A stretch of DNA of 64,000 bases, taken from contig CM074805.1 of the NCBI GenBank assembly GCA_037447605.1, positions 963,361 to 1,027,360 on the forward strand, read 5' to 3'. The position numbers and the translations under genes were made by a program. Source of the stretch: Zygnema circumcarinatum SAG 698-1b (Eukaryota; Plantae; Zygnematophyceae). The notes below the pieces were generated by a model. It saw only the letters and a program-made list of their open reading frames with translations. It searched no databases and was not told where the DNA came from. This document shows, piece after piece, positions 1 to 64,000 of the stretch (the stretch's first letter is position 1; every line of letters starts with the position of its first letter).

Positions 1-454
1 AGGACAAGCGATCACACGTCAGACTACCCAAACTTCTTGATTTTACCTTTGTGGGTACAACATGAAAGCTAAGGGCAACATGCCTTTTTGTGTACTTTTT
101 GGGTGAAACAAGCGAACGTAGTGAGCGCCGGTGCTAATCAAATCTTATTTGAACAAAGGCCCCCTTTAGGAAGCTGGGAGTCAAAGCAGCCAACAACGCT
201 CTAGTTGATTCAACATAATAGACTCAACACAAGACGATTGTTAACACTCCAAAAGCAATTGCCTTTTCTGCAACGCGTATCGCGCCGAAAGGTGAATCCA
301 GTGTGTTTTGTTTTCACGACAGGCTATGGTTCTCTGTTTATTAAGCTAGAGTTAGTCGTGTCCGTTTCTTAGCGAAGTTCTGCTAAGTCTACTAGCGCTA
401 TTTGTATTGTATTCTAAGCGCTGAGCTTGTTGATGGGTGTTTCGTCGGTCGCCC
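1..454 (-). other. 5' part of a mitochondrial group II intron (position atp6i439), truncated by the window edge
   Basis: Starts GGGCGACC (variant of the GUGYG group II 5' end) exactly 439 nt after the atp6 ATG at 893. Non-coding, with organelle-like composition. Domains V/VI are outside the window. Confidence 0.8.
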
Positions 455-893
455 AACTGAAGAAATGAAGCCCGTGAGTTTGAAATCCTACTAGAGTAAC
501 ACCTATAAATAGAGAAAAAGCTAAACCTAGTGTAATGATAAAATGACTTGTTACTGTAAAACTATATGGAATCATACCAATAAGGTTACAAAACAGTAAA
601 AAGCTAAAAGTAGTAAATATCAGTGGAAAGAAGCGTTGTTTCACCGAAGTTGGTCCACTGATTTGTTCATTCACTAAGTTGAGCACAAAATCATAGAGAA
701 TTTCGACAAAGGACTGCCAAGCATTTGGCACTAAGTAGCCCCCTTTCAGAGTAACAAAATGAAACAAAAGCAATACGAAACTTATAGTTAATACCATAAA
801 CAAAGATGAGTTTGTAAATGAAAGATATAGGTTTCCTATATGTATAGGAATGAAAGGAATAATAGCAAATTGCTCTAGTGGGCTAAACACCAT
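455..893 (-). CDS. atp6: Mitochondrial-type ATP synthase subunit a, exon 1 (146 codons + 1 nt); NUMT or mis-joined mtDNA
   Basis: MVFSPLEQFAII...VPNAWQS...NLIGMIPYSFTVTSH...GFQTHGLHFFS is plant-type Atp6. AT-rich. Homology stops abruptly at 455, where GGGCG begins. Confidence 0.95.
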
Positions 894-1498
894 GATCAAT
901 TTTCGTTTTCTAAGTATGTGCAAGCGCCGAAATCGCACTGCTTTGCGATTCGCTAAAATCTCATTGTTGATCGGTGGACCCAAGGAAGACTCAAATTGAA
1001 CACAAACAATTATTAATTGTTCAGTGTTGAATTGGTTCTCCATGAAAATTGTATTGAGAAAAAAAATAGGAATTCGTTTCTCATTTCTCAAAATGAATTT
1101 TGCTCACAAATACATTGGTTTTTTTTTCTTAGAAACTGGTTTTGAAAGGGTTTGTTTTTTTTTTTTTTTTGAGAAGCCAAAATCTTGCACGATTTACAGT
1201 CCACTTTGACCGTCCGATGACTGTCAGGCCTCATCCGACGGTCCGAGTGCGTCAGACGACTTTCTGTCGAATCGGGTGTCAGACTTCAGAAAATTCTCAA
1301 GTACGTACTGACGAAGAAACGTCCTTCAGAAGGATACCAAAACGAGTACTCGGTGCACTCAGGGGACATCGCGTCCGCCCGCATAAAAAGTACTCCGTAG
1401 TCCGTACAAAAGGACTTCAGTTGTTCCGTACGACAGCATTGAACAAAGTATCGTCCGTATATACCGTACAAGCTTGACAGCGCTGAACGCTGCCGTAC

Positions 1499-1590
1499 AA
1501 AACCCTAAACCTTACACCCTTACCTCTTGCCCATGGCCCCTGACATCTAACCACTCAACCCTAAACCTTTAGCCCTAAACCCTAACCTTG
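1499..1590 (+). repeat. Degenerate interstitial telomere-like (CCCTAAA) repeats
   Basis: aaccctaaac, accctaaacc, gccctaaaccctaacc. Confidence 0.7.
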
Positions 1591-3223
1591 CGAACCTTCC
1601 TCACCATTTGAGCCGTTTGGACCCCTCTCTGGGAGTGGACCGACCGCTGCACGGAGTGCACTGTTTGCAGACAAATCGTTGAGCGAGCAAAGCCCTCTGT
1701 GGAGGACCATGTTTCTGCCCAGAAACATTCATCGCTTGAAAAAGCTCTACAAGAACCACAGAAGGTTTTCAGGAAAATATATATATTCACACATCAGAAT
1801 GTCAAGTTTAACGTCTGACAAAATGCTGGTGTCGAAACACCAGCATTTAAGTCAACACAATACGCTCCCGCATAAAAATCTCTTTGAACTGTTCCAATAG
1901 TTTAAGACTGAGGGTTCCATTGTCTTCAAAACCTCGGTTTCTGAGATGTCTTAGTGAGCTGGACCCTGCAGAAAAGCTGACAAAGTCATGAGCATACACT
2001 TATTTAAAGGAACCATGAATCATGGCCTGCTCTTAGCATGACATGTAGATGCTGAACACATGCTAGCATGTCCATACCCCAACATGCACGCTTCACATGC
2101 TTGCATACTGGCAGGTTCCATTTAGTGCCTTCCTGGCGTGCTACATTTCAAAGTGGTAGAGCCTCATCAAGCCTCCCAGTCAGCGCCCGCCATGTGGTAA
2201 AACGAATTTTCCAGAGTTCCACCCACTAATCATTCCCACCGCCACAGCAACCCACCGTGCCATTCGCCATGCTCTAAACAGAGCAAAGTGCGGGAGTTGA
2301 AGCGACAACCACTACAATCATATTGGCGTATTCGCAAATACCTTTCGCGAATGTATGAGGGTAATCCGCCGTCTAAGTAAAGTCGCCATTTGTTCATTTC
2401 CCAAGATATTCGTCAGCAACTCAAAGAAACCACCGCAAAATTTTGCACCGTATCCTCACAGGCCCTACCTCAGCATAGATCCCAACTGCATCCCCACATA
2501 CTACCCCCATTACAGCTTTCCCCTTGTGAGGTAATCCCACGCGCACATGTCATCCCATATCCCTCGCAGGACTCCCAACAAGAAGACGCATGGATTCATC
2601 GGTCCCATGTACAACACATCCTCTAGAGTGAGCAGCATCACTTTAATCGTATGCCACACAGCCGTTCGGCAATCAGGGCCCACTGAAACGTCCATCCAAA
2701 GCTGTGGTTCTATTAATGTCCCCAGATGTTATTCCCAGATCCAAGAGCGGGACTGTATGCTATGTTCCACATCAGGTTCTGCAAGCTCGTGACCCCTGTA
2801 GGAGCCTGCCTACAGCTACAGCGTTAGTCGTAGTATGCAGGAGGCGAATGGCCACGAGGAGGTCCATGCCAATTGGGTCCTCCTCTTGGGGGGAACCTGC
2901 ATGGCAGTTTGTCTAGGAATTAGCAAGCAATAAGCAAAGACATAGAAGACAAGCTGCTAACTTGCCCGTTTTGCACGTATCTGCTAGCATATGTCCCCTG
3001 TGGTTCGCCAGAAAAGGCAGAGAAAACCTGCGGGACCTCAGTCACGATTTCCTGTCTAAACAAATATGAACATCCCGCATCAGGACGACATGTACATGCG
3101 GACCGCGCCCTACTTTCTGAGGAAAATGACACGAGTACTGAACAAAAGACAAATTAAGCTCCTCAAATAGAGTGCAGAGACTTTCAAGACATCGTTCCAG
3201 CAGCTTCAATAATTTTCCCAAAC

Positions 3224-6200
3224 TCAAACATACCCACGAGGTGGCGCTTCACTTGCATATGGCGCGGACCCCCTCTCCGGCATCCGGTGGTAGTCCCCAT
3301 GGTCTGGAGGGGGTGATACATTGCGGCGATAGGGTGGAGACCTTTCGCCCCGGTAAGGGGGAGGGGAGCGATCTCCTCGGTAAGGGGCTCTCTCCCCTCT
3401 GTAGGGGGGAGGCGAACGATCTGCTCCATATGGAGGGCTGCGACGACCGCGGTAAGGGGGGGGTGAGCGGCCGCGAGGTGGAGGAGACGGAGACCTGAGC
3501 AGGCAGGGGAGAGAAACGAAACGGCTTAGAAAAACAGCGGAAATGGCGAGCTGGGACACAGGTGGATGAAGTGGAAAGGCAGTGTGCGACCAGTATCAAT
3601 AACCTTGTGGTAGATTGAACACGAGTGTGCACTGCCATTGGTAACCGTCCAGTGCCTACCATCTTGGTGACTTACAGTTCATTTCTACCCATGTTTACTC
3701 ACAAACTCTAAAAATACCGGCAGGTCAGCCGAGGAACGAAAGGTGAAGCCAACAAACCATTCAAGTCATTCACTAGTAGAAGGCATCAATGAACGGACAC
3801 ACACGGCTGCTAAAACGAATTCGACTATCGAAACCTCTCAGTCTGAAGCTCGATTCTTGATCAGGCAATCAGGATATCTTACCTGTAACGACTGCTCACC
3901 CGAGGAGGAGGCGAATATCCACGCACAGGTGACCTAGAGTAGGATCTGGCTGCTGGAAGCATCCAGAAAGAACAAACAGAAAAATGAGACGACAAACGTA
4001 AGCCATGTCTAAGTTGAAAAAGGATAAACAAACAACTCAGATAAGGCTGACGGAGACAATGTAGCAAATGTAGGCGGTCCAAGGGAGAAAGCCTCAAGCA
4101 TCTTGTCCATTTCCTTCTTTTTTTTTGTTCAACAAGCCACTCTTGAAAATTGCCCTAGACGCTTCTAAAGGAAATAGAACATAAGCAAACAAGGCTAGTG
4201 TCCTTGCCACGAGCCAGGTAGATTCAAGCGAGACACATATGGCCATACACAGCGAAAACTCTTATCAATAATAAGCCATTCACAACATCATAATTCAGCA
4301 GAGAAAGGGCGAAGTGATGTGGACTTACAACGGAAGGAATGAGGCGGAGGCGAACGCCGGCGTCCCACGTACCCGCCTCCATAGCGAGGTCTGTCAACAG
4401 AAAGGAAATGAAACGTGGAAGATGACACGAGGTTACATCCATTGATTACGCCCAAGTTCCTGAGTGTGAACCTTGCTGAAACATTCCAGTATGACGTAGA
4501 AGTGACCATAGAATGAATCTACTTCGTCATAAGTTAAACACACCACAGCCATCTGTCTGCTGATGAATTCAGAAGTCTAACTAACCTCGCCACTCGGTCT
4601 CTTGCGCGCATATCCTGCGGCCGCTTGCGGTTCTCTTCAGCAAACACAACAGTAATCTCACGTCCGCTTATCAACGATCGGTCCAGCGCCTGCTGTGCAG
4701 CTTTTGCATCTTCCCCGTTTATAAACTGCAAACCAGAATCCCCATTATCCAAGCTTGAGTTCCGTCTCAACTAAACAAGAAAACGGAAGAAAAAATGGAA
4801 CCAACGACCCAAAAATACACTTGATTTTCATCAAGAACGGTTGGAACTGAAGTATTAACAACACAACCTGTTATAGTATCAAAAGACAAGGCAAAACTTA
4901 AGTCGTCCATACCTGGACAAAGCCAAATCCCCGAGGTTCTCTGCAAACACAACATGCACTCAAAGAAAACCTCAGCAACTCCGCAACAATGGCTGACTTT
5001 CGGCCTTGTCAGAGAAGTGACCATCAATCAACAGGGAATTAATCACACGTGAGTCTGTCAGGATAAAATTGTCAGCCATAAGACCAGGTAAACCGATCAT
5101 CGAGAAAATCCATGACCGTCATAACTTGAGCCCTATTGGGACCTTGGTTCACCTGAGAAATCCTTGATCTTGAGACTTGAGAGTCAATCCAACTTGTACA
5201 CCCATATGTTTCCTTGCTGCGAAACATCACTTCAATTGACTCGTCTTTGGTACCATCAGATTATGATCTGCTTGCTTCATCCGAGCTTCCATCAAACAGC
5301 CTTGAGACAGATCTTCAACCGCCGAACCGCCTGCTTGAACATGGGACTCTATCGTGAAAGGACGAGCTCCCCAACATAATCATATTCTTTCTTGGAACAA
5401 ACTCTTTCCTAAACATAGTTGCGACCACCAAATCAAATCGATCTCTCGGACATGAGCACAATCTTCTGTGCGCAGGAAAGGAGCACCAACATCTTCCTCT
5501 TCTTCTTCACATCCTCATCTTCTTCTTCAAAATCTTCCTCTTTCCTACCATTGGTCAACCAATGGTAAGCCAAGTGTCAGGAAGCAAGCACATAAAGGAA
5601 AATGAAAGTCCTAGTCCATGTGACAACACGTATCTTCCTTGTGTATAATATATTTGAATGCGCTGTTTCTTTCAGTAGCAATCTTGTAGAATCCGCTGAC
5701 GATATGATATGCAGCATAGTACTGTGAACATTCTCCACTAAAATCATGTGATAAATTAACTCCACAATTCGACAGCACTAGCTAAATATCTGAGGGCTAT
5801 CTAATTTAAAGCTGACTCTATACCACGTACACGACTAGGAAAAAATCAGCAAACCCCATGACCGTAATCAGTCAACAGGATGAAGACAACAACCATGATG
5901 GACTTTCCAGTAAGAGGTCGATGGAGGTGATATTCAGCCATGAGAACTCACTGCGTATAGAAATCTTTCGGCAGATAAACATCCTTCACTTGTCCATACT
6001 GTTCGAATGGAGCACGGAGGTCCTCCGGCCTGCATAGCCACAGACAAGACAAGATACTGCTAGTTCAGCTTGCAGCCACGAGAGCGAACTCTGCCCCTTG
6101 CTAAAACGACACACAAGGGAATATAAAAAAATATTCCAACTATTCATGACCTGCAGACAAGGTCCAGATAACGACACGAAGAAAGAGCCTACATCTACAT

Positions 6201-6663
6201 GAACATTGTTAACTGAAAAAAAATGTCCATTCCACAATTTCCACCGCTTATTCTGGAAAGAATTCGATTTATTCGACAACCAAACTTCCGCAAACTCGAG
6301 ACCTGAATTTGCACTCTTTTCTCCAAAGATTCCATGACTGGTCTATGAAGTTAAAACCAGACGGTGCCACAATTTGAACACAGACTAGATACAAACTGCT
6401 CGTTGCAAGTCAATACTGGACTCTTCACAGCTGTCGGTTCCAGCAATTACAAAAGTTATTGCCCTCAACTTGAATATCTAATATGTACAGTAAAGTGCTG
6501 ACCTTGAGTCGCGAGGAATATTCCGCACCAACAGACTCGTCCGATCTTCCTCCTCCGTCTCCCTCCCCTCCCGCTCCTCCCTCCTCTGCCCTCTATCGTT
6601 CGGGCTCCTCCCACGACGAGGGCTTTCCCCTCGTTGCGGACTATAGCTCCCACTCCGAGGCAT
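3224..6663 (-). CDS. SC35-like (SCL subfamily) SR splicing factor, 7 coding exons
   Basis: Exons ~6663-6503 (MPRSGSYSP...TSLLVRNIPRDS), 6029-5952 (PEDLRAPFEQYGQVKDVYLPKDFYT), 4940-4913 (EPRGFGFVQ, RNP1), 4725-4586 (ITVVFAEENRKRPQDM), 4390-4329, ~3949-3883, 3494-3224 (RSPPPYRG repeats). The N-terminal charged extension plus RRM ending FAEENRK.P..M is the SCL signature. Confidence 0.92.
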
Positions 6664-6750
6664 GCCGACTTCCTGTGCCTTCGCTACCTCTCTGCTTCCT
6701 TTGCTCCCTCTCTCCTGGTGATGGCTCTCCCGCTGCCCGGAAGTGGAAGC

Positions 6751-6818
6751 TGCTGTGTGCGGGAGCGAGAGTGGTGCTGTGTGCGGGAGCGAGGGAGGTG
6801 CTGTCTGCGGAAGCGGGG
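6751..6818 (+). repeat. 24-bp tandem repeat x3 upstream of the SCL start
   Basis: tgctgtgtgcgggagcgag recurs at 24-bp spacing; the third copy is diverged. Confidence 0.8.
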
Positions 6819-6855
6819 AAGCAGGAGGGCTTGCAGATGCGCTGTGCCAGAGGTC

Positions 6856-7103
6856 GGACCATTGGATCAACCATTGCAATGGTTGCGAACCATTGGATCC
6901 CGAGCCAGCCAACAATTGCCAATGGTTGCCAACCTTTGGATACAATAATTGCCAACCATTGCATTCAATCATTGCCAACCATTGCAGTCAATCATTGCAT
7001 TCAATGCTGCCAACCATTGCCAATGATCGCGACCATTGGATCGTCCAACAATTACCATCCAACGGTTGTCCAATGGTTTGAACCAACCATTGCAATGGGT
7101 TGC
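6856..7103. repeat. Degenerate AACCATTGC/CAATGGTT minisatellite with internal palindromes
   Basis: Many CCATTG/CAATGG/CAATTG/TCATTG units in both orientations, including aaccattgcaatggtt. Confidence 0.8.
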
Positions 7104-7785
7104 GTTGCATGGGATAGGCAGCCTGTGTTGTGTGACTGGTCCGAGTTCACTGCTAGTAACCGGCATTCCGTGAGCCGCAATACAGCCGGGAGGGGCAAAT
7201 GCGGGTGTAGGTTTCCGAGTTCCACTCCACATAGCTTCTCCTCTTGGAAAACGAAGCAGGAAAAAGAACCTGAAGAATCTACTATTCGCGAAAGGTTGAA
7301 TATCGCGAGGAGAGGAACTCGGCCTTAGCACGTGACTCAGCTGTTCTGCATGAGCTGCTTGCCCCGAAACCATTGAAAAACTATCGGCCGCTTCATCCCT
7401 GGACTTCAAAAGGAATGAAGGGAGATTCACCTCAAAGAGGCCGAAAGACGTGTGTGTTCTTGAAGTTGAGCCATGTTATAATCGCATACTTGCTGAGACC
7501 CCGCTGCTTAAACTACCTTTTGATATTCTTTCGAACCCTAATGGCAAAGTGAGTATCACAACAGCACAGAAATAATGGCACACCATGTCCAAATGGAGTC
7601 TCATAAACAAAAACCTTGTGACATAGGCCATGGGAAGCATGAACCTATGGAGGGTCTCTCCGAATTAATCATCATATTGTAAAGTTACACAGTAGCCTCA
7701 ACGCATACACAATGACTTCCATGACCTGTACAAAGGATAAGGATATGCATTTACAGTGAGCCAGGGGCCGGCGAAGGCCCCAGAG

Positions 7786-9625
7786 TTAAGAGCCTATCCG
7801 CGACAGCCCTGCGGCGATGCGGAGCTGCGTGCGCCGGTGGTAAGTCAGGCGAAGCTTCCGATACTTCTGCAGGAACTCACCGACCTCCACTTCCCCGGCA
7901 AGAAACTTGCTGTGAAGCTCTTCCGATTCATCGTCCACTTTCTGGGCAACGGCTGCAGGCCAACCTCAGGTTCCAGTGTCAGGAACAAAGTTGTCCCTGC
8001 ATAACACTGCTATATACACCGCCAGACATTGAGCAGGTGAAGCAACTCGAAGCCTATAGCACTTTATATCAAAACGTTCGCCGTTCCTCGATCTTGTATG
8101 GTTGCAGGGTGTATGAGAACGCATCGGCTCATGCAAGTAGTCATATCGGAAGGGCTCGAATGGCAGAAGCTTGAGAGGCAATGAGAGCAGCACCTTGCAG
8201 GCGGTGGGCAAGCGCTGCGGGGGAGTAGTGCTGCATCAGCTCCTGCTCGCGCCGTTGGCACTCCTCCAGGCGTTCTCGGGCTGAGGCGAGCTCAGTGCCC
8301 CGGATGATGCGGCACTGCTTAAGAAGGCCCACGCATCACCTTGTCAGCTAAATTGCCCCTCCTAAAATAGTACAAAAGTTTTCATGCCAGGCATCTACAT
8401 CATAGCTTCAAGCATTGAATGTCGATAAAGCAAAACCAAGGAAAGAACACAACATGATTGAGATTAAGAAAGGGAAGCCTGTTCTAGGACAGATATGAAG
8501 TGAGTTAAAACAATACAAAGTGATAACATGCAAAGTGCTCTCTTACGCTCTCCTAGCGAAGGCTTGGGCGAATAGTGCCACGCTAAAGACAAGAAAAATC
8601 TCTCCGCACACCCACCCTATTCCTCCTCATGCGCCCAATTGCTGGCTGTAACATACCTGATTCTGGAGCTGCGAAATCTCCGACTCCTTTGAGAGATTAC
8701 GCTCTGTTCCATAGAAACCCTGATATTAGAGACTTTGAAAGATCAAACATAGCAAGATTCCATTCCCTGTCCTTATCAGAAGGGCCATGGAGAAACACTC
8801 AATCGTATCATGAACAATGGTCGAAAGAACGTACTGGAAAGTTCCAAGTTGCTCCTCCTTAGCTCATCGCGAACCTGCCAAGCATCACCACCATCTGCAT
8901 AATGAGCTTCGTGCACCATCATGCCATGAAGAGTACTTTCTATATGCTAACAAAGATGCCACCATCTGCAGACAAGCAAGTACGTAATATTCTAAAGTGA
9001 ACAAGAACCAAATGTCAGGATGATAACCACATGGGTGCACCTCATTCAACTGCCTGACAGGATCCAAGCTCGAAAGAAACGCCATGTACGACCCCTCATC
9101 CTGCATCAAGTTCCGTAGCTCTGCAGAGCTGGAGAAAGGGAGCGAAGAGATAGTGTAAAGCTGAAAGGGCTTACTGAGGATGAAGCACTGTCAGGCAAAC
9201 GGGACAAGGAGAAAGAAGGCTGCCTGTCAATTCTATTGAGGGACTGAGCAAGGCGTATGCAAGACATAAATGGCACTAAGAAATGCCATTACCAGGCTTC
9301 AAGTGACACCACCTCTAACGTTATCTAATAGTAATCCAAACTTCAGTTAACCAATCAAGGGTCCCGAACCTTCAGGTTGGGAACCAACCTGAGATCTTGG
9401 AGGATTGGAAAAGTAGACGGGATGGTCGGAACAGAAAATTGAGTTGCAAGAACGTTTCCCCCCCCATTGGGAGGAGAAGTTTGTTGGCTATTTGCTCCCC
9501 CAGCCGATGGATTTAAGGGGTTAGTCCCCGTGGCTGCACCACCAGGGAAGGCGTTTCTAGCAGCGTTTGCAGCAGATCCAAGCCATGAAAAGGGGTTCTG
9601 CGGAGGAGGAGGCTGAGACCCGCCC
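7786..9625 (-). CDS. VPS37: ESCRT-I subunit VPS37 (Mod(r) domain); first coding exon(s) unresolved, probably near 10.0-10.1 kb
   Basis: Spliced peptide FPILQDL/SSAELRNLMQDEGSYMAFLSSLDPVRQLNE/VRDELRRSNLELS/ERNLSKESEISQLQNQ/CRIIRGTELASARERL...YSPAALAHRLQ/AVAQKVDDESEELHSKFL...FLQKYRKLRLTYHRR matches plant VPS37. Confidence 0.9.
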
Positions 9626-10479
9626 CTGACAGGCAAAGTAAAGACGAGTAGGGTTTAAAAATAAGCAAAGGAGATTAGGGTGGAAAGGAAATAAAAAATA
9701 GCGGCCCCACTTCCAAGATGAATGAGTGGCAACAAATGATGACGTACGAAGCAGCAAACTTGCTGAATCATCATTATGACTTCACACGAAGAGATAGCAC
9801 AGGTCGTTCCCCTTTGTAAAGTATCACTAAACGCCCAGTAAAGTAAGAGGCATGCGACCATACTTAGATATGCGAAATTTAACGAAAATTTTCAAAAGCA
9901 TAGCAGCTTTTTCGACCCTGTTCAAGTTCTACCGGCTCTGGTGCAACAATGAACCTTACATCCTATAAACACCAGGTAAACTGCCAAAAAATGACCAATA
10001 TAGATACGCACTCCAACCTGCCCACTTGTTTTGCCCCTCTGTCCCAAACAAACAATCGTACTCCAACCTGCCCTAAAGCCAGGCATCTGAACCCTAAAGG
10101 TCGTTAACCACCCAAAACCGTCTGAAACCAAAATGGAAGACTCGGAGAAAGCCTTACGAGTGATTCCGAGGGTCCATGGCGCCCTTCCGCCGAGGCGCAA
10201 CGCGCGGCGAGACTCCTCAAGAGCAGCAGCCTTAGCAGCAGCCCCTTCCTTCCGCCATGGTTGCAAGCCCGAGCCTGCCTTCAAGCGCGTCCACGGATGT
10301 ACGGTCGGAGCTCCGTACCCCTCTGTACGAATGTACGGCCCCGATTGCGCTTTCCGTATTGTTCGTACGATTCGTACGAGTCTAATGTACGGCAGCACGT
10401 GCGAGGTGAGCCCCTGGGTCTGACCAGGGCGGAAGTGGAAGGCGGCGGTTGGGGGGCGGACTTAAGGGGGGGGGGGGGG

Positions 10480-10489
10480 NNNNNNNNNN
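10480..10489. other. Assembly gap inside a poly-G tract (second gap at 42627-42636 in poly-C)
   Basis: 10 N flanked by homopolymers. Confidence 0.95.
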
Positions 10490-11101
10490 GGGGGAGGGAG
10501 GGGGGGAGGGAGGGAGGCAGGAGGGGGCATGCAGGGATGGGGGATGGGAGAGCGGGGGCGCTGAATGCATCCATCCATCGGCTCGTCATTTTAATAGATG
10601 ATGATTTTTTGGTCTGTCCGCTGCACAATTCTGCTCATGTGCTACTTTTCTCAAGAAAAACTGCTCTTGCTGCGATAGAAATTGTAGGAAGTGCTGAGCA
10701 TTTAGGAAGCACTGTCTGTCTGCACGCTATGGTTGGAGAATAGCAGATCATTGCTGTATGGGGTTGAGTTTGAATCGTGTTGGCAAGAATTGCAACCACA
10801 ATGGCCGTTTATCATACTACTGTTTTCGGATGCTCCATAATGCCCGTCTCAAGTCGGAAAAGAAAAAACTGTAAACAGGCCTTACTTCTAGAGTATGAAG
10901 CTTCCAATTTTTAATCACAGTTCCATAGCGAATTAACACTCGTGGCATCAAATGGTGCTCTGCTTGTCCTTGGAGAAACCGACCCTGCTAAAGCTATCAT
11001 GACGCGTCATGATTCATGTCGGCTCTATGATGTCGAGAAGGAAACGCCGCCGAAGAATAGGGCGAGAAATCTTGATGCAAGCTGCATCCATACGCAGCTG
11101 A

Positions 11102-13119
11102 CTAACAAGCCCTCGATTTTTTTGCCGGAGGCATGCAGTAGTCCTTAATGTCGATTCCGAGGTCTTCGTCAGTTTCAATTCCAACTTCTTCCTGGAATAG
11201 GAAATACGTTGACCAATAAGTGTAGACTAACGTGTTTCTGAGGTTATACTGACAAGTCATGCGAAACGAACACTAGTCTGCAAAATGGAAATGCTTGGGA
11301 CTAAGGAATAATGCTTACAGCAAAGTCTTTCAGATTCTTCGGTACATGTTCAGACATGACACCCCAAAGGTCGTTGAAGACACGTTTTCGCTGTTGCAAC
11401 AAGGAGAGTTAAACCCGAAATCAACGACATAGACATTCAACGAGTGATCTCGAATAAATGATGATGGCCTCAAGGAGGAAGGAGAACTAGCAGGCGGCCG
11501 GCCTTTCAAGAACGGAAAGACATAGAAAATTTCCATGCAAAGTAGTTGCAACTTCAGGCTTCCTTCGAAGCACAGTGGTCGTTCTAGACTCGTTTATGGA
11601 TCAATATGCTCACAATAAGCGATGCAAGTACAAATTTGGATTTAAAGAACATGGCTGGACAGCAAATCAAAACCGTCTAAGTTAACATAACTTTTCCTCG
11701 AAGTTCATGACCGGTGCCAATCATCACCAAGGACGTATTCTGTACTGGTTAAAATCCCTCACCTGCTTCCACATAGCAGTTCTGCATTGGTAAGTATCTT
11801 CCACCTTTCTCCTTTCATCCTCTGTGACAAGCTGACCACCTTTGCGGAGCTCAACGAGCTTGACCTCCATACGCTCATTCTGCCCCGGAACAACCGAGTC
11901 ACACTGAGTCAAAATCATCCTTTTCAGGCAAGCATGCTCACCTCACTTCGAGAGAAGCGCTGTTTAACAAAACACAATGCAACAAAACATGCCAGCGAAA
12001 CTAGACCACCACACTCAATGAGTGAAAACGATTGACGAAAGAATTGAAAACCAACCGTAAATGTACTTCGTTCCAGACCATCAAAGTACAAATGCAAATA
12101 GCTGTGTGGGAAATGAAAGCTAGCATCAGCTTCTGGAAGCAGAACTTCTGACTTCCACGAGCATGCTAATGGAGGGCAAACAAAACCATCTTTCACGCGT
12201 GTACTCGCTCGACTTTCTCCTGGTGTTTTGAAGGATAATTGTTTGTACCTCTCGAGTCAGTCGCTCTATATTAATCTCAATCTGCTCTGTCGAAAGGCCC
12301 GATTCCAATCCTCGAACAACTGCAAAATTGAGAGGAGAGAGTTGCGAGCTTCACGGTCAACTCCATTTGAAGGACATGTATGGATGCAGCAAGACCCTTT
12401 TTTTAATTGTTTTCACTGTCTGCTATTGTCTTTCATAAGGAGCATCACGGAAGGGTAGTTTCATGCCTGCTTCAAGTTCGCTGCATGCTTTTTGCGCAGA
12501 TGTTGCCTCCTCCTGCAGCTTGCTGTTAAGCTTATTCATAGCTTCGAGTTCCTCATTGCTAGGAATCTGGAACTGATCTTGTCTTGCAACATAGATTCTT
12601 TGCTTGCCGTAGTCCTTGAACGAAATTTCACCCTTGCTACACGCTGCATCAAGAATTTTCTGAGCTTGCGTTTTCTTAATATTGAACTTTTGCAGCGCGT
12701 CTGCTATGTTCTGGACGTTGAGGGGACGGTTTTGCTGCAAGAAATGTCAACTCACATTGCGTATGAGAATGTAATGCAAGCCATGGATGCAAGCTGACTG
12801 ATCCCCTTTCATTTTAGAAAAAAAACCAAGATAAAAAAGGCCTATGGTTCTAGAGAAGATACAAATCTGCATGCTGACAATCCACATCTATGCAAGCGGG
12901 ATCTCACCTCGTTTAGGAAACCGATTACTCGTTCTGAACAAGTGAGACCATAAAAGCCACGAATGATGTCAGAAGAAAAACCATGAAATTTGCTCAGTTT
13001 GAAAGCAGGTTGCTAGAAATTTCCGGACATCTGGCAAAATGCAAGTTTCCAAATAAAAAAGGGAGCTTGCCAGCTGCTGTAAATATCTGACCTTCAGCGG
13101 AGGCAGTCTTTGTTGTCAT
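11102..13119 (-). CDS. HOP2: Homologous-pairing protein 2 (TBPIP), meiotic recombination
   Basis: MTTKTASAE/RVIGFLNE/QNRPLNVQNIADALQKFNIKKTQAQKILD...ISFKDYGKQRIYVARQDQF.../RKRVFNDLWGVMSE.../EEVGIETDED; 7 exons, one with a GC donor at 12466. Confidence 0.93.
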
Positions 13120-14577
13120 GACTGCTGAATAGCGCGGAGAATAGTCGCACACGTAAGAAAAAGGGAGAATTGTGCTGGAGTTAAGCCTTCTTGTATGTTA
13201 AAACAGAAAGAGGCAAAATTTCATTGGTTGGAGATAGGGAGGAAAGAAAATAGAATCTGACAACGATCACCAGGATCATCATGGTGGAATCTTCCGTATC
13301 CATCACTTTTTTCACCCTATTTTGGTTTCTCCCTCTGAAGCAAGCCTTACGTTAAAACGCCACATGATCCCTCGCTCATCCTGTCTTCCCATCTCTTCCT
13401 CAATCTCCCTAGCCCCCCCTCTCCCCCCGTCGTTTCTCTCCTGACATTCTTCGACTCCGCCCACCCTCGCTCTCAGCCTCTCACCCTATCCTTCTCTTTG
13501 CCCCCTTGTACATGCCCACCTGCTCCTTTCCTTTTAGCTTATCCCCCTGTATCTGTATTTCTCACTCAGCGTGGTTTGCATTAAGCCTTACCTGCTTGAG
13601 GGAGCAAACGGAAGAAAAAAAATTCAAATTTGCAAAATCTACTCCCAATATGAGTGCAAGCTGTAAAGCATCAAGCTGAAGAAGCCCCTGAAACTGTATG
13701 AGATTCAAACTTAATTTTGAAGCCGAGCGAGCCCCTTTCTTACCTGCGTCCTCTCCCGCCGAAAACGACCGCCGGACCCTTGCAACTTTACGCACAAGTT
13801 TGGACTTCAAAGTCGGTACTCCTTCTCGCCAAATTTAATAGTAGGAGCGAGATTCGAGGTACTTCTTTCAGAAAACATTCTACATCGAAGGTTTCAATTT
13901 TCACGAGGCGAGTCCCTCGAGGCGACCTCCTGTTTCCCCTCCTGTTATGAAATATGAATATGAAATTCCGAATTCTGAAATTGCGTGCTACCTGCGCTAC
14001 CTGTCGTTCCGTTCCATGGCACGACATGGCATGTGCATGGCATGGCATGGCCATCGAATGTGAGGCCACCGCCGCATGGCATGTAGCCAACAAGTCGCCT
14101 TCAACGCTTGTTGGACATGGAACCACGGCCGTGGGAAATTAACGGTATTCGCTTCGACAGATCCACTGCGCCGCCCGCGATCCAGATCCACAGCTGCTAG
14201 AAAGTTGTGCGCCACGTGCCCTGACGCCGCGCCTCGACGCTGCATGCTTCACCTCACGCCACGTCGCAGCGTACGGATCAAGAGTGGATCCGCGGGCCAC
14301 CCCCTGATAGTGGCTTCCGGCGCGTCCACGTGCACGCTCCTCCGTCTGTGGCTGCTGCCCTCTCTGCCTCCCTCCCTCCCTCCCTCCCTCCCCTCTACAT
14401 AGGGCGCGGAGAGCGACACTTAGGGGGACCAGCTACAGAAATCCAAATACGTGTACGACGCCTCTGCAAGCTCCGGCGTCTCCTCCATCTGCTGTTTATT
14501 GTGGTTTTCTGTACTTCTAAGTAAAGTGAGCTTGCACATTTGTTTGCTGAGGAGGCGAGGCGGTTGCTCGGTGCAGG

Positions 14578-17213
14578 ATGTCGCAGGCAGTGCTAGGTCT
14601 TCAAGCCCCTGTAGCTGAAGCTTTTGGAGCAGCAGCGCTGCATTCTGCTCAGCAGTCTCATAGCCAGATCCTTAGTAAGAGCTTCACGCGTACTTTGAAA
14701 GCGTCCAATGGCGTGCGGTTGCAAGCAGTGTCACGGTCTGCATGCCGGCTGCGGCGAGTCACATGCGCGGCAGAGGCTTCCGTAGTAGCGTCAGATAACT
14801 GGGTTCCAGTCATCCCGATCGAGGCGCTGCCGAAGGGAGAGCGAAGATTAGTGCGTCAAGATGGCCAAACGATTTTGTTGCTTTGGTATAGAAACGAAAT
14901 TTATGCGATTGAGAACAATTCTCCCGCAGAAGGAGCGTATGCAGAAGGTTTTATCAATGCGAAATTGACACAGGTAACCTCTTAAGTCAAGCCACATCTG
15001 CCTGTGTGGGATGAATATTCTGCATAGATGTTTCTTAAATGCAGCAGTTGGGAAGTTGTTGGAGATGTTATGCATTGTGAATTTCCTTGTACATGCCTCC
15101 TTTGCAGGAATTACCTTGGATGGTTTTGAGAGGTTTTTAGTCCATTACTTGCCGCCGGATGAATGAATGAAAGGCGCCCTTAAGGTTTATCCTTTAAAAG
15201 TTCAACTGATGAATATGAGTCGTAGTATGAGTTCAATCCTTCCAGGATCATACATAGCTACCATCCCTGGATGTGTTTACTTGTAGATATTTCTGGCCCT
15301 TAGAGATGGCTCTCTCATGAAGCTCTAAAAAAAAATTTGGTATTCATGTCATTTTTTTAAAAGCAAAATAATTTTGGATAGGGTTGTACTCAATACGTCA
15401 TTACTGGAGTAAAGAATGTTTCTGAAATTGGAGCCTGTTTAGCATGGCTTGGCTGCTACATGGAACCTGTAAATGCCCACAGTAATGAGAGGCATGAAAC
15501 TGAGAGAAGAAACTGTTGTGCCTTTTCTTCAAAGTCTCCTTCCTGTGCTCACTTTCTTCTGTAAAGCTTCATTGTGATGGGCATCGAAAAAATATGTCAA
15601 ACCCCATGTTTGCAATTTGTTCAAGGGAAATCCATTTTCATTTTGTGTGTGACTTGCTAGACTATCGGATCATCCTTTTTTCTTTAAGCCAACTGAGCAT
15701 TCCGCATAGCATGCGGACGTTGACTTTATGGATGTCTGCTAGTTTAAATGCGCTATTTGTAATTCCAAGAGTTTCTACATTTATTCGTTGTAAGTATTGA
15801 AAGAATACACAGTTTGCTTGGGTTTGACACTGGTGTCAGATTCTGACTCAGGAGGAGCTACCCTCAACTTTGTCGTTTTGCAGGATGGCTGCATTGTTTG
15901 TCCCAGCACTGATTCAACCTACGATCTAAAGACTGGGCAAGTGAAGGAGTGGTATCCGAAGAACCCTGTCATGCGAGCTCTTACCAAGTCCCTCCGCGAT
16001 ATGGTCGTGTATCCTGTGAAGATTGAGGACTACCAGATTTGCGTCAACCTTCAGAGCGAAGCGACTGGCTCCACAGCTGAGCTCGTTTTTGGAGGAGACA
16101 TCAGAGTGGGGCAGACTGCAACCGACGTTGCCGTTGACGAGGTATAGTCCTTCAATTTCAAAGTTGAATCGCAATATGACAAACAAACTCCCTTTCTTGT
16201 CTCTTGTTCATCTTCATTTTATCTTTTTAGAGGAGCGGGTTTAATTGAAATCCTGCTCGTCCTTCTTGAACTACCTTCAATATGGACACCTTCGGCGCAG
16301 GTAGTTCCCTGGTGAAGTTTTTATTTACAACTGCCAAATTCAGCAATTTGGCAATCATGAAAGTCAAATTTAATCTTAAAAGTCAAACTACTAGCATAAG
16401 TATGCTGCTACTTTTGCAACTGATTCTGCCAATTAGGACGTTTCAGCTCGCAGTTCTTTATCTTTGTCAGTAGCCTTTCCTCCACATTTAAATCTGCAGG
16501 TGGCCATTTTTACTTTTTGCAGGTTGCTCTACTTCATGCATGCAAAACCACAGTTTTTTGTATGGTTCCATATCGTTCCGTACGGTTCAGAACACCGCTA
16601 GTTTCTTTCAGTATGAAACGCTGTCCTTACGGGATTGCACTTGAGAATTTGAAGGAACTGAACTTTAGAAAATGTCTCATTCGGTACTCTATTCATTTTT
16701 TTAGAATTATTTTTAAGAAATGCGTCTCATTTGGTACATGTGAAGTCAAAGCAGCAGTTAATGCCTTTACTCTCCTGCTAAGCTACTCGCTCAAACTCTT
16801 CTGGAGCTCTCTGAACTGCCCCAGGATGATGGTCTACATCCCTGTTGTCTGACCCTTTCAAGTCCTGCAAGTCCTTGAATGCTATTTTGCTTAATGTGCT
16901 CTGATCATAAGATTCTACCTTCGTCTTCTTTTTGCTTCTTGTCTCATAAGGCCGACGGTTTGTACCCAAGACATGTCAATTGACATACTGGAGAAATTGT
17001 TATGTGCTGCAGGTGAGGATGATTGTTGATGAGGACGAAGGAGGCTTCGGATTTACTGCCAAGAATGAACTCGTCAATGGGCGTGCAGCCATGGTGGGCT
17101 TTGTAATGCTTTTAATTATCGAGCTTGTGACCGGAGAGGGCTTCTTGGCGACCACAGGATTCCTGAACTTCCTTTACCGCACCGCGTTGAAAGGATACCC
17201 AATCATTCCATAG
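14578..17213 (+). CDS. PSB33: Thylakoid Rieske-like protein with C-terminal LHC-like helix (PSB33/TEF5/LIL8)
   Basis: Exons 14578-14973, 15884-16141, 17013-17213. Transit peptide, then NWVPVIP...LPKGERR...SPAEGAY...DGCIVCPSTDSTYDLKTG...FTAKNELVNGRAAMVGF. Confidence 0.93.
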
Positions 17214-18756
17214 AGGAGGAGGCGTGTAGATGATGATGATGATGTAGAGCTCGTCGTTTTTTGCAGCGAATTAATGAGTGGGCGGAGCGTGTGAGTTGGA
17301 GCCATTTCTAGCAAATCGCAAGTTTCTGGAAATGTCTCCTCGTTTTTGGCAAACCTCTGGCGAGTTTAGATCTGTTTGTACTTGTGTTCGATGTTGTTGT
17401 ATTACTTATTGTGAAATAAAAAATTGTGTGCAGTGAATGAGAGAAACTTGCCTCTGGGTGACCCTGCCTACCTCCAGTCTTTTGATAGTATTAGAAATTA
17501 AATGAAATTCAGAGGCAAGGGGATTTGTCCATTGATCAATTCTGGTTCTCGTGAACGGCTAAGTGACAATGCAAATTCGATTGAAATATGTAAATCTGCT
17601 CGCGCGAGTATTAAGCAGCCTCTAGGTTTCAGTAACTACAAATTCCTTCTCCTTCCTTCCTTCTTGGTTCCTTCGTCCTTCCTTCTTGTTGTCGTGGGCA
17701 CAATGCCACATCTCGTACTTCTTGCCCATATGTCGAATTACAAATCATGCGAATGGGGAGAAAGATCTTCGTAAAAGCTTGCCATGGCAACAGCACCAAC
17801 TTCAAAAAGGAAAATGGATGTGACATTCCTTCCCTTACATCAACAAGGCTTTGACCATCCGTGCTTGCAATGCAGCTTATTTTTCGCCGTAGCTGGGTTC
17901 CTACTAAACTTGAAGCCGACTTTCATCCAAACACTCGCACTGCTACGTTTGCACGAAGCCCTACTCAACGTCACGAGTCGAATGCCAGCCCACAGTCATC
18001 TTCACATCTTTTTATGTCAAACCTTTGAAACCTTTGACGGCTTTGCGAGCTGAGAACGTATAAGTGGAATGTAAGTCACAGCGTTGCAGGTTTGCGGCTG
18101 AATGCAGCACTGCATAACATTGCCATCGCAGCACAAGGCACCTCTTGTCTGTTCGCTGTCGTTCGGAATCGTCGGAGAACATGCCCAGCGTTTGCAGCAA
18201 AGACACGGAGTAATGTATAGAAAGCAAAAAGAAATTGTATAAATGCTGGCCATCTTCCTTCTGCAGCTTCAATAGAATCTATACAGAGTCTGGCATCAAG
18301 ACACATTCACTCTCACATGACGATGCTCCCTCAGCAACGCAGGCAGCACAGACGCTGCTGCAGCAACTGCCAACCCTAAAAGCAGTCAGCAAAAGCGGAA
18401 CCTGATCACTGCCCTAAACGATCCTTCCGTCCGAGACCCCGCTGACGCCATCACGCACTCGGCCGCACCCTAATCCTAAACTCAACAAGTTTAACGGAAT
18501 CCGCTTCATGACAGTATATGATTCGTACTGGATTAGTTTTGGCATTGAAGCTCATGGCTGCAACCTCTGGACCTTGGACGGAACAGCAAACAAACAAACA
18601 AGAAAAAGTGAAATGCTTTTGAGAGTTCACCGCTCGAAGAACAGCTAGAAAGCGAAAGTCAATCATTGCAGCCTGGGAGGAGCTTAATTGACCTTCTGCG
18701 GCCTATAACCATGTGAAAAATTGCATTGGATCTTTTTAATCTTTGATTAAGCAGGT

Positions 18757-21700
18757 ATGAGTAGTCTTTTATTCGACGTCGTGCAAGGCGTTTTGACTGC
18801 TTTTGATACCTCAGTGTCAACTGCATGGAAAGAAGAGGATCGAAAGTGGTTCGCAGAGGACCGCAACTGGAGAGAGGAGGACTTGCAATGGCGGGAAGTG
18901 GAGTACGCTTCTTTGTTGTCAGGAAAGGATCATCGACGAAGGGGAAACAGGTCCGGCGAAGTGAATGTGCCCCCCTAAAGCACCATATTTAGCATTTTTG
19001 ACAAAAACTATGTAGTGCAGTGAATTGCTGGAACAGTGAGCATCAGCATTATGTCAATCGACATCAGAGCAAAGAAAAGAAGTTTAATGAAAAAACGAAA
19101 GAGCAAGAATATTATCCTTTCGACCTGGTCGCCACTTGAATGTCTGTTCCAGGTCCAATCAGGATGTTGATGTCAATGTGTGCTTGAATGGCTGAAGTTC
19201 ATGGGTTTCTTTGTAAACACTTGAGGCTTGATTTGCCTCGAAGTGGGAAATTCAGATGGCGGGCAGCAGATATCGATCAACGGAATTTAGAAAACGCTCG
19301 AACCCTTTGGTTGAGGTGAGGAAACTGTTTTATTGGTGATGTTTTCAACCCAGACGGTTTTGGAGTTTGAGTTAGGAGTAGTTGCATATGAGGAATATTG
19401 TAGATATTTTTACTTTATTCGCTGGGCGATTGAAGCTCCTTGAGAAGAATTTTCTTTTTTGACGGATGCCGTTCCGGTGTTGAATGCTGCGATCGTATCA
19501 TCATGCTGCTTTCCTTCCCAGCAAAAGATTAACTGCATCAAAGTACGCCCCAGGGTAGCTAAAGAGCTTGCAGTGACAAGCATACAACAGCTGCACTTGC
19601 TGATTTTGAGATGAAAGAGTCTACTGTCTGTTCAAGATCATGCAAGGTCTGGTCTTGCCGGCTTTTCTCAATGACGTAGAGGATTGGCGCATTGTCCATG
19701 TTTGCATCCTTTGCATGCTTTCTATTGGTTCTTTGGTCAAAATGTGTATATACGATTTGACATGATAGGAGTAAATCTCACCTTGCAGTCTTCCCAAGTT
19801 AGGTAACCTAGTTTGTACCCTGTAGGATGGCCGGGCAGGCAGGTGATCCGACTCTTGGCAGTACGTGCCCTAATCTGAGAGGGATAGGGACCTGGAAAAA
19901 AAGAATTCTGTTATTCTAATATGTGACGAGACTTTCTGCTTAATTGCAGACTCATTGGCAGGTTGTTAAGTCTTATCTTACATCCTTCAAAGTGTTTGGG
20001 AGGGCCAGGTTTGTTGAAAAGAATCGGAGAGATGTCGAAGAGAAGACGGAGCTCCTGAAAGCAATCCTGAACATTGCCGCTGTATTCGCAGGTTTTTCGG
20101 TGGTGACTTTAACTCAGCTAAAGATAGAATATCCCGGTGTTCCTCTTGTGAGTGCAGTCCACTTGTTGCTTCTCGCGTTCTGTTGCTTGCTGAGAGTGAA
20201 CCCAAATGGATGTAGTAGGAATAAGGTCGGCGTGATTACAAGCAATAAGAATCATATATGTGCTTCGTTGGTATCCTATTTAAATACTTTTCACTTGCAC
20301 CGACTGTAGCTCGATAGCAATCTGCGCTAGTGAAGGTACAACCAATGTATTGATCAACTTATGGGTATGAAACTGATGAAAGAATGTCTGTTTCTCCTTC
20401 AGGTCTTGGTTTCTATCTATGCACTCCTAACAGCGAGCGTGGTGAGTGAGCTCCCTTTGCCCGAATTTGGAGCATAGGAGGACCGGTCAAAATCAAATGA
20501 CTACGAATGGTTTGAACTGCGTAGCATGTGTGCACAATAGGAAACCCATTTACATGGTTACATTTTGGCGGTTTAAGAAACCGGACTATAATTAAAACTG
20601 ATCCTGCAGGAATTTTTGGTTACTTCTCGTTTTCCCAGGAGAACGCTTGCTTGTTGGTTTCTGACTTCCAGTGGTGAACAGTAAGCGGCTGATGCTTCAT
20701 CATGCTAAGCAGAACTTTAACTGCCTATTGTAGATTGGGAAGAACAACAAAGATTCTGTTGAAAAGAGAGAGAAAGGGGATGGTTGCAGGCAGGCCTGTT
20801 GAGCATAACACTCGTTACCTGTTCCTTACTCCTCGGTGCTATTCTCAAGACTGGGAAAGCGTATGTGAATGAAGTAGCAGAAGAGGAATTCATGTGGGCA
20901 TGTCGATCGTTTTGTACGAACTATCAGCTTGGTGATCGGCCACCTCTGCCCCGCCGCACATTTGAGGCTTTTTGGGTCATCCGGTGAGCCATCATCTAGC
21001 ATGCAAAAAAAAAAAAATGCCCATACGAGTCAAACTATACGAGATGGTCGACCTCGCGTTCATATGTTTGCTCCACCCTTGAAGTCCCGGGGTTCAGATC
21101 TGAGCACATGCACTACACTTTACGAAAAAATGTCATTCTTCTCTGCAGTGCTCGGTGCAAGTCAACCAATGGCCAGATATGATATTGGTGTATAATTCGG
21201 ACCCTCTCAGTACATGTTTTAGGTCAAGAAACCCTGCACGTAATACAAGTCTCATGGAAACTAGGTTTATGACAGCAATGTGTTCAGTTCACCGGTGGGA
21301 TTCGAAATAATTGGCTGAGTGTCGCATGTACTGAGTGAGGTATTCAATGGTGCGTATTCTATCGCCGTAGACTCTAAAATATACTATGGGGTTGTGGGCA
21401 CAGATGTGAAACCAGCTGGCAGGTTGCCTTCATCTCCTTCCAGATTGGTAAGTGACCGAGCCATAAGCAGGTTTTGTAGGCTTTCAACTACCAGACACAA
21501 GGCCTTTCATACATAGCAAGAACTTGCAATGAATGTAGTTGACTTTGGGTTTTTGAAGGTCTGCATCCTCATGGAGTTTTTGTCTGCAAGAACAAATTGC
21601 TGAGCAAACAAACAACCAGACTGAAATGTATCTGAGTTTCGCAGTTTCTACCCAGTTTGTGAAAAAACTAAATCCTGGCATCAGGCGTATCTGTTTGGTT

Positions 21701-22526
21701 TATTGTTGCAGGAATTTCAGCCTTTCTTCTGAGTCTTATTCCTATCGGGTAGGCGTCAGAGCTCTTGATCCTTTGGGCCAAGAAACATAGGAAGGCTGTC
21801 ATTGCAATGGACTTGGCTTTAAAGCACTGTAAGTGTGTACTCATACACAGAGTAATCAAAGAAGAGAATTGGTTTGATATTTCAAGATGCTTCGTGCCTT
21901 GAACCGAGAAGACAGTGTGACCATGTAAGAGCAGTGGCAGCTGCCGGCTACTCCAATCCAATCTCATGCATTTCTTCTCTGCTTCCTTTCAGGTGGATGG
22001 TCTTTGTAGGCAAACTAAGCACCATTGTCTGCTGGATTATCATTATTAGCTGCGCCATTCTTTTCAGGTAAGGACTCTTACTTACTAAGATAATGCTATG
22101 GCTTGACCATCATGTTTGATGCTGGGTAGGAGCAAGACCATGCAGGTTATCGTTGTTCATCCCTAAAAGAGGGTGGTGTTAGATTGCAACTGCTTATTCT
22201 TCACCCGCGATTCCAACAAAATCTAGAAAGGCGCAAATAGGCTGTATTCCATAGTATCTTCTTAAAGAGTGCAAAGTACATTGGTGTTTCTCACCAGCAA
22301 TACTGTGCTCAGTTTGAACAAAACAACGAGCGATTGAGATCGTCATCTACATACTTCTACTTGCTTTGTTTTCCGCAGAGCTCTAATTCACTTCTCGAGG
22401 GGCTCCTACCTCCGAAAGCAGCCTTCAGGGGACTACTGTACGGACCTCTGGGTGCGAGGAGTGGGGCTGCCGTACGACTGGCATCGCTCCCCCGGCCAGA
22501 CTGACTGCTCTGCGGCGGGTTGCTGA
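18757..22526 (+). CDS. Orai/CRAC-channel-like protein, paralog A (9 exons)
   Basis: TM1 LKAILNIAAVFAGFSVVTLTQL aligns with Orai1 [22 protein letters not shown]. Four hydrophobic segments. Exons ~18757-18902, 19256-19315, 20009-20147, 20403-20441, 20790-20983, 21404-21447, 21712-21748, 21993-22067, 22379-22526. Confidence 0.82.
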
Positions 22527-23382
22527 CGTCAGCCGACGATTCAGAGGAGGATCGTTGGCGTCATCCGACCGCTCATAGAGGGGATGCTGCCGTGTGAGTA
22601 CGTGCTTCAGCGGAGACCTTCTCGGCCTTCCTTCGGGTGCCATTCCTGCCGCCATCTCTTTGGGCTCTCTCTGCTCCAATGAGCATCACATAGCATCGCC
22701 GTATGAGGGCATGGCGACCACCCATCAGTCCATCACTCACCCATCGTGCTATTCGAGTCATGATAAGGGCAGCTGCTCGCATGTATGTGCGCTCCTCCTC
22801 ACATTCATCATACATGATGAGGACAGGATGGTACCGTGCGCAGGGCATGGCCACTACCCGCCAAAGAAGACGTCTCATGCATGTGAGCCATGTGCTGCAG
22901 CTTCCATGCATGGCAGATAATCGCTACCCCATGTAAATATATAATTAGTGCAAGGCACTGGTTTCGCAAGTAGCCATGGATAGGGCCTCGAGGCAGAAGC
23001 TTTGGCTCCGCAAAGATGGAGATAGTATGACGGTTCCTTCCATTTCTTCTTACTTTGCATAACGTTTTGATTCTCAAGCAATATGATAAACGGATAGAAC
23101 TGCTCGAGTCAAGTACTTGCTCAATATCCATTTCCTTATGGTTTTTTGCTTTGCGCATTTCTTTATTTCCCCAATGAGGGAAGAATTGCAAAAATCACAA
23201 AATAACAAAAATTGTTGGCTTGTCAGCCAGAGCTTCAATTACAATAGGAGGTTCCAGACTGGGAAAAAATGCGATGGACTTTCTACTGAGTACTTTGTTG
23301 TCGCTGGAAAGCGTGTACTAATTTCGAATTCCGAAAGCGTGAATATTTTTCTGAGTCTGAAACCCCCTAAAGTGAAGGACAA

Positions 23383-24520
23383 TTAGGAAGCGCCCGGGTC
23401 ATGGATTGCTTGAAAGGTGCCGTTTGGAGCGTCATAGAAATATCTGCAGCCAACGCATGGACCGAACAAAAAGCACAATTGAGCCAAACGAAAACATTTT
23501 CTAGGTGAGAGCTACATTGTACCGAGACCCCCTTCTTTTTCTTTTCCATTCAGAGGGTGCCATTTTTTGCTCCTTGAAACAGCGTCAGAAAGAATTCAGT
23601 GACAAGAGCATGTCCTGACAGGGCTCCTTAGACACGCCCTTGCCTTTTAGCTTCTTGCTTGCGTTGAATAATGCGTGAGAGAGAAAACGATAGAAGGCTG
23701 AAAACAAACTGGAGGGTGGTCCTTTGAGTGACTTCTGGGAGCAGTCGGGGAAACAAAGCAGGTAGAACGAAAGGTACGGTAGGGGAGGAATCGCGCTGGT
23801 AGAGACATACCTGCAGAGGTAGAGGGGAGGCCCCAACTCCTCAGGGGTACGGCCCTGTGCTAGAAGCTCTTTGCGATGGTAGACTTCTCTCGCATATACT
23901 GAGGGAGGCAAGACGAGACAAGGCCCCCAGATGGCACCGACAGGGTTATCGTCGCAGTGATTAGACTCATACACCTGCCACAAGCCCATCTCCGAAGCGA
24001 AAGATACGTCAAAGATATTTTTGACAACGGGGCCATCACCAATATTGGAAAGCATACAACCCCTATACTTCCGCCTATCTGCTTCCTTTCTCACAGTCAT
24101 TTTCCTTCGTTTCGTTAACGTGTGTTACCTGTCCACATCTGTCATCTACTCAACCCTTCCCTTTTCTCCTATTCCCTCCCTTTCCTTCTCTACCTTCCAC
24201 CCAAGCGTCCGAAAGAGACCATACCTCATCTTCCTGAGCATCCACAGGCTTCCCTTCCACTGGGGGCAAATCCGACCTGTAGAAGCACCAGCTCACTCTA
24301 ACCAGCTTCTCACCGGTCGCCCTCTCCTCCCATAGAGCCTGCAAGAACAAGCAACATTCAATCCTAACAGCAGCTGAATGATTCTGTATATTATGCCAGG
24401 AAGAGCATGCCATCAACTGTTGCAATCATTTTGTCGGAGCAAGCAAAGAAAGGGGACACTGCTATAATGTTCAAAGCATTAACTTCCCTTCCCCCCCCCA
24501 CCCCACCCTCCCTTCGCTTT

Positions 24521-24566
<46 letters not shown>

Positions 24567-27500
24567 TCCCTCGTTGCGCTGACCTGAATCCTCGCAATGT
24601 ATGGTGGACTGCCGGGACTTTCGGGGCAGAAAAGTGCGCAGTCATTGACCTGCAACACCGTCTCGCCCACTTGACATGCAGAATAGTGCAAGCGGCCATT
24701 CTCTTCCTCCTGGGGAGCCCCAACCCACTCCAAATCGAGGCCTACTGGCTGCTCACTCCCGCTGGAAGGAAGGGCCTCTACCGCAGCCCCTTCCCCTACC
24801 GCAGCCTCTCCCTCTACCGCAGCCTCTCCGTCTACCGCAGCCTCTCCCTCTACCACAGCCTCTCCCTTTACCGCAGCCTCTCCTTCTACCGTGGACTCCT
24901 CCAAACGATTATGCGTTTGGGCCCCGCCAGCACCTTCCTCCTCCGCTCTCATTCTGTCTGTCAATGCTGCTCTCTCCTGCAGTTCCACATCTGCCTTCTC
25001 TTCTTCCGGAATGTGCTCGGTCGGTCTCTGCGATTCACTTCCATCCCTTCCTTCCTGGGCTGCTCTGCCCACCACTTCAAGCCCATCTAATATCACTTCC
25101 TCTCGTGCATCCACTCTACCAACCACACTACTCCCCACATCCACTCTCTCGACTCGTTCCGTCACATTCTCTGCAGGGACTTCCACCTTTACTTCAACCG
25201 CCGGGTTTTGTTCGCCATCTCCCGACCCAACTGCTTCCCCTCTTGGTCTCCCGTCCACTCCCACCTCATTCTGCGTGGTATCCATAGTTACCGGCGCTGT
25301 GTCCTTAAGCAGAACCGCCTGTTCTACATTTTCTGTCTTTTTGAGCTCTGGGGATTTTTGCACAGCAAGCGTTGTATCACTAGACGGAACGTTCTCCCTG
25401 GGAAGTGTTTCGCTTTCCTCCCCTTCATGAGGCAAAACCTTAAGGTCGGCCACATCTGAAGTCGAGCCGGCCTCCCTAACTCCTACACTGACAGTGTGGC
25501 CCACAACTCCTTTACCTGCTTTGCCTGTATTATCCAATACTGCAGTTTGCCGCTGAAGTAAGCCGCTTTCCGAACTTGCTGAAGTCCCAGTTGTGGGCTG
25601 ACCCAATGCTTGACTGAGCAGCTGACTTGTGGCCTTACCTCTGTTCCCACCTCTAGAAGCATCGACGGCTGCCCTTGCAGAATCTTGAGCCGAAACTTGT
25701 CGTGAAGGAGTCGGCATCTGTGCTGCCACTCCCACGTTTCCTCCCAAACCCCCTCCTCCCCTCTGCATGTCAAATTTCGAAAGTCTTCCAGAAACTGCAT
25801 AGGTTGCTCCTTCGTGCCCCCCCCGGCTACCCTCTACCAAGAAGCTGCTCATCGTTGGCTGAGTCCCCTGTCCCCCTCCTCCTACCAAATGTCTGCCAGA
25901 AGCAGGAGGAAGCGGAGCTTGGGCTCCACCATAGGCTCTATGGTTAAGCTGGTCAGCTGAATAATGAGGGCCTTGTGCTGCTCTCTGCCCTCCAGAATGA
26001 GGGTTTATCTGTGATGCAAGCAAATGAGGCATTCTTGAGGGCATGCCTACTCCAACTCCGGGCACAGAGTATTGTTGCGTGTGCCCGTATGCAACTCCTG
26101 TTTGGGAAGGCGGAGGGGAGTAAAACTGCTGCCGGGGAGCCAAAGCAGGAAATTGCGACATTTGCGAGGTGACCTGTCCATGTGCGAACACCTGCTGCCC
26201 CGGTCGAGGAACTGAGAACGGAACGGAGAGCGGTCCGGTATAAGCGTTGTGGATGGCGGGAATGGACTGGGCTCCGTGGAAGTCTCCAGGAGATGTGTAC
26301 CCTCCCGGGCCAAGAGAGGCAGTAGCCACTTGCCTTGTTTTGATTGGACCGTACTTGGGTGGGCGAGCTTTTCCTCCAATCTCAGGAGGGCAGATGGGGC
26401 AATTCCAGTCGGGAGGTGGAGGGACAATGTCCTGCTTCTGGGGAGGGGTTAAGCAGCGGAGGTGGTATCCCTTTTCGCAGCTGTCACACACAAGGAGTTG
26501 AGCTGCCTCCCGTTCCATGTGCCCGCAGACCTCACACTTGACCGGGTACTCGAGTTGAAAGGGCATCAGAGGGGTCAGCCCCTTCACGCCCTTCTGCAGC
26601 AGTCAATTGAGGGAGGGAGGAGGGAGGGAGGGAGGGAGGGAGGGAGAGGCCTAAGCCCTGTTAGATCTAAGCCCACAGGCAAATAGCTCGTCAAAACGAA
26701 GTTGAAAGTGGGCACACAGAAATGACGCCACTCTCCGTCGTGGGATTGGTTAGGTTCTGACCTGAACGAGAAACATTCCGCCATAGGGTGCTTGCTGATT
26801 CTTGATGAGCTGATTCAAAAACTGCTGCTTCATATACTCCGTCTTCGCTTTCTGTGGAGGCAGGTGCAGTCTGACTACGACTTGTGCAGGCGTGAGAACT
26901 GCCAGACCTGGGCTTGTCTGCAGAGCATCCACTCACAAACGTCGAAACGTCAGTCCTTGAAGTGATGGGCCCAGTTGAACAAATGCACAACTTGTCCACT
27001 ACTTTCTTCTTCGCAGCGCAAGAGCATGAAGCAGCTCGGTGCGGAGTTCGAGATGCGCAAACTAAGCTCCTTGCATTCCGTCACTGAAAAGGTTTCAGAG
27101 TCTAAGAGGAATATGTGAAAGGGGAAGTGATTAGTCACGAAGCGGCTGTATCCGGGGTGCTCATTAAACTAGAATACTGGCTCTGGTATTTAGCAGCCTT
27201 CTACCAATCCACTCGGTAGGATTATTTTCTCTGTTCCTACAAATGAAACAACTCCTCGTTATCTGTACAACCACTTAAACCCTTACGCATATTCGAGAGA
27301 CGAGCAATGAGCTTTACCATTTGCTGCCGTGCATCTTGAACCTGCTCTTGAGTCCACGGGCTGGTCACTGCTATGGGCGGTCTTCCCCTTGACTTTCCAG
27401 CGATTAGTTTAGAAGATCCTGCGAATAAGATACAATTGAATGATTCCACCTGCAAAGCATTAGCATGAGTCCGATGGCCTCTTAATCCTTCAAGAGCAAA

Positions 27501-28940
27501 CCTCGCACAACAGTTGTGATATCTAAGACTTCCAATTAAGTAGGACCTGCCAAACACTGACTTTCATCCAGGAAAACGAAGAAGAACGGGAAAATAGCTG
27601 ACTTAGTAGACAAGAAACCAAATAGTGATAGTGCCAAGCTGAAGAAATATGCAACAGACACAAACACGCGTCCACTTTACATCAAACAAGCATTCGTACA
27701 GCCCGAAAGGTAGCCCTAATACCAGAAACACCGCCCGCGCGAAAAGATGATCCTCCTGCAAGAATGGCGAAGGACTCCCTGACGTCTTTCTCTGTGAGTC
27801 CCTCGGGTTCCAATTCAGAAGAGGAGGAGGGCTCGTCAGCTGCCTCTGATGTTGGTTCATCCGCTTCTGGAGGTGAATATGGAGGCTGGTATACAGTGGG
27901 CACCTGTGAGAATGCACCATCTTTAAGTCAGTCTTCGGGCCAATGGGGGTGCAAATGAAATGTACGAATCCAAGTGTTCAATCGATTGACACGTAATGCA
28001 CAGCTTGAAGCTTGAATATTGTTGGTTAACCAAGCATCCTTTAGGCTTGTTCTGGCTGTATGATCCGATTTGCAAAACTGGAGAGTAGAAGTCGAATGAG
28101 CCAAAGACCAAATCGACACCATAGCTTGGTATTTATATGTGGAGTGCATGAAAGATGACTTTTCAGTCTGAAGGCATTGAATTTACTAGTAACTGCTTCA
28201 GTCACTTCCTCGCAAGGAAACATACAACGAGGCTGCTCCACAATAAGACATGGTTGAGCGAACCCGTGGAACAAATGAAGGATGCTAATTTTTTCTCAAG
28301 TTTCCATAATTGCTCCAGCTCATATTCAGCTTCTGTCCAGTATTATTTCTTAATGAATGTGCTCCTTGCAATTTAAAATGTTAAAAGGATATGCTGTCAC
28401 AGATATAAAAAATTATTAGAAACTTAAAGGATAATGAATTGAACTGCTCGAACTCAAATTACAGCAGACCAGTGAACGCTCCCCGATTTTCATTTCAAAC
28501 TCAAGCAAACGGTTTGTTTGTTTCATTTCAACTCCAAGATAGAAAAAATGTCGCTGGCGCACCTCCATCTGCACCTTCTTCCTTGGCCTCTCCTTCAGGC
28601 CCATGTCTTCCGCCAGCTTCCTTGCGGTCTTCTTTCCAATCAGGCGCTTTGGCGCCACCTTTCCAGCGAGCCCTGCCAGCATTGCGTACGCCTGCGACGC
28701 CAACCTGCTCTCTGTCTCCGTCGGAGGTTGGCCTCCTTGGAGCCGCCTCATACCAGCCAGCACAAGTATGGTCTCTGCTAACCGAGAAGTCACAGCTACT
28801 TGGTCCTTTAGCATGCTGGAGAGAGCATGATCCAAATGGGATGCATTCCTCTCCTTGGAGGATTTTAGGGTTTCCTCGCCCTGTACCGCACCTTCCTCCC
28901 GCTTACCCACGTCCTCCGTCCCCGCAGCTTCTGGCTCCAT
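23383..28940 (-). CDS. PHD-finger + C-terminal BAH-domain chromatin protein (At3g20280/At1g50620-like family)
   Basis: N-terminal AETILVLAGMRRLQGGQPPTETE motif. PHD CEVC...LLVCDSCEKGYHLRCL...WNCPIC. BAH VNDCALFCPESPGSPPYIARIQ/ALWEE...VSWCFYRSDLP...EDE/VYESNHCDDNPVGAIWGPCLVL...YLCR/YFYD. Confidence 0.85.
24775..24892 (-). repeat. 18-bp coding tandem repeat (AAVEGE)x~6 in the PHD-BAH linker
   Basis: taccgcagcctctccctc repeated. Confidence 0.85.
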
Positions 28941-29937
28941 GGCTCCTCTTACCTCTAATCACAGCTTCCTCCTGCTACATAGCGGAGAGCTCTTGCACAC
29001 GAAGGCTTCCCCCGCGAGAGCAGGCAACCAAAGGAAAGCGAGGGAATTTGAGCATAGAAAGCTCGAAACGGACGTTGTCTGACTATGGAGTCGTACATGT
29101 GTCAACAGTACTGTGGCCTGGCTATGCGACTAATTTTGAACTGTGGCAAGTTCATAGAAGATCATAGAGGAGCGTGAATAATACCCGTTCTGTTATTGTA
29201 GAACGCTGTGTGCAACGTGAATCACGTGTCGGACATAAAGTACAGTGTGGTCATACAGTACTGTCCTGTACTGTACAGTACAGTATGGCACATTGGGCTG
29301 TACGGACACTTGTGACAATTTGCATTACTGTGTCGTTCTGTGTCGGCAATAGCAACGATGTTCTACAGCGCGTGAGACAATCGCATAGAAGCGTATGAAG
29401 TACATGGAGGGCATATGTCTCGATATCACAAATCCAAAGATCACAGACTTTTCCGGAGAAGGAACTACCATAAGCAGAAAGAACATATTTTGCAATTACT
29501 TTGAGACAGCGACATGTCCCACGCTGTCCTCCAACGTTGCCATTTCTTCGAGTGATTTTGCAGTTCGAGGATGTTTCGCATGGGAGAACGATGGCTTCAA
29601 ATATACAAGGCAAACCCTCGGGCTGCGGGACAGCCCAGAAGTAGGAAGATGTGGTACCCCCATAAATTACGCAAAACTTCAATGTATGCCTAACCTTAAA
29701 TAATCCAGGAGAGAGGAAAAATGCCACTCGGGGGGGCCGCAAAATACCGGGTGGTCGACCAAAAGCTGAAAGACAACTACCGAAAAGCCGTCCCGCTCGC
29801 CAGCTGAGGGGTCTACTATGCCAATTTTCATCTGCAAAAATGTGAATTGAAATCCGCAAACAACAACAGTGCATAGCTCCTCTACGCTCTGAGAAGGTCG
29901 ACTATTTGAAGGAGTCCGTGCAGCAACTCCGAGAGGA

Positions 29938-32900
29938 TCAGAACCTCAACTTCGGTCGCGGGCGCACATATGTGTAAGCTTCATAGTTGATAGTGGCTCC
30001 AAATTGGGCAACTTTTGAGAAGGTGGTGATCAAGTCCACCTGAGCGCAGGCCATTTGCAAAAATATTTGGGAACCATAAGACGGAACTTCGAACAAGAGA
30101 GAGAGATAAAGAGCTGGAGATGACATGTGTGGTTGGATAAATAGCTTCCACACACGTTCATGATCAAGGAAATTAAGGGAAGGCTCTTATATCTCTCGAA
30201 CAGACCACACGACCAGTAATAGAAGGCGGTGATTCCTGGTACATGCAATGAGGGAGCATGTGAACCCAGAAATAGCTTACCTGGTAATCCGTCTGTGAGA
30301 CAGAATCTTTGCTCTTGTTGTACTTAACCACAAAAGGGGCCGCATCCTTGTCAGCCACCAACTTCTCTTCAATTGCAGCTTGATCGGGCCCAAGAAAAGG
30401 AGCGAGAACAGTGAGCTGTTCAGCAGGCACCAAAACAAAGAAGAAGTGAATGGAAGCAGAAAAGAAACCGCAAGGGTGGAGCAAGATGAACACTTTGATG
30501 GGGAAGGGTTGCAAAAGACGAAGAGTTCACCTGACGAGGTTTCAACCCATACTGGGCAAACTTTTCTTTCCACTCATCCACAGATGTAGAAGACCAGTCA
30601 GGGACTCTTCCTGCAGGGTCTGCCTCCGTGGCATCCGCCCGGCCAAGTTGTTTGTCGAAGAATCCCCACTGGTGTAAAGAGGGAATACCACAGAATCAGC
30701 TAATTCAGTAGTCACAATTTTCAGCTCGAATTCTTTTCCCAAGTTCTCCCAGGGCCTTAGGTTATTAAAGCTTTTTGCGTATGGCATGTGGAGGTAAGCA
30801 GGCACCTCACCTTCTACACATGGCATTATTCAAGGGAAGGGGAACGATATCAGTGGGTTGTGTAAAACAACACGGTGAGGAGAGAAAATGACAGTAATTA
30901 GACCCGAGCAAGCAATAGCGCTTGAAAGTTGAGGAGATTTGGTTCTATCACCAAGGACGTTAAAGAAGTTGCACCTGCGAGGAAGAACCAAAGACCGCGG
31001 CGAGCTGTCGGCCCTTCTTTTCATCTCCACCGGCAGTTTGAATAGCGGATTCCAGGAAAGAGCGCTTCACAGCCGCCTGAGCTGCATTTCACAACAGGAT
31101 ACAAATTATCTGTCTGCAAACAGTTTGCAGTTGGAGGAGAGGAATCGTTTCCCTTTCTTGGGAAAAATCACCAATTACAATAGGGGTCCAGCCTTCTTTC
31201 TAGGGACCATGTAACCAAATTCCAAAGATCCAAAAGCAGTCCAAACAATCACTACTGCGGAAACTGGATTGCACGATGTCTGACGGGTTCTGCGTTGAGT
31301 TACTCGACAACTTCTACACCACTGGTAGTAGTGTGTGATGTAAGTGGATGGACGATGGATTATGGTCTTGCTGGCAACTTCCATAAGGAGGTGTAAACGC
31401 CAAAAAAAAGAAAAGATAGAGGATATTGGCTCATTCTCTGGACAGCTCGTGCATCGCACACGAACGTGAATGTTTTACCTCACCTCCGAACTGGATGATA
31501 TCCGCCCATGAGATTGGCCCTCCCTTGGTCTCAGCATCAATTTCTTCCTTCACGCTCCCAAGCAATTCCAAAGCCTTTTCAAGGCCATTGTTCTCTGGCC
31601 GTTTCAGCTCCTCACTGACATATTAAGTCCAGCTCCCCACCAAAAACAAATCCGCGGAGAAAATCATTAGATAAACACCAAAGATGGTTTAAGTAGATAT
31701 CATTTACAGACTTCAAGGACAAAATACAAGCTGCGCTTCTTCAGCGAACACAATAACTCAATAAAAAACCACATAAATGCCGAGGAAGCTCATAATACAT
31801 TCAGTCAGTGGTTGTCGACAGAAAGTTCAGGAGCATCCAAATAGCCATGGGCCAAGGGGTTAAGGTACTCTATTCACTTTAGAGCTTTGAAAAAAAAGCT
31901 CGGCTACAGTTAGCTACCTGAAGCGGATGGAGCCATTAGTACCTCCCGTCTTTGTCGCCTGCCATCACAAAAGTGCTCGGCAGTCAATTGCAGATTTTTC
32001 AAACCACACCAGGGAAGAGATACACATTAAATGAGTATTGGCAGCTGGCAAACAAATGTTTTTGTGAAGATTCTGGAACCTCACTTTGTCATACGTCAAA
32101 GCATCATTGAGGGCAAGTCGCAGCAGACTTGGCACCAGCTCACTGTTTGCCTGATTCCAGAAAAACCGCAGGGAAGCCAAGTTACACCTCTAAGAAAGGG
32201 AAACGGACAGCATGCAAAGCTGCACTTGGACTGTCAGTTAACCGAATTGCAAGACGAAATGTATTAAAAAAATTAAGGAGTTCGGACTCATACATTAACA
32301 GCGGTCCTGAGCTTGCTTTGAACAATTGCTGTTCCAGAAACCCAAAAAGCGATAGTAAATCTCTAAGTCGGTCTTCAAGAGTTCCTCATCGAGCTGGTTG
32401 CTGGTGAAACCATCTACCACGCTTCAACTGATATGCATAATATCCATCATGTTATCCTGAAAAACAACTTGCCTGCTTTGCTCTTTGCTCATTGCTCAAA
32501 CCTGAGAGCGCACAGCTGTGCAGTAGTGACAATTGATAGAAAATAAAAAATCAACTAAAGCATAACTTCAAGTTAAAGTTCAAGATAGTAAGCGTGGGAC
32601 TCACTCAAAAATTCGCCCCTTTGAATTCTTTCAACGAGATCTGCGGCATTAGCATCGTTTGCCAAAGGCACGTTGCAGAGTACACCCTGCAAATATAGAA
32701 AAGGCAGCAAGTTCCCTCTCAAATAGGAGTCACGTATCGGCCAGAAAGAGCAGATGAACTTAGGCAAGCATTCCAAGGCACCGTCATAGACACAACAGAT
32801 GATTTGAACAAAGTAAACCGGTAATAAAGCACCTCGGCTGACAAAGAAAGAATTTCCTAGAATCATGCGAGCTTGGTTTACTTTCTTCAAGGAAGAAGGA

Positions 32901-34144
32901 AGTTCAGATTCCACAAATCCTTGTCAATCTCCCTGAATAAACTACTTCAAATTGCTGCATTGCAAAAACTGCGAGAAAAAGTAGCACGCTTGATGATAGC
33001 AAGGCTTGCACTTTGGCAAGATGACAACTGCCATCTGGTATCACAGAGCAACTCACAAGTGGAGGACAGATCATCTACCAACTTGACCAACAAGTCAACC
33101 GCCCCCCAGCTGACTCGTTTATCCAGAATAACATGCAAAAAAAAAAACAACTAGCTAACGTTGCAGTCTTACGTGGCGCGGGTGAAAAACGTCAACGGCG
33201 TACATTACAATCATATTCGCAATATTCTCCTCAAGTTTGATTATTTTCAGTTTTTAGCTACATTGTCGAGCATTTCACACAATTTGGATACGTACAAACG
33301 TGCTGGCGGCTGTCAAAGACACGATTGTTTGCCTTCGGGTACTGTTGACTGTTTGATCATCGTTGCCGTTTGCATACGAATCACTTTGACATTGAATGAT
33401 TCTCTGCAACTTACAAGTAAGCATGAAATATTTGTTTAGCCATTCCATGATACAGGACCTAGACGAGGAAGATTTTTGAAATAATAAGTGGACTTCGGAC
33501 TTCTAGAAACCACTCAAGCAAACTGTTTAGACTCTCTAATCAAGAAGTGGAAGGTTCTCCGCCTTTCATTCACTTGGTGTTGATAGATTGAGACAAAGGA
33601 GGCACAAGACAAGTGTCGGAGGGCGAATATATACAGAATAAATAAAGCGAATTAAAAAAGGTTAGCTCAAGCGTAATGCAATCGCCGAACGTGCTTTTTG
33701 TTTTAAACAAAACAATGAGACGGAATTTTTCAAGTGCAGAGGCACTGATTCTGAATTTATTTCTGATTAGAAAAGTTGTCTCAGAAGTACAAAAACAATT
33801 TTCAGGCCTTTCCTCTTCTAAAATTTGTCTTTAGGACACAACAGGACAGGAATGCAGGCGTCACTCCCAGAATATCCGCATATTATATGCAAGATTGCGC
33901 AAAATCATTCAATTCAAAGGAAAAAAAAAAAGCTCTGAGAAGTAAGAAACGTCTCCACCATACAATGTGATAATCTCTATCATATATAAGCACATCAAGC
34001 CCTTACTCCAAGCCTGCATACCCGGGATCGATTGAGGCTGGGGTTGCAAGATGGCTGAGAAAAGGAAGCAGGCTGTTTGCTGTGAGCCGACACAGCTGCC
34101 GAGATCCTCAAGCCCGCAAAGGAAGAAGCAATGCTCGCAGCCAT
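29938..34144 (-). CDS. TL29: Thylakoid lumen 29 kDa protein (APX-like, APX4)
   Basis: Transit peptide, Tat exon ~33305-33405 (STRRQTIVSL), ANA|ADLVERIQRGEFL, LVPSLLRLALNDALTYDK/ATKTGGTNGSIRF/SEELKRPENNGL...GGPISWADIIQ, FLGPDQAAIEEKL, INYEAYTY. Confidence 0.92.
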
Positions 34145-34610
34145 GGCGCCTCCGGGCCCGTCCCGGTCCCAGTCCTGCGCGTTGCTTGCAACACTCTCTC
34201 TCCTCTTGAAGCGCAGCTGCAACGCTCGTCGCAGGCTGCCTGGCTCCAAGCAAAACTGCGCGGCGATCCGCGCGGTCCAAAATGGAAGCGCGCGGAGAAT
34301 CGCGCGGGGCGGCCGTGGTGCGGGCGACGAACGAATAACCGCGCGACTGCAGGGCAGGAGCCGCAGCAGTGAACTGCGTGGTAAACCGCGCGGCTCCCAG
34401 CTGGATCTGGCTGGAGGGGTGATCTTGCGAGGCCGCACGCCATTGGAGGGCTGCGAATCTGCAGGCGCTGACGTAGCATCCGCCACGTCAGCGTTGCAAT
34501 TGTGCAACGACATGAACAATAGCAATGTTGTCTAGAGAAGGAAAGGGCTTGTTGCACAGAAGGATGGTAAGGTACCATGTTGTGCTCACTAGGAGTTTGT
34601 GAATTTGGTA

Positions 34611-34684
34611 GCGAGCACCATGAGGACTATGTCATACAGTTTTGCTCCTGCGAGCACCATGAGGACTATGTCATACAGTTTTGT
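34611..34684 (+). repeat. Direct tandem duplication (39-bp period)
   Basis: gcgagcaccatgaggactatgtcatacagttttg occurs twice. Confidence 0.9.
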
Positions 34685-35115
34685 TCCTGAGAAGGCGAAC
34701 ATATTGGAAAGGAGTATAAGCAGGACGAACATCTTGTTGGTTCGACATTTTGACTTTGTCCGTGTGCCATTGGCTATTCTCCGTCAGCACCCCACACATT
34801 GCCGCCTTCACGGCTTCAGAATCGAGAACCACATTGCTTTTGTTACACCAATGAAAGCTTGCTTTGTTTGAGCTAGCATCCACATCACATCAGGAAAAGT
34901 GTGGCCGACCATCAACTTATTGCATTCCTACAATTGGTAGTAGAGTAAAGCTGCGTTTCCATGGTTCAACTTCATCCATTTAGTTGAATGAAGAAGTTGG
35001 AAACCGCGGCGGAGAGTTCGCAAACCTCCAAAACGACGTGTTTTCATTCAACTGTTGAACGATTTTGAACCGATGAAAACCGTTCGCACGTGTTGTGCTG
35101 AACTCATCCCATTTC

Positions 35116-35220
35116 TTTTGTGCTTAGGTCCTTTGCGACCAGTTCCTCGTGGTTCCCCATGCTGATTTTGTCCATGCACATTTGATGGCCTCGCCATCGT
35201 GAGACCAATGCAACTTCCTT
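35116..35220 (-). mobile_element. Second copy of the same short dispersed element
   Basis: ttttgtgcttaggtcctttgcgaccagttcctcgtg...catgctgattttgtccatg...cgccatcgtgaga is nearly identical to 53483-53592. Confidence 0.75.
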
Positions 35221-35324
35221 TTCAGCCGATCGGTATATTTCCTTATATATACAATTCTCCTAACAGCGACTATCTCCCAGCTATCCAGCAGCTAAACGTA
35301 TAGTCTTATTCAACGTAATGGTCA

Positions 35325-38300
35325 TCACCGTGGAAAAAAGTACTGCGGCTCATCAAGCGCGAATTCCCCAGAAGGCATAAAAGTTTCCGCAGGCGAACTT
35401 CTTTCTGTTCTCCTACCATGACCAGGCAATGGGTTTGGACTTGTGGGCCCTTCACCGTCTGTGCTGTGGTTGGAACCAACAACAGGGCTGGGTGTGCTCA
35501 TAAAACGCACTTGAGCCTGACTGGGATCACTTCCCCCCAATGGCTCCTGTCCAACATTAGAACCGCTGCCACCTTTCAATTGAGTTCTCGATTCTAAAAT
35601 ATCTTCCGGAACCATGTCCTTTCCTATACTTGTTCCATTACTCTCCCGAAAACTTCCTGCCTCTTGAGCGGCAACAATATCATCAAAAAAGGCAGCATCC
35701 TCCTGGGACGGAGTCTCGGATTCTGACATAGTCTGTGCAGGTGCCTGACCCCTTAGTAGGTTCTCTCCGGGAGCAATGTGCCAATCAAAAGGCAGTCCTG
35801 CAGGCGTGGCTCGAAAGGAGTTTGTTGTACTTGTAGCTGAGACGTTGTACTTATTGGTAAGATAGCTCCCCCAGGAGCACTGTGTCCATAGCCTGTGAAT
35901 CGCAAGAGATAATGTCACCATCGGGCATAACACGTGGCAAAAGGACAGTCGAGTGCATGCGATGCGTGAATATTACAAAGGTGAAATTCACTCACCATAT
36001 GGTGATTGAGACAATGCAAATGGCCGTAAACGATCCTGCTATTTGCGGCGAGTAATAGAACTTAATCCACCTGCTCAGCCCTCGTCCAAAGACAGTCAGC
36101 CTGAAACAGATCTTTGGCTGCTCTCCGTATCCAACCCCCTTCCTCCAAACTTTCTGCTTGTATCCATCCTCATCCCATGATTCTTGAAGTACAAACAGAA
36201 AATGGACGCTACTTGGTTCCGCTCCCTCCAAACAAGGCAACGATTAGTTATCCCAAAAGGATAGGCAGTTAAAACTGAAGTTTGGCAGAACTCCTCACCC
36301 TATAGGGATGAGCTCAAGCAGAAACGAGAACACTCCTGCGCCCTCCACAGAGCCATTCTGCAGCCCCGTGTGAAGGCCATGCAGTGGCCTTTTGCACGAA
36401 GACAATGGGATCCATGTGACAATGGAAGATTGCCCCAGTCAAGGAGCCCACCTGAAGCCTGTTCTATGTTGGATAAACGTGGACAAGTATAATAGTATGT
36501 CCACTAAGAATGGCCACGGCCTTGAGTTCAGTCACATAAATCATTCCTCTGGAGACTCTTAAACCAAGCGGCTCTCCACACATTGCGTCTTCAGGCAAGC
36601 AACATGCTCCAACTCTCATGTTTGTAAGCAAAGCCGACAGGACTCACCCCATGTGAACAGGTTGAAAGCGAGCCTCCAGTCTGCTTCACACCTGTATGTG
36701 CACACAAGCGAGAATGTGAACAGCGACCAAATTTGTACTCGCATTTCACGCAGCAAACAGCCGCCCGTGCCCTTAATGAGAGTTACAGACGTACGATTCT
36801 AATTTTCGCATCTGTCGGACCTTCGTGAAGCTGCACCTTTATTCAGGAACCAACTGAGGGAGACTGAGGGCTAATGAATATGGCCTGCACAGATTCAGAA
36901 CTGAAGGGCCACTTCTCTCACCTGTAATCCCAGAAGGCTTCAAATGTCCTCCGAGGTGCAGGGGGCTTCAGCCCTATCTGGTAAGTTTCAATGAAAGCTT
37001 TGCAACGGAACATGAATTCCTCCTCTGCCTCCTCATCCACATAACTCTTCCCGTTCTTCAGGACGGAGCCGAGGATCAAAGTACAGAGTACCATCGCGAT
37101 CGTGTGCAGGCATATCTGCCAAGCCTCCATGAAAGCACAAATTGCTTAGACGAGGCAGGCTCTGAAAGGAGACAAAAAACGAAGTGAAGAAATACCGCGA
37201 TTGGGGAATGGGGAGGCAAGAGGAAGTGAAAGTGCGAAGAAGGAGAGATTGGGGGGAGAGAGACATAGGGGGAAAGTATTTTCAAGCTACTTACAGAGAT
37301 AGCTGTGAGGACTCCAAAGCATGCCACAATCCACTGCACTGTGCGCCCCTCCCCCCCCCCCCCCCGCCATCCATTGCCTTAACCTGAGTGAGTGGACCGG
37401 TCCTTAAAGTCAGTTAGACCAACCTATAAGCTGTCCCTCAATAGCAGTGCCTTCAGAACATTCCATACTTACAATAGATTCGTTGTAAGTATGAGAGAAA
37501 AACAGGAGCAGAAGAGCAGCCGAAGTGCAGTGGCTTCTGGACAAGGAAACAAAGAGCAAGCAGACCATCGAAGGGAAAATTCACACCGTTGGGTTCTTGG
37601 TGTAATCGAAGCCAAACTGGGTGAGGGTCACAACTGCAAAGCCTGCAAACAAAGCCGATAAATTTGATATGGCCTTCAACTGCTCACTCTTTTCCTCCAC
37701 ATTGCGACGATTCTTTTCCACGAACCTGCAAACATCAGACGTCCCTCAGCCATCTTGAGGCCTCCAAAGAAGGAGAAAGAAGAAGGGTACGGATAACCTC
37801 AGCTGACTGATCGTATAGGGTTGAAGCACAAAGGGCCAAACCATCCTTCTAATGACCAAGCAGTAATTGTCACTAATCACTCTTCTATAGGCCTGCTTCA
37901 AAATTCACAAAAGTATTGGAACGTTTTTGGCTAACAACAAGGTCACCAAAAAGTATCCCAGCACAAAACTCATTTGGCTGCACATTTCTTCAGAAATTTT
38001 AGCCTTTAAGGACCTAAACAACTTTGCCCTTCAAGGAACTACATGTTCAATATTGAAGATGTTTGCTGAAACATGAAGGTAAAAATGTAACCATCGAGAG
38101 TGCTGTTTCCCATGACTTTGCTCAAGCTTTCCACGATGAGCACACCTTAATAGTTTGCCTCAGGAAAACATCGTCAGCCCAGCAAGCATCGAACCAAATT
38201 CATGGAACCCTTTGCTGAATTTGGGGAATCTGCCACAACATCTCGAATGTGTGAGCAGATTTGCAAAGCTGTTGTTTGTAGTGGTGTGGAATCTAAACTT

Positions 38301-39201
38301 CATTCGATAACTTCCTTCACTGTCGCTCTGACCTGTCCAGCACTTTATGGGCTTCGGGCGCTAAACCTTTCTTTTATTGACAAACAGCCCTGATCCAACA
38401 CACCAAAAGACATACTGAAAACGGACAATTCTACGACCTATATTCTGTTCACAAACACTTTATCCTACTCATTCAGGAATACGACCTACACAAATTACAA
38501 CCTACACGTTGAAATATGATGAGACTAGAAGCATAAAATAAAGGAGAGATCAGTACCTGGCCCAGAGGTATCTTGCATTGTCCACATGCCGCTGTTCCAT
38601 ATCTTCCTCTCGCCAACTGTTACACAATTTTCAAACGAAATGGGTGTGAAACTAATGTTAGAGGACGACATACATTGATTTTGGAGAGAATTCTCCGTTC
38701 TCCGAACAAAAAATGCCTGCATTTAATGCGTATGTCGAGTGTGACGGTGTAAACAAGCACTCCACGTCACGTGTTATGGGTGAAGATATCGTTCTATTGG
38801 CATGAGATATTTTTGCGATGTAACGACTACACACTGCAAGTGTGCATTTTTTCTGTTTAAATGAATTTCAATCCTGTTGAAAAGAAGGGCGGGTGACATG
38901 AAGGAAGCATACAACCAATCAATCTTAAGTTTCTAGATACATCCTTGAGGGGGAAACGCCCTCATGCGCAAAGGAGTTTTGGAGCACATGCCACCCCCCC
39001 CCGCGCTTACAGCTTCTCCAGCTCCCGCATTTCCTTCTCCTCCAGCAGCTGGCTCCGTTCAAACTCCCGATACACCACGTCCTCCGCCCTCCACCCTCTG
39101 TCCTCCGCCCTCCACCTCCGGTCCTCCTCCCTCCAGTGCTTCGACATGCTCGTGTCAAAGGCGGTAAGGAGAGCCTGCGCAGCGTCCATGGTGGAAGCCA
39201 T
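35325..39201 (-). CDS. Orai/CRAC-channel-like protein, paralog B (9 exons, long acidic/Pro-Ser C-tail)
   Basis: TM1 LKAISNLSALFAGFAVVTLTQF, TM2 CLHTIAMVLCTLIL, TM3 FLLELIPIGWIKF (Orai1 FLAEVVLLCWVKF). Same intron positions as paralog A. Confidence 0.88.
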
Positions 39202-39344
39202 GGTTGCTGCCTCAAACTTGCCTTTCCTTTAACCCTAGAATTTCTGCCTGCGCTCTTCTGCCCTAACTTATTCCTGCAAACTTTTCTTGCAGAGAATGTA
39301 CCACCGTATGTGTCCCTGCTGCCTCCCCTGCCCTAACTGTAAGC

Positions 39345-39470
39345 CCTGGATCCCCATCCCCATGTCCATGCCCATGGCCATGGCCATGCCCATGCCCATG
39401 CCCCCATGCCCATCCATGCCGATGCCCATGCCTATGCCCGTGCCCATGCCCATGGCATCATCCAGCATCA
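39345..39470. repeat. (CCCATG)n hexamer repeat between Orai-B and arsM
   Basis: Run of degenerate cccatg/gccatg units. Confidence 0.85.
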
Positions 39471-40072
39471 TCCAGATTCATGGGAAGTTGCCGTACATTT
39501 CCGTATGACTTAATGGCATGTCACGTGGCTTAATTCTACTGGTCATAAAAGCATCTATTTAGCAGAGTTGGCATGCGGCGCCTTCAATGGTCTAATATCC
39601 AGTTCCGCCAATCAGGATTTCCCACGTGTACACGCGTGCATGCGTGCTCGCCTGGACGGACTACGTGGAACCTTCTAATCGGAGCAAAATCATTGCCAAA
39701 CGGACAAATTTACCGTACGTCATCAGATCTTGCGGGGTACGTTCCCAGAAAGTTCAAAACGTTTGTCGCTTTCCCTGTTGGAGGCGGCGCTCTGGCCTGC
39801 CGCAACCTCCCGCACGCGCTTGTGGAGGTTGGTAATGTACGTATTCTACTCACAAATTCATATTGGAAATTCCTGTAACAGTACTTCTTTCAGCTCCAAA
39901 CTGTGCCGCCCTGTCGGATCCGCTCCACTTGCCCTGCGCCGCCCCGCCTCCCTCAGCCCGTTGGTGGGAGGGCGAGGGGGAGAGGGAGAGGGCGAGGGAG
40001 AGGGACGGGGGAGAGGGACGGGGGAGAGGGAGGGGGAGAAGGAGAGGGAGAGGGAGAGGGAGGCGGGTGGCC

Positions 40073-41884
40073 ATGGCCTGCTGCGCGCAGCCCGCGTCGT
40101 GTTCGTACCTGGACAGCGTGGACGAGGAGGCGGGCTCGCTGGGCGGGGGCTGCTGCGGGGGCGAGGCGCCGCCCGGCGACGTGACGCATGCGGACGTCAG
40201 CGAGTACTACGGCAAGCACGTGCAGCAGACCAGCGATCTTCTCACGGCGGCGTGTCTGCTGGAGGTGGGGGAGGGGGCGCTGCTGCAAGGGTTGCTTTTG
40301 CACGGGCAGGAAATTGGTAGCGAAGGAGTGAAGGAACAGCAGCAGATATCGAATGTTAGTTGCAGAATCTGATTATAGAGGAGGAGAAAGACGACGATTT
40401 TTTAAGCATTTGTTGTAATTCATACGCATGGAAGGGCTGCACCAGAGGAGTTTGGCGCCTCGCGGATGATGATAACAGGGCTGAGGAAGATTAAAGATCA
40501 GCAGAAGGGTTTTTGTGGTTTGCTTGTGATTAACTAGATAACGACTTAAAAAGGAAATGGGCCGTCTCCTTCAATTCTAGGTTAAGATGACTTAGTGGCG
40601 ATCATGTGAGGCTTTCGCCTTCCTATAAAGAGCCGGTGTTGTAAGTAAAAACTAGGAAACATTTGCAGTCGGTCGAAACGAAGAAACTGCTTCCGAAATT
40701 TTAAACTATTTGCATTTTGCTGCTGGTGTTTCCCTCTGTGACGTTAAATAATAACTTAATTATGATGATTTTTATGTGTGCCGGAAGGGAACGTAGAATT
40801 ATGGTTGTTTTTGTTGTTTTCTTTTGGTTTGGCAAGAAGATCGGCGTATTCTGTTATCTCAAAGTCATGTCGGAAGTTTCATAATCAGTTTCTTCTCGAT
40901 CATTGTTGGAAACGATAGTCGAGAGGCTTCATAATGCTCTCCTTTAAATTTTCTTTTTACCATACGCATTAAAACTATGAAGATTGAATTGCTGAAGACA
41001 GGTAACCGAGGGTAGCTCTTATGGCCCCAGAAGTTGCCCTCTTTCTTGAAAAACTTACATGTGCTAGCGAGCTTATCTTTCGCGGCTGAATTGGAGGACA
41101 CAAGTCCTTGCTGTTTTTCCTCTTTCTCACAAATTATCACCATTTGGGGCGAGGGGGTGCAGGGCGAGGTAACCAAGGAGGTCCGAAAGCTTCTAAAGAA
41201 TGTGCATCCTGAGATTCTGGACAAGTTTTATGGCTGCGGCTCGCCCATCGCTCCCCTGCTCGAGGTGCCATGAAAGGAGCCTTTCTCTCTAACCTTCAAT
41301 TGTGCTGCTAAGAGGAAGCTGCTACTCGAAAGCTTTATCCTGCTCCTGTTCTCTTCTTTGTTCAACATTCCCCTCACTTTGAGTGCCCTTTTTTGTGGGA
41401 GCCACTTGCAGGGTGCGGTCGTATTGGATCTGGGGTGTGGCACAGGGCGGGATGTTTACACAGCTGCCCAGCTGGTCGGGCAGAATGGACGAGTTATTGG
41501 AGTAGACATGACAGGTAGGGGCAGTGCATTGCTCACAAGGAAGGGCTGCATGCAGTTTTAGCGTTAAACTGTGAGGGTTCGGGTTTTGACACGGAGAAGG
41601 GAAGGAAGCAGCTCTGATTGGAGTGGTGATGAGTGCAGACGAGCAGCTCGCAGTGGCGCGGAAACATGTGGAGTGGCATCGAGAGAAGTTTGGTTTCAAG
41701 GAGTCCAACGTTGAGTTCAGAAAAGCATTCATTGAAGACTTAAAATCAGCCAATATCCCGGATGAGTGAGAGAACATACCCCTTCCTGTCTCTCATGCCA
41801 ATGTGGGGATGTAAACGAGGGGGCCTCACGTTTCCAAGGTCCCTTCGTCCTTGATAAAGTCGATTAACTCGGTCCTCAAGTGCT

Positions 41885-41938
<54 letters not shown>

Positions 41939-42594
41939 CCCGCTGACTGTGAGGCCCTGTATGAATGGCAGATCCGTGGACGTAGTAATGTCAAACTGTG
42001 TGGTGAATTTAGCCCCCGAGAAAGAGCCAGTTCTTCGTGAAGTGTACCGCGTGCTGAAGCCCGGAGGAGAGCTTTACTTTTCCGACATGTACACCGATCG
42101 TAGGGTTCCGGCACATCTGCAAAAAGATAAGGTCAGGAAGGTCGGATCTCCTTTTTAACTTTTCATGGAATATTCTATTCTTATCCTGAGATTTCGCTGA
42201 AGAATTCGGGTAATTAAATACTGAAGGCTTGCAAGAGCTCGTGGTTGGCTCAGGTTCTATTTGGAGAGTGCTTGAGTGGAGCACTTTATATCGAAGACTT
42301 TCGCCGACTCATGGCAAAAGTTGGCCTTGCAGCCTGGGGTCCTACCACAGCTCGGCAAACTGCAGTGATGAATGCTGAGATAGAAGCAAAAGTGGGCGAC
42401 ATCACCTTCTACAGCATCACTGTGAGGGCCATTAAGGTCCCCTTAGAGGACGCTGAGGACTCTCCAGAAGATTATAAGCAGGTAAGAGAGTCTCCTCCCA
42501 CCAGAAAACAACCCTCTGTCAGTGGCCCTACATCGCAATCCATACCTCCCTACTTCTTCTTTTTAAGTGTTCCTAACGCTTCCTGCTCCTGGAT

Positions 42595-42626
<32 letters not shown>

Positions 42627-42943
42627 NNNNNNNNNNCCCCCCCCCCCCCCCCTCCCCCATGCAGCTGGCCACATACAAAGGGACCATTCCCGGACACCCT
42701 GACCTGTTCTCTCTCGACATGATGCGCATTTTCCCTACGGGCATTCCCACACGTGTGGACAGCACCACGGCAGCCGCCCTGCAGGTCTCCCGCTATGGAG
42801 CCGCGTTCGAAGTTTCGGAGAAGAAGGCGCACGGAGGGCCCTTTGGGCTGTGGCCGCTCCCTCTCGCGAGCAGGGCGGGGAGCGTGAAGGCGCTGGAGGG
42901 GTCCGCGCAGAAGGCGAGGGCTGGAGGGGGGTCCTGCTGCTAG
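40073..42943 (+). CDS. arsM: Arsenite S-adenosylmethionine methyltransferase (AS3MT/ArsM), 7 exons
   Basis: Exons 40073-40264, 41163-41264, 41412-41514, 41639-41765, 41972-42131, 42254-42481, 42665-42943. Motifs [64 protein letters not shown]; C-terminal CC. Confidence 0.93.
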
Positions 42944-43897
42944 GGTCATGCACACATTGGAAAAGTATTAGACTATATAGTAGCAGTTTATGGTAGGCAG
43001 GAGCAAGTAAGTAGGAGCAAAATTGCAAGGCGGGTTTGCTCATGTAGGATGATGGCATTGCTACGGCAAGGTGGGGGTATAGGAATATGTGCTTTCTTAG
43101 GATGATGGCATTGCTACGGCAAGTTGGCTCAGAGGAATGTGGTTTCTTATTTTGTTTTTGTTTCGAAGGAATAGATATATCGTTCCCGTCTGTCCACCTT
43201 GGCGTGATGTGACACAAGGTGGGATACCAGCTTGCAAATGTGTTTTTCTTCCCATGTTAAAAATTTTGAAAGTAGTACTACACTCTTTCACGGTGTTTGC
43301 CCTTCATGGCGTCCAAAAAAAACATTCCTGATCGATCTTTCCAAGGGTTTCTTTAATTGATGGGGAAAATGAGGGTCGTTATTGGTTTTAATTCTGGCAT
43401 TTGAAAAGGGTCGTCCATCTCTTTAATGGGAGGCGTGAAATATCCTAAGACAAGTCCTGAAAAGAAAGCAAGCGATGTCTTTTGAAAACCCGGAACTCAG
43501 CGAAAAATGTACACGCAGGCCTCCTTCGAACGTTAGACACTCCATTCACAAAGCTGAGCGGATATCTGAGCGAGCTGCGCAAAAGCAAAACTTTGAGAAG
43601 AGCCCTCTGTATGGCCATCTACTGCTGTGCTACAGTGCGAGAGAATGCCAAAGTACGAAGGCACTCGATCCTCTACCCTCTACTGCTCCAAAACGAGCAT
43701 ACATCGAACAAAACTGGGAACTTCTTCTCTATGTACAAAGAAACCCGGCAGGTCAAAAGCTGCAGCTGCTAAAACTTCTACACACCGACAGCCCTACAAA
43801 AACGCAGAAGGTGCAATCCAACACGAGCTGTCTTCATCCTTCCCCACACTGCAGAGGCGCCCTGAAAGCGCCTGCTTCCAAATACCTTTCTCAGTCA

Positions 43898-46800
43898 TCA
43901 AATTGGTATAAGGTTGGCGTCAGAGGGTCCGTTTATGACCCGACCGAAGGAGTCGAACTGGGAGCCATGGCAGGGGCAATCGAAGGTCGCATCGTTGGGG
44001 TTCCACTGAACAACGCATCCGAGGTGAGGGCAGATGGCTGCACATCCACACCATGGCATTCAGTGAGGTGCTTTCGATTTCAGCATTCAACAAAGCATAT
44101 AGCATATGGCAGCTCATTTCCAGTTCATGCTTTGCACGATGACATTATCCAGCATCTGATAGGCAAAACTACCATGCATTGACGATTTCACAGAAGCACA
44201 CCGGCCATTGAACCTAGAGCTCAGATGGGCTTGCCTGTATAGCGATGCAGGATTCCCCGCTCGTCACGATACGCCGCAATTTTGACTCCGGCTTGCTGGA
44301 TTACCGCTCCGCACCCAGGAGCCAAGTCCTCTATGTCAACTTTGTCCGTACCAACAAATGGGACATAGTAAGCATAGCCCTGCCATCATGAAGATGACAA
44401 AGATTCAGCGACAGACATACATTCAACTTCAGCACATTCCTAGTGTGAGGTATTCTTAACAGAGACAACAAAGACAAGCTCGAGGAGGTGAAAGGCTGCA
44501 ACTTCGCTGAGTGCCAACCTGCAGGTTGTTCTGTACTTCCTCAAGCTCATTTCTGATAGTTGAGAGGTTGATAGGAGGGATTCTGCTGGGATTGTAGACT
44601 TCCGTCCAGGGGTGAGTCCGCCCTAAAATCTGAGAACTGATGACGATACCCGCAATAGTGGCACCTGTCAGGACTTGGCCGCTGTCCCCTGGAAACGGAA
44701 ATAATCGCACATACGGGAATTTCAGTGTTAAGGTCAGGAGTAAAGATAGTAGGGCGAGAGTGAGCCAGAAACAATAGTACTTGTCGTGTACACTATGCGA
44801 ACTGTGGAGAGTATTTAGCCAGAATTTTAAAGTTCAATGGAAAAGCTCCTTAAAATCGTTTAGAGGAAGTAGCCGACTACATAAAGAGCTTCCATCCAAC
44901 TGCAAAAAAACTGACCACTAAAAATAATAGGCAGCAGGCTCCGATGTTGATCAACCAAATGTAACTTGTGCCATCTCGACCGACTACAACTGGTTGAAAT
45001 GGGTCAAAGACAAACATACCAGTAGCAATGTATGTGTTTGTCAAGTTTCCCGGATCTCTGCCGTAAAGTCCCAAAAAGTCGATCGGTTTGTAGGCCTGCA
45101 ATTTCAAGCAATACATTCCACCACCTGAGAGAGGCACAGTGCTAATAACATTTAAGTTCCCATTTAAGTTAACATGTAGCTAAAAACACAGAGCGAAAGC
45201 AAGTTCGAGAGTGAACCTGCCCCGTCCATTGGTAGACCACTTCTTTGGCTGCGGGCCACTTCGTGCGAGCCCAATTTTCCAGCTTCAGCCATGCATTCAC
45301 ATAGCTATCTGGGCGGATGCCGGAGCGGTGGTTTTCACCCCCCACTAAAAGAACATCATGGTCTGATTTTTCGACCAGTCTGACACTGTGATAGGCCGAC
45401 TCAGTATCCCACCATAGGGCTCCTCTGCATGGCGGTTTTCATGCAATTCAGAAGGGGGCTATGCCTGAAGGTAACAAAGAAGGTAACGTGCTTCAAAGCT
45501 CACAAGTTTACAACCACTTCAGGTGTCATGATAGGCAAGGACACTGGTTCAGGGTTCACGAAAACATGCGGCACGAATTTGTTTCGTTGGAGTTTTCACT
45601 CACTCAATGTCGCCCTTGTTCACTTTAAGCCCAATCATGTACGTCCGGTCGGGTTTCTGCCGAGCATGCACGAGCGGATTGCGATGAATTGGACAATGTG
45701 TGGCCAAAACGAGCGCATGTGCCTCCACATATCCACTTTTGGTGTACACAGTTGCACCGGACTTTTTGCGCATGGGGCTGTCTTCGTAAATTTTTCCTCC
45801 ACGTTTTACGATCGCACGAGCAAGACCATTCAGATACCTATTGTTCCGAAAATCAGCAAAAGCTGCTGTAATCAGTTGTTTGCTGAGCTTGTCGAGACAA
45901 TAGATATAGAGTCTACTTTTTGAACGACTTTGTCTCCAAGAAAAGAGCAAGCACCTTCAAGTTTATTCAGTCAAAAAGCTCAGCGTTTGAAGCTTCATCC
46001 AAAGAATGATTCATACTTCAATATGTGCCTCAGAGTATATAGCGCTGGGTTTGCTTATTTACCAGAGGATAGTTATTGAATTGTGGCTGCTGCGATCCTT
46101 GCACGACATTGAAAGTATAAAACTCAAAAAGGAGATCAGAAAAGTAATTCGGGAATAAAACTCACATGAGAGGGTGAAGCTCTGCAGCATTAGCCCATTG
46201 AATGGCTTTGCGGATGCCTTTCGCGAGTGGCTTCTCTCCAAACTCAAGAAGGCGAGTATCAGTGAATCCCAGCCGCCTGCTTGCTTCATATTCCTACTCA
46301 GAACAACACAATGGCATCGTGGTACAAAAAAAAGTGCAGTTTCAGCATAGACAGTCGCACCAACTAAAAGCTTTATGTGTAATCCGAGTAAATTAGAACG
46401 TCTAGACAGAGAATCATGATCAGTTGGACGAAGGAAATAACCTTGATAAGCTTCGTGAGGGTAATATCTCTCTCATCGCTTGCAAATAGGTACCCGTCCA
46501 GTCGCTTGAAGTTGCAGTCGATTCCTTCTTCTTTTATTACATTTTCAACCCAGTCAATAGCCCCGCGATGGCTTTCCGCGACTAAAATGGCTTTCTCTGT
46601 TCCGAAAGCCTTTTCCACAACGTGGTAGTAGTCATCATTCCATGGCATGAGATGCCCAGTCGTTTTTCCTGATTGTCCATGTCCTGCAGCGAATAGAAGA
46701 TCAATATTAGATTGGAAATAGTAAAGGACAGCTTATACATCGCGTGCACAGTTGCTGAATACTACTGGTGACGACTACAACCTCGAGTGCGGTTGCAATC

Positions 46801-47075
46801 TTGAGCAGACCAAAGTACCTTTGCGTACCTATACACTTTGCCTCCAAAACAACCACTGATTTGCCCGCCTTCACAAGGTGATACGCAACGCTGAGTCCCG
46901 CGATTCCGCCTCCTACCACCACTACATCTGCTGAGATGTTGTACTCCAACTTTGGATACTTTATCGTTTGTTCGTGTTGGTCCCATACATTGCGACGAAG
47001 CCCAGGTGTCTTGTTCTCCTCCTGCAGCTTCATCTCAGCGTCATGAAGGTCTTTGGACAAGGTTAACTTGGCCAT
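43898..47075 (-). CDS. YhfW-like FAD-dependent oxidoreductase (DAO family) with C-terminal Rieske [2Fe-2S] domain, copy A (no N-terminal extension)
   Basis: ADVVVVGGGIAGLSVAY, GQSGKTTGHL, FHPL, YIATGDSGQVLTGAT, Rieske CPHLGC...DCPCHGSQF. In-frame TGA lies just upstream of the ATG at 47075. Confidence 0.9.
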
Positions 47076-48968
47076 ATCAAGATCTGTGAATTTTCACTGA
47101 GGCTGCATTAAAAAAAACGAAGCAGTGAAGAGCTCAGTAAGAACCTCACTAAGCAGACTGTATAGCATTCTAGAGGTCAGGAATCAGAGGAGTTTAGGCA
47201 AACACTCCGTCTGTAAATGGAAAGGGACCGGTTTCCTTTCTCAGGCATGCTTTGCACTCCGTGTTTTTCGTGTTAGAAACTGCTTAAGCATCATTTATGC
47301 GACTTCATGAAATTCACCGTTGATCGACGTTACGTAAAGCACGCTGCGCTCCATAAGCAAAGAGAGTTTAGGGCGTTTAGGGAGTTTAGCTTCTTACTTT
47401 TATCTCCCTTGCCTGCGGCAAAGCCGTCAATCTCTCAAAAAAACCAACTACCTGCGAAATTCCATCCACCAAACAGCTGTTCCCTCACGCCTGCCTATGC
47501 AGTTCCACCCAGCTTCAACTTTCCTGTTACCTCGCCGCTGAAGAGTCCATCCTCTTCATCCTATCGATCTCCAACGTCGAATTCCGAGCAGTCAGACATG
47601 GCAGCAGACAGATGGCAGACACAGATGGCAATAATATGCCTGCCGGCATGCAGCCCTGCCATGCAGAATGCCACGTCGCCCTGCTCTCCAAGTAAAAATT
47701 CGCCGCTCCCGCTCTAAGCATTCAGCAATTTCAGCAGCAGAGCCAAAATTGCTATTCTTTCTCCCCTCTAATCTCAAACATCCGAGCGCGACGCTGTCCC
47801 ATGGCAGCACTGCGCTGCTCCAGCATTGGATCATTGAAGGGGGGCTCGTGCAGCCTGTCGACCGTGCGCTTGCTTTCTGGGAAGGAAGGATGCGCATAAG
47901 CAGAATGAGGGCGAGGCTTCACTTGCTGAGAAAAAACGACTCTTACAAATTGCTGGCCGCATCGTGGGTGCGCTTGGAATGCTCATCGAACAACTTTCAA
48001 GTTTCCAATTGCGTGTGGACACACTCTGTGGTAACTTTGTTATTAGACGCATTCGTGGTAGGCATGGCATATGCTTGAAAAAAAGAAGAAATAGAGAGAA
48101 AAAAGTAAGGAAAAAAGAAAGAAAGAAAGAAGAAAGACGAAAGAAAGGCATGGCATGGCATGCTTGAAGGGCTGTCTCCTACTTGTGAATTATTCAGTCA
48201 GGCAGTTTGGTTCTAATCTCTGAGCTACCAAAACATGCTGTTCCATTGGGACCCTCTGAGAGTTGTCAAAATTTGGAGCTGAACAAGAGCATGACTCGTT
48301 CCTACCACGAGAACCTGCTTTGGCATTTCCATAGCAGTTTCAAACTATACTTCGTGAACAAATTTTCACATTGTGAACAGGCTTTCAGTGAAAAATCCGA
48401 TGCTTTTGTTCTCGGTTTTTCCCGAGGCCCTTCGCAACTGCTTCAAGAGCCGTGTTGTTGTTGTTGGGTCTAGAAGCAAAGTTTAAGCTCAGAGCTTTTC
48501 CTTTCGTCCTTAGGTCCTATGTGACCGGTTCCTCGTGGTTCTCGATCTTGCTTATGTCCATGTCCTACCAGCGTCAACTGCCCCACGACCAGCACACTGC
48601 TGCTGCCAGACAAAATTCTCAATCCAGGCTTATCTGTACAACACCACTTTCCTCACCCACTCAGCCGTCGTCTACTTTTCTATGTCTGTACACACACCCA
48701 AATGCTCAAACACCTGAAAGTTGCAGCCACCCCTTGCCATATTCTTGAACTCTGCAGAGTTCCTTTGGCTTTTTGATTCCCAAACTCCTCTGCCTTGCTC
48801 TCCAACATCAATCAAGAGCTCAACAAAACGCTCATGTCAACCCAAACTCCATGAAGACTGCCTTTGTTTCCCACCCCCCCCTTGTCCTTCATCACTCCCT
48901 TCCCCAAAGCAGGCACCCCTGTCATCCAGGCAGCGTGCTTTTCCCCCTCCCCTGCGCTGCCCCTCCCG

Positions 48969-50761
48969 TCACATGGGCTGCAGGCTCGCCTTGGCGGGCC
49001 CGTTGATGAGCCGACCGAAGGAGTCGAAGTTCGAGCCATGGCAGGGGCAGTCGAAGGTCGCGTCGTTAGGGTTCCACTGCACCACACACTTCATGTGCGG
49101 GCAAGTCGCTGCACGCACAAAGCGAGACATGCAAGGGCCGGCGGTTTTAAAACATGTTCTATTCAATGTCACATTGGCTTCCACGCTCAAGCACCCGGAG
49201 ATACATCTCAGCAGCAGCCAAGCAATGAGTAAGCTGCAGGAAGGAAGTAAGTCTCTGATTCCAAACGGGGCTTTCAACGAATCATCATTTGAATGGCAGC
49301 ACCGTTTCTCAATCATCCATACAGAGTTACAGCTCATGAACAGACGAAGGAAAAAAATTGGGAGGAAAGTCGGAAACAGCCTTGCCTGTATAACGGTGGA
49401 CTTTCCCTTCTGTATCGCGATATACCGCGATTTTGTGCAGGCCCTCTTGGAGCACGGCCCCGCAGCCGGGCCGCAGGTCTTCTATGTCGACGCTGTCACT
49501 TCCAATGAACGGAATGTGGTAGGCAAAACCCTAACACACATGGACATGGAGAAGATACGCACAAGCTGGGGCTCAAGAACATAGTCAGGACCTCATAAAA
49601 CATCATGACCAAATAGACATAGCTAAGCATGGGGCTTCTCCAGTCTGGAAACTGAAAACGAGGCATAAAAAAAAACACCTGGAAACCCTTCAAACAGTTA
49701 CTTTTCGATTGTAGCGATGAGTTGTAGAGAAACAGGTGTCAGACAGTTGTGAGGAATTAGTGTATTCCAGCATCTTCATCCCTCCTGCCTCCCTCCCCCA
49801 CCTGCATTGTCTTCTTCGCTTCCTCCAGCTCCTGCTTCAGCGAAGTAATGGAGGCAGGAGGTAGGCGGCTCGGGCTGTATATGTCTGTCCACGGATGGGG
49901 CTGCCCCAAAATCTGTGAACTTATCACAATTCCGGCAATGGTGCCCCCAGTCATGCCTTCGCCACTGTCCCCTGCATTCGGCCCACAAGCGAAACAGGTT
50001 AGGGTTCAGCACAGGAAAGTGGAAACAGTGAAGTGGAGAGCTTTGTTTTGTCAGCATATGACAACCAACCCCGGGATTCGGTCATCCGGAACCCCATGCA
50101 TTATTTCACATCTTTTCTTGTCAGATTCATTGTCAAGTATGAAAATTTGGAAATCATGGAAACCACTACCATACGTGCTGATATTTGACAACACAATGCT
50201 GAGCCCCACTCACCGGTGGCTACATAGACGTTCAAGTTGTTTGCCGGATCTCTGCCATACAGTCCCAAAAAATCGATGGGCTCGTACACCTGCCATCATC
50301 CCCAAAGAAGATATACTCAAACATAATTCACCACTTCCCTCAGGTAATCCTCTTTCCCTAGACTCTCACTTCCCCCTCTATCTTGCCTACCCCTACCCTT
50401 CTTCCTCTTAAACATGGGCCCTAAAACATGGGCCCAAAACAGAACCATAACCGAGAGAGGAAAGGCCCTACTTGGCCAGACCACTTGTAGAGTACTTCTT
50501 TGGCGGCCGGCCACCTGGCCCTCGCCCATTCGTCCAAAGCGGCCCACGTGTCATAGTATTGGCTGGGCCGCATTCCGGCTGGGTGGTCCTCGCCGCCGAT
50601 TAGGAGCACATCCCACTCTTCCTTCTCCTCCAGTCGGACGTAGTGGTAGGGCTCTGCCGTGTCCCACCATGTGGCCCTCCTGTCAAGGTGGAGGAGGGAG
50701 TACAGAACACACCATTACTTAACAAGGAAAGGATAACATCTTTCCCCAATTAGCTGCGCTT

Positions 50762-50823
<62 letters not shown>

Positions 50824-50838
50824 AAGAGAAAGAGAGAG

Positions 50839-50907
<69 letters not shown>

Positions 50908-51201
50908 AGCCAGACCATATGAAAGGGGAGAGTTTTGTGTCATCTAACTCACTTGATGTCGCCCTTGTTGACTTTGAGGCCGACCACATAAGTGCGAACC
51001 GGCTTCTGGCGAGCATGCACGAGCAGGTTGTGGGTGATCGGGGAGTTGGTGGCCAGAACGAGGGCCTCCGCCTCCACTTTTCCCTTGGACCCCACTGTCC
51101 GTACAGAAGTCCGCTCCTGCTCAAAGACCGGACTCTCCTCAAATATCTTCCCTCCCCGGCTTACTATCGCAGCAGCAAGGCCATTCAGATACCTGCGCTC
51201 A

Positions 51202-51298
<97 letters not shown>

Positions 51299-53238
51299 TA
51301 GCATGAGACGGAATCGAAATTTGACCAAAAAATACAAAAAATATTAACACGAGCGTAAAAAAAGGGTGTAAGTTTGGCCGAGAGTTACTCTCAATATAAA
51401 AAGTTCGGTCCCTTTTGACAACATTATGCATCAGTATTACAACGTGTAAAGGCTCAGAGCCGCGAGTTCACATGAGTGGGTGAAACTCTCCACTATCAGG
51501 CCACTTGACAGCCGTACGAACGCTGCCAAAAGAGGGGTCTCCTTTAAGGTCGTCATAGTATATATTCGCGAAACCCATCCGTCTGCTGGCCTCGTACTCC
51601 TATAAAAAGACGAATGGGCCGATGTCAAAACGTGCAAAATTGAACAAGCTGTGATAAAGAATGGCTGCCGGTTTCTCCACCCCCGGAGTGAGGCCGCTGA
51701 AATAGTCTAGAAAAGAAAAATTGCTGGACATTAAGTTCACAGCTTCGGAATGTGGTTTTCAAAACCATTTCCACCAGAAACCGGAAGCCTGAAGAAAGGA
51801 AAGTGGGAGCAAGCTTTCAAAAACTGACCAGGCGGAGTTTTTGCAGAGTCTTTTCGTCATCGTTGTGGGGAAACAGATACCCATCCAGCCGCTTGAATTT
51901 GCAATCGATTCCCTCTTCTTTTACCACATTTTCAATCCAATCGATAGCCCCCCGGTGGCTTTCTGCGACCAAGCGAGACTTTTCTTCTCCGAAAGCTTCC
52001 TCAAGCACGTGGTAGTAGTCGTCATTCCACGGCATAAGGTGAGCTGTGGTCCTGCCTGTCTGACCATACCCTGCTCAAACAGCAACCCGTACAGCATAGG
52101 TCTAAGAGTATTGACTCAAGTTTAATACAAACGTTATGCTATACCAAGAGCATGAGTCTGCTCTACTTGATCAAATCATGAATCATTCATTAAAATCCCC
52201 ATAAGCATGGAAAGACATAACTCACCTATACACTTTGCCTCAAGAACTACCACGGACTTCCCTGCCTTCAGCAGGCTGTAGGCGATACTCAGTCCTGCAA
52301 TTCCTCCTCCTACAACCACCACGTCCGTCTTAATAGTCCCTTCCAGGGACGGATATTGTGGTTTCAAGTCTTGTTGGTTCCACACAGTGGGCCGGAGTCC
52401 CGGGAGCTTCTCCGTCTGCTGCAGCTGCACTTCAGCAGTTGTTGTCGCCATGGCACGCATTCCCTTTCCTTTGCGCAGAGGTTCAAGAGCCTTGCGAAGG
52501 TAGTTTCGAGACGCACTCCAGCACATCTGCACAAAGAAAGGGGACACCGATTGGCAGATGCGATAAAGATACAAAGAAAAAAGAGAAGAAAAGGAAACAC
52601 CACGCTCACTCAAGGTACTAAATCGAGAACGTGCTTACAATCCTGGGAGTCTAGATACCTCTTCATGCGTTCAGAATGGTGTATCCAAACAAATCTTTTG
52701 GCCAGCAGACAAGCCTAAATCCTCGATCTCTGGGAGGATGTTTATGAATTGGGAGGTGCTTACTGGTTTCTTCACAACTCACACACTTTGCTTTCGCATA
52801 GACCATAACACCGCTTGCAGTAAGCCCTTCCCCATTTCCCGATTGTTCGTTTGTAAACTGCACACTTACATGCTCGCGCACTCTTTCTTTCGAAACGCCG
52901 ATTGCTTGCACTGCCAACTCAGTACCGAAAGGCTGCAATCTAGCGTGTCTCGACTTGGTCTTCGTGGAAAATGCAATTCCAGTCAGCGGAGAATACTCTT
53001 TGGACGATGTACCCCTCCACACTTTCTCCCAACATATCAGCTGGCTTTCCCCGAACAAGGGGCGTCTTGCGCCGCAGAAACTGTCTACCGCCAGGAGTGA
53101 TAGACCATACATTGCACTCGGCCTTTCTCCGCGTCCAAGACAGCCCCTGCAAGCAGCAGAAGGACGCTGCAGCCAGCAAGGCCCGACGGCGCCCTTCTGC
53201 GGTAGTCCCGGCGTGCCGGCACGGGCATGCAAGGCCAT
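48969..53238 (-). CDS. YhfW-like FAD/Rieske oxidoreductase, copy B (probable long N-terminal presequence)
   Basis: Same motifs (GGGIAG, GDSGEGMTGGT, CPHMKC...CPCHGS). Upstream exon 53238-52870 ends at a GTAAGT donor, in frame with the acceptor at 52527. Alternative starts at 52526 or 52451. Confidence 0.85.
50762..50906 (+). repeat. (GA)n intronic microsatellite; others at 24527-24570, 41886-41936 and 51204-51295
   Basis: Direct inspection. Confidence 0.95.
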
Positions 53239-53476
53239 GCAATTAGCCACCGGCTTGTGCGACTTCTGGGGGGCTTCGGGAACCTTTTTGCCTCGGCTTT
53301 TGGCCACGCCGGAGTTGGGGGGGACCCTCTAGGACGAGCCTGTTTGCACCACATGAAACATGGGATTGGAATGGGTCTCACGATGGCGATGCCATGAGAA
53401 CAAGTACATGGACAAAAGCAACACGGAGAACCACGAGGACCCGCTCATAAAGACCTAAAAACGAAAGGACAAAGCT

Positions 53477-53599
53477 TTTTTCTTTTGTGCTTAGTTCCTT
53501 CGCGACCAGTTCCTCGTGCTTCCTTCCCCATGCTGATTTTGTCCATGTACATTTGATGGCATCATCGCCATCGTGAGATCAATGCCACTTCCCTCCCTG
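53477..53599 (-). mobile_element. Short retroposed element (SINE-like or LINE 3' end) with A-rich tail and 12-bp target-site duplication
   Basis: AAGGACAAAGCT flanks it at 53465-53476 and 53600-53611, with a T-run at the left end. Homologous copies at ~35116-35220, ~48496-48566 and (opposite strand) ~53362-53462. Confidence 0.7.
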
Positions 53600-53827
53600 A
53601 AGGACAAAGCTATGAGATGAAATCTACCTCTATGTTAGAAAATTTGTCGTACTTTATCCCCCAACATGTTGGCAATGGCTCCAAATGGCTCTAGGGCGCC
53701 CATTCAAGCCCATCGAGAAACCCGCATTGTTGCCATCAACATCAACATCAACAACTCTGTGTTTGGCCAAACCTGCCGCTCGCTCAGTTCTCAGTTTCCA
53801 ACATGGAACATGTTACCTCCTCCGCTT

Positions 53828-53960
53828 GCCACGTGGCGCAACCACCGCGCGGCACCGACCCCAGAGTCCGGAAACGTTCCGCATGTGTGCCACGTGGCAC
53901 TTCGTTCCAGAAAAAAGCGCTATCAAACGGCAGCCACGTAGACAAGGGCGTCCACGTGGC
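53828..53960. promoter_or_regulatory. G-box/ABRE cluster in the bidirectional promoter of oxidoreductase copies B and C
   Basis: GCCACGTGGC at 53828, GTGCCACGTGGCAC at 53887, GCCACGTA at 53933, CCACGTGGC at 53952. Confidence 0.65.
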
Positions 53961-54216
53961 ACTCTGCATGGCAGGTTACGTCTCAGTCCTTGCGGACATG
54001 GCTTCCAAGTGTCAGCGACCTGCCCAACAACGTTGCCTTCAAGCCCTGGGGACGAAGGAGGTCATCCTTTGGCAGGATTTAAAAATTTGAAGGCTTTCAG
54101 GCTGGAAGAGGAAACGCAGGGATTTTGCATTTGCAGGGGTCAGAGGATTGACAGAATTTTTGGAGTTCCAGGAACGGGAGAGAGGAGGACGAGGAGGAGG
54201 TGAAAGCGGTCGGAAA

Positions 54217-57200
54217 ATGGCGGCATTAGGCGTTGCAGGGTGTTCGACTTCTTGCACTGCGAGATTGACGAGATTAGGTCGTGTGGAAGGGCCTGAGAGT
54301 CTGCTGAAGAGCGGCTGGCTGAGCAATGCTTGCGGTGAATGGAGGCTGAGACCGAAAATAAAGGCACAAGTGAGTGGAGGAGATTCTGGTTTGGCGGTTC
54401 TCGGGAGTGTGGATGTATGCTTAGCTGAATGGCACTGCTTCCCTGTTTGCTGGATTAGATTCACGCTCTGAATGTTTCAGACAAAGTGTGATGACAATGG
54501 TTTCGATCGGCCAATGCCGCTTTGTTGCAATGACTGGGAGGGAAGCCAACAAGTTAAACTGCAGATGCCAACACCTGGTCTTATTGTCCAATCAGTAGAG
54601 GCTTCTCTGAAACAAAGTTCTTTACGTGCGTTCCTGATCTAGGCAGGCAATTTGTCATGAAATGATTGAAGTACAAGTCTTTCTTTGTATTATATAGGAT
54701 TTCCGACGAGGCAGTGTGACTTAATACATTCACAAACTGTAGAACTGGCAGAATTGTTTGACTTTTTATTCTATCATACGGACGGAAACGTCACGGAAAA
54801 ATCATTGATATTGAGGGCAATGCTATGTGATAAGCACTTTTTCTGGGGGTGTTATTAGTGCACGATTAAGAACTAAATTGCGAAGCAATGTTTTCACAAA
54901 TACTGTCGGTTGAGTAACCAGGCGCTTTGATGAGCCGTGACTGAAAAACTGTGTCTTGACCTCTTTTTAGGTCCGCTTAAGCCGAATCTCAGCCTCGTCT
55001 CAAAAGGCTGATACGCATGAGAACGTCCAAGATAAAGCTCAATCTGGGCCAGCCGGCAGTAACGGCAAGTCCGCAGCAAAGAGCAATGGCAAATCGAATG
55101 GAAACGGACAGATGCCTTCAGGCAGGCCAGTGCAGAAATTGACAGGCGGAAGTTTGGAGGAGGCTGTGCCCGGGCTGAGGAGGACTGTGTGGGACCAACA
55201 GGACCTGCGCCCAACTTATCCGACACTCAATAAAAATTTACGTGCTGATGTGGTTGTAGTAGGCGCGGGCATTGCTGGGCTAAGTGTAGCGTACAATCTT
55301 GTCAAAGCCGGGAAAAAGGTTGTCGTCCTCGAAGCGAAATGCATTGGTAAGGGCTTTTATCCACAACCTTGGCTTGCCTTTATCATCATATATCAGCATC
55401 AGCACAAGGAAAACTGTGTGTAATTTCTTTGGCGTCGAAAAGGAAATTATGTTCCAGCGAGTGATGTATTGTTCCCCTGTGGGGCTGATCGTGGCAGGAA
55501 GCGGACAGACAGGAAAGACTACAGCTCACCTTATGCCCTGGAACGATGACTACTACATGATGCTTGAGCAGCTCTTTGGGCTGAAAAACGCAGCTCTTGT
55601 AGGAGACAGCCATCGAAAGGCCATTGATTGGGTGGAGAATATCGTAAAGGAGGAGGAGATTGACTGTGAATTTTCCAGAGTTGACGGTTACCTGTTTCCG
55701 CATGACGATGCCAATTCAACATATGAAATGCTATTTTCCGTAAGTACTCCAACTTCTAACCTCCGGCTTACTCCGTTGACCTAGTGAGCTGGCTTGAAGG
55801 CGCTTTATTACCACGCAGATGATCCGGAGATCTTAAACTATCAGAACTGACAAGCTCCATCCTTTCATGTTTTGCGGATGGTACAGGAGTATGACGCGGC
55901 GAAACGAGCAGGATTTGACACTATTTCCATCATCGATGGCGGTGGAGATCCTTCGCTTGGTTCAATGCGTACAGCCATCAAGTGGCCTATGGCAGCCGAT
56001 TTTCATCCGCTGAAGTACGTTATGCAAAGACGTAAATCTCCTAAAATACGTTCCCCTGCTGCTAAAGAAAGGCTGCCCATAGTTTATGATTCCACGATTC
56101 ATTCCTTTACCTCCTTTTCCTTTAGTTTCTACAATCGCAAGTACCTTCGAATGCTTTAACAGCACCAATTTTATCTGTTGCAGATACATTTCCGGGCTTG
56201 CAGCGGCAATCGAGAAAATGGGTGGTCAAATATTCGAGCAGAGTCGAGTGATGAACCAGGAAGGGACGAAAGTCTCTACAACCGACAGGTTTTCAGTGTC
56301 TGCGGATGCAGTTGTCCTGGCAACGAATTCCCCAATTAATCACAACCTTGCGGTTCACGCTCGCCAGCCAGCGGATCGGAGCTATGTCATTGGTTTGAAG
56401 GTGAAGAAAGGCGATATAAAGTGAGTCCCCTCGCTTCCTTCTGGGTCAAACCAACTGAATTTCTGACGAGATAAACTTGGTCGACTCGCATAGACCCAAA
56501 CAATCCAATTCAATTCAGCCCTTCCAAGACCAGATTGTCAGGCTTTGAGATCTTGGCTTTTTGACTAACCTTAGCTAAGCCTTTATCGGAACTGAAAAAT
56601 GCATTCTGTGTAACTGCAGAAAAGCACAGTGGTGGGATACATTTTCTCCTTATCACTATGTGCGCCTGGAGGAAAAAGAAGGTTTTGACGTACTGGTGGT
56701 GGGAGGCATGGATCATCCTGTCGGCATTCCAAGCACCCAGGACTATCCAGCTGCTTATGAGGACCTTGAAAAATGGGCCAAAAAGCGGTGGCCAGCTGCG
56801 GGGGAAATCATTTATAAGTGGACTGGCATGGTCAGTGAGAGGCTATAATGGCAAGCAAACTGCGATAATCTGGTAGATTTGCAGCGCTGCCTTCACCGAA
56901 CTCGACATGATTCTAATAATTATTTTGCTGCCAAAATCGTATGATGTGCAGGTGTACAAGCCAGTAGACCTTCTGGGCCTCTACCACCACGACCCTCTCA
57001 ATTTCGGCACGAACACATACATCGCCACTGGTAAGGTCACTTCGTTGTGACGATGTTTGCATACAACGAACAAAGCAACCTATTTGAAGAGCTCGTCAGT
57101 TTGAGCTTCTGCGTGTTTCATACACCTGAACGAAACACTCTACCTATATTGCTTTTGGGTAGTAGCCGAGCCCGAGTCAGGGTAGTAAATAAGGGCAACA

Positions 57201-58143
57201 GGCCTACCCTTTTAAGAGGTGATACTGAATATGTCAATTGTACACCGTGCAGGCGACAGTGGGCAGGGCATGACAGGCGGCACAATCGCAGGATTAGTCC
57301 TTTCCGATCTGCTTACAAGCCGGCAAAACCCGTGGAGCAACCTTTACAACGCCAGCCGTCCTCCTCCACCTCACCCTTCTGTTCTTCAGAGCGTTGCCAC
57401 TGCTACGGCTCACACTGTGCAGGTACAAATCGTACAAATTCTTAGTTGAGCTTCACTCGCCATGCGCTTGCTAGGCTCTTTTATATAATGTTGAGGAATG
57501 TCGCAATACGTCCGTGTCGAAAATGACTTGATTCAATTTTGGGGTTGGCCTTTGCCGAACGTCGGATGAGAAGATAGGGCATTGCTTTCGATGGTTTACT
57601 TTCTAATTTACATGACATTTTTGTAAATTTCCAATACAACCGTATGAAGCCTGAAGTTTTATTCATTTGGAATGCCCTGGGCTTATGTATGTGCAGGGCT
57701 ATGCCAAGACGATTCCTGGATATGGTAACGACTTCGTTTCTATCAACAGGATGAGCCCCGGAAGCGGAGCAGTCATCAACCAAAGGCTGGACAAGATAGC
57801 CGTGTATAAGGATGAATATGGTGTCACGACCAAATTCTCAGGTCTGCCGCTTTTTCCCTTTTGCAAAGCGCCTGATTATTTTCAGAATCGCTGAATGCAG
57901 TTCAGCCTTGTTGGAATGACCTGATCCTCAGAATCATTTAGCGTAGGAGTCAGAAACGATGTCGTCTGAATGCTTCACTGCCAACTTGTGCCTCTTGCAG
58001 CAATCTGCCCTCATCTCAAATGCGCAGTCAGTTGGAACCCGAAGGATTCCACATTCGACTGTCCCTGCCACGGCTCGCAATTCGACACAAAGGGACGCTG
58101 CATTCAGGGACCGGCCAAGGCGAATCTGCCTATTGTGCCATGA
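54217..58143 (+). CDS. YhfW-like FAD/Rieske oxidoreductase, copy C (transit-peptide-like N-terminus)
   Basis: Exon 54217-54369 splices in frame to 54971. Motifs GAGIAG, GQTGKTTAHL, FHPL, GDSGQGMTGGT, CPHLKC...CPCHGSQF; stop at 58141-58143. Confidence 0.88.
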
Positions 58144-58859
58144 ACAGAGAGCCAAGCAGCTACGAATGTGCAGATGTCCTTCAATTTTCACAGAGGAATG
58201 AAGATGGAATGAAGATTTTATCCTATGTAGAGAGCAACAACCGGCAAACTTGTACAGGAAAATACAGACTGTGATTTGATGACATTTCTCTTTATGGCCA
58301 CCCATCTGTACCGTTTTCATTTTTTCGGAGAGCTGAGGGTGTTGGGGCTTGTGTTCTCAAGAGACTCGTTATTGTACAGCGAGGGAAATTCACTTTCTTT
58401 TTGCGCCACATCCTTACTGAATCTCGTGATTTTGCACTTTCGTACGCCATGCATGAACGCAATGCGCACCTGTACAGAGCGCGTCAGAGAGAGTGGAGGC
58501 AGATAGAGTGAGGTCCTGACATGAGGGAGGGAGGGAGGGAGGGGAAGAGGAATGGGGAACAGCGGACCTTGAGGAGTAGGAGAAGAGATTCACTATAGCG
58601 AGTGTATGCAAATCGCAGATTTTCTTTCACTTTCACAAGCAATCTTGCTCGATGGTGAGTGTGGCGGGAGAGGGAGAGGGAGGGTGAATGGCAACTAGCG
58701 GCAAAAATGTTTCAGTCGTAGGCCGTTCACCGTTTGTGCAAGAAACTGGAACCTTTCCTTCGCGTTACAGTCCGAAACCGGACGTTAGAGCGAGTACATC
58801 ACCACTCCTCCTGGAGGTCAGGCCTCCCATCACTTTTGGCGAATGAGATTCGAAGACAG

Positions 58860-58950
58860 AGGTTTGACGAGTGCATGCGGCTGCCGAAAAAGCTTCTCCA
58901 ACCTCAGTGTCCGCTGGACCGCGAAAAGTTAGTTCCCAGAAACTTTTCAC
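58860..58950 (+). repeat. Dispersed repeat; inverted copy at ~62915-63005 inside a GT92 intron
   Basis: gacgagtgcatg(c/t)ggctgccg...agcttctcca...accgcga...agttagttcc is shared. Confidence 0.7.
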
Positions 58951-59387
58951 ATACGATTTTTGCAGAAAAGAAATGATAAAGCTTACTCAAAGACCATTAG
59001 TTTTTTGGTCACGTTTAAAGGCTTAATGTGCAAGCAGACCAGATGTTCCTATTGGGACGAGGGAGCATTTGGATGTTATTGTTGCGACGCAAGCGCATTT
59101 GTGAAGGCACATGCGCCCTATCTCTTCACTGCTTTTCAAAGCGCGTAACACAGTGCTTGCTGCAGATGCAAGTGGACCTTTCTCGAAATTTGTAAATTCA
59201 AAGCAGTGGCGGATCTTGCAGGCTTGCAGATGTCGCTGTGTTTGGGCGTGTCGACAGATAGGACAACCTGCCTAAAAACTCGACACGTGGCAAGTCCGCC
59301 CTGCCAGGTGGCCAGTGCAGGAGGACCTCCATACGGCCTGGATTGGTGCTGACGGGGCAAGTTTCGACGGCTGGATTTCCCCTTCAT

Positions 59388-59686
59388 TAGGGCGTGTCAG
59401 ACTTAACGAAATCTTACAAACAAAAAAGTTTTGTAAGTACTCCGCCGCACCAGGATTGCGATGTCACCGAAGTACTCGTTCTGGTCTCAAACTTACGAAC
59501 AATTTTTAAGTCTGACACCCCCTATTAGGGGGTGTCAGACTTAACAAAATCTTACGAAAAGCGTTACGAAAAAAAAGGTTACGAAAGTACTCCGCCGCAG
59601 GAGGATCGCGATTATACTGGAGTACTCGTTCTGATGTTAAACTTACGAACACGCGTACTGAAATTTTTTAAGTCTGACACCCCCTA
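59388..59686. mobile_element. Two tandem MITE-like elements (59388-59524, 59526-59686) with 19-bp terminal inverted repeats
   Basis: Each unit is TAGGG(G/C)GTGTCAGACTTAA ... TTAAGTCTGACACCCCCTA, with similar interiors. Confidence 0.8.
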
Positions 59687-60275
59687 TTGAAACTGCTGTC
59701 CGTCGCAGATTTTAAGCATAACCGGAGCTTGGAAATCGCAGAAGGGCTGATTCTTCACGAATCCGTTTCACAAGAGGCTTTCAAAATAAGACAGAGCCCT
59801 CTGTTGAAAGAGTCGCTTATAAAGTGAGGAGTCAGGTTGTAAGTAGGCTGAAGTGTCATTCGTTTGCTTGTGGCTCCCCTCCAGTCACAGTGCCTTGCCC
59901 CCCCCCCCTTGAGTTTTGTTTAGGCCTGACAGACCTACAAGGTGTACAATGCAGTAGCAACATACTGGGAATTGTCAGGATTGACTGAAAAGAGGAAGTT
60001 GAAATAAAGCAGCTTTCCCTTGTTGTCATCCCTTTGGAAAAGAGTTAACTCTCTGTTTCTCAGCCTCCCCAGAACATGTGTCTTGGCAATGAATGACACT
60101 CAGGGTTGGGTTGAAACGACTCTCAAAAACTGCAACGGCTTTGCATATTGCAATAGCCACTGCCATGGCCATGTTAACAACACCATGGACATAACTTAAA
60201 GCACAGCATAACATCATTTAGAAACCACAAGGAAAAAGAGCAATACCAACCACACCTATGTGCTTACAAGTTCCT

Positions 60276-63200
60276 CTATCGGGGAAGGAACCCCCCCTGC
60301 CTTATTCTTGCTGCCTCTTTCCATATCAAATCGTGAAAAACAATTTCCCCGTAATCCCGCACCATTATGGTCCTCGCACTTTCATTGTACATCACCATAC
60401 AGCAAAAATCTGGAAGGACTGCAGGCAACCCTCTGTAGTGGCCCAGCCATGCATCCTTTGCATCTACAACTGCCGTGTGGTTTTCTGTCTTCTCCAGCAA
60501 GTGATAAGAGATGAGCTCATGGACCTTCACGAGCACAACCTTGCGCGGATTAAGGACCCATTTCCGCCGTCCATCCGTTGACGCGCACTTCCAATGTCTC
60601 TCTTTGTATTTCCAAGGACGTATGCAGGTTGGCCTCTCATCTCGATACACCATTTTCTCAACATCCCACATTTCCTTACTAGTCCCAGTACGGCAATGGT
60701 GGATAGAATACGGTACAACCCCAAAACTGATGGCAGGCATGTCCTCGTTTGCCTTTACAATGTCTCGCAGGGAAGCTGGGGGAGTGACGAAAAGGTATTC
60801 ATCTGTATCAAAATTGAGTACCCACCTGTATTTGAACGAAGAAAACAAAAAAAAAAGGGTTCAGAAAGCAGGACAAGCTACATGGAACAAACCAACCTGT
60901 AACTCCCTCCATCAATTCGCCTACCTTCAAATGAGAGCAAATGCATATACGTGTGGCTAATGAGCTCACTTTTTTACAAGATGAAAAACTCACTGCTAGA
61001 ATGAAAAGTGTAGGAATGTTGAAGTGACTCTCTTCCAAGGTGCTTCACTCAGGTGGGGTTTGCCTTATCATGACAGACTTTCAGAATTAAACGTCTGCAT
61101 GTTCTTCCTCAAGAATTGATTCCAAACTGTAAAAGATTACATCAGTTAATTGAGGTTCGCTGTGGCGAGGCAAGAGCATAACTTACCTAGCGAAGGGTCG
61201 TGCTCGCAGGAGACAGTCGTGAAGGAATAATTGTTGATTTGCGTAGTATCCTGAAAACCGGCCCTGTTCATACGCATTGACATAAGTTACCAGTCTCGCT
61301 TCTCGAAAACGCCGCAACCTTTGAGCAGTGGCATTCGATAACCCTCCCAAATCATAGATAAAAAAATGCACTCGTGGCCGGAGTAAGCCATGGTGGTACA
61401 TATACCACTCAGCCACCGCTGAGGGTCGGCGAGTAAGGAACAGCGGTCCGCTGCAATGTGCAAATTCTATAGGCAGTTCCTGCTGGGTCTTGTAGAACAG
61501 ACTGTTTATCCGGCCTTCGTGATACACCAGCATTGGCGTTCCACTTGCAATAAGCTTGTCAGCGATTTGTACTGCACAACACCATAGACTCAGAACGAGA
61601 AGAATTCAGAAATACTGAGAAATGCCAACAGTAAGCTCTAGTCAAAGACCGTCACACTCTACCAAAAGTTCTTTTTAATTCCCACCGATCAAGATTTAGA
61701 TACAGAAAACAAAAACGCACATGTTCCAGGAGGCGCGTTGATGGGTTCACTATTATTCATGTGCCCTAAACCGTAAACCCGCCCTTCAGCGCTTAGAACC
61801 CTAAACCCTGCATCTAAACCCTTAAAGCCCTAAATCCTAAACCCTTATAACCTGAACCCTAAAATTCGTCAATGGAAGACCTACGCCTGGACTAAGCCTG
61901 GCCTCAGAGTAGCCTTCGTAAGCTCAAGTGCTCTTATAACATGATCATGTAGCCTATGATACGTTACATTAAGGCAAGCTTTCTAGAGGAACAATTCCAT
62001 AACATTCTACAAGAGTACCATTCAGACAGGCTCATTAGAGAAGCCCAAAACCATTATCTTGAAGCTACTGAGTGCAATCTCTTTTTACTCAAGTGATGAA
62101 TAAATGTTTCCCAGGAATAAGCATTAGAAAATGACCATTTTTTTTCAGCTCATTGGAAAACATACCCCTTTGATTTGCAATAAGAAATAAGAAGCCACCC
62201 TCTCCTCCAGCTCCAACCTCTTGTGGGAACTCGCACTTGGCAAGCACATGCACATAGGTTCGCTGGTGGTTTCCACCACCACGGAAAAATTTTGGGCGTC
62301 CAAATATAGCGACATCTAACAACCTGCAAAAGTTCACGTTTGTGGCCTTAAGCTTGAATCGGGGCAGGTGCAGAAATACCTCGGAGTTATGCATTAGACG
62401 AAGGTTGGTTTGACTCGAACACAAAGGTGAAGCATATTCACGTAAACAGCCTGAGTCATCCCATTATCAGGTTTCGACCATCAAGTGAAAACTGTCTGCA
62501 AAAATGACCCCAAAGCCTTCCAGCTTCCTCAGGTTACCTAGTAAGTCACAACATCAACATCATCACAGTAACTGACATCTCATTCTTGTTCCATACGCGA
62601 CTTTGTTCAGGGTTTACTAGAAAATCATCCTGGAGCCTTCTTTGAATGATATGAACAACAAAACCCTATCAGGTAATAAGGAATGACAAAGTCTTTGTCG
62701 ATGCTCAGTGAAAGTGAACAAGTCGGTGCAAGACTACCATTGATCACAGACTGGCATTCATCAAAGCTTCCCGCAGATCAGCACTTCTCATTATCACATT
62801 ACAATTAAAGATGAAGTTTCTGCAACAGACCATGAACCATACCATTAAGGTCCTAACACCAAAGGCGAAAAACTGTGAAATTCCACAGGCCACTGCTTGC
62901 AAAGCGATCAGTAAAAAGTGATGCTCCTTGGAACTAACTGATCGCGGTTGAGCGGTCGCTCAAGCTGGAGAAGCTCTCGCGGCAGCCACATGCACTCGTC
63001 GAAAGACTCTTTTCTTTGCCATTTTTCCCCCTGGGCTGGGGAAAGGCCCAGAACCCAAAATGAGTCCAATGACTGTCGATAAGAGCTGCCACCTCGAAAA
63101 CCCATTCAACCGTGTCAATAGTTCATGAAGTATGACCATACAATTGTATACCACAAGGTTGACACAAACCGGCATTACCGTACAAGAAGAAATTTGATTA

Positions 63201-63525
63201 CAATGAAACTTTGCAGCATAGCGTATTTGATAATCTTCCACCCTCAAAAGTCGCAAAAACTGATCCTTAAGAGAAGCAGCGCCACGCAAAATGAACACCA
63301 AAGCTTACCTGTATCGCACAAAAAAGTGAGGATCAGAGCCAAACGCAACGAACTCCTGCTGCTGCAAACCTCGTCTGCCTTTCTTGAGTGCTTCCATTTC
63401 AAAGTCCCATACCAGTCGTGGGTCCCCGCCTGCTTTCTCGTGCCTTTCTACCCACGGAGGCGTTACCTTTTGAGGCCGGCCATAATTTGCATCCCACACG
63501 TCATTCCATTGGTCGCCATCAAGGA
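60276..63525 (-). CDS. Glycosyltransferase family 92 (GALS-like/DUF23); 5' end unresolved, probably beyond the window
   Basis: FAHCSGPLF...AEWYMYHH...HFFIYDLGG...YYANQQLFLHDCLLRAR/WVLNFDTDEY (DxD)...GRRKWVLNPRKV...VHE...HYRG, following the plant GALS pattern. Confidence 0.85.
61763..61864 (+). repeat. Degenerate telomere-like (CCCTAAA) array within a GT92 intron
   Basis: ccctaaaccgtaaaccc...aaccctaaaccctg...gccctaaatcctaaaccc...aaccctaaaa. Confidence 0.75.
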
Positions 63526-64000
63526 CTGCGAAATGAAGCATCAAGGGTGTCAGCTTGCATACAGGCACAAGTTGTAACCTAAAGAGGTTGGACACCGCTT
63601 TCAGCAGATAACTTACAAAAGACTAGAGCAACCATTGCAAAGACCTAATGGATGCATGAGAAGAACAGGAAGTGCCTAAGTGAATAGCTACAGTCGCGAA
63701 GTGCTACGTCGCAAGTTTGCGAAAAGGTCGGAGGTTCTGATGGACGTGAAGAACGTTATGTATCAGCATGCCAGTGGATATATTCTCCTTATAAGCATTT
63801 TTTTTCTGTCTAATAATTATTTTGATGCCAAATGTAACGTGACGAGGAAATGCTACTATACATCATATTGTTAGCCATGAACTCTGATGTCTATTCGCGA
63901 AGAAGTAGCGTAATTGTTTAGATCATTATGCGTTTCTTGATTCAATGTACCAGGTAGAAGAGTGATAGGGGCGTGTTTTGTACCTAAGATTGGAAGGCGT

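Follow-up and report, generated by a model that had tools for sequence, protein, structure and literature searches.

The 64,000-nucleotide window analysed here, from the zygnematophycean alga Zygnema circumcarinatum SAG 698-1b (GCA_037447605.1, contig CM074805.1, positions 963,361 to 1,027,360), contains three neighboring genes whose products join a flavin domain to a Rieske domain. The locus raises the question of where such an enzyme came from, what it might do, and whether its three copies serve one or several compartments of the cell.

Gene Models of the Three-Copy Cluster

The 14-kb cluster holds three intact, collinear genes, A, B and C, each with nine homologous exon cores identified from HSPs between the paralogues. 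The following models were obtained by combining these HSPs with splice-site enumeration and assembly of an intact frame.

43898-47075, minus strand: gene A, 529 aa
47075-46829, 46683-46442, 46293-46166, 45837-45604, 45424-45217, 45095-45020, 44688-44519, 44379-44235, 44037-43898 (including the stop), minus strand: exons of gene A
48969-52460, minus strand: core of gene B, 527 aa
52460-52226, 52070-51829, 51599-51472, 51192-50953, 50679-50472, 50289-50214, 49971-49802, 49530-49386, 49108-48969, minus strand: core exons of gene B
55112-58143, plus strand: core of gene C, 529 aa
55112-55346, 55498-55739, 55887-56014, 56184-56420, 56620-56830, 56952-57030, 57253-57422, 57697-57841, 58001-58143, plus strand: core exons of gene C

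Splice-site enumeration placed the eight introns at identical positions in the three genes, with phases 1, 0, 2, 2, 0, 1, 0 and 1, in agreement with the first-pass annotation, which had described three intact paralogs with matching introns; the frames proved intact at 529, 527 and 529 aa. Intron 8 had GC-AG borders in A and B; in C they were GT-AG. Pairwise protein identity was 65% for A and B, 57% for A and C, and 59% for B and C, with the B/C pair arranged head-to-head.

Domain Architecture, Fold and Known Enzymes

In the products of A, B and C, a DAO-type FAD domain precedes a C-terminal Rieske domain that retains the full set of four cluster ligands.

46829-47075, minus strand (A); 52226-52460, minus strand (B); 55112-55346, plus strand (C): exon for FAD dinucleotide binding (GxGxxG), from Pfam DAO (E 9e-11 in A) and alignment
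43898-44037, minus strand (A); 48969-49108, minus strand (B); 58001-58143, plus strand (C): exon for Rieske cluster binding, from Pfam Rieske (E 7e-9 in A)

A second Pfam DAO match in A fell in exon 4 (E 3e-5). The GxGxxG motif and the complete CxH...CxxH ligands, both claimed earlier, were found in all three joined models, and Pfam domains PF01266 and PF00355 bore out the proposed YhfW-type architecture, a DAO domain fused to a C-terminal Rieske domain. The CPH..C and CPCHGS boxes were likewise found in each copy, as were the two disulfide cysteines of the b6f/bc1 type.

These boxes and cysteines are shared with PetC and QcrA, and b6f PetC was the best match of the Rieske part in the PDB and of the last exon in NCBIfam; however, in PetC and QcrA the Rieske domain sits on the N-terminal membrane anchor of a quinol oxidase complex, whereas here it is the C-terminus of a soluble flavoprotein. 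A cytochrome b6f/bc1 Rieske subunit was rejected on these grounds, the domain being the C-terminal end of a 528-aa flavoprotein, and because the last exon of A scored 62 bits (E 5e-17) against the NCBIfam b6f PetC-like model, for which the family cut-off is 250. A Rieske non-heme iron oxygenase of the PAO, TIC55 or CAO type was also rejected, since the Rieske domain occupies the last 50–90 residues with nothing after it; Pfam, both in our own scan and in precomputed annotation, found no oxygenase domain.

Bacillus subtilis YhfW is an FAD-linked oxidoreductase with a C-terminal Rieske domain, and no member of its family has a known reaction (PMC7317962). Domain order and a length of about 510–530 aa are common to YhfW and the three Zygnema proteins, but the genes of the latter contain introns and the proteins fall in a separate clade, that of the green lineage. 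The Bacillota clade was the most distant branch, with 28–32% identity, so that A, B and C are members of the family and not YhfW orthologues. With bacterial family members, they aligned collinearly over their full length at 40–44% identity. The neighborhoods of bacterial homologues gave no functional hint, because no neighbor family occurred in more than 4 of 59 loci.

The predicted structure of P0160, an orthologue (pLDDT 91.6, pTM 0.91), had as its best structural matches L-proline dehydrogenase, glycine oxidase, D-arginine dehydrogenase, opine dehydrogenase and the beta subunit of sarcosine oxidase. Such DAO-fold amine and amino-acid flavoenzymes (1y56_B, ThiO and others) matched the FAD and substrate domains of the model with a TM by target of 0.70–0.81 and were also the best PDB matches by sequence, but identity was only 15–20% and none has a fused Rieske domain. 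A PDB sequence search with a single exon returned no match, and no solved DAO-Rieske fusion was found by PDB sequence and structure searches. Membership in the named DAO-fold families (glycine, sarcosine and pipecolate oxidase, and D-amino-acid dehydrogenase) was rejected, as NCBIfam scores on P0160 and on P0158, a transcript-derived protein, were far under the cut-offs; the best were 85–91 bits against cut-offs of 600–633 (AmaA, Phn_aa_oxid), and ThiO reached 43–51 against 251.

Distribution, Phylogeny and Origin of the Family

Homologues were found in chlorophytes, streptophyte algae, bryophytes, a lycophyte, ferns and a conifer, among them Selaginella, Riccia, Ceratodon, Sphagnum, Ceratopteris, Adiantum, Cryptomeria, Chara, Closterium, Spirogloea, Mesotaenium, Klebsormidium, Chlorokybus, Coccomyxa, Parachlorella, Micractinium and Gonium. 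Those from Selaginella to Coccomyxa in this list are entered as uncharacterised ‘Rieske domain-containing protein’ or ‘DAO-domain-containing protein’, and their identity to A, B and C was 47–60%; the top matches (61–63%) were unnamed transcripts. Angiosperms were missing from the 120 matches listed for either search, that with the conifer query included; the family, remarked on earlier as unfamiliar from angiosperms, seems absent from them and was apparently lost there. No paper on the plant family was found in the literature searched.

All green sequences formed one clade (SH-aLRT 100; all supports given here are SH-aLRT values from quick trees), in which the main groups followed roughly the order of the species tree. 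Genes A and B were sisters (98–99) and grouped with Mesotaenium and P0160 (97 in one tree, 94 in another), while C was sister to P0158 (602 aa, 63% identity; 98–100), and the AU test rejected a clade of A, B and C (p 0.02). The duplication that gave A and B is recent, and C is a paralogue of greater age. Adjacent pairs of these genes occur in Spirogloea too; the deep order of Chara, Zygnematophyceae and the embryophyte subclades was not settled in these trees, and the pair in this window is therefore not claimed to be orthologous to the Spirogloea tandem pairs. Two paralogues in Riccia lie 22.6 Mb apart and are not in tandem. The Zygnema genes share with their green relatives the clade, the occurrence of long and short N-terminal forms and, in the two relatives checked, the liverwort Riccia and the desmid Closterium, all eight intron positions; they differ in lying as three copies within 14 kb with B and C head-to-head.

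The first-pass annotation had considered the enzyme probably HGT-derived. Recent transfer from a bacterium into this alga or its close ancestors, followed by duplication, would fit with the mainly bacterial occurrence of the DAO plus Rieske architecture and with bacteria supplying the closest non-plant sequences, at the 40–44% identity given above. Nevertheless, identity to other plant sequences (51–63%) exceeded that to any bacterium, and the monophyly of the green clade from chlorophytes to a conifer, together with the eight introns common to the liverwort and desmid genes, refutes recent transfer, which we regard as extremely improbable. The phylogeny proposed as a check on this claim recovered ancient vertical eukaryotic inheritance, the outcome named beforehand as refuting HGT. 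The family is old; it extends from chlorophytes to a conifer and has passed down vertically, introns included. An ancient bacterial origin of the family is possible. Endosymbiotic gene transfer, with the plastid's cyanobacterial ancestor as donor, would account for the plastid-type extensions described below, and it agrees with the b6f-like Rieske domain, with the transit-peptide-like extensions of many plant members, and with one protein from ‘Nostoc sp. 2RC’ within the mixed bacterial assemblage adjoining the green clade. However, the two other cyanobacterial sequences sampled were far from that clade (30–34% identity), the nearest bacterial group, made up of Acidobacteriota, Planctomycetota, Bacteroidota, Gemmatimonadota and Pseudomonadota, was mixed and poorly resolved, and look-alike clusters also occurred in Ascomycota and archaea, making such a transfer quite improbable. 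To look bacterial and to be unknown from angiosperms is not the same as to have been horizontally transferred.

Candidate N-Terminal Extensions, and Divergence of Gene A

The 5′ ends of the three genes differed, and the following features were recognized upstream of the core start codons.

47094-47104, minus strand: 5′ end of gene A; likely acceptor (T-rich tract, AG 47104-47103), in-frame TGA 47096-47094, then ATG 47075
52461-52526, minus strand: extra 22 in-frame codons of gene B, from an ATG right behind a strong acceptor (long pyrimidine tract, CAG 52529-52527) up to the core ATG
52870-53238, minus strand: candidate upstream exon of gene B, 123 codons, from ATG 53238 to donor CAT/GTAAGT after 52870; phase 0, fitting acceptor 52527/52526
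54217-54369, plus strand: candidate upstream exon of gene C, 51 codons, from ATG 54217 to donor CAA/GTGAGT after 54369; phase 0
54971-55111, plus strand: 47 in-frame codons of gene C that lead from a strong acceptor (pyrimidine tract, TAG 54968-54970) to the core ATG 55112

In gene A, the in-frame stop reported ahead of the ATG was located seven codons before it. The adjacent acceptor, if used, makes any upstream exon untranslated and would leave A without a presequence. The upstream ORFs and splice signals claimed for B and C are likewise present in the sequence, as candidate exons. The 22-codon stretch of B had a codon score of 0.21 per codon (non-coding mean -0.42), reached by 2% of null windows, and the 47-codon stretch of C scored 0.13, reached by 1%; the latter contains no ATG and would be coding only if exon 54217-54369 is spliced on. 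The 123-codon candidate of B scored 0.04 per codon, its open frame having P of about 0.006 by shuffling with the frame chosen post hoc, and the 51-codon candidate of C scored -0.07, which 11% of null windows reach. At -0.07 to 0.21 per codon, the candidate upstream exons were well below the true exons (0.17–0.59). The first 60 residues of the candidate N-terminus of C contained 18% Ser/Thr, 17% Arg/Lys and 5% Asp/Glu.

Comparison of the sequences upstream of A, B and C with each other showed no homology, the candidate N-termini of B and C had no similarity to the N-termini of relatives, and no Pfam domain was detected in the upstream candidate of B. A word search with exon 1 and the extension of C matched only the core part of fragments from other species, and the databases searched yielded no protein or transcript of the same species, the best identity to any database protein being 63%. 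Relatives split into long forms, with Ser/Ala/Arg-rich, transit-peptide-like N-terminal extensions, and short forms, in which the peroxisomal C-terminal signal was absent. Closest to C is a complete transcript with an N-terminus 75 residues longer and an in-frame stop upstream, in the nearest relative of A and B the reading frame stays open for 138 codons before the called start (P about 0.006), and the Riccia gene has an extra first exon containing only the extension.

Differential sorting of A, B and C is plausible from these sequence features. The three-way sorting proposed in the first-pass annotation, with a mitochondrial-type cleavage site in B, would be a putative form of it. Alternatively, translation of all three proteins could begin at the core ATGs (47075; 52460 or 52451; 55112), with upstream ORFs that arose by chance or are untranslated, and the cluster would represent plain tandem redundancy in one compartment, the cytosol. 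The weak codon scores of the upstream candidates and their lack of homology to anything compared would be expected under such an arrangement, and many annotated relatives are short forms (524–535 aa), including the Mesotaenium protein of the A/B clade. Yet each of the three core ATGs has a strong acceptor shortly before it, behind which the frame is open in B and C, not in A, while the complete long form closest to C and the 138 open codons in the nearest A/B relative also speak for extensions; a single cytosolic location is unlikely, though it retains a real chance.

Gene A was the fastest-evolving copy, its branch (0.37–0.49) being about twice that of B (0.16–0.22). At 85 columns conserved in at least 95% of green sequences, A had six departures, including the GGEDH and PYHYVR motifs, whereas B had none; other sequences had a median of 1 and a 90th percentile of 4. 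Because A deviates at conserved residues more often than 90% of its relatives, it may be losing or changing its function, and these changes and the long branch would suit a decaying or neofunctionalising duplicate as opposed to a third working isoform. However, A keeps an intact 529-codon frame, all splice sites and all cluster ligands, with a codon score resembling those of B and C, and we judge that such a fate has a small chance of being correct.

Proposed Enzyme and Implications

In the reading we prefer, three functional paralogues of an ancient green flavin-Rieske enzyme stand here in tandem; the enzyme would probably be an amine or amino-acid dehydrogenase sorted to at least two compartments. 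In such an enzyme, the FAD domain would oxidize an amine or amino-acid-like substrate at a C-N bond, and the reduced flavin would pass on its two electrons singly, with the fused Rieske centre as relay, to an external acceptor, so that it would function as a dehydrogenase and not as an H2O2-forming oxidase. Both the substrate and the electron acceptor are what we purely infer. Gene C may provide a plastid-type transit peptide from a separate 5′ exon, B perhaps another extension, and A none, in which case the enzyme would be active in at least two compartments. A more specific version, in which a flavin-Rieske dehydrogenase lost by flowering plants has plastid-targeted (C, perhaps B) and untargeted (A) isoforms, and passes electrons from amines or amino acids through its high-potential-type Rieske centre into organellar carriers, is speculative and rather unlikely to hold in full.

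The locus points to a well-conserved and uncharacterised enzyme family of the green lineage with two redox cofactors per chain, marked by apparent loss in angiosperms and by recurrent long and short N-terminal forms. Since homologues occur in tractable models (Marchantia-type liverworts, mosses, Selaginella and Chlorella relatives), the substrate, acceptor and location are directly testable. If the more specific version is true, the flavin-Rieske dehydrogenase would open a new route of entry into plastid redox metabolism.

Gene Structure of the Cluster

Three paralogous genes, each encoding a DAO and a Rieske domain, were modeled in the window:

43898-47075, minus strand: copy A, start codon of the conserved core protein (core ATG) at 47075
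48969-52460, minus strand: copy B, core ATG at 52460 (or 52451)
55112-58143, plus strand: copy C, core ATG at 55112

All-frame translation and mutual comparison of the three stretches revealed nine collinear exon cores per copy, and enumeration of splice sites yielded one consistent model for each. Every copy had eight introns at identical aligned positions, with phases of 1, 0, 2, 2, 0, 1, 0 and 1; the last intron was of the GC-AG type in copies A and B and of the GT-AG type in C. Once joined, the frames were intact and encoded proteins of 529 (A), 527 (B) and 529 aa (C), with pairwise identities of 65% (A/B), 57% (A/C) and 59% (B/C). Pfam placed the DAO FAD domain of A in exons 1 and 4 and the Rieske domain in the last exon, for which the top NCBIfam match was the cytochrome b6f Rieske subunit, far under the cut-off. 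The GxGxxG motif, the four cluster ligands and two additional cysteines typical of b6f/bc1 Rieske proteins were present in all three copies. A, B and C are real, well-defined genes, and the first-pass annotation described the core genes correctly. Remote searches with the window genes were run per exon, full-length searches and fold prediction used database homologues (P0002, P0185, and P0160) as stand-ins, and the joined models were aligned, compared by BLAST with fetched proteins and placed in trees.

At 85 alignment columns that were at least 95% conserved among green relatives, B showed no departures, C three and A six, some of those in A falling within two strongly conserved motifs. The branch of A was also about twice as long as that of B, making A an intact yet most derived copy. 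The introns flanking exon 4 of B contained long (GA/CT)n microsatellites (50750-50943 and 51200-51300), from which the long Ser-Leu and Arg-Glu pseudo-ORFs listed for the window arose.

Upstream of A, a 75-bp stretch (about 48493-48566) was 83% identical to part of the B/C intergenic region (about 53367-53590), which also held an inverted repeat of about 230 bp (72%). Remnants of a small transposon in both promoter regions are a possible explanation. The cluster was flanked by:

41880-42943, plus strand: exons of a SAM-dependent methyltransferase (Pfam Methyltransf_31, E 1e-11), just upstream of the cluster
60276-61533, minus strand: two ORFs downstream of C that weakly match glycosyltransferase family 92 (E 1e-4, narrowly missing the cut-off)

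The translation of an ORF next to the methyltransferase exons crossed a short N run, which is an assembly gap.

Distribution and Origin of the Family

Exon 2 of A, used as query in an exhaustive search, recovered 993 proteins, with the best full-length matches in Closterium, Chara, Chlorokybus and Cryptomeria. With full-length homologues as queries, word searches found the same architecture in land plants (Selaginella, Riccia, Ceratodon, Sphagnum, Ceratopteris, Adiantum, and Cryptomeria), streptophyte algae (Spirogloea, Mesotaenium, Closterium, Chara, Klebsormidium, and Chlorokybus) and chlorophytes (Coccomyxa, Elliptochloris, Parachlorella, Micractinium, Nannochloris, and Gonium), followed by many bacteria at about 42–47% identity. 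Look-alike clusters with both domains also occurred in Ascomycota and archaea. No angiosperm was found among the 120 listed matches of either word search, including that with a conifer protein, in agreement with the first reading, which had not recognized the architecture from angiosperms; this suggests that the family was lost in flowering plants. Proteins of this alga were absent from the databases, and the highest identity to any fetched protein was 63%. Spirogloea muscicola had two adjacent same-strand gene pairs (s6, 1269219-1278577, and s20, 406024-415246; positions from record names), each combining two different subclades. In the Closterium sp. Naga37s-1 gene of P0168, a unit duplicating the initial 14 codons of the final (Rieske) exon occurred seven times in tandem within the last intron (L083:4735-5530), at a spacing of about 125 bp.

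The tree comprised 90 rows, including 41 named bacterial loci and 45 green-lineage sequences, all 45 of which fell in one clade (SH-aLRT 100). The main green groups branched in roughly species-tree order: Chara, Zygnematophyceae and land plants made up one clade, outside which lay the chlorophytes and the streptophyte algae that branch earliest, Klebsormidium and Chlorokybus, with poorly supported branching among these outer groups. Nearest among the bacteria, at 40–44% identity to the three copies, was a poorly resolved assemblage of Acidobacteriota, Planctomycetota, Bacteroidota, Gemmatimonadota and Pseudomonadota; more distant were two cyanobacterial sequences (30–34%) and the Bacillus YhfW clade (28–32%). 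Furthermore, each of the eight introns in A, B and C coincided in alignment column with an intron of the Riccia gene (P0157) and of the Closterium gene (P0168). Taken together, the single green clade, the order in which its main groups branch and the common introns mean long vertical inheritance. The first-pass annotation had listed ancient vertical eukaryotic inheritance as the result that would refute its proposed horizontal origin of the triplet. The whole green clade could possibly have had an ancient bacterial source.

Within this clade, A and B were sisters (SH-aLRT 98–99) and grouped with a Mesotaenium protein and P0160 (SH-aLRT 97 in one tree, and 94, unstarred, in the other), while C was sister to P0158 (SH-aLRT 98–100). 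Forcing A, B and C together gave a tree 51 log-likelihood units worse (AU p 0.02, for a group named post hoc with the tree already seen), so the divergence of C from A/B predates the separation of this alga from Mesotaenium and from the organism of run ERR12684109.

Candidate N-Terminal Extensions

Long forms among the relatives carried Ser/Ala/Arg-rich extensions of 40–100 residues resembling plastid transit peptides, encoded in Riccia by a separate first exon, and short forms started about 45 residues ahead of GxGxxG. A strong 3′ splice site lay a short way upstream of the core ATG in A, B and C:

47104/47102, minus strand: acceptor of A, then an in-frame TGA and the ATG at 47075
52527/52526, minus strand: acceptor of B, ATG directly after, 22 open codons
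53238, minus strand: start of a 123-codon ORF, candidate upstream exon of B, good phase-0 donor after 52870
54217, plus strand: start of a 51-codon ORF, candidate upstream exon of C, strong phase-0 donor
54970/54971, plus strand: acceptor of C, then 47 stop-free codons into the core ATG

Given the in-frame TGA between acceptor and ATG, A probably lacks an N-terminal extension. One is fairly likely in C, and a coding extension in B is almost as probable as its absence. Codon-usage scores of the candidate upstream pieces of B and C were between those of non-coding sequence and true exons, and the pieces showed no detectable similarity either among themselves or with the N-termini of relatives.

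Two transcripts of one related organism, both assembled from run ERR12684109, lend indirect support to such extensions. The C-type P0158 (602 aa) had a complete transit-peptide-type extension preceded by an upstream stop. The A/B-type transcript had 138 open in-frame codons with methionines before its called start (chance about 0.006 by shuffling); in the Logan transcript of P0160 (L082:1-414), the methionines of these upstream codons were followed by an Arg/Ser/Ala/Leu-rich stretch. The true start of P0160 probably differs from the called one.

Predicted Function and Significance

For Bacillus subtilis YhfW, only competence expression and metabolome shifts in a mutant have been reported (PMC7317962). 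The gene neighborhoods of bacterial homologues showed no conserved neighbors, and no curated family threshold was reached. The model of the orthologue P0160, which was confident (pLDDT 91.6, pTM 0.91), best matched the folds of L-proline dehydrogenase, glycine oxidase, D-arginine dehydrogenase, opine dehydrogenase, sarcosine oxidase beta and L-amino-acid deaminase. Each of these enzymes oxidizes a C-N bond beside a carboxylate-bearing substrate; several, being dehydrogenases, hand electrons to a partner. Based on these matches, the likeliest electron route would be from a substrate amine to FAD, then to the fused Rieske center and on to an external one-electron acceptor.

The cluster is not a new system derived by horizontal transfer; it belongs to an ordinary, anciently inherited and uncharacterized green-lineage family, here present as a three-gene cluster. 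The first reading envisaged sorting of the copies to different compartments; such sorting is a reasonable hypothesis that can be tested, with the best support for C versus A.
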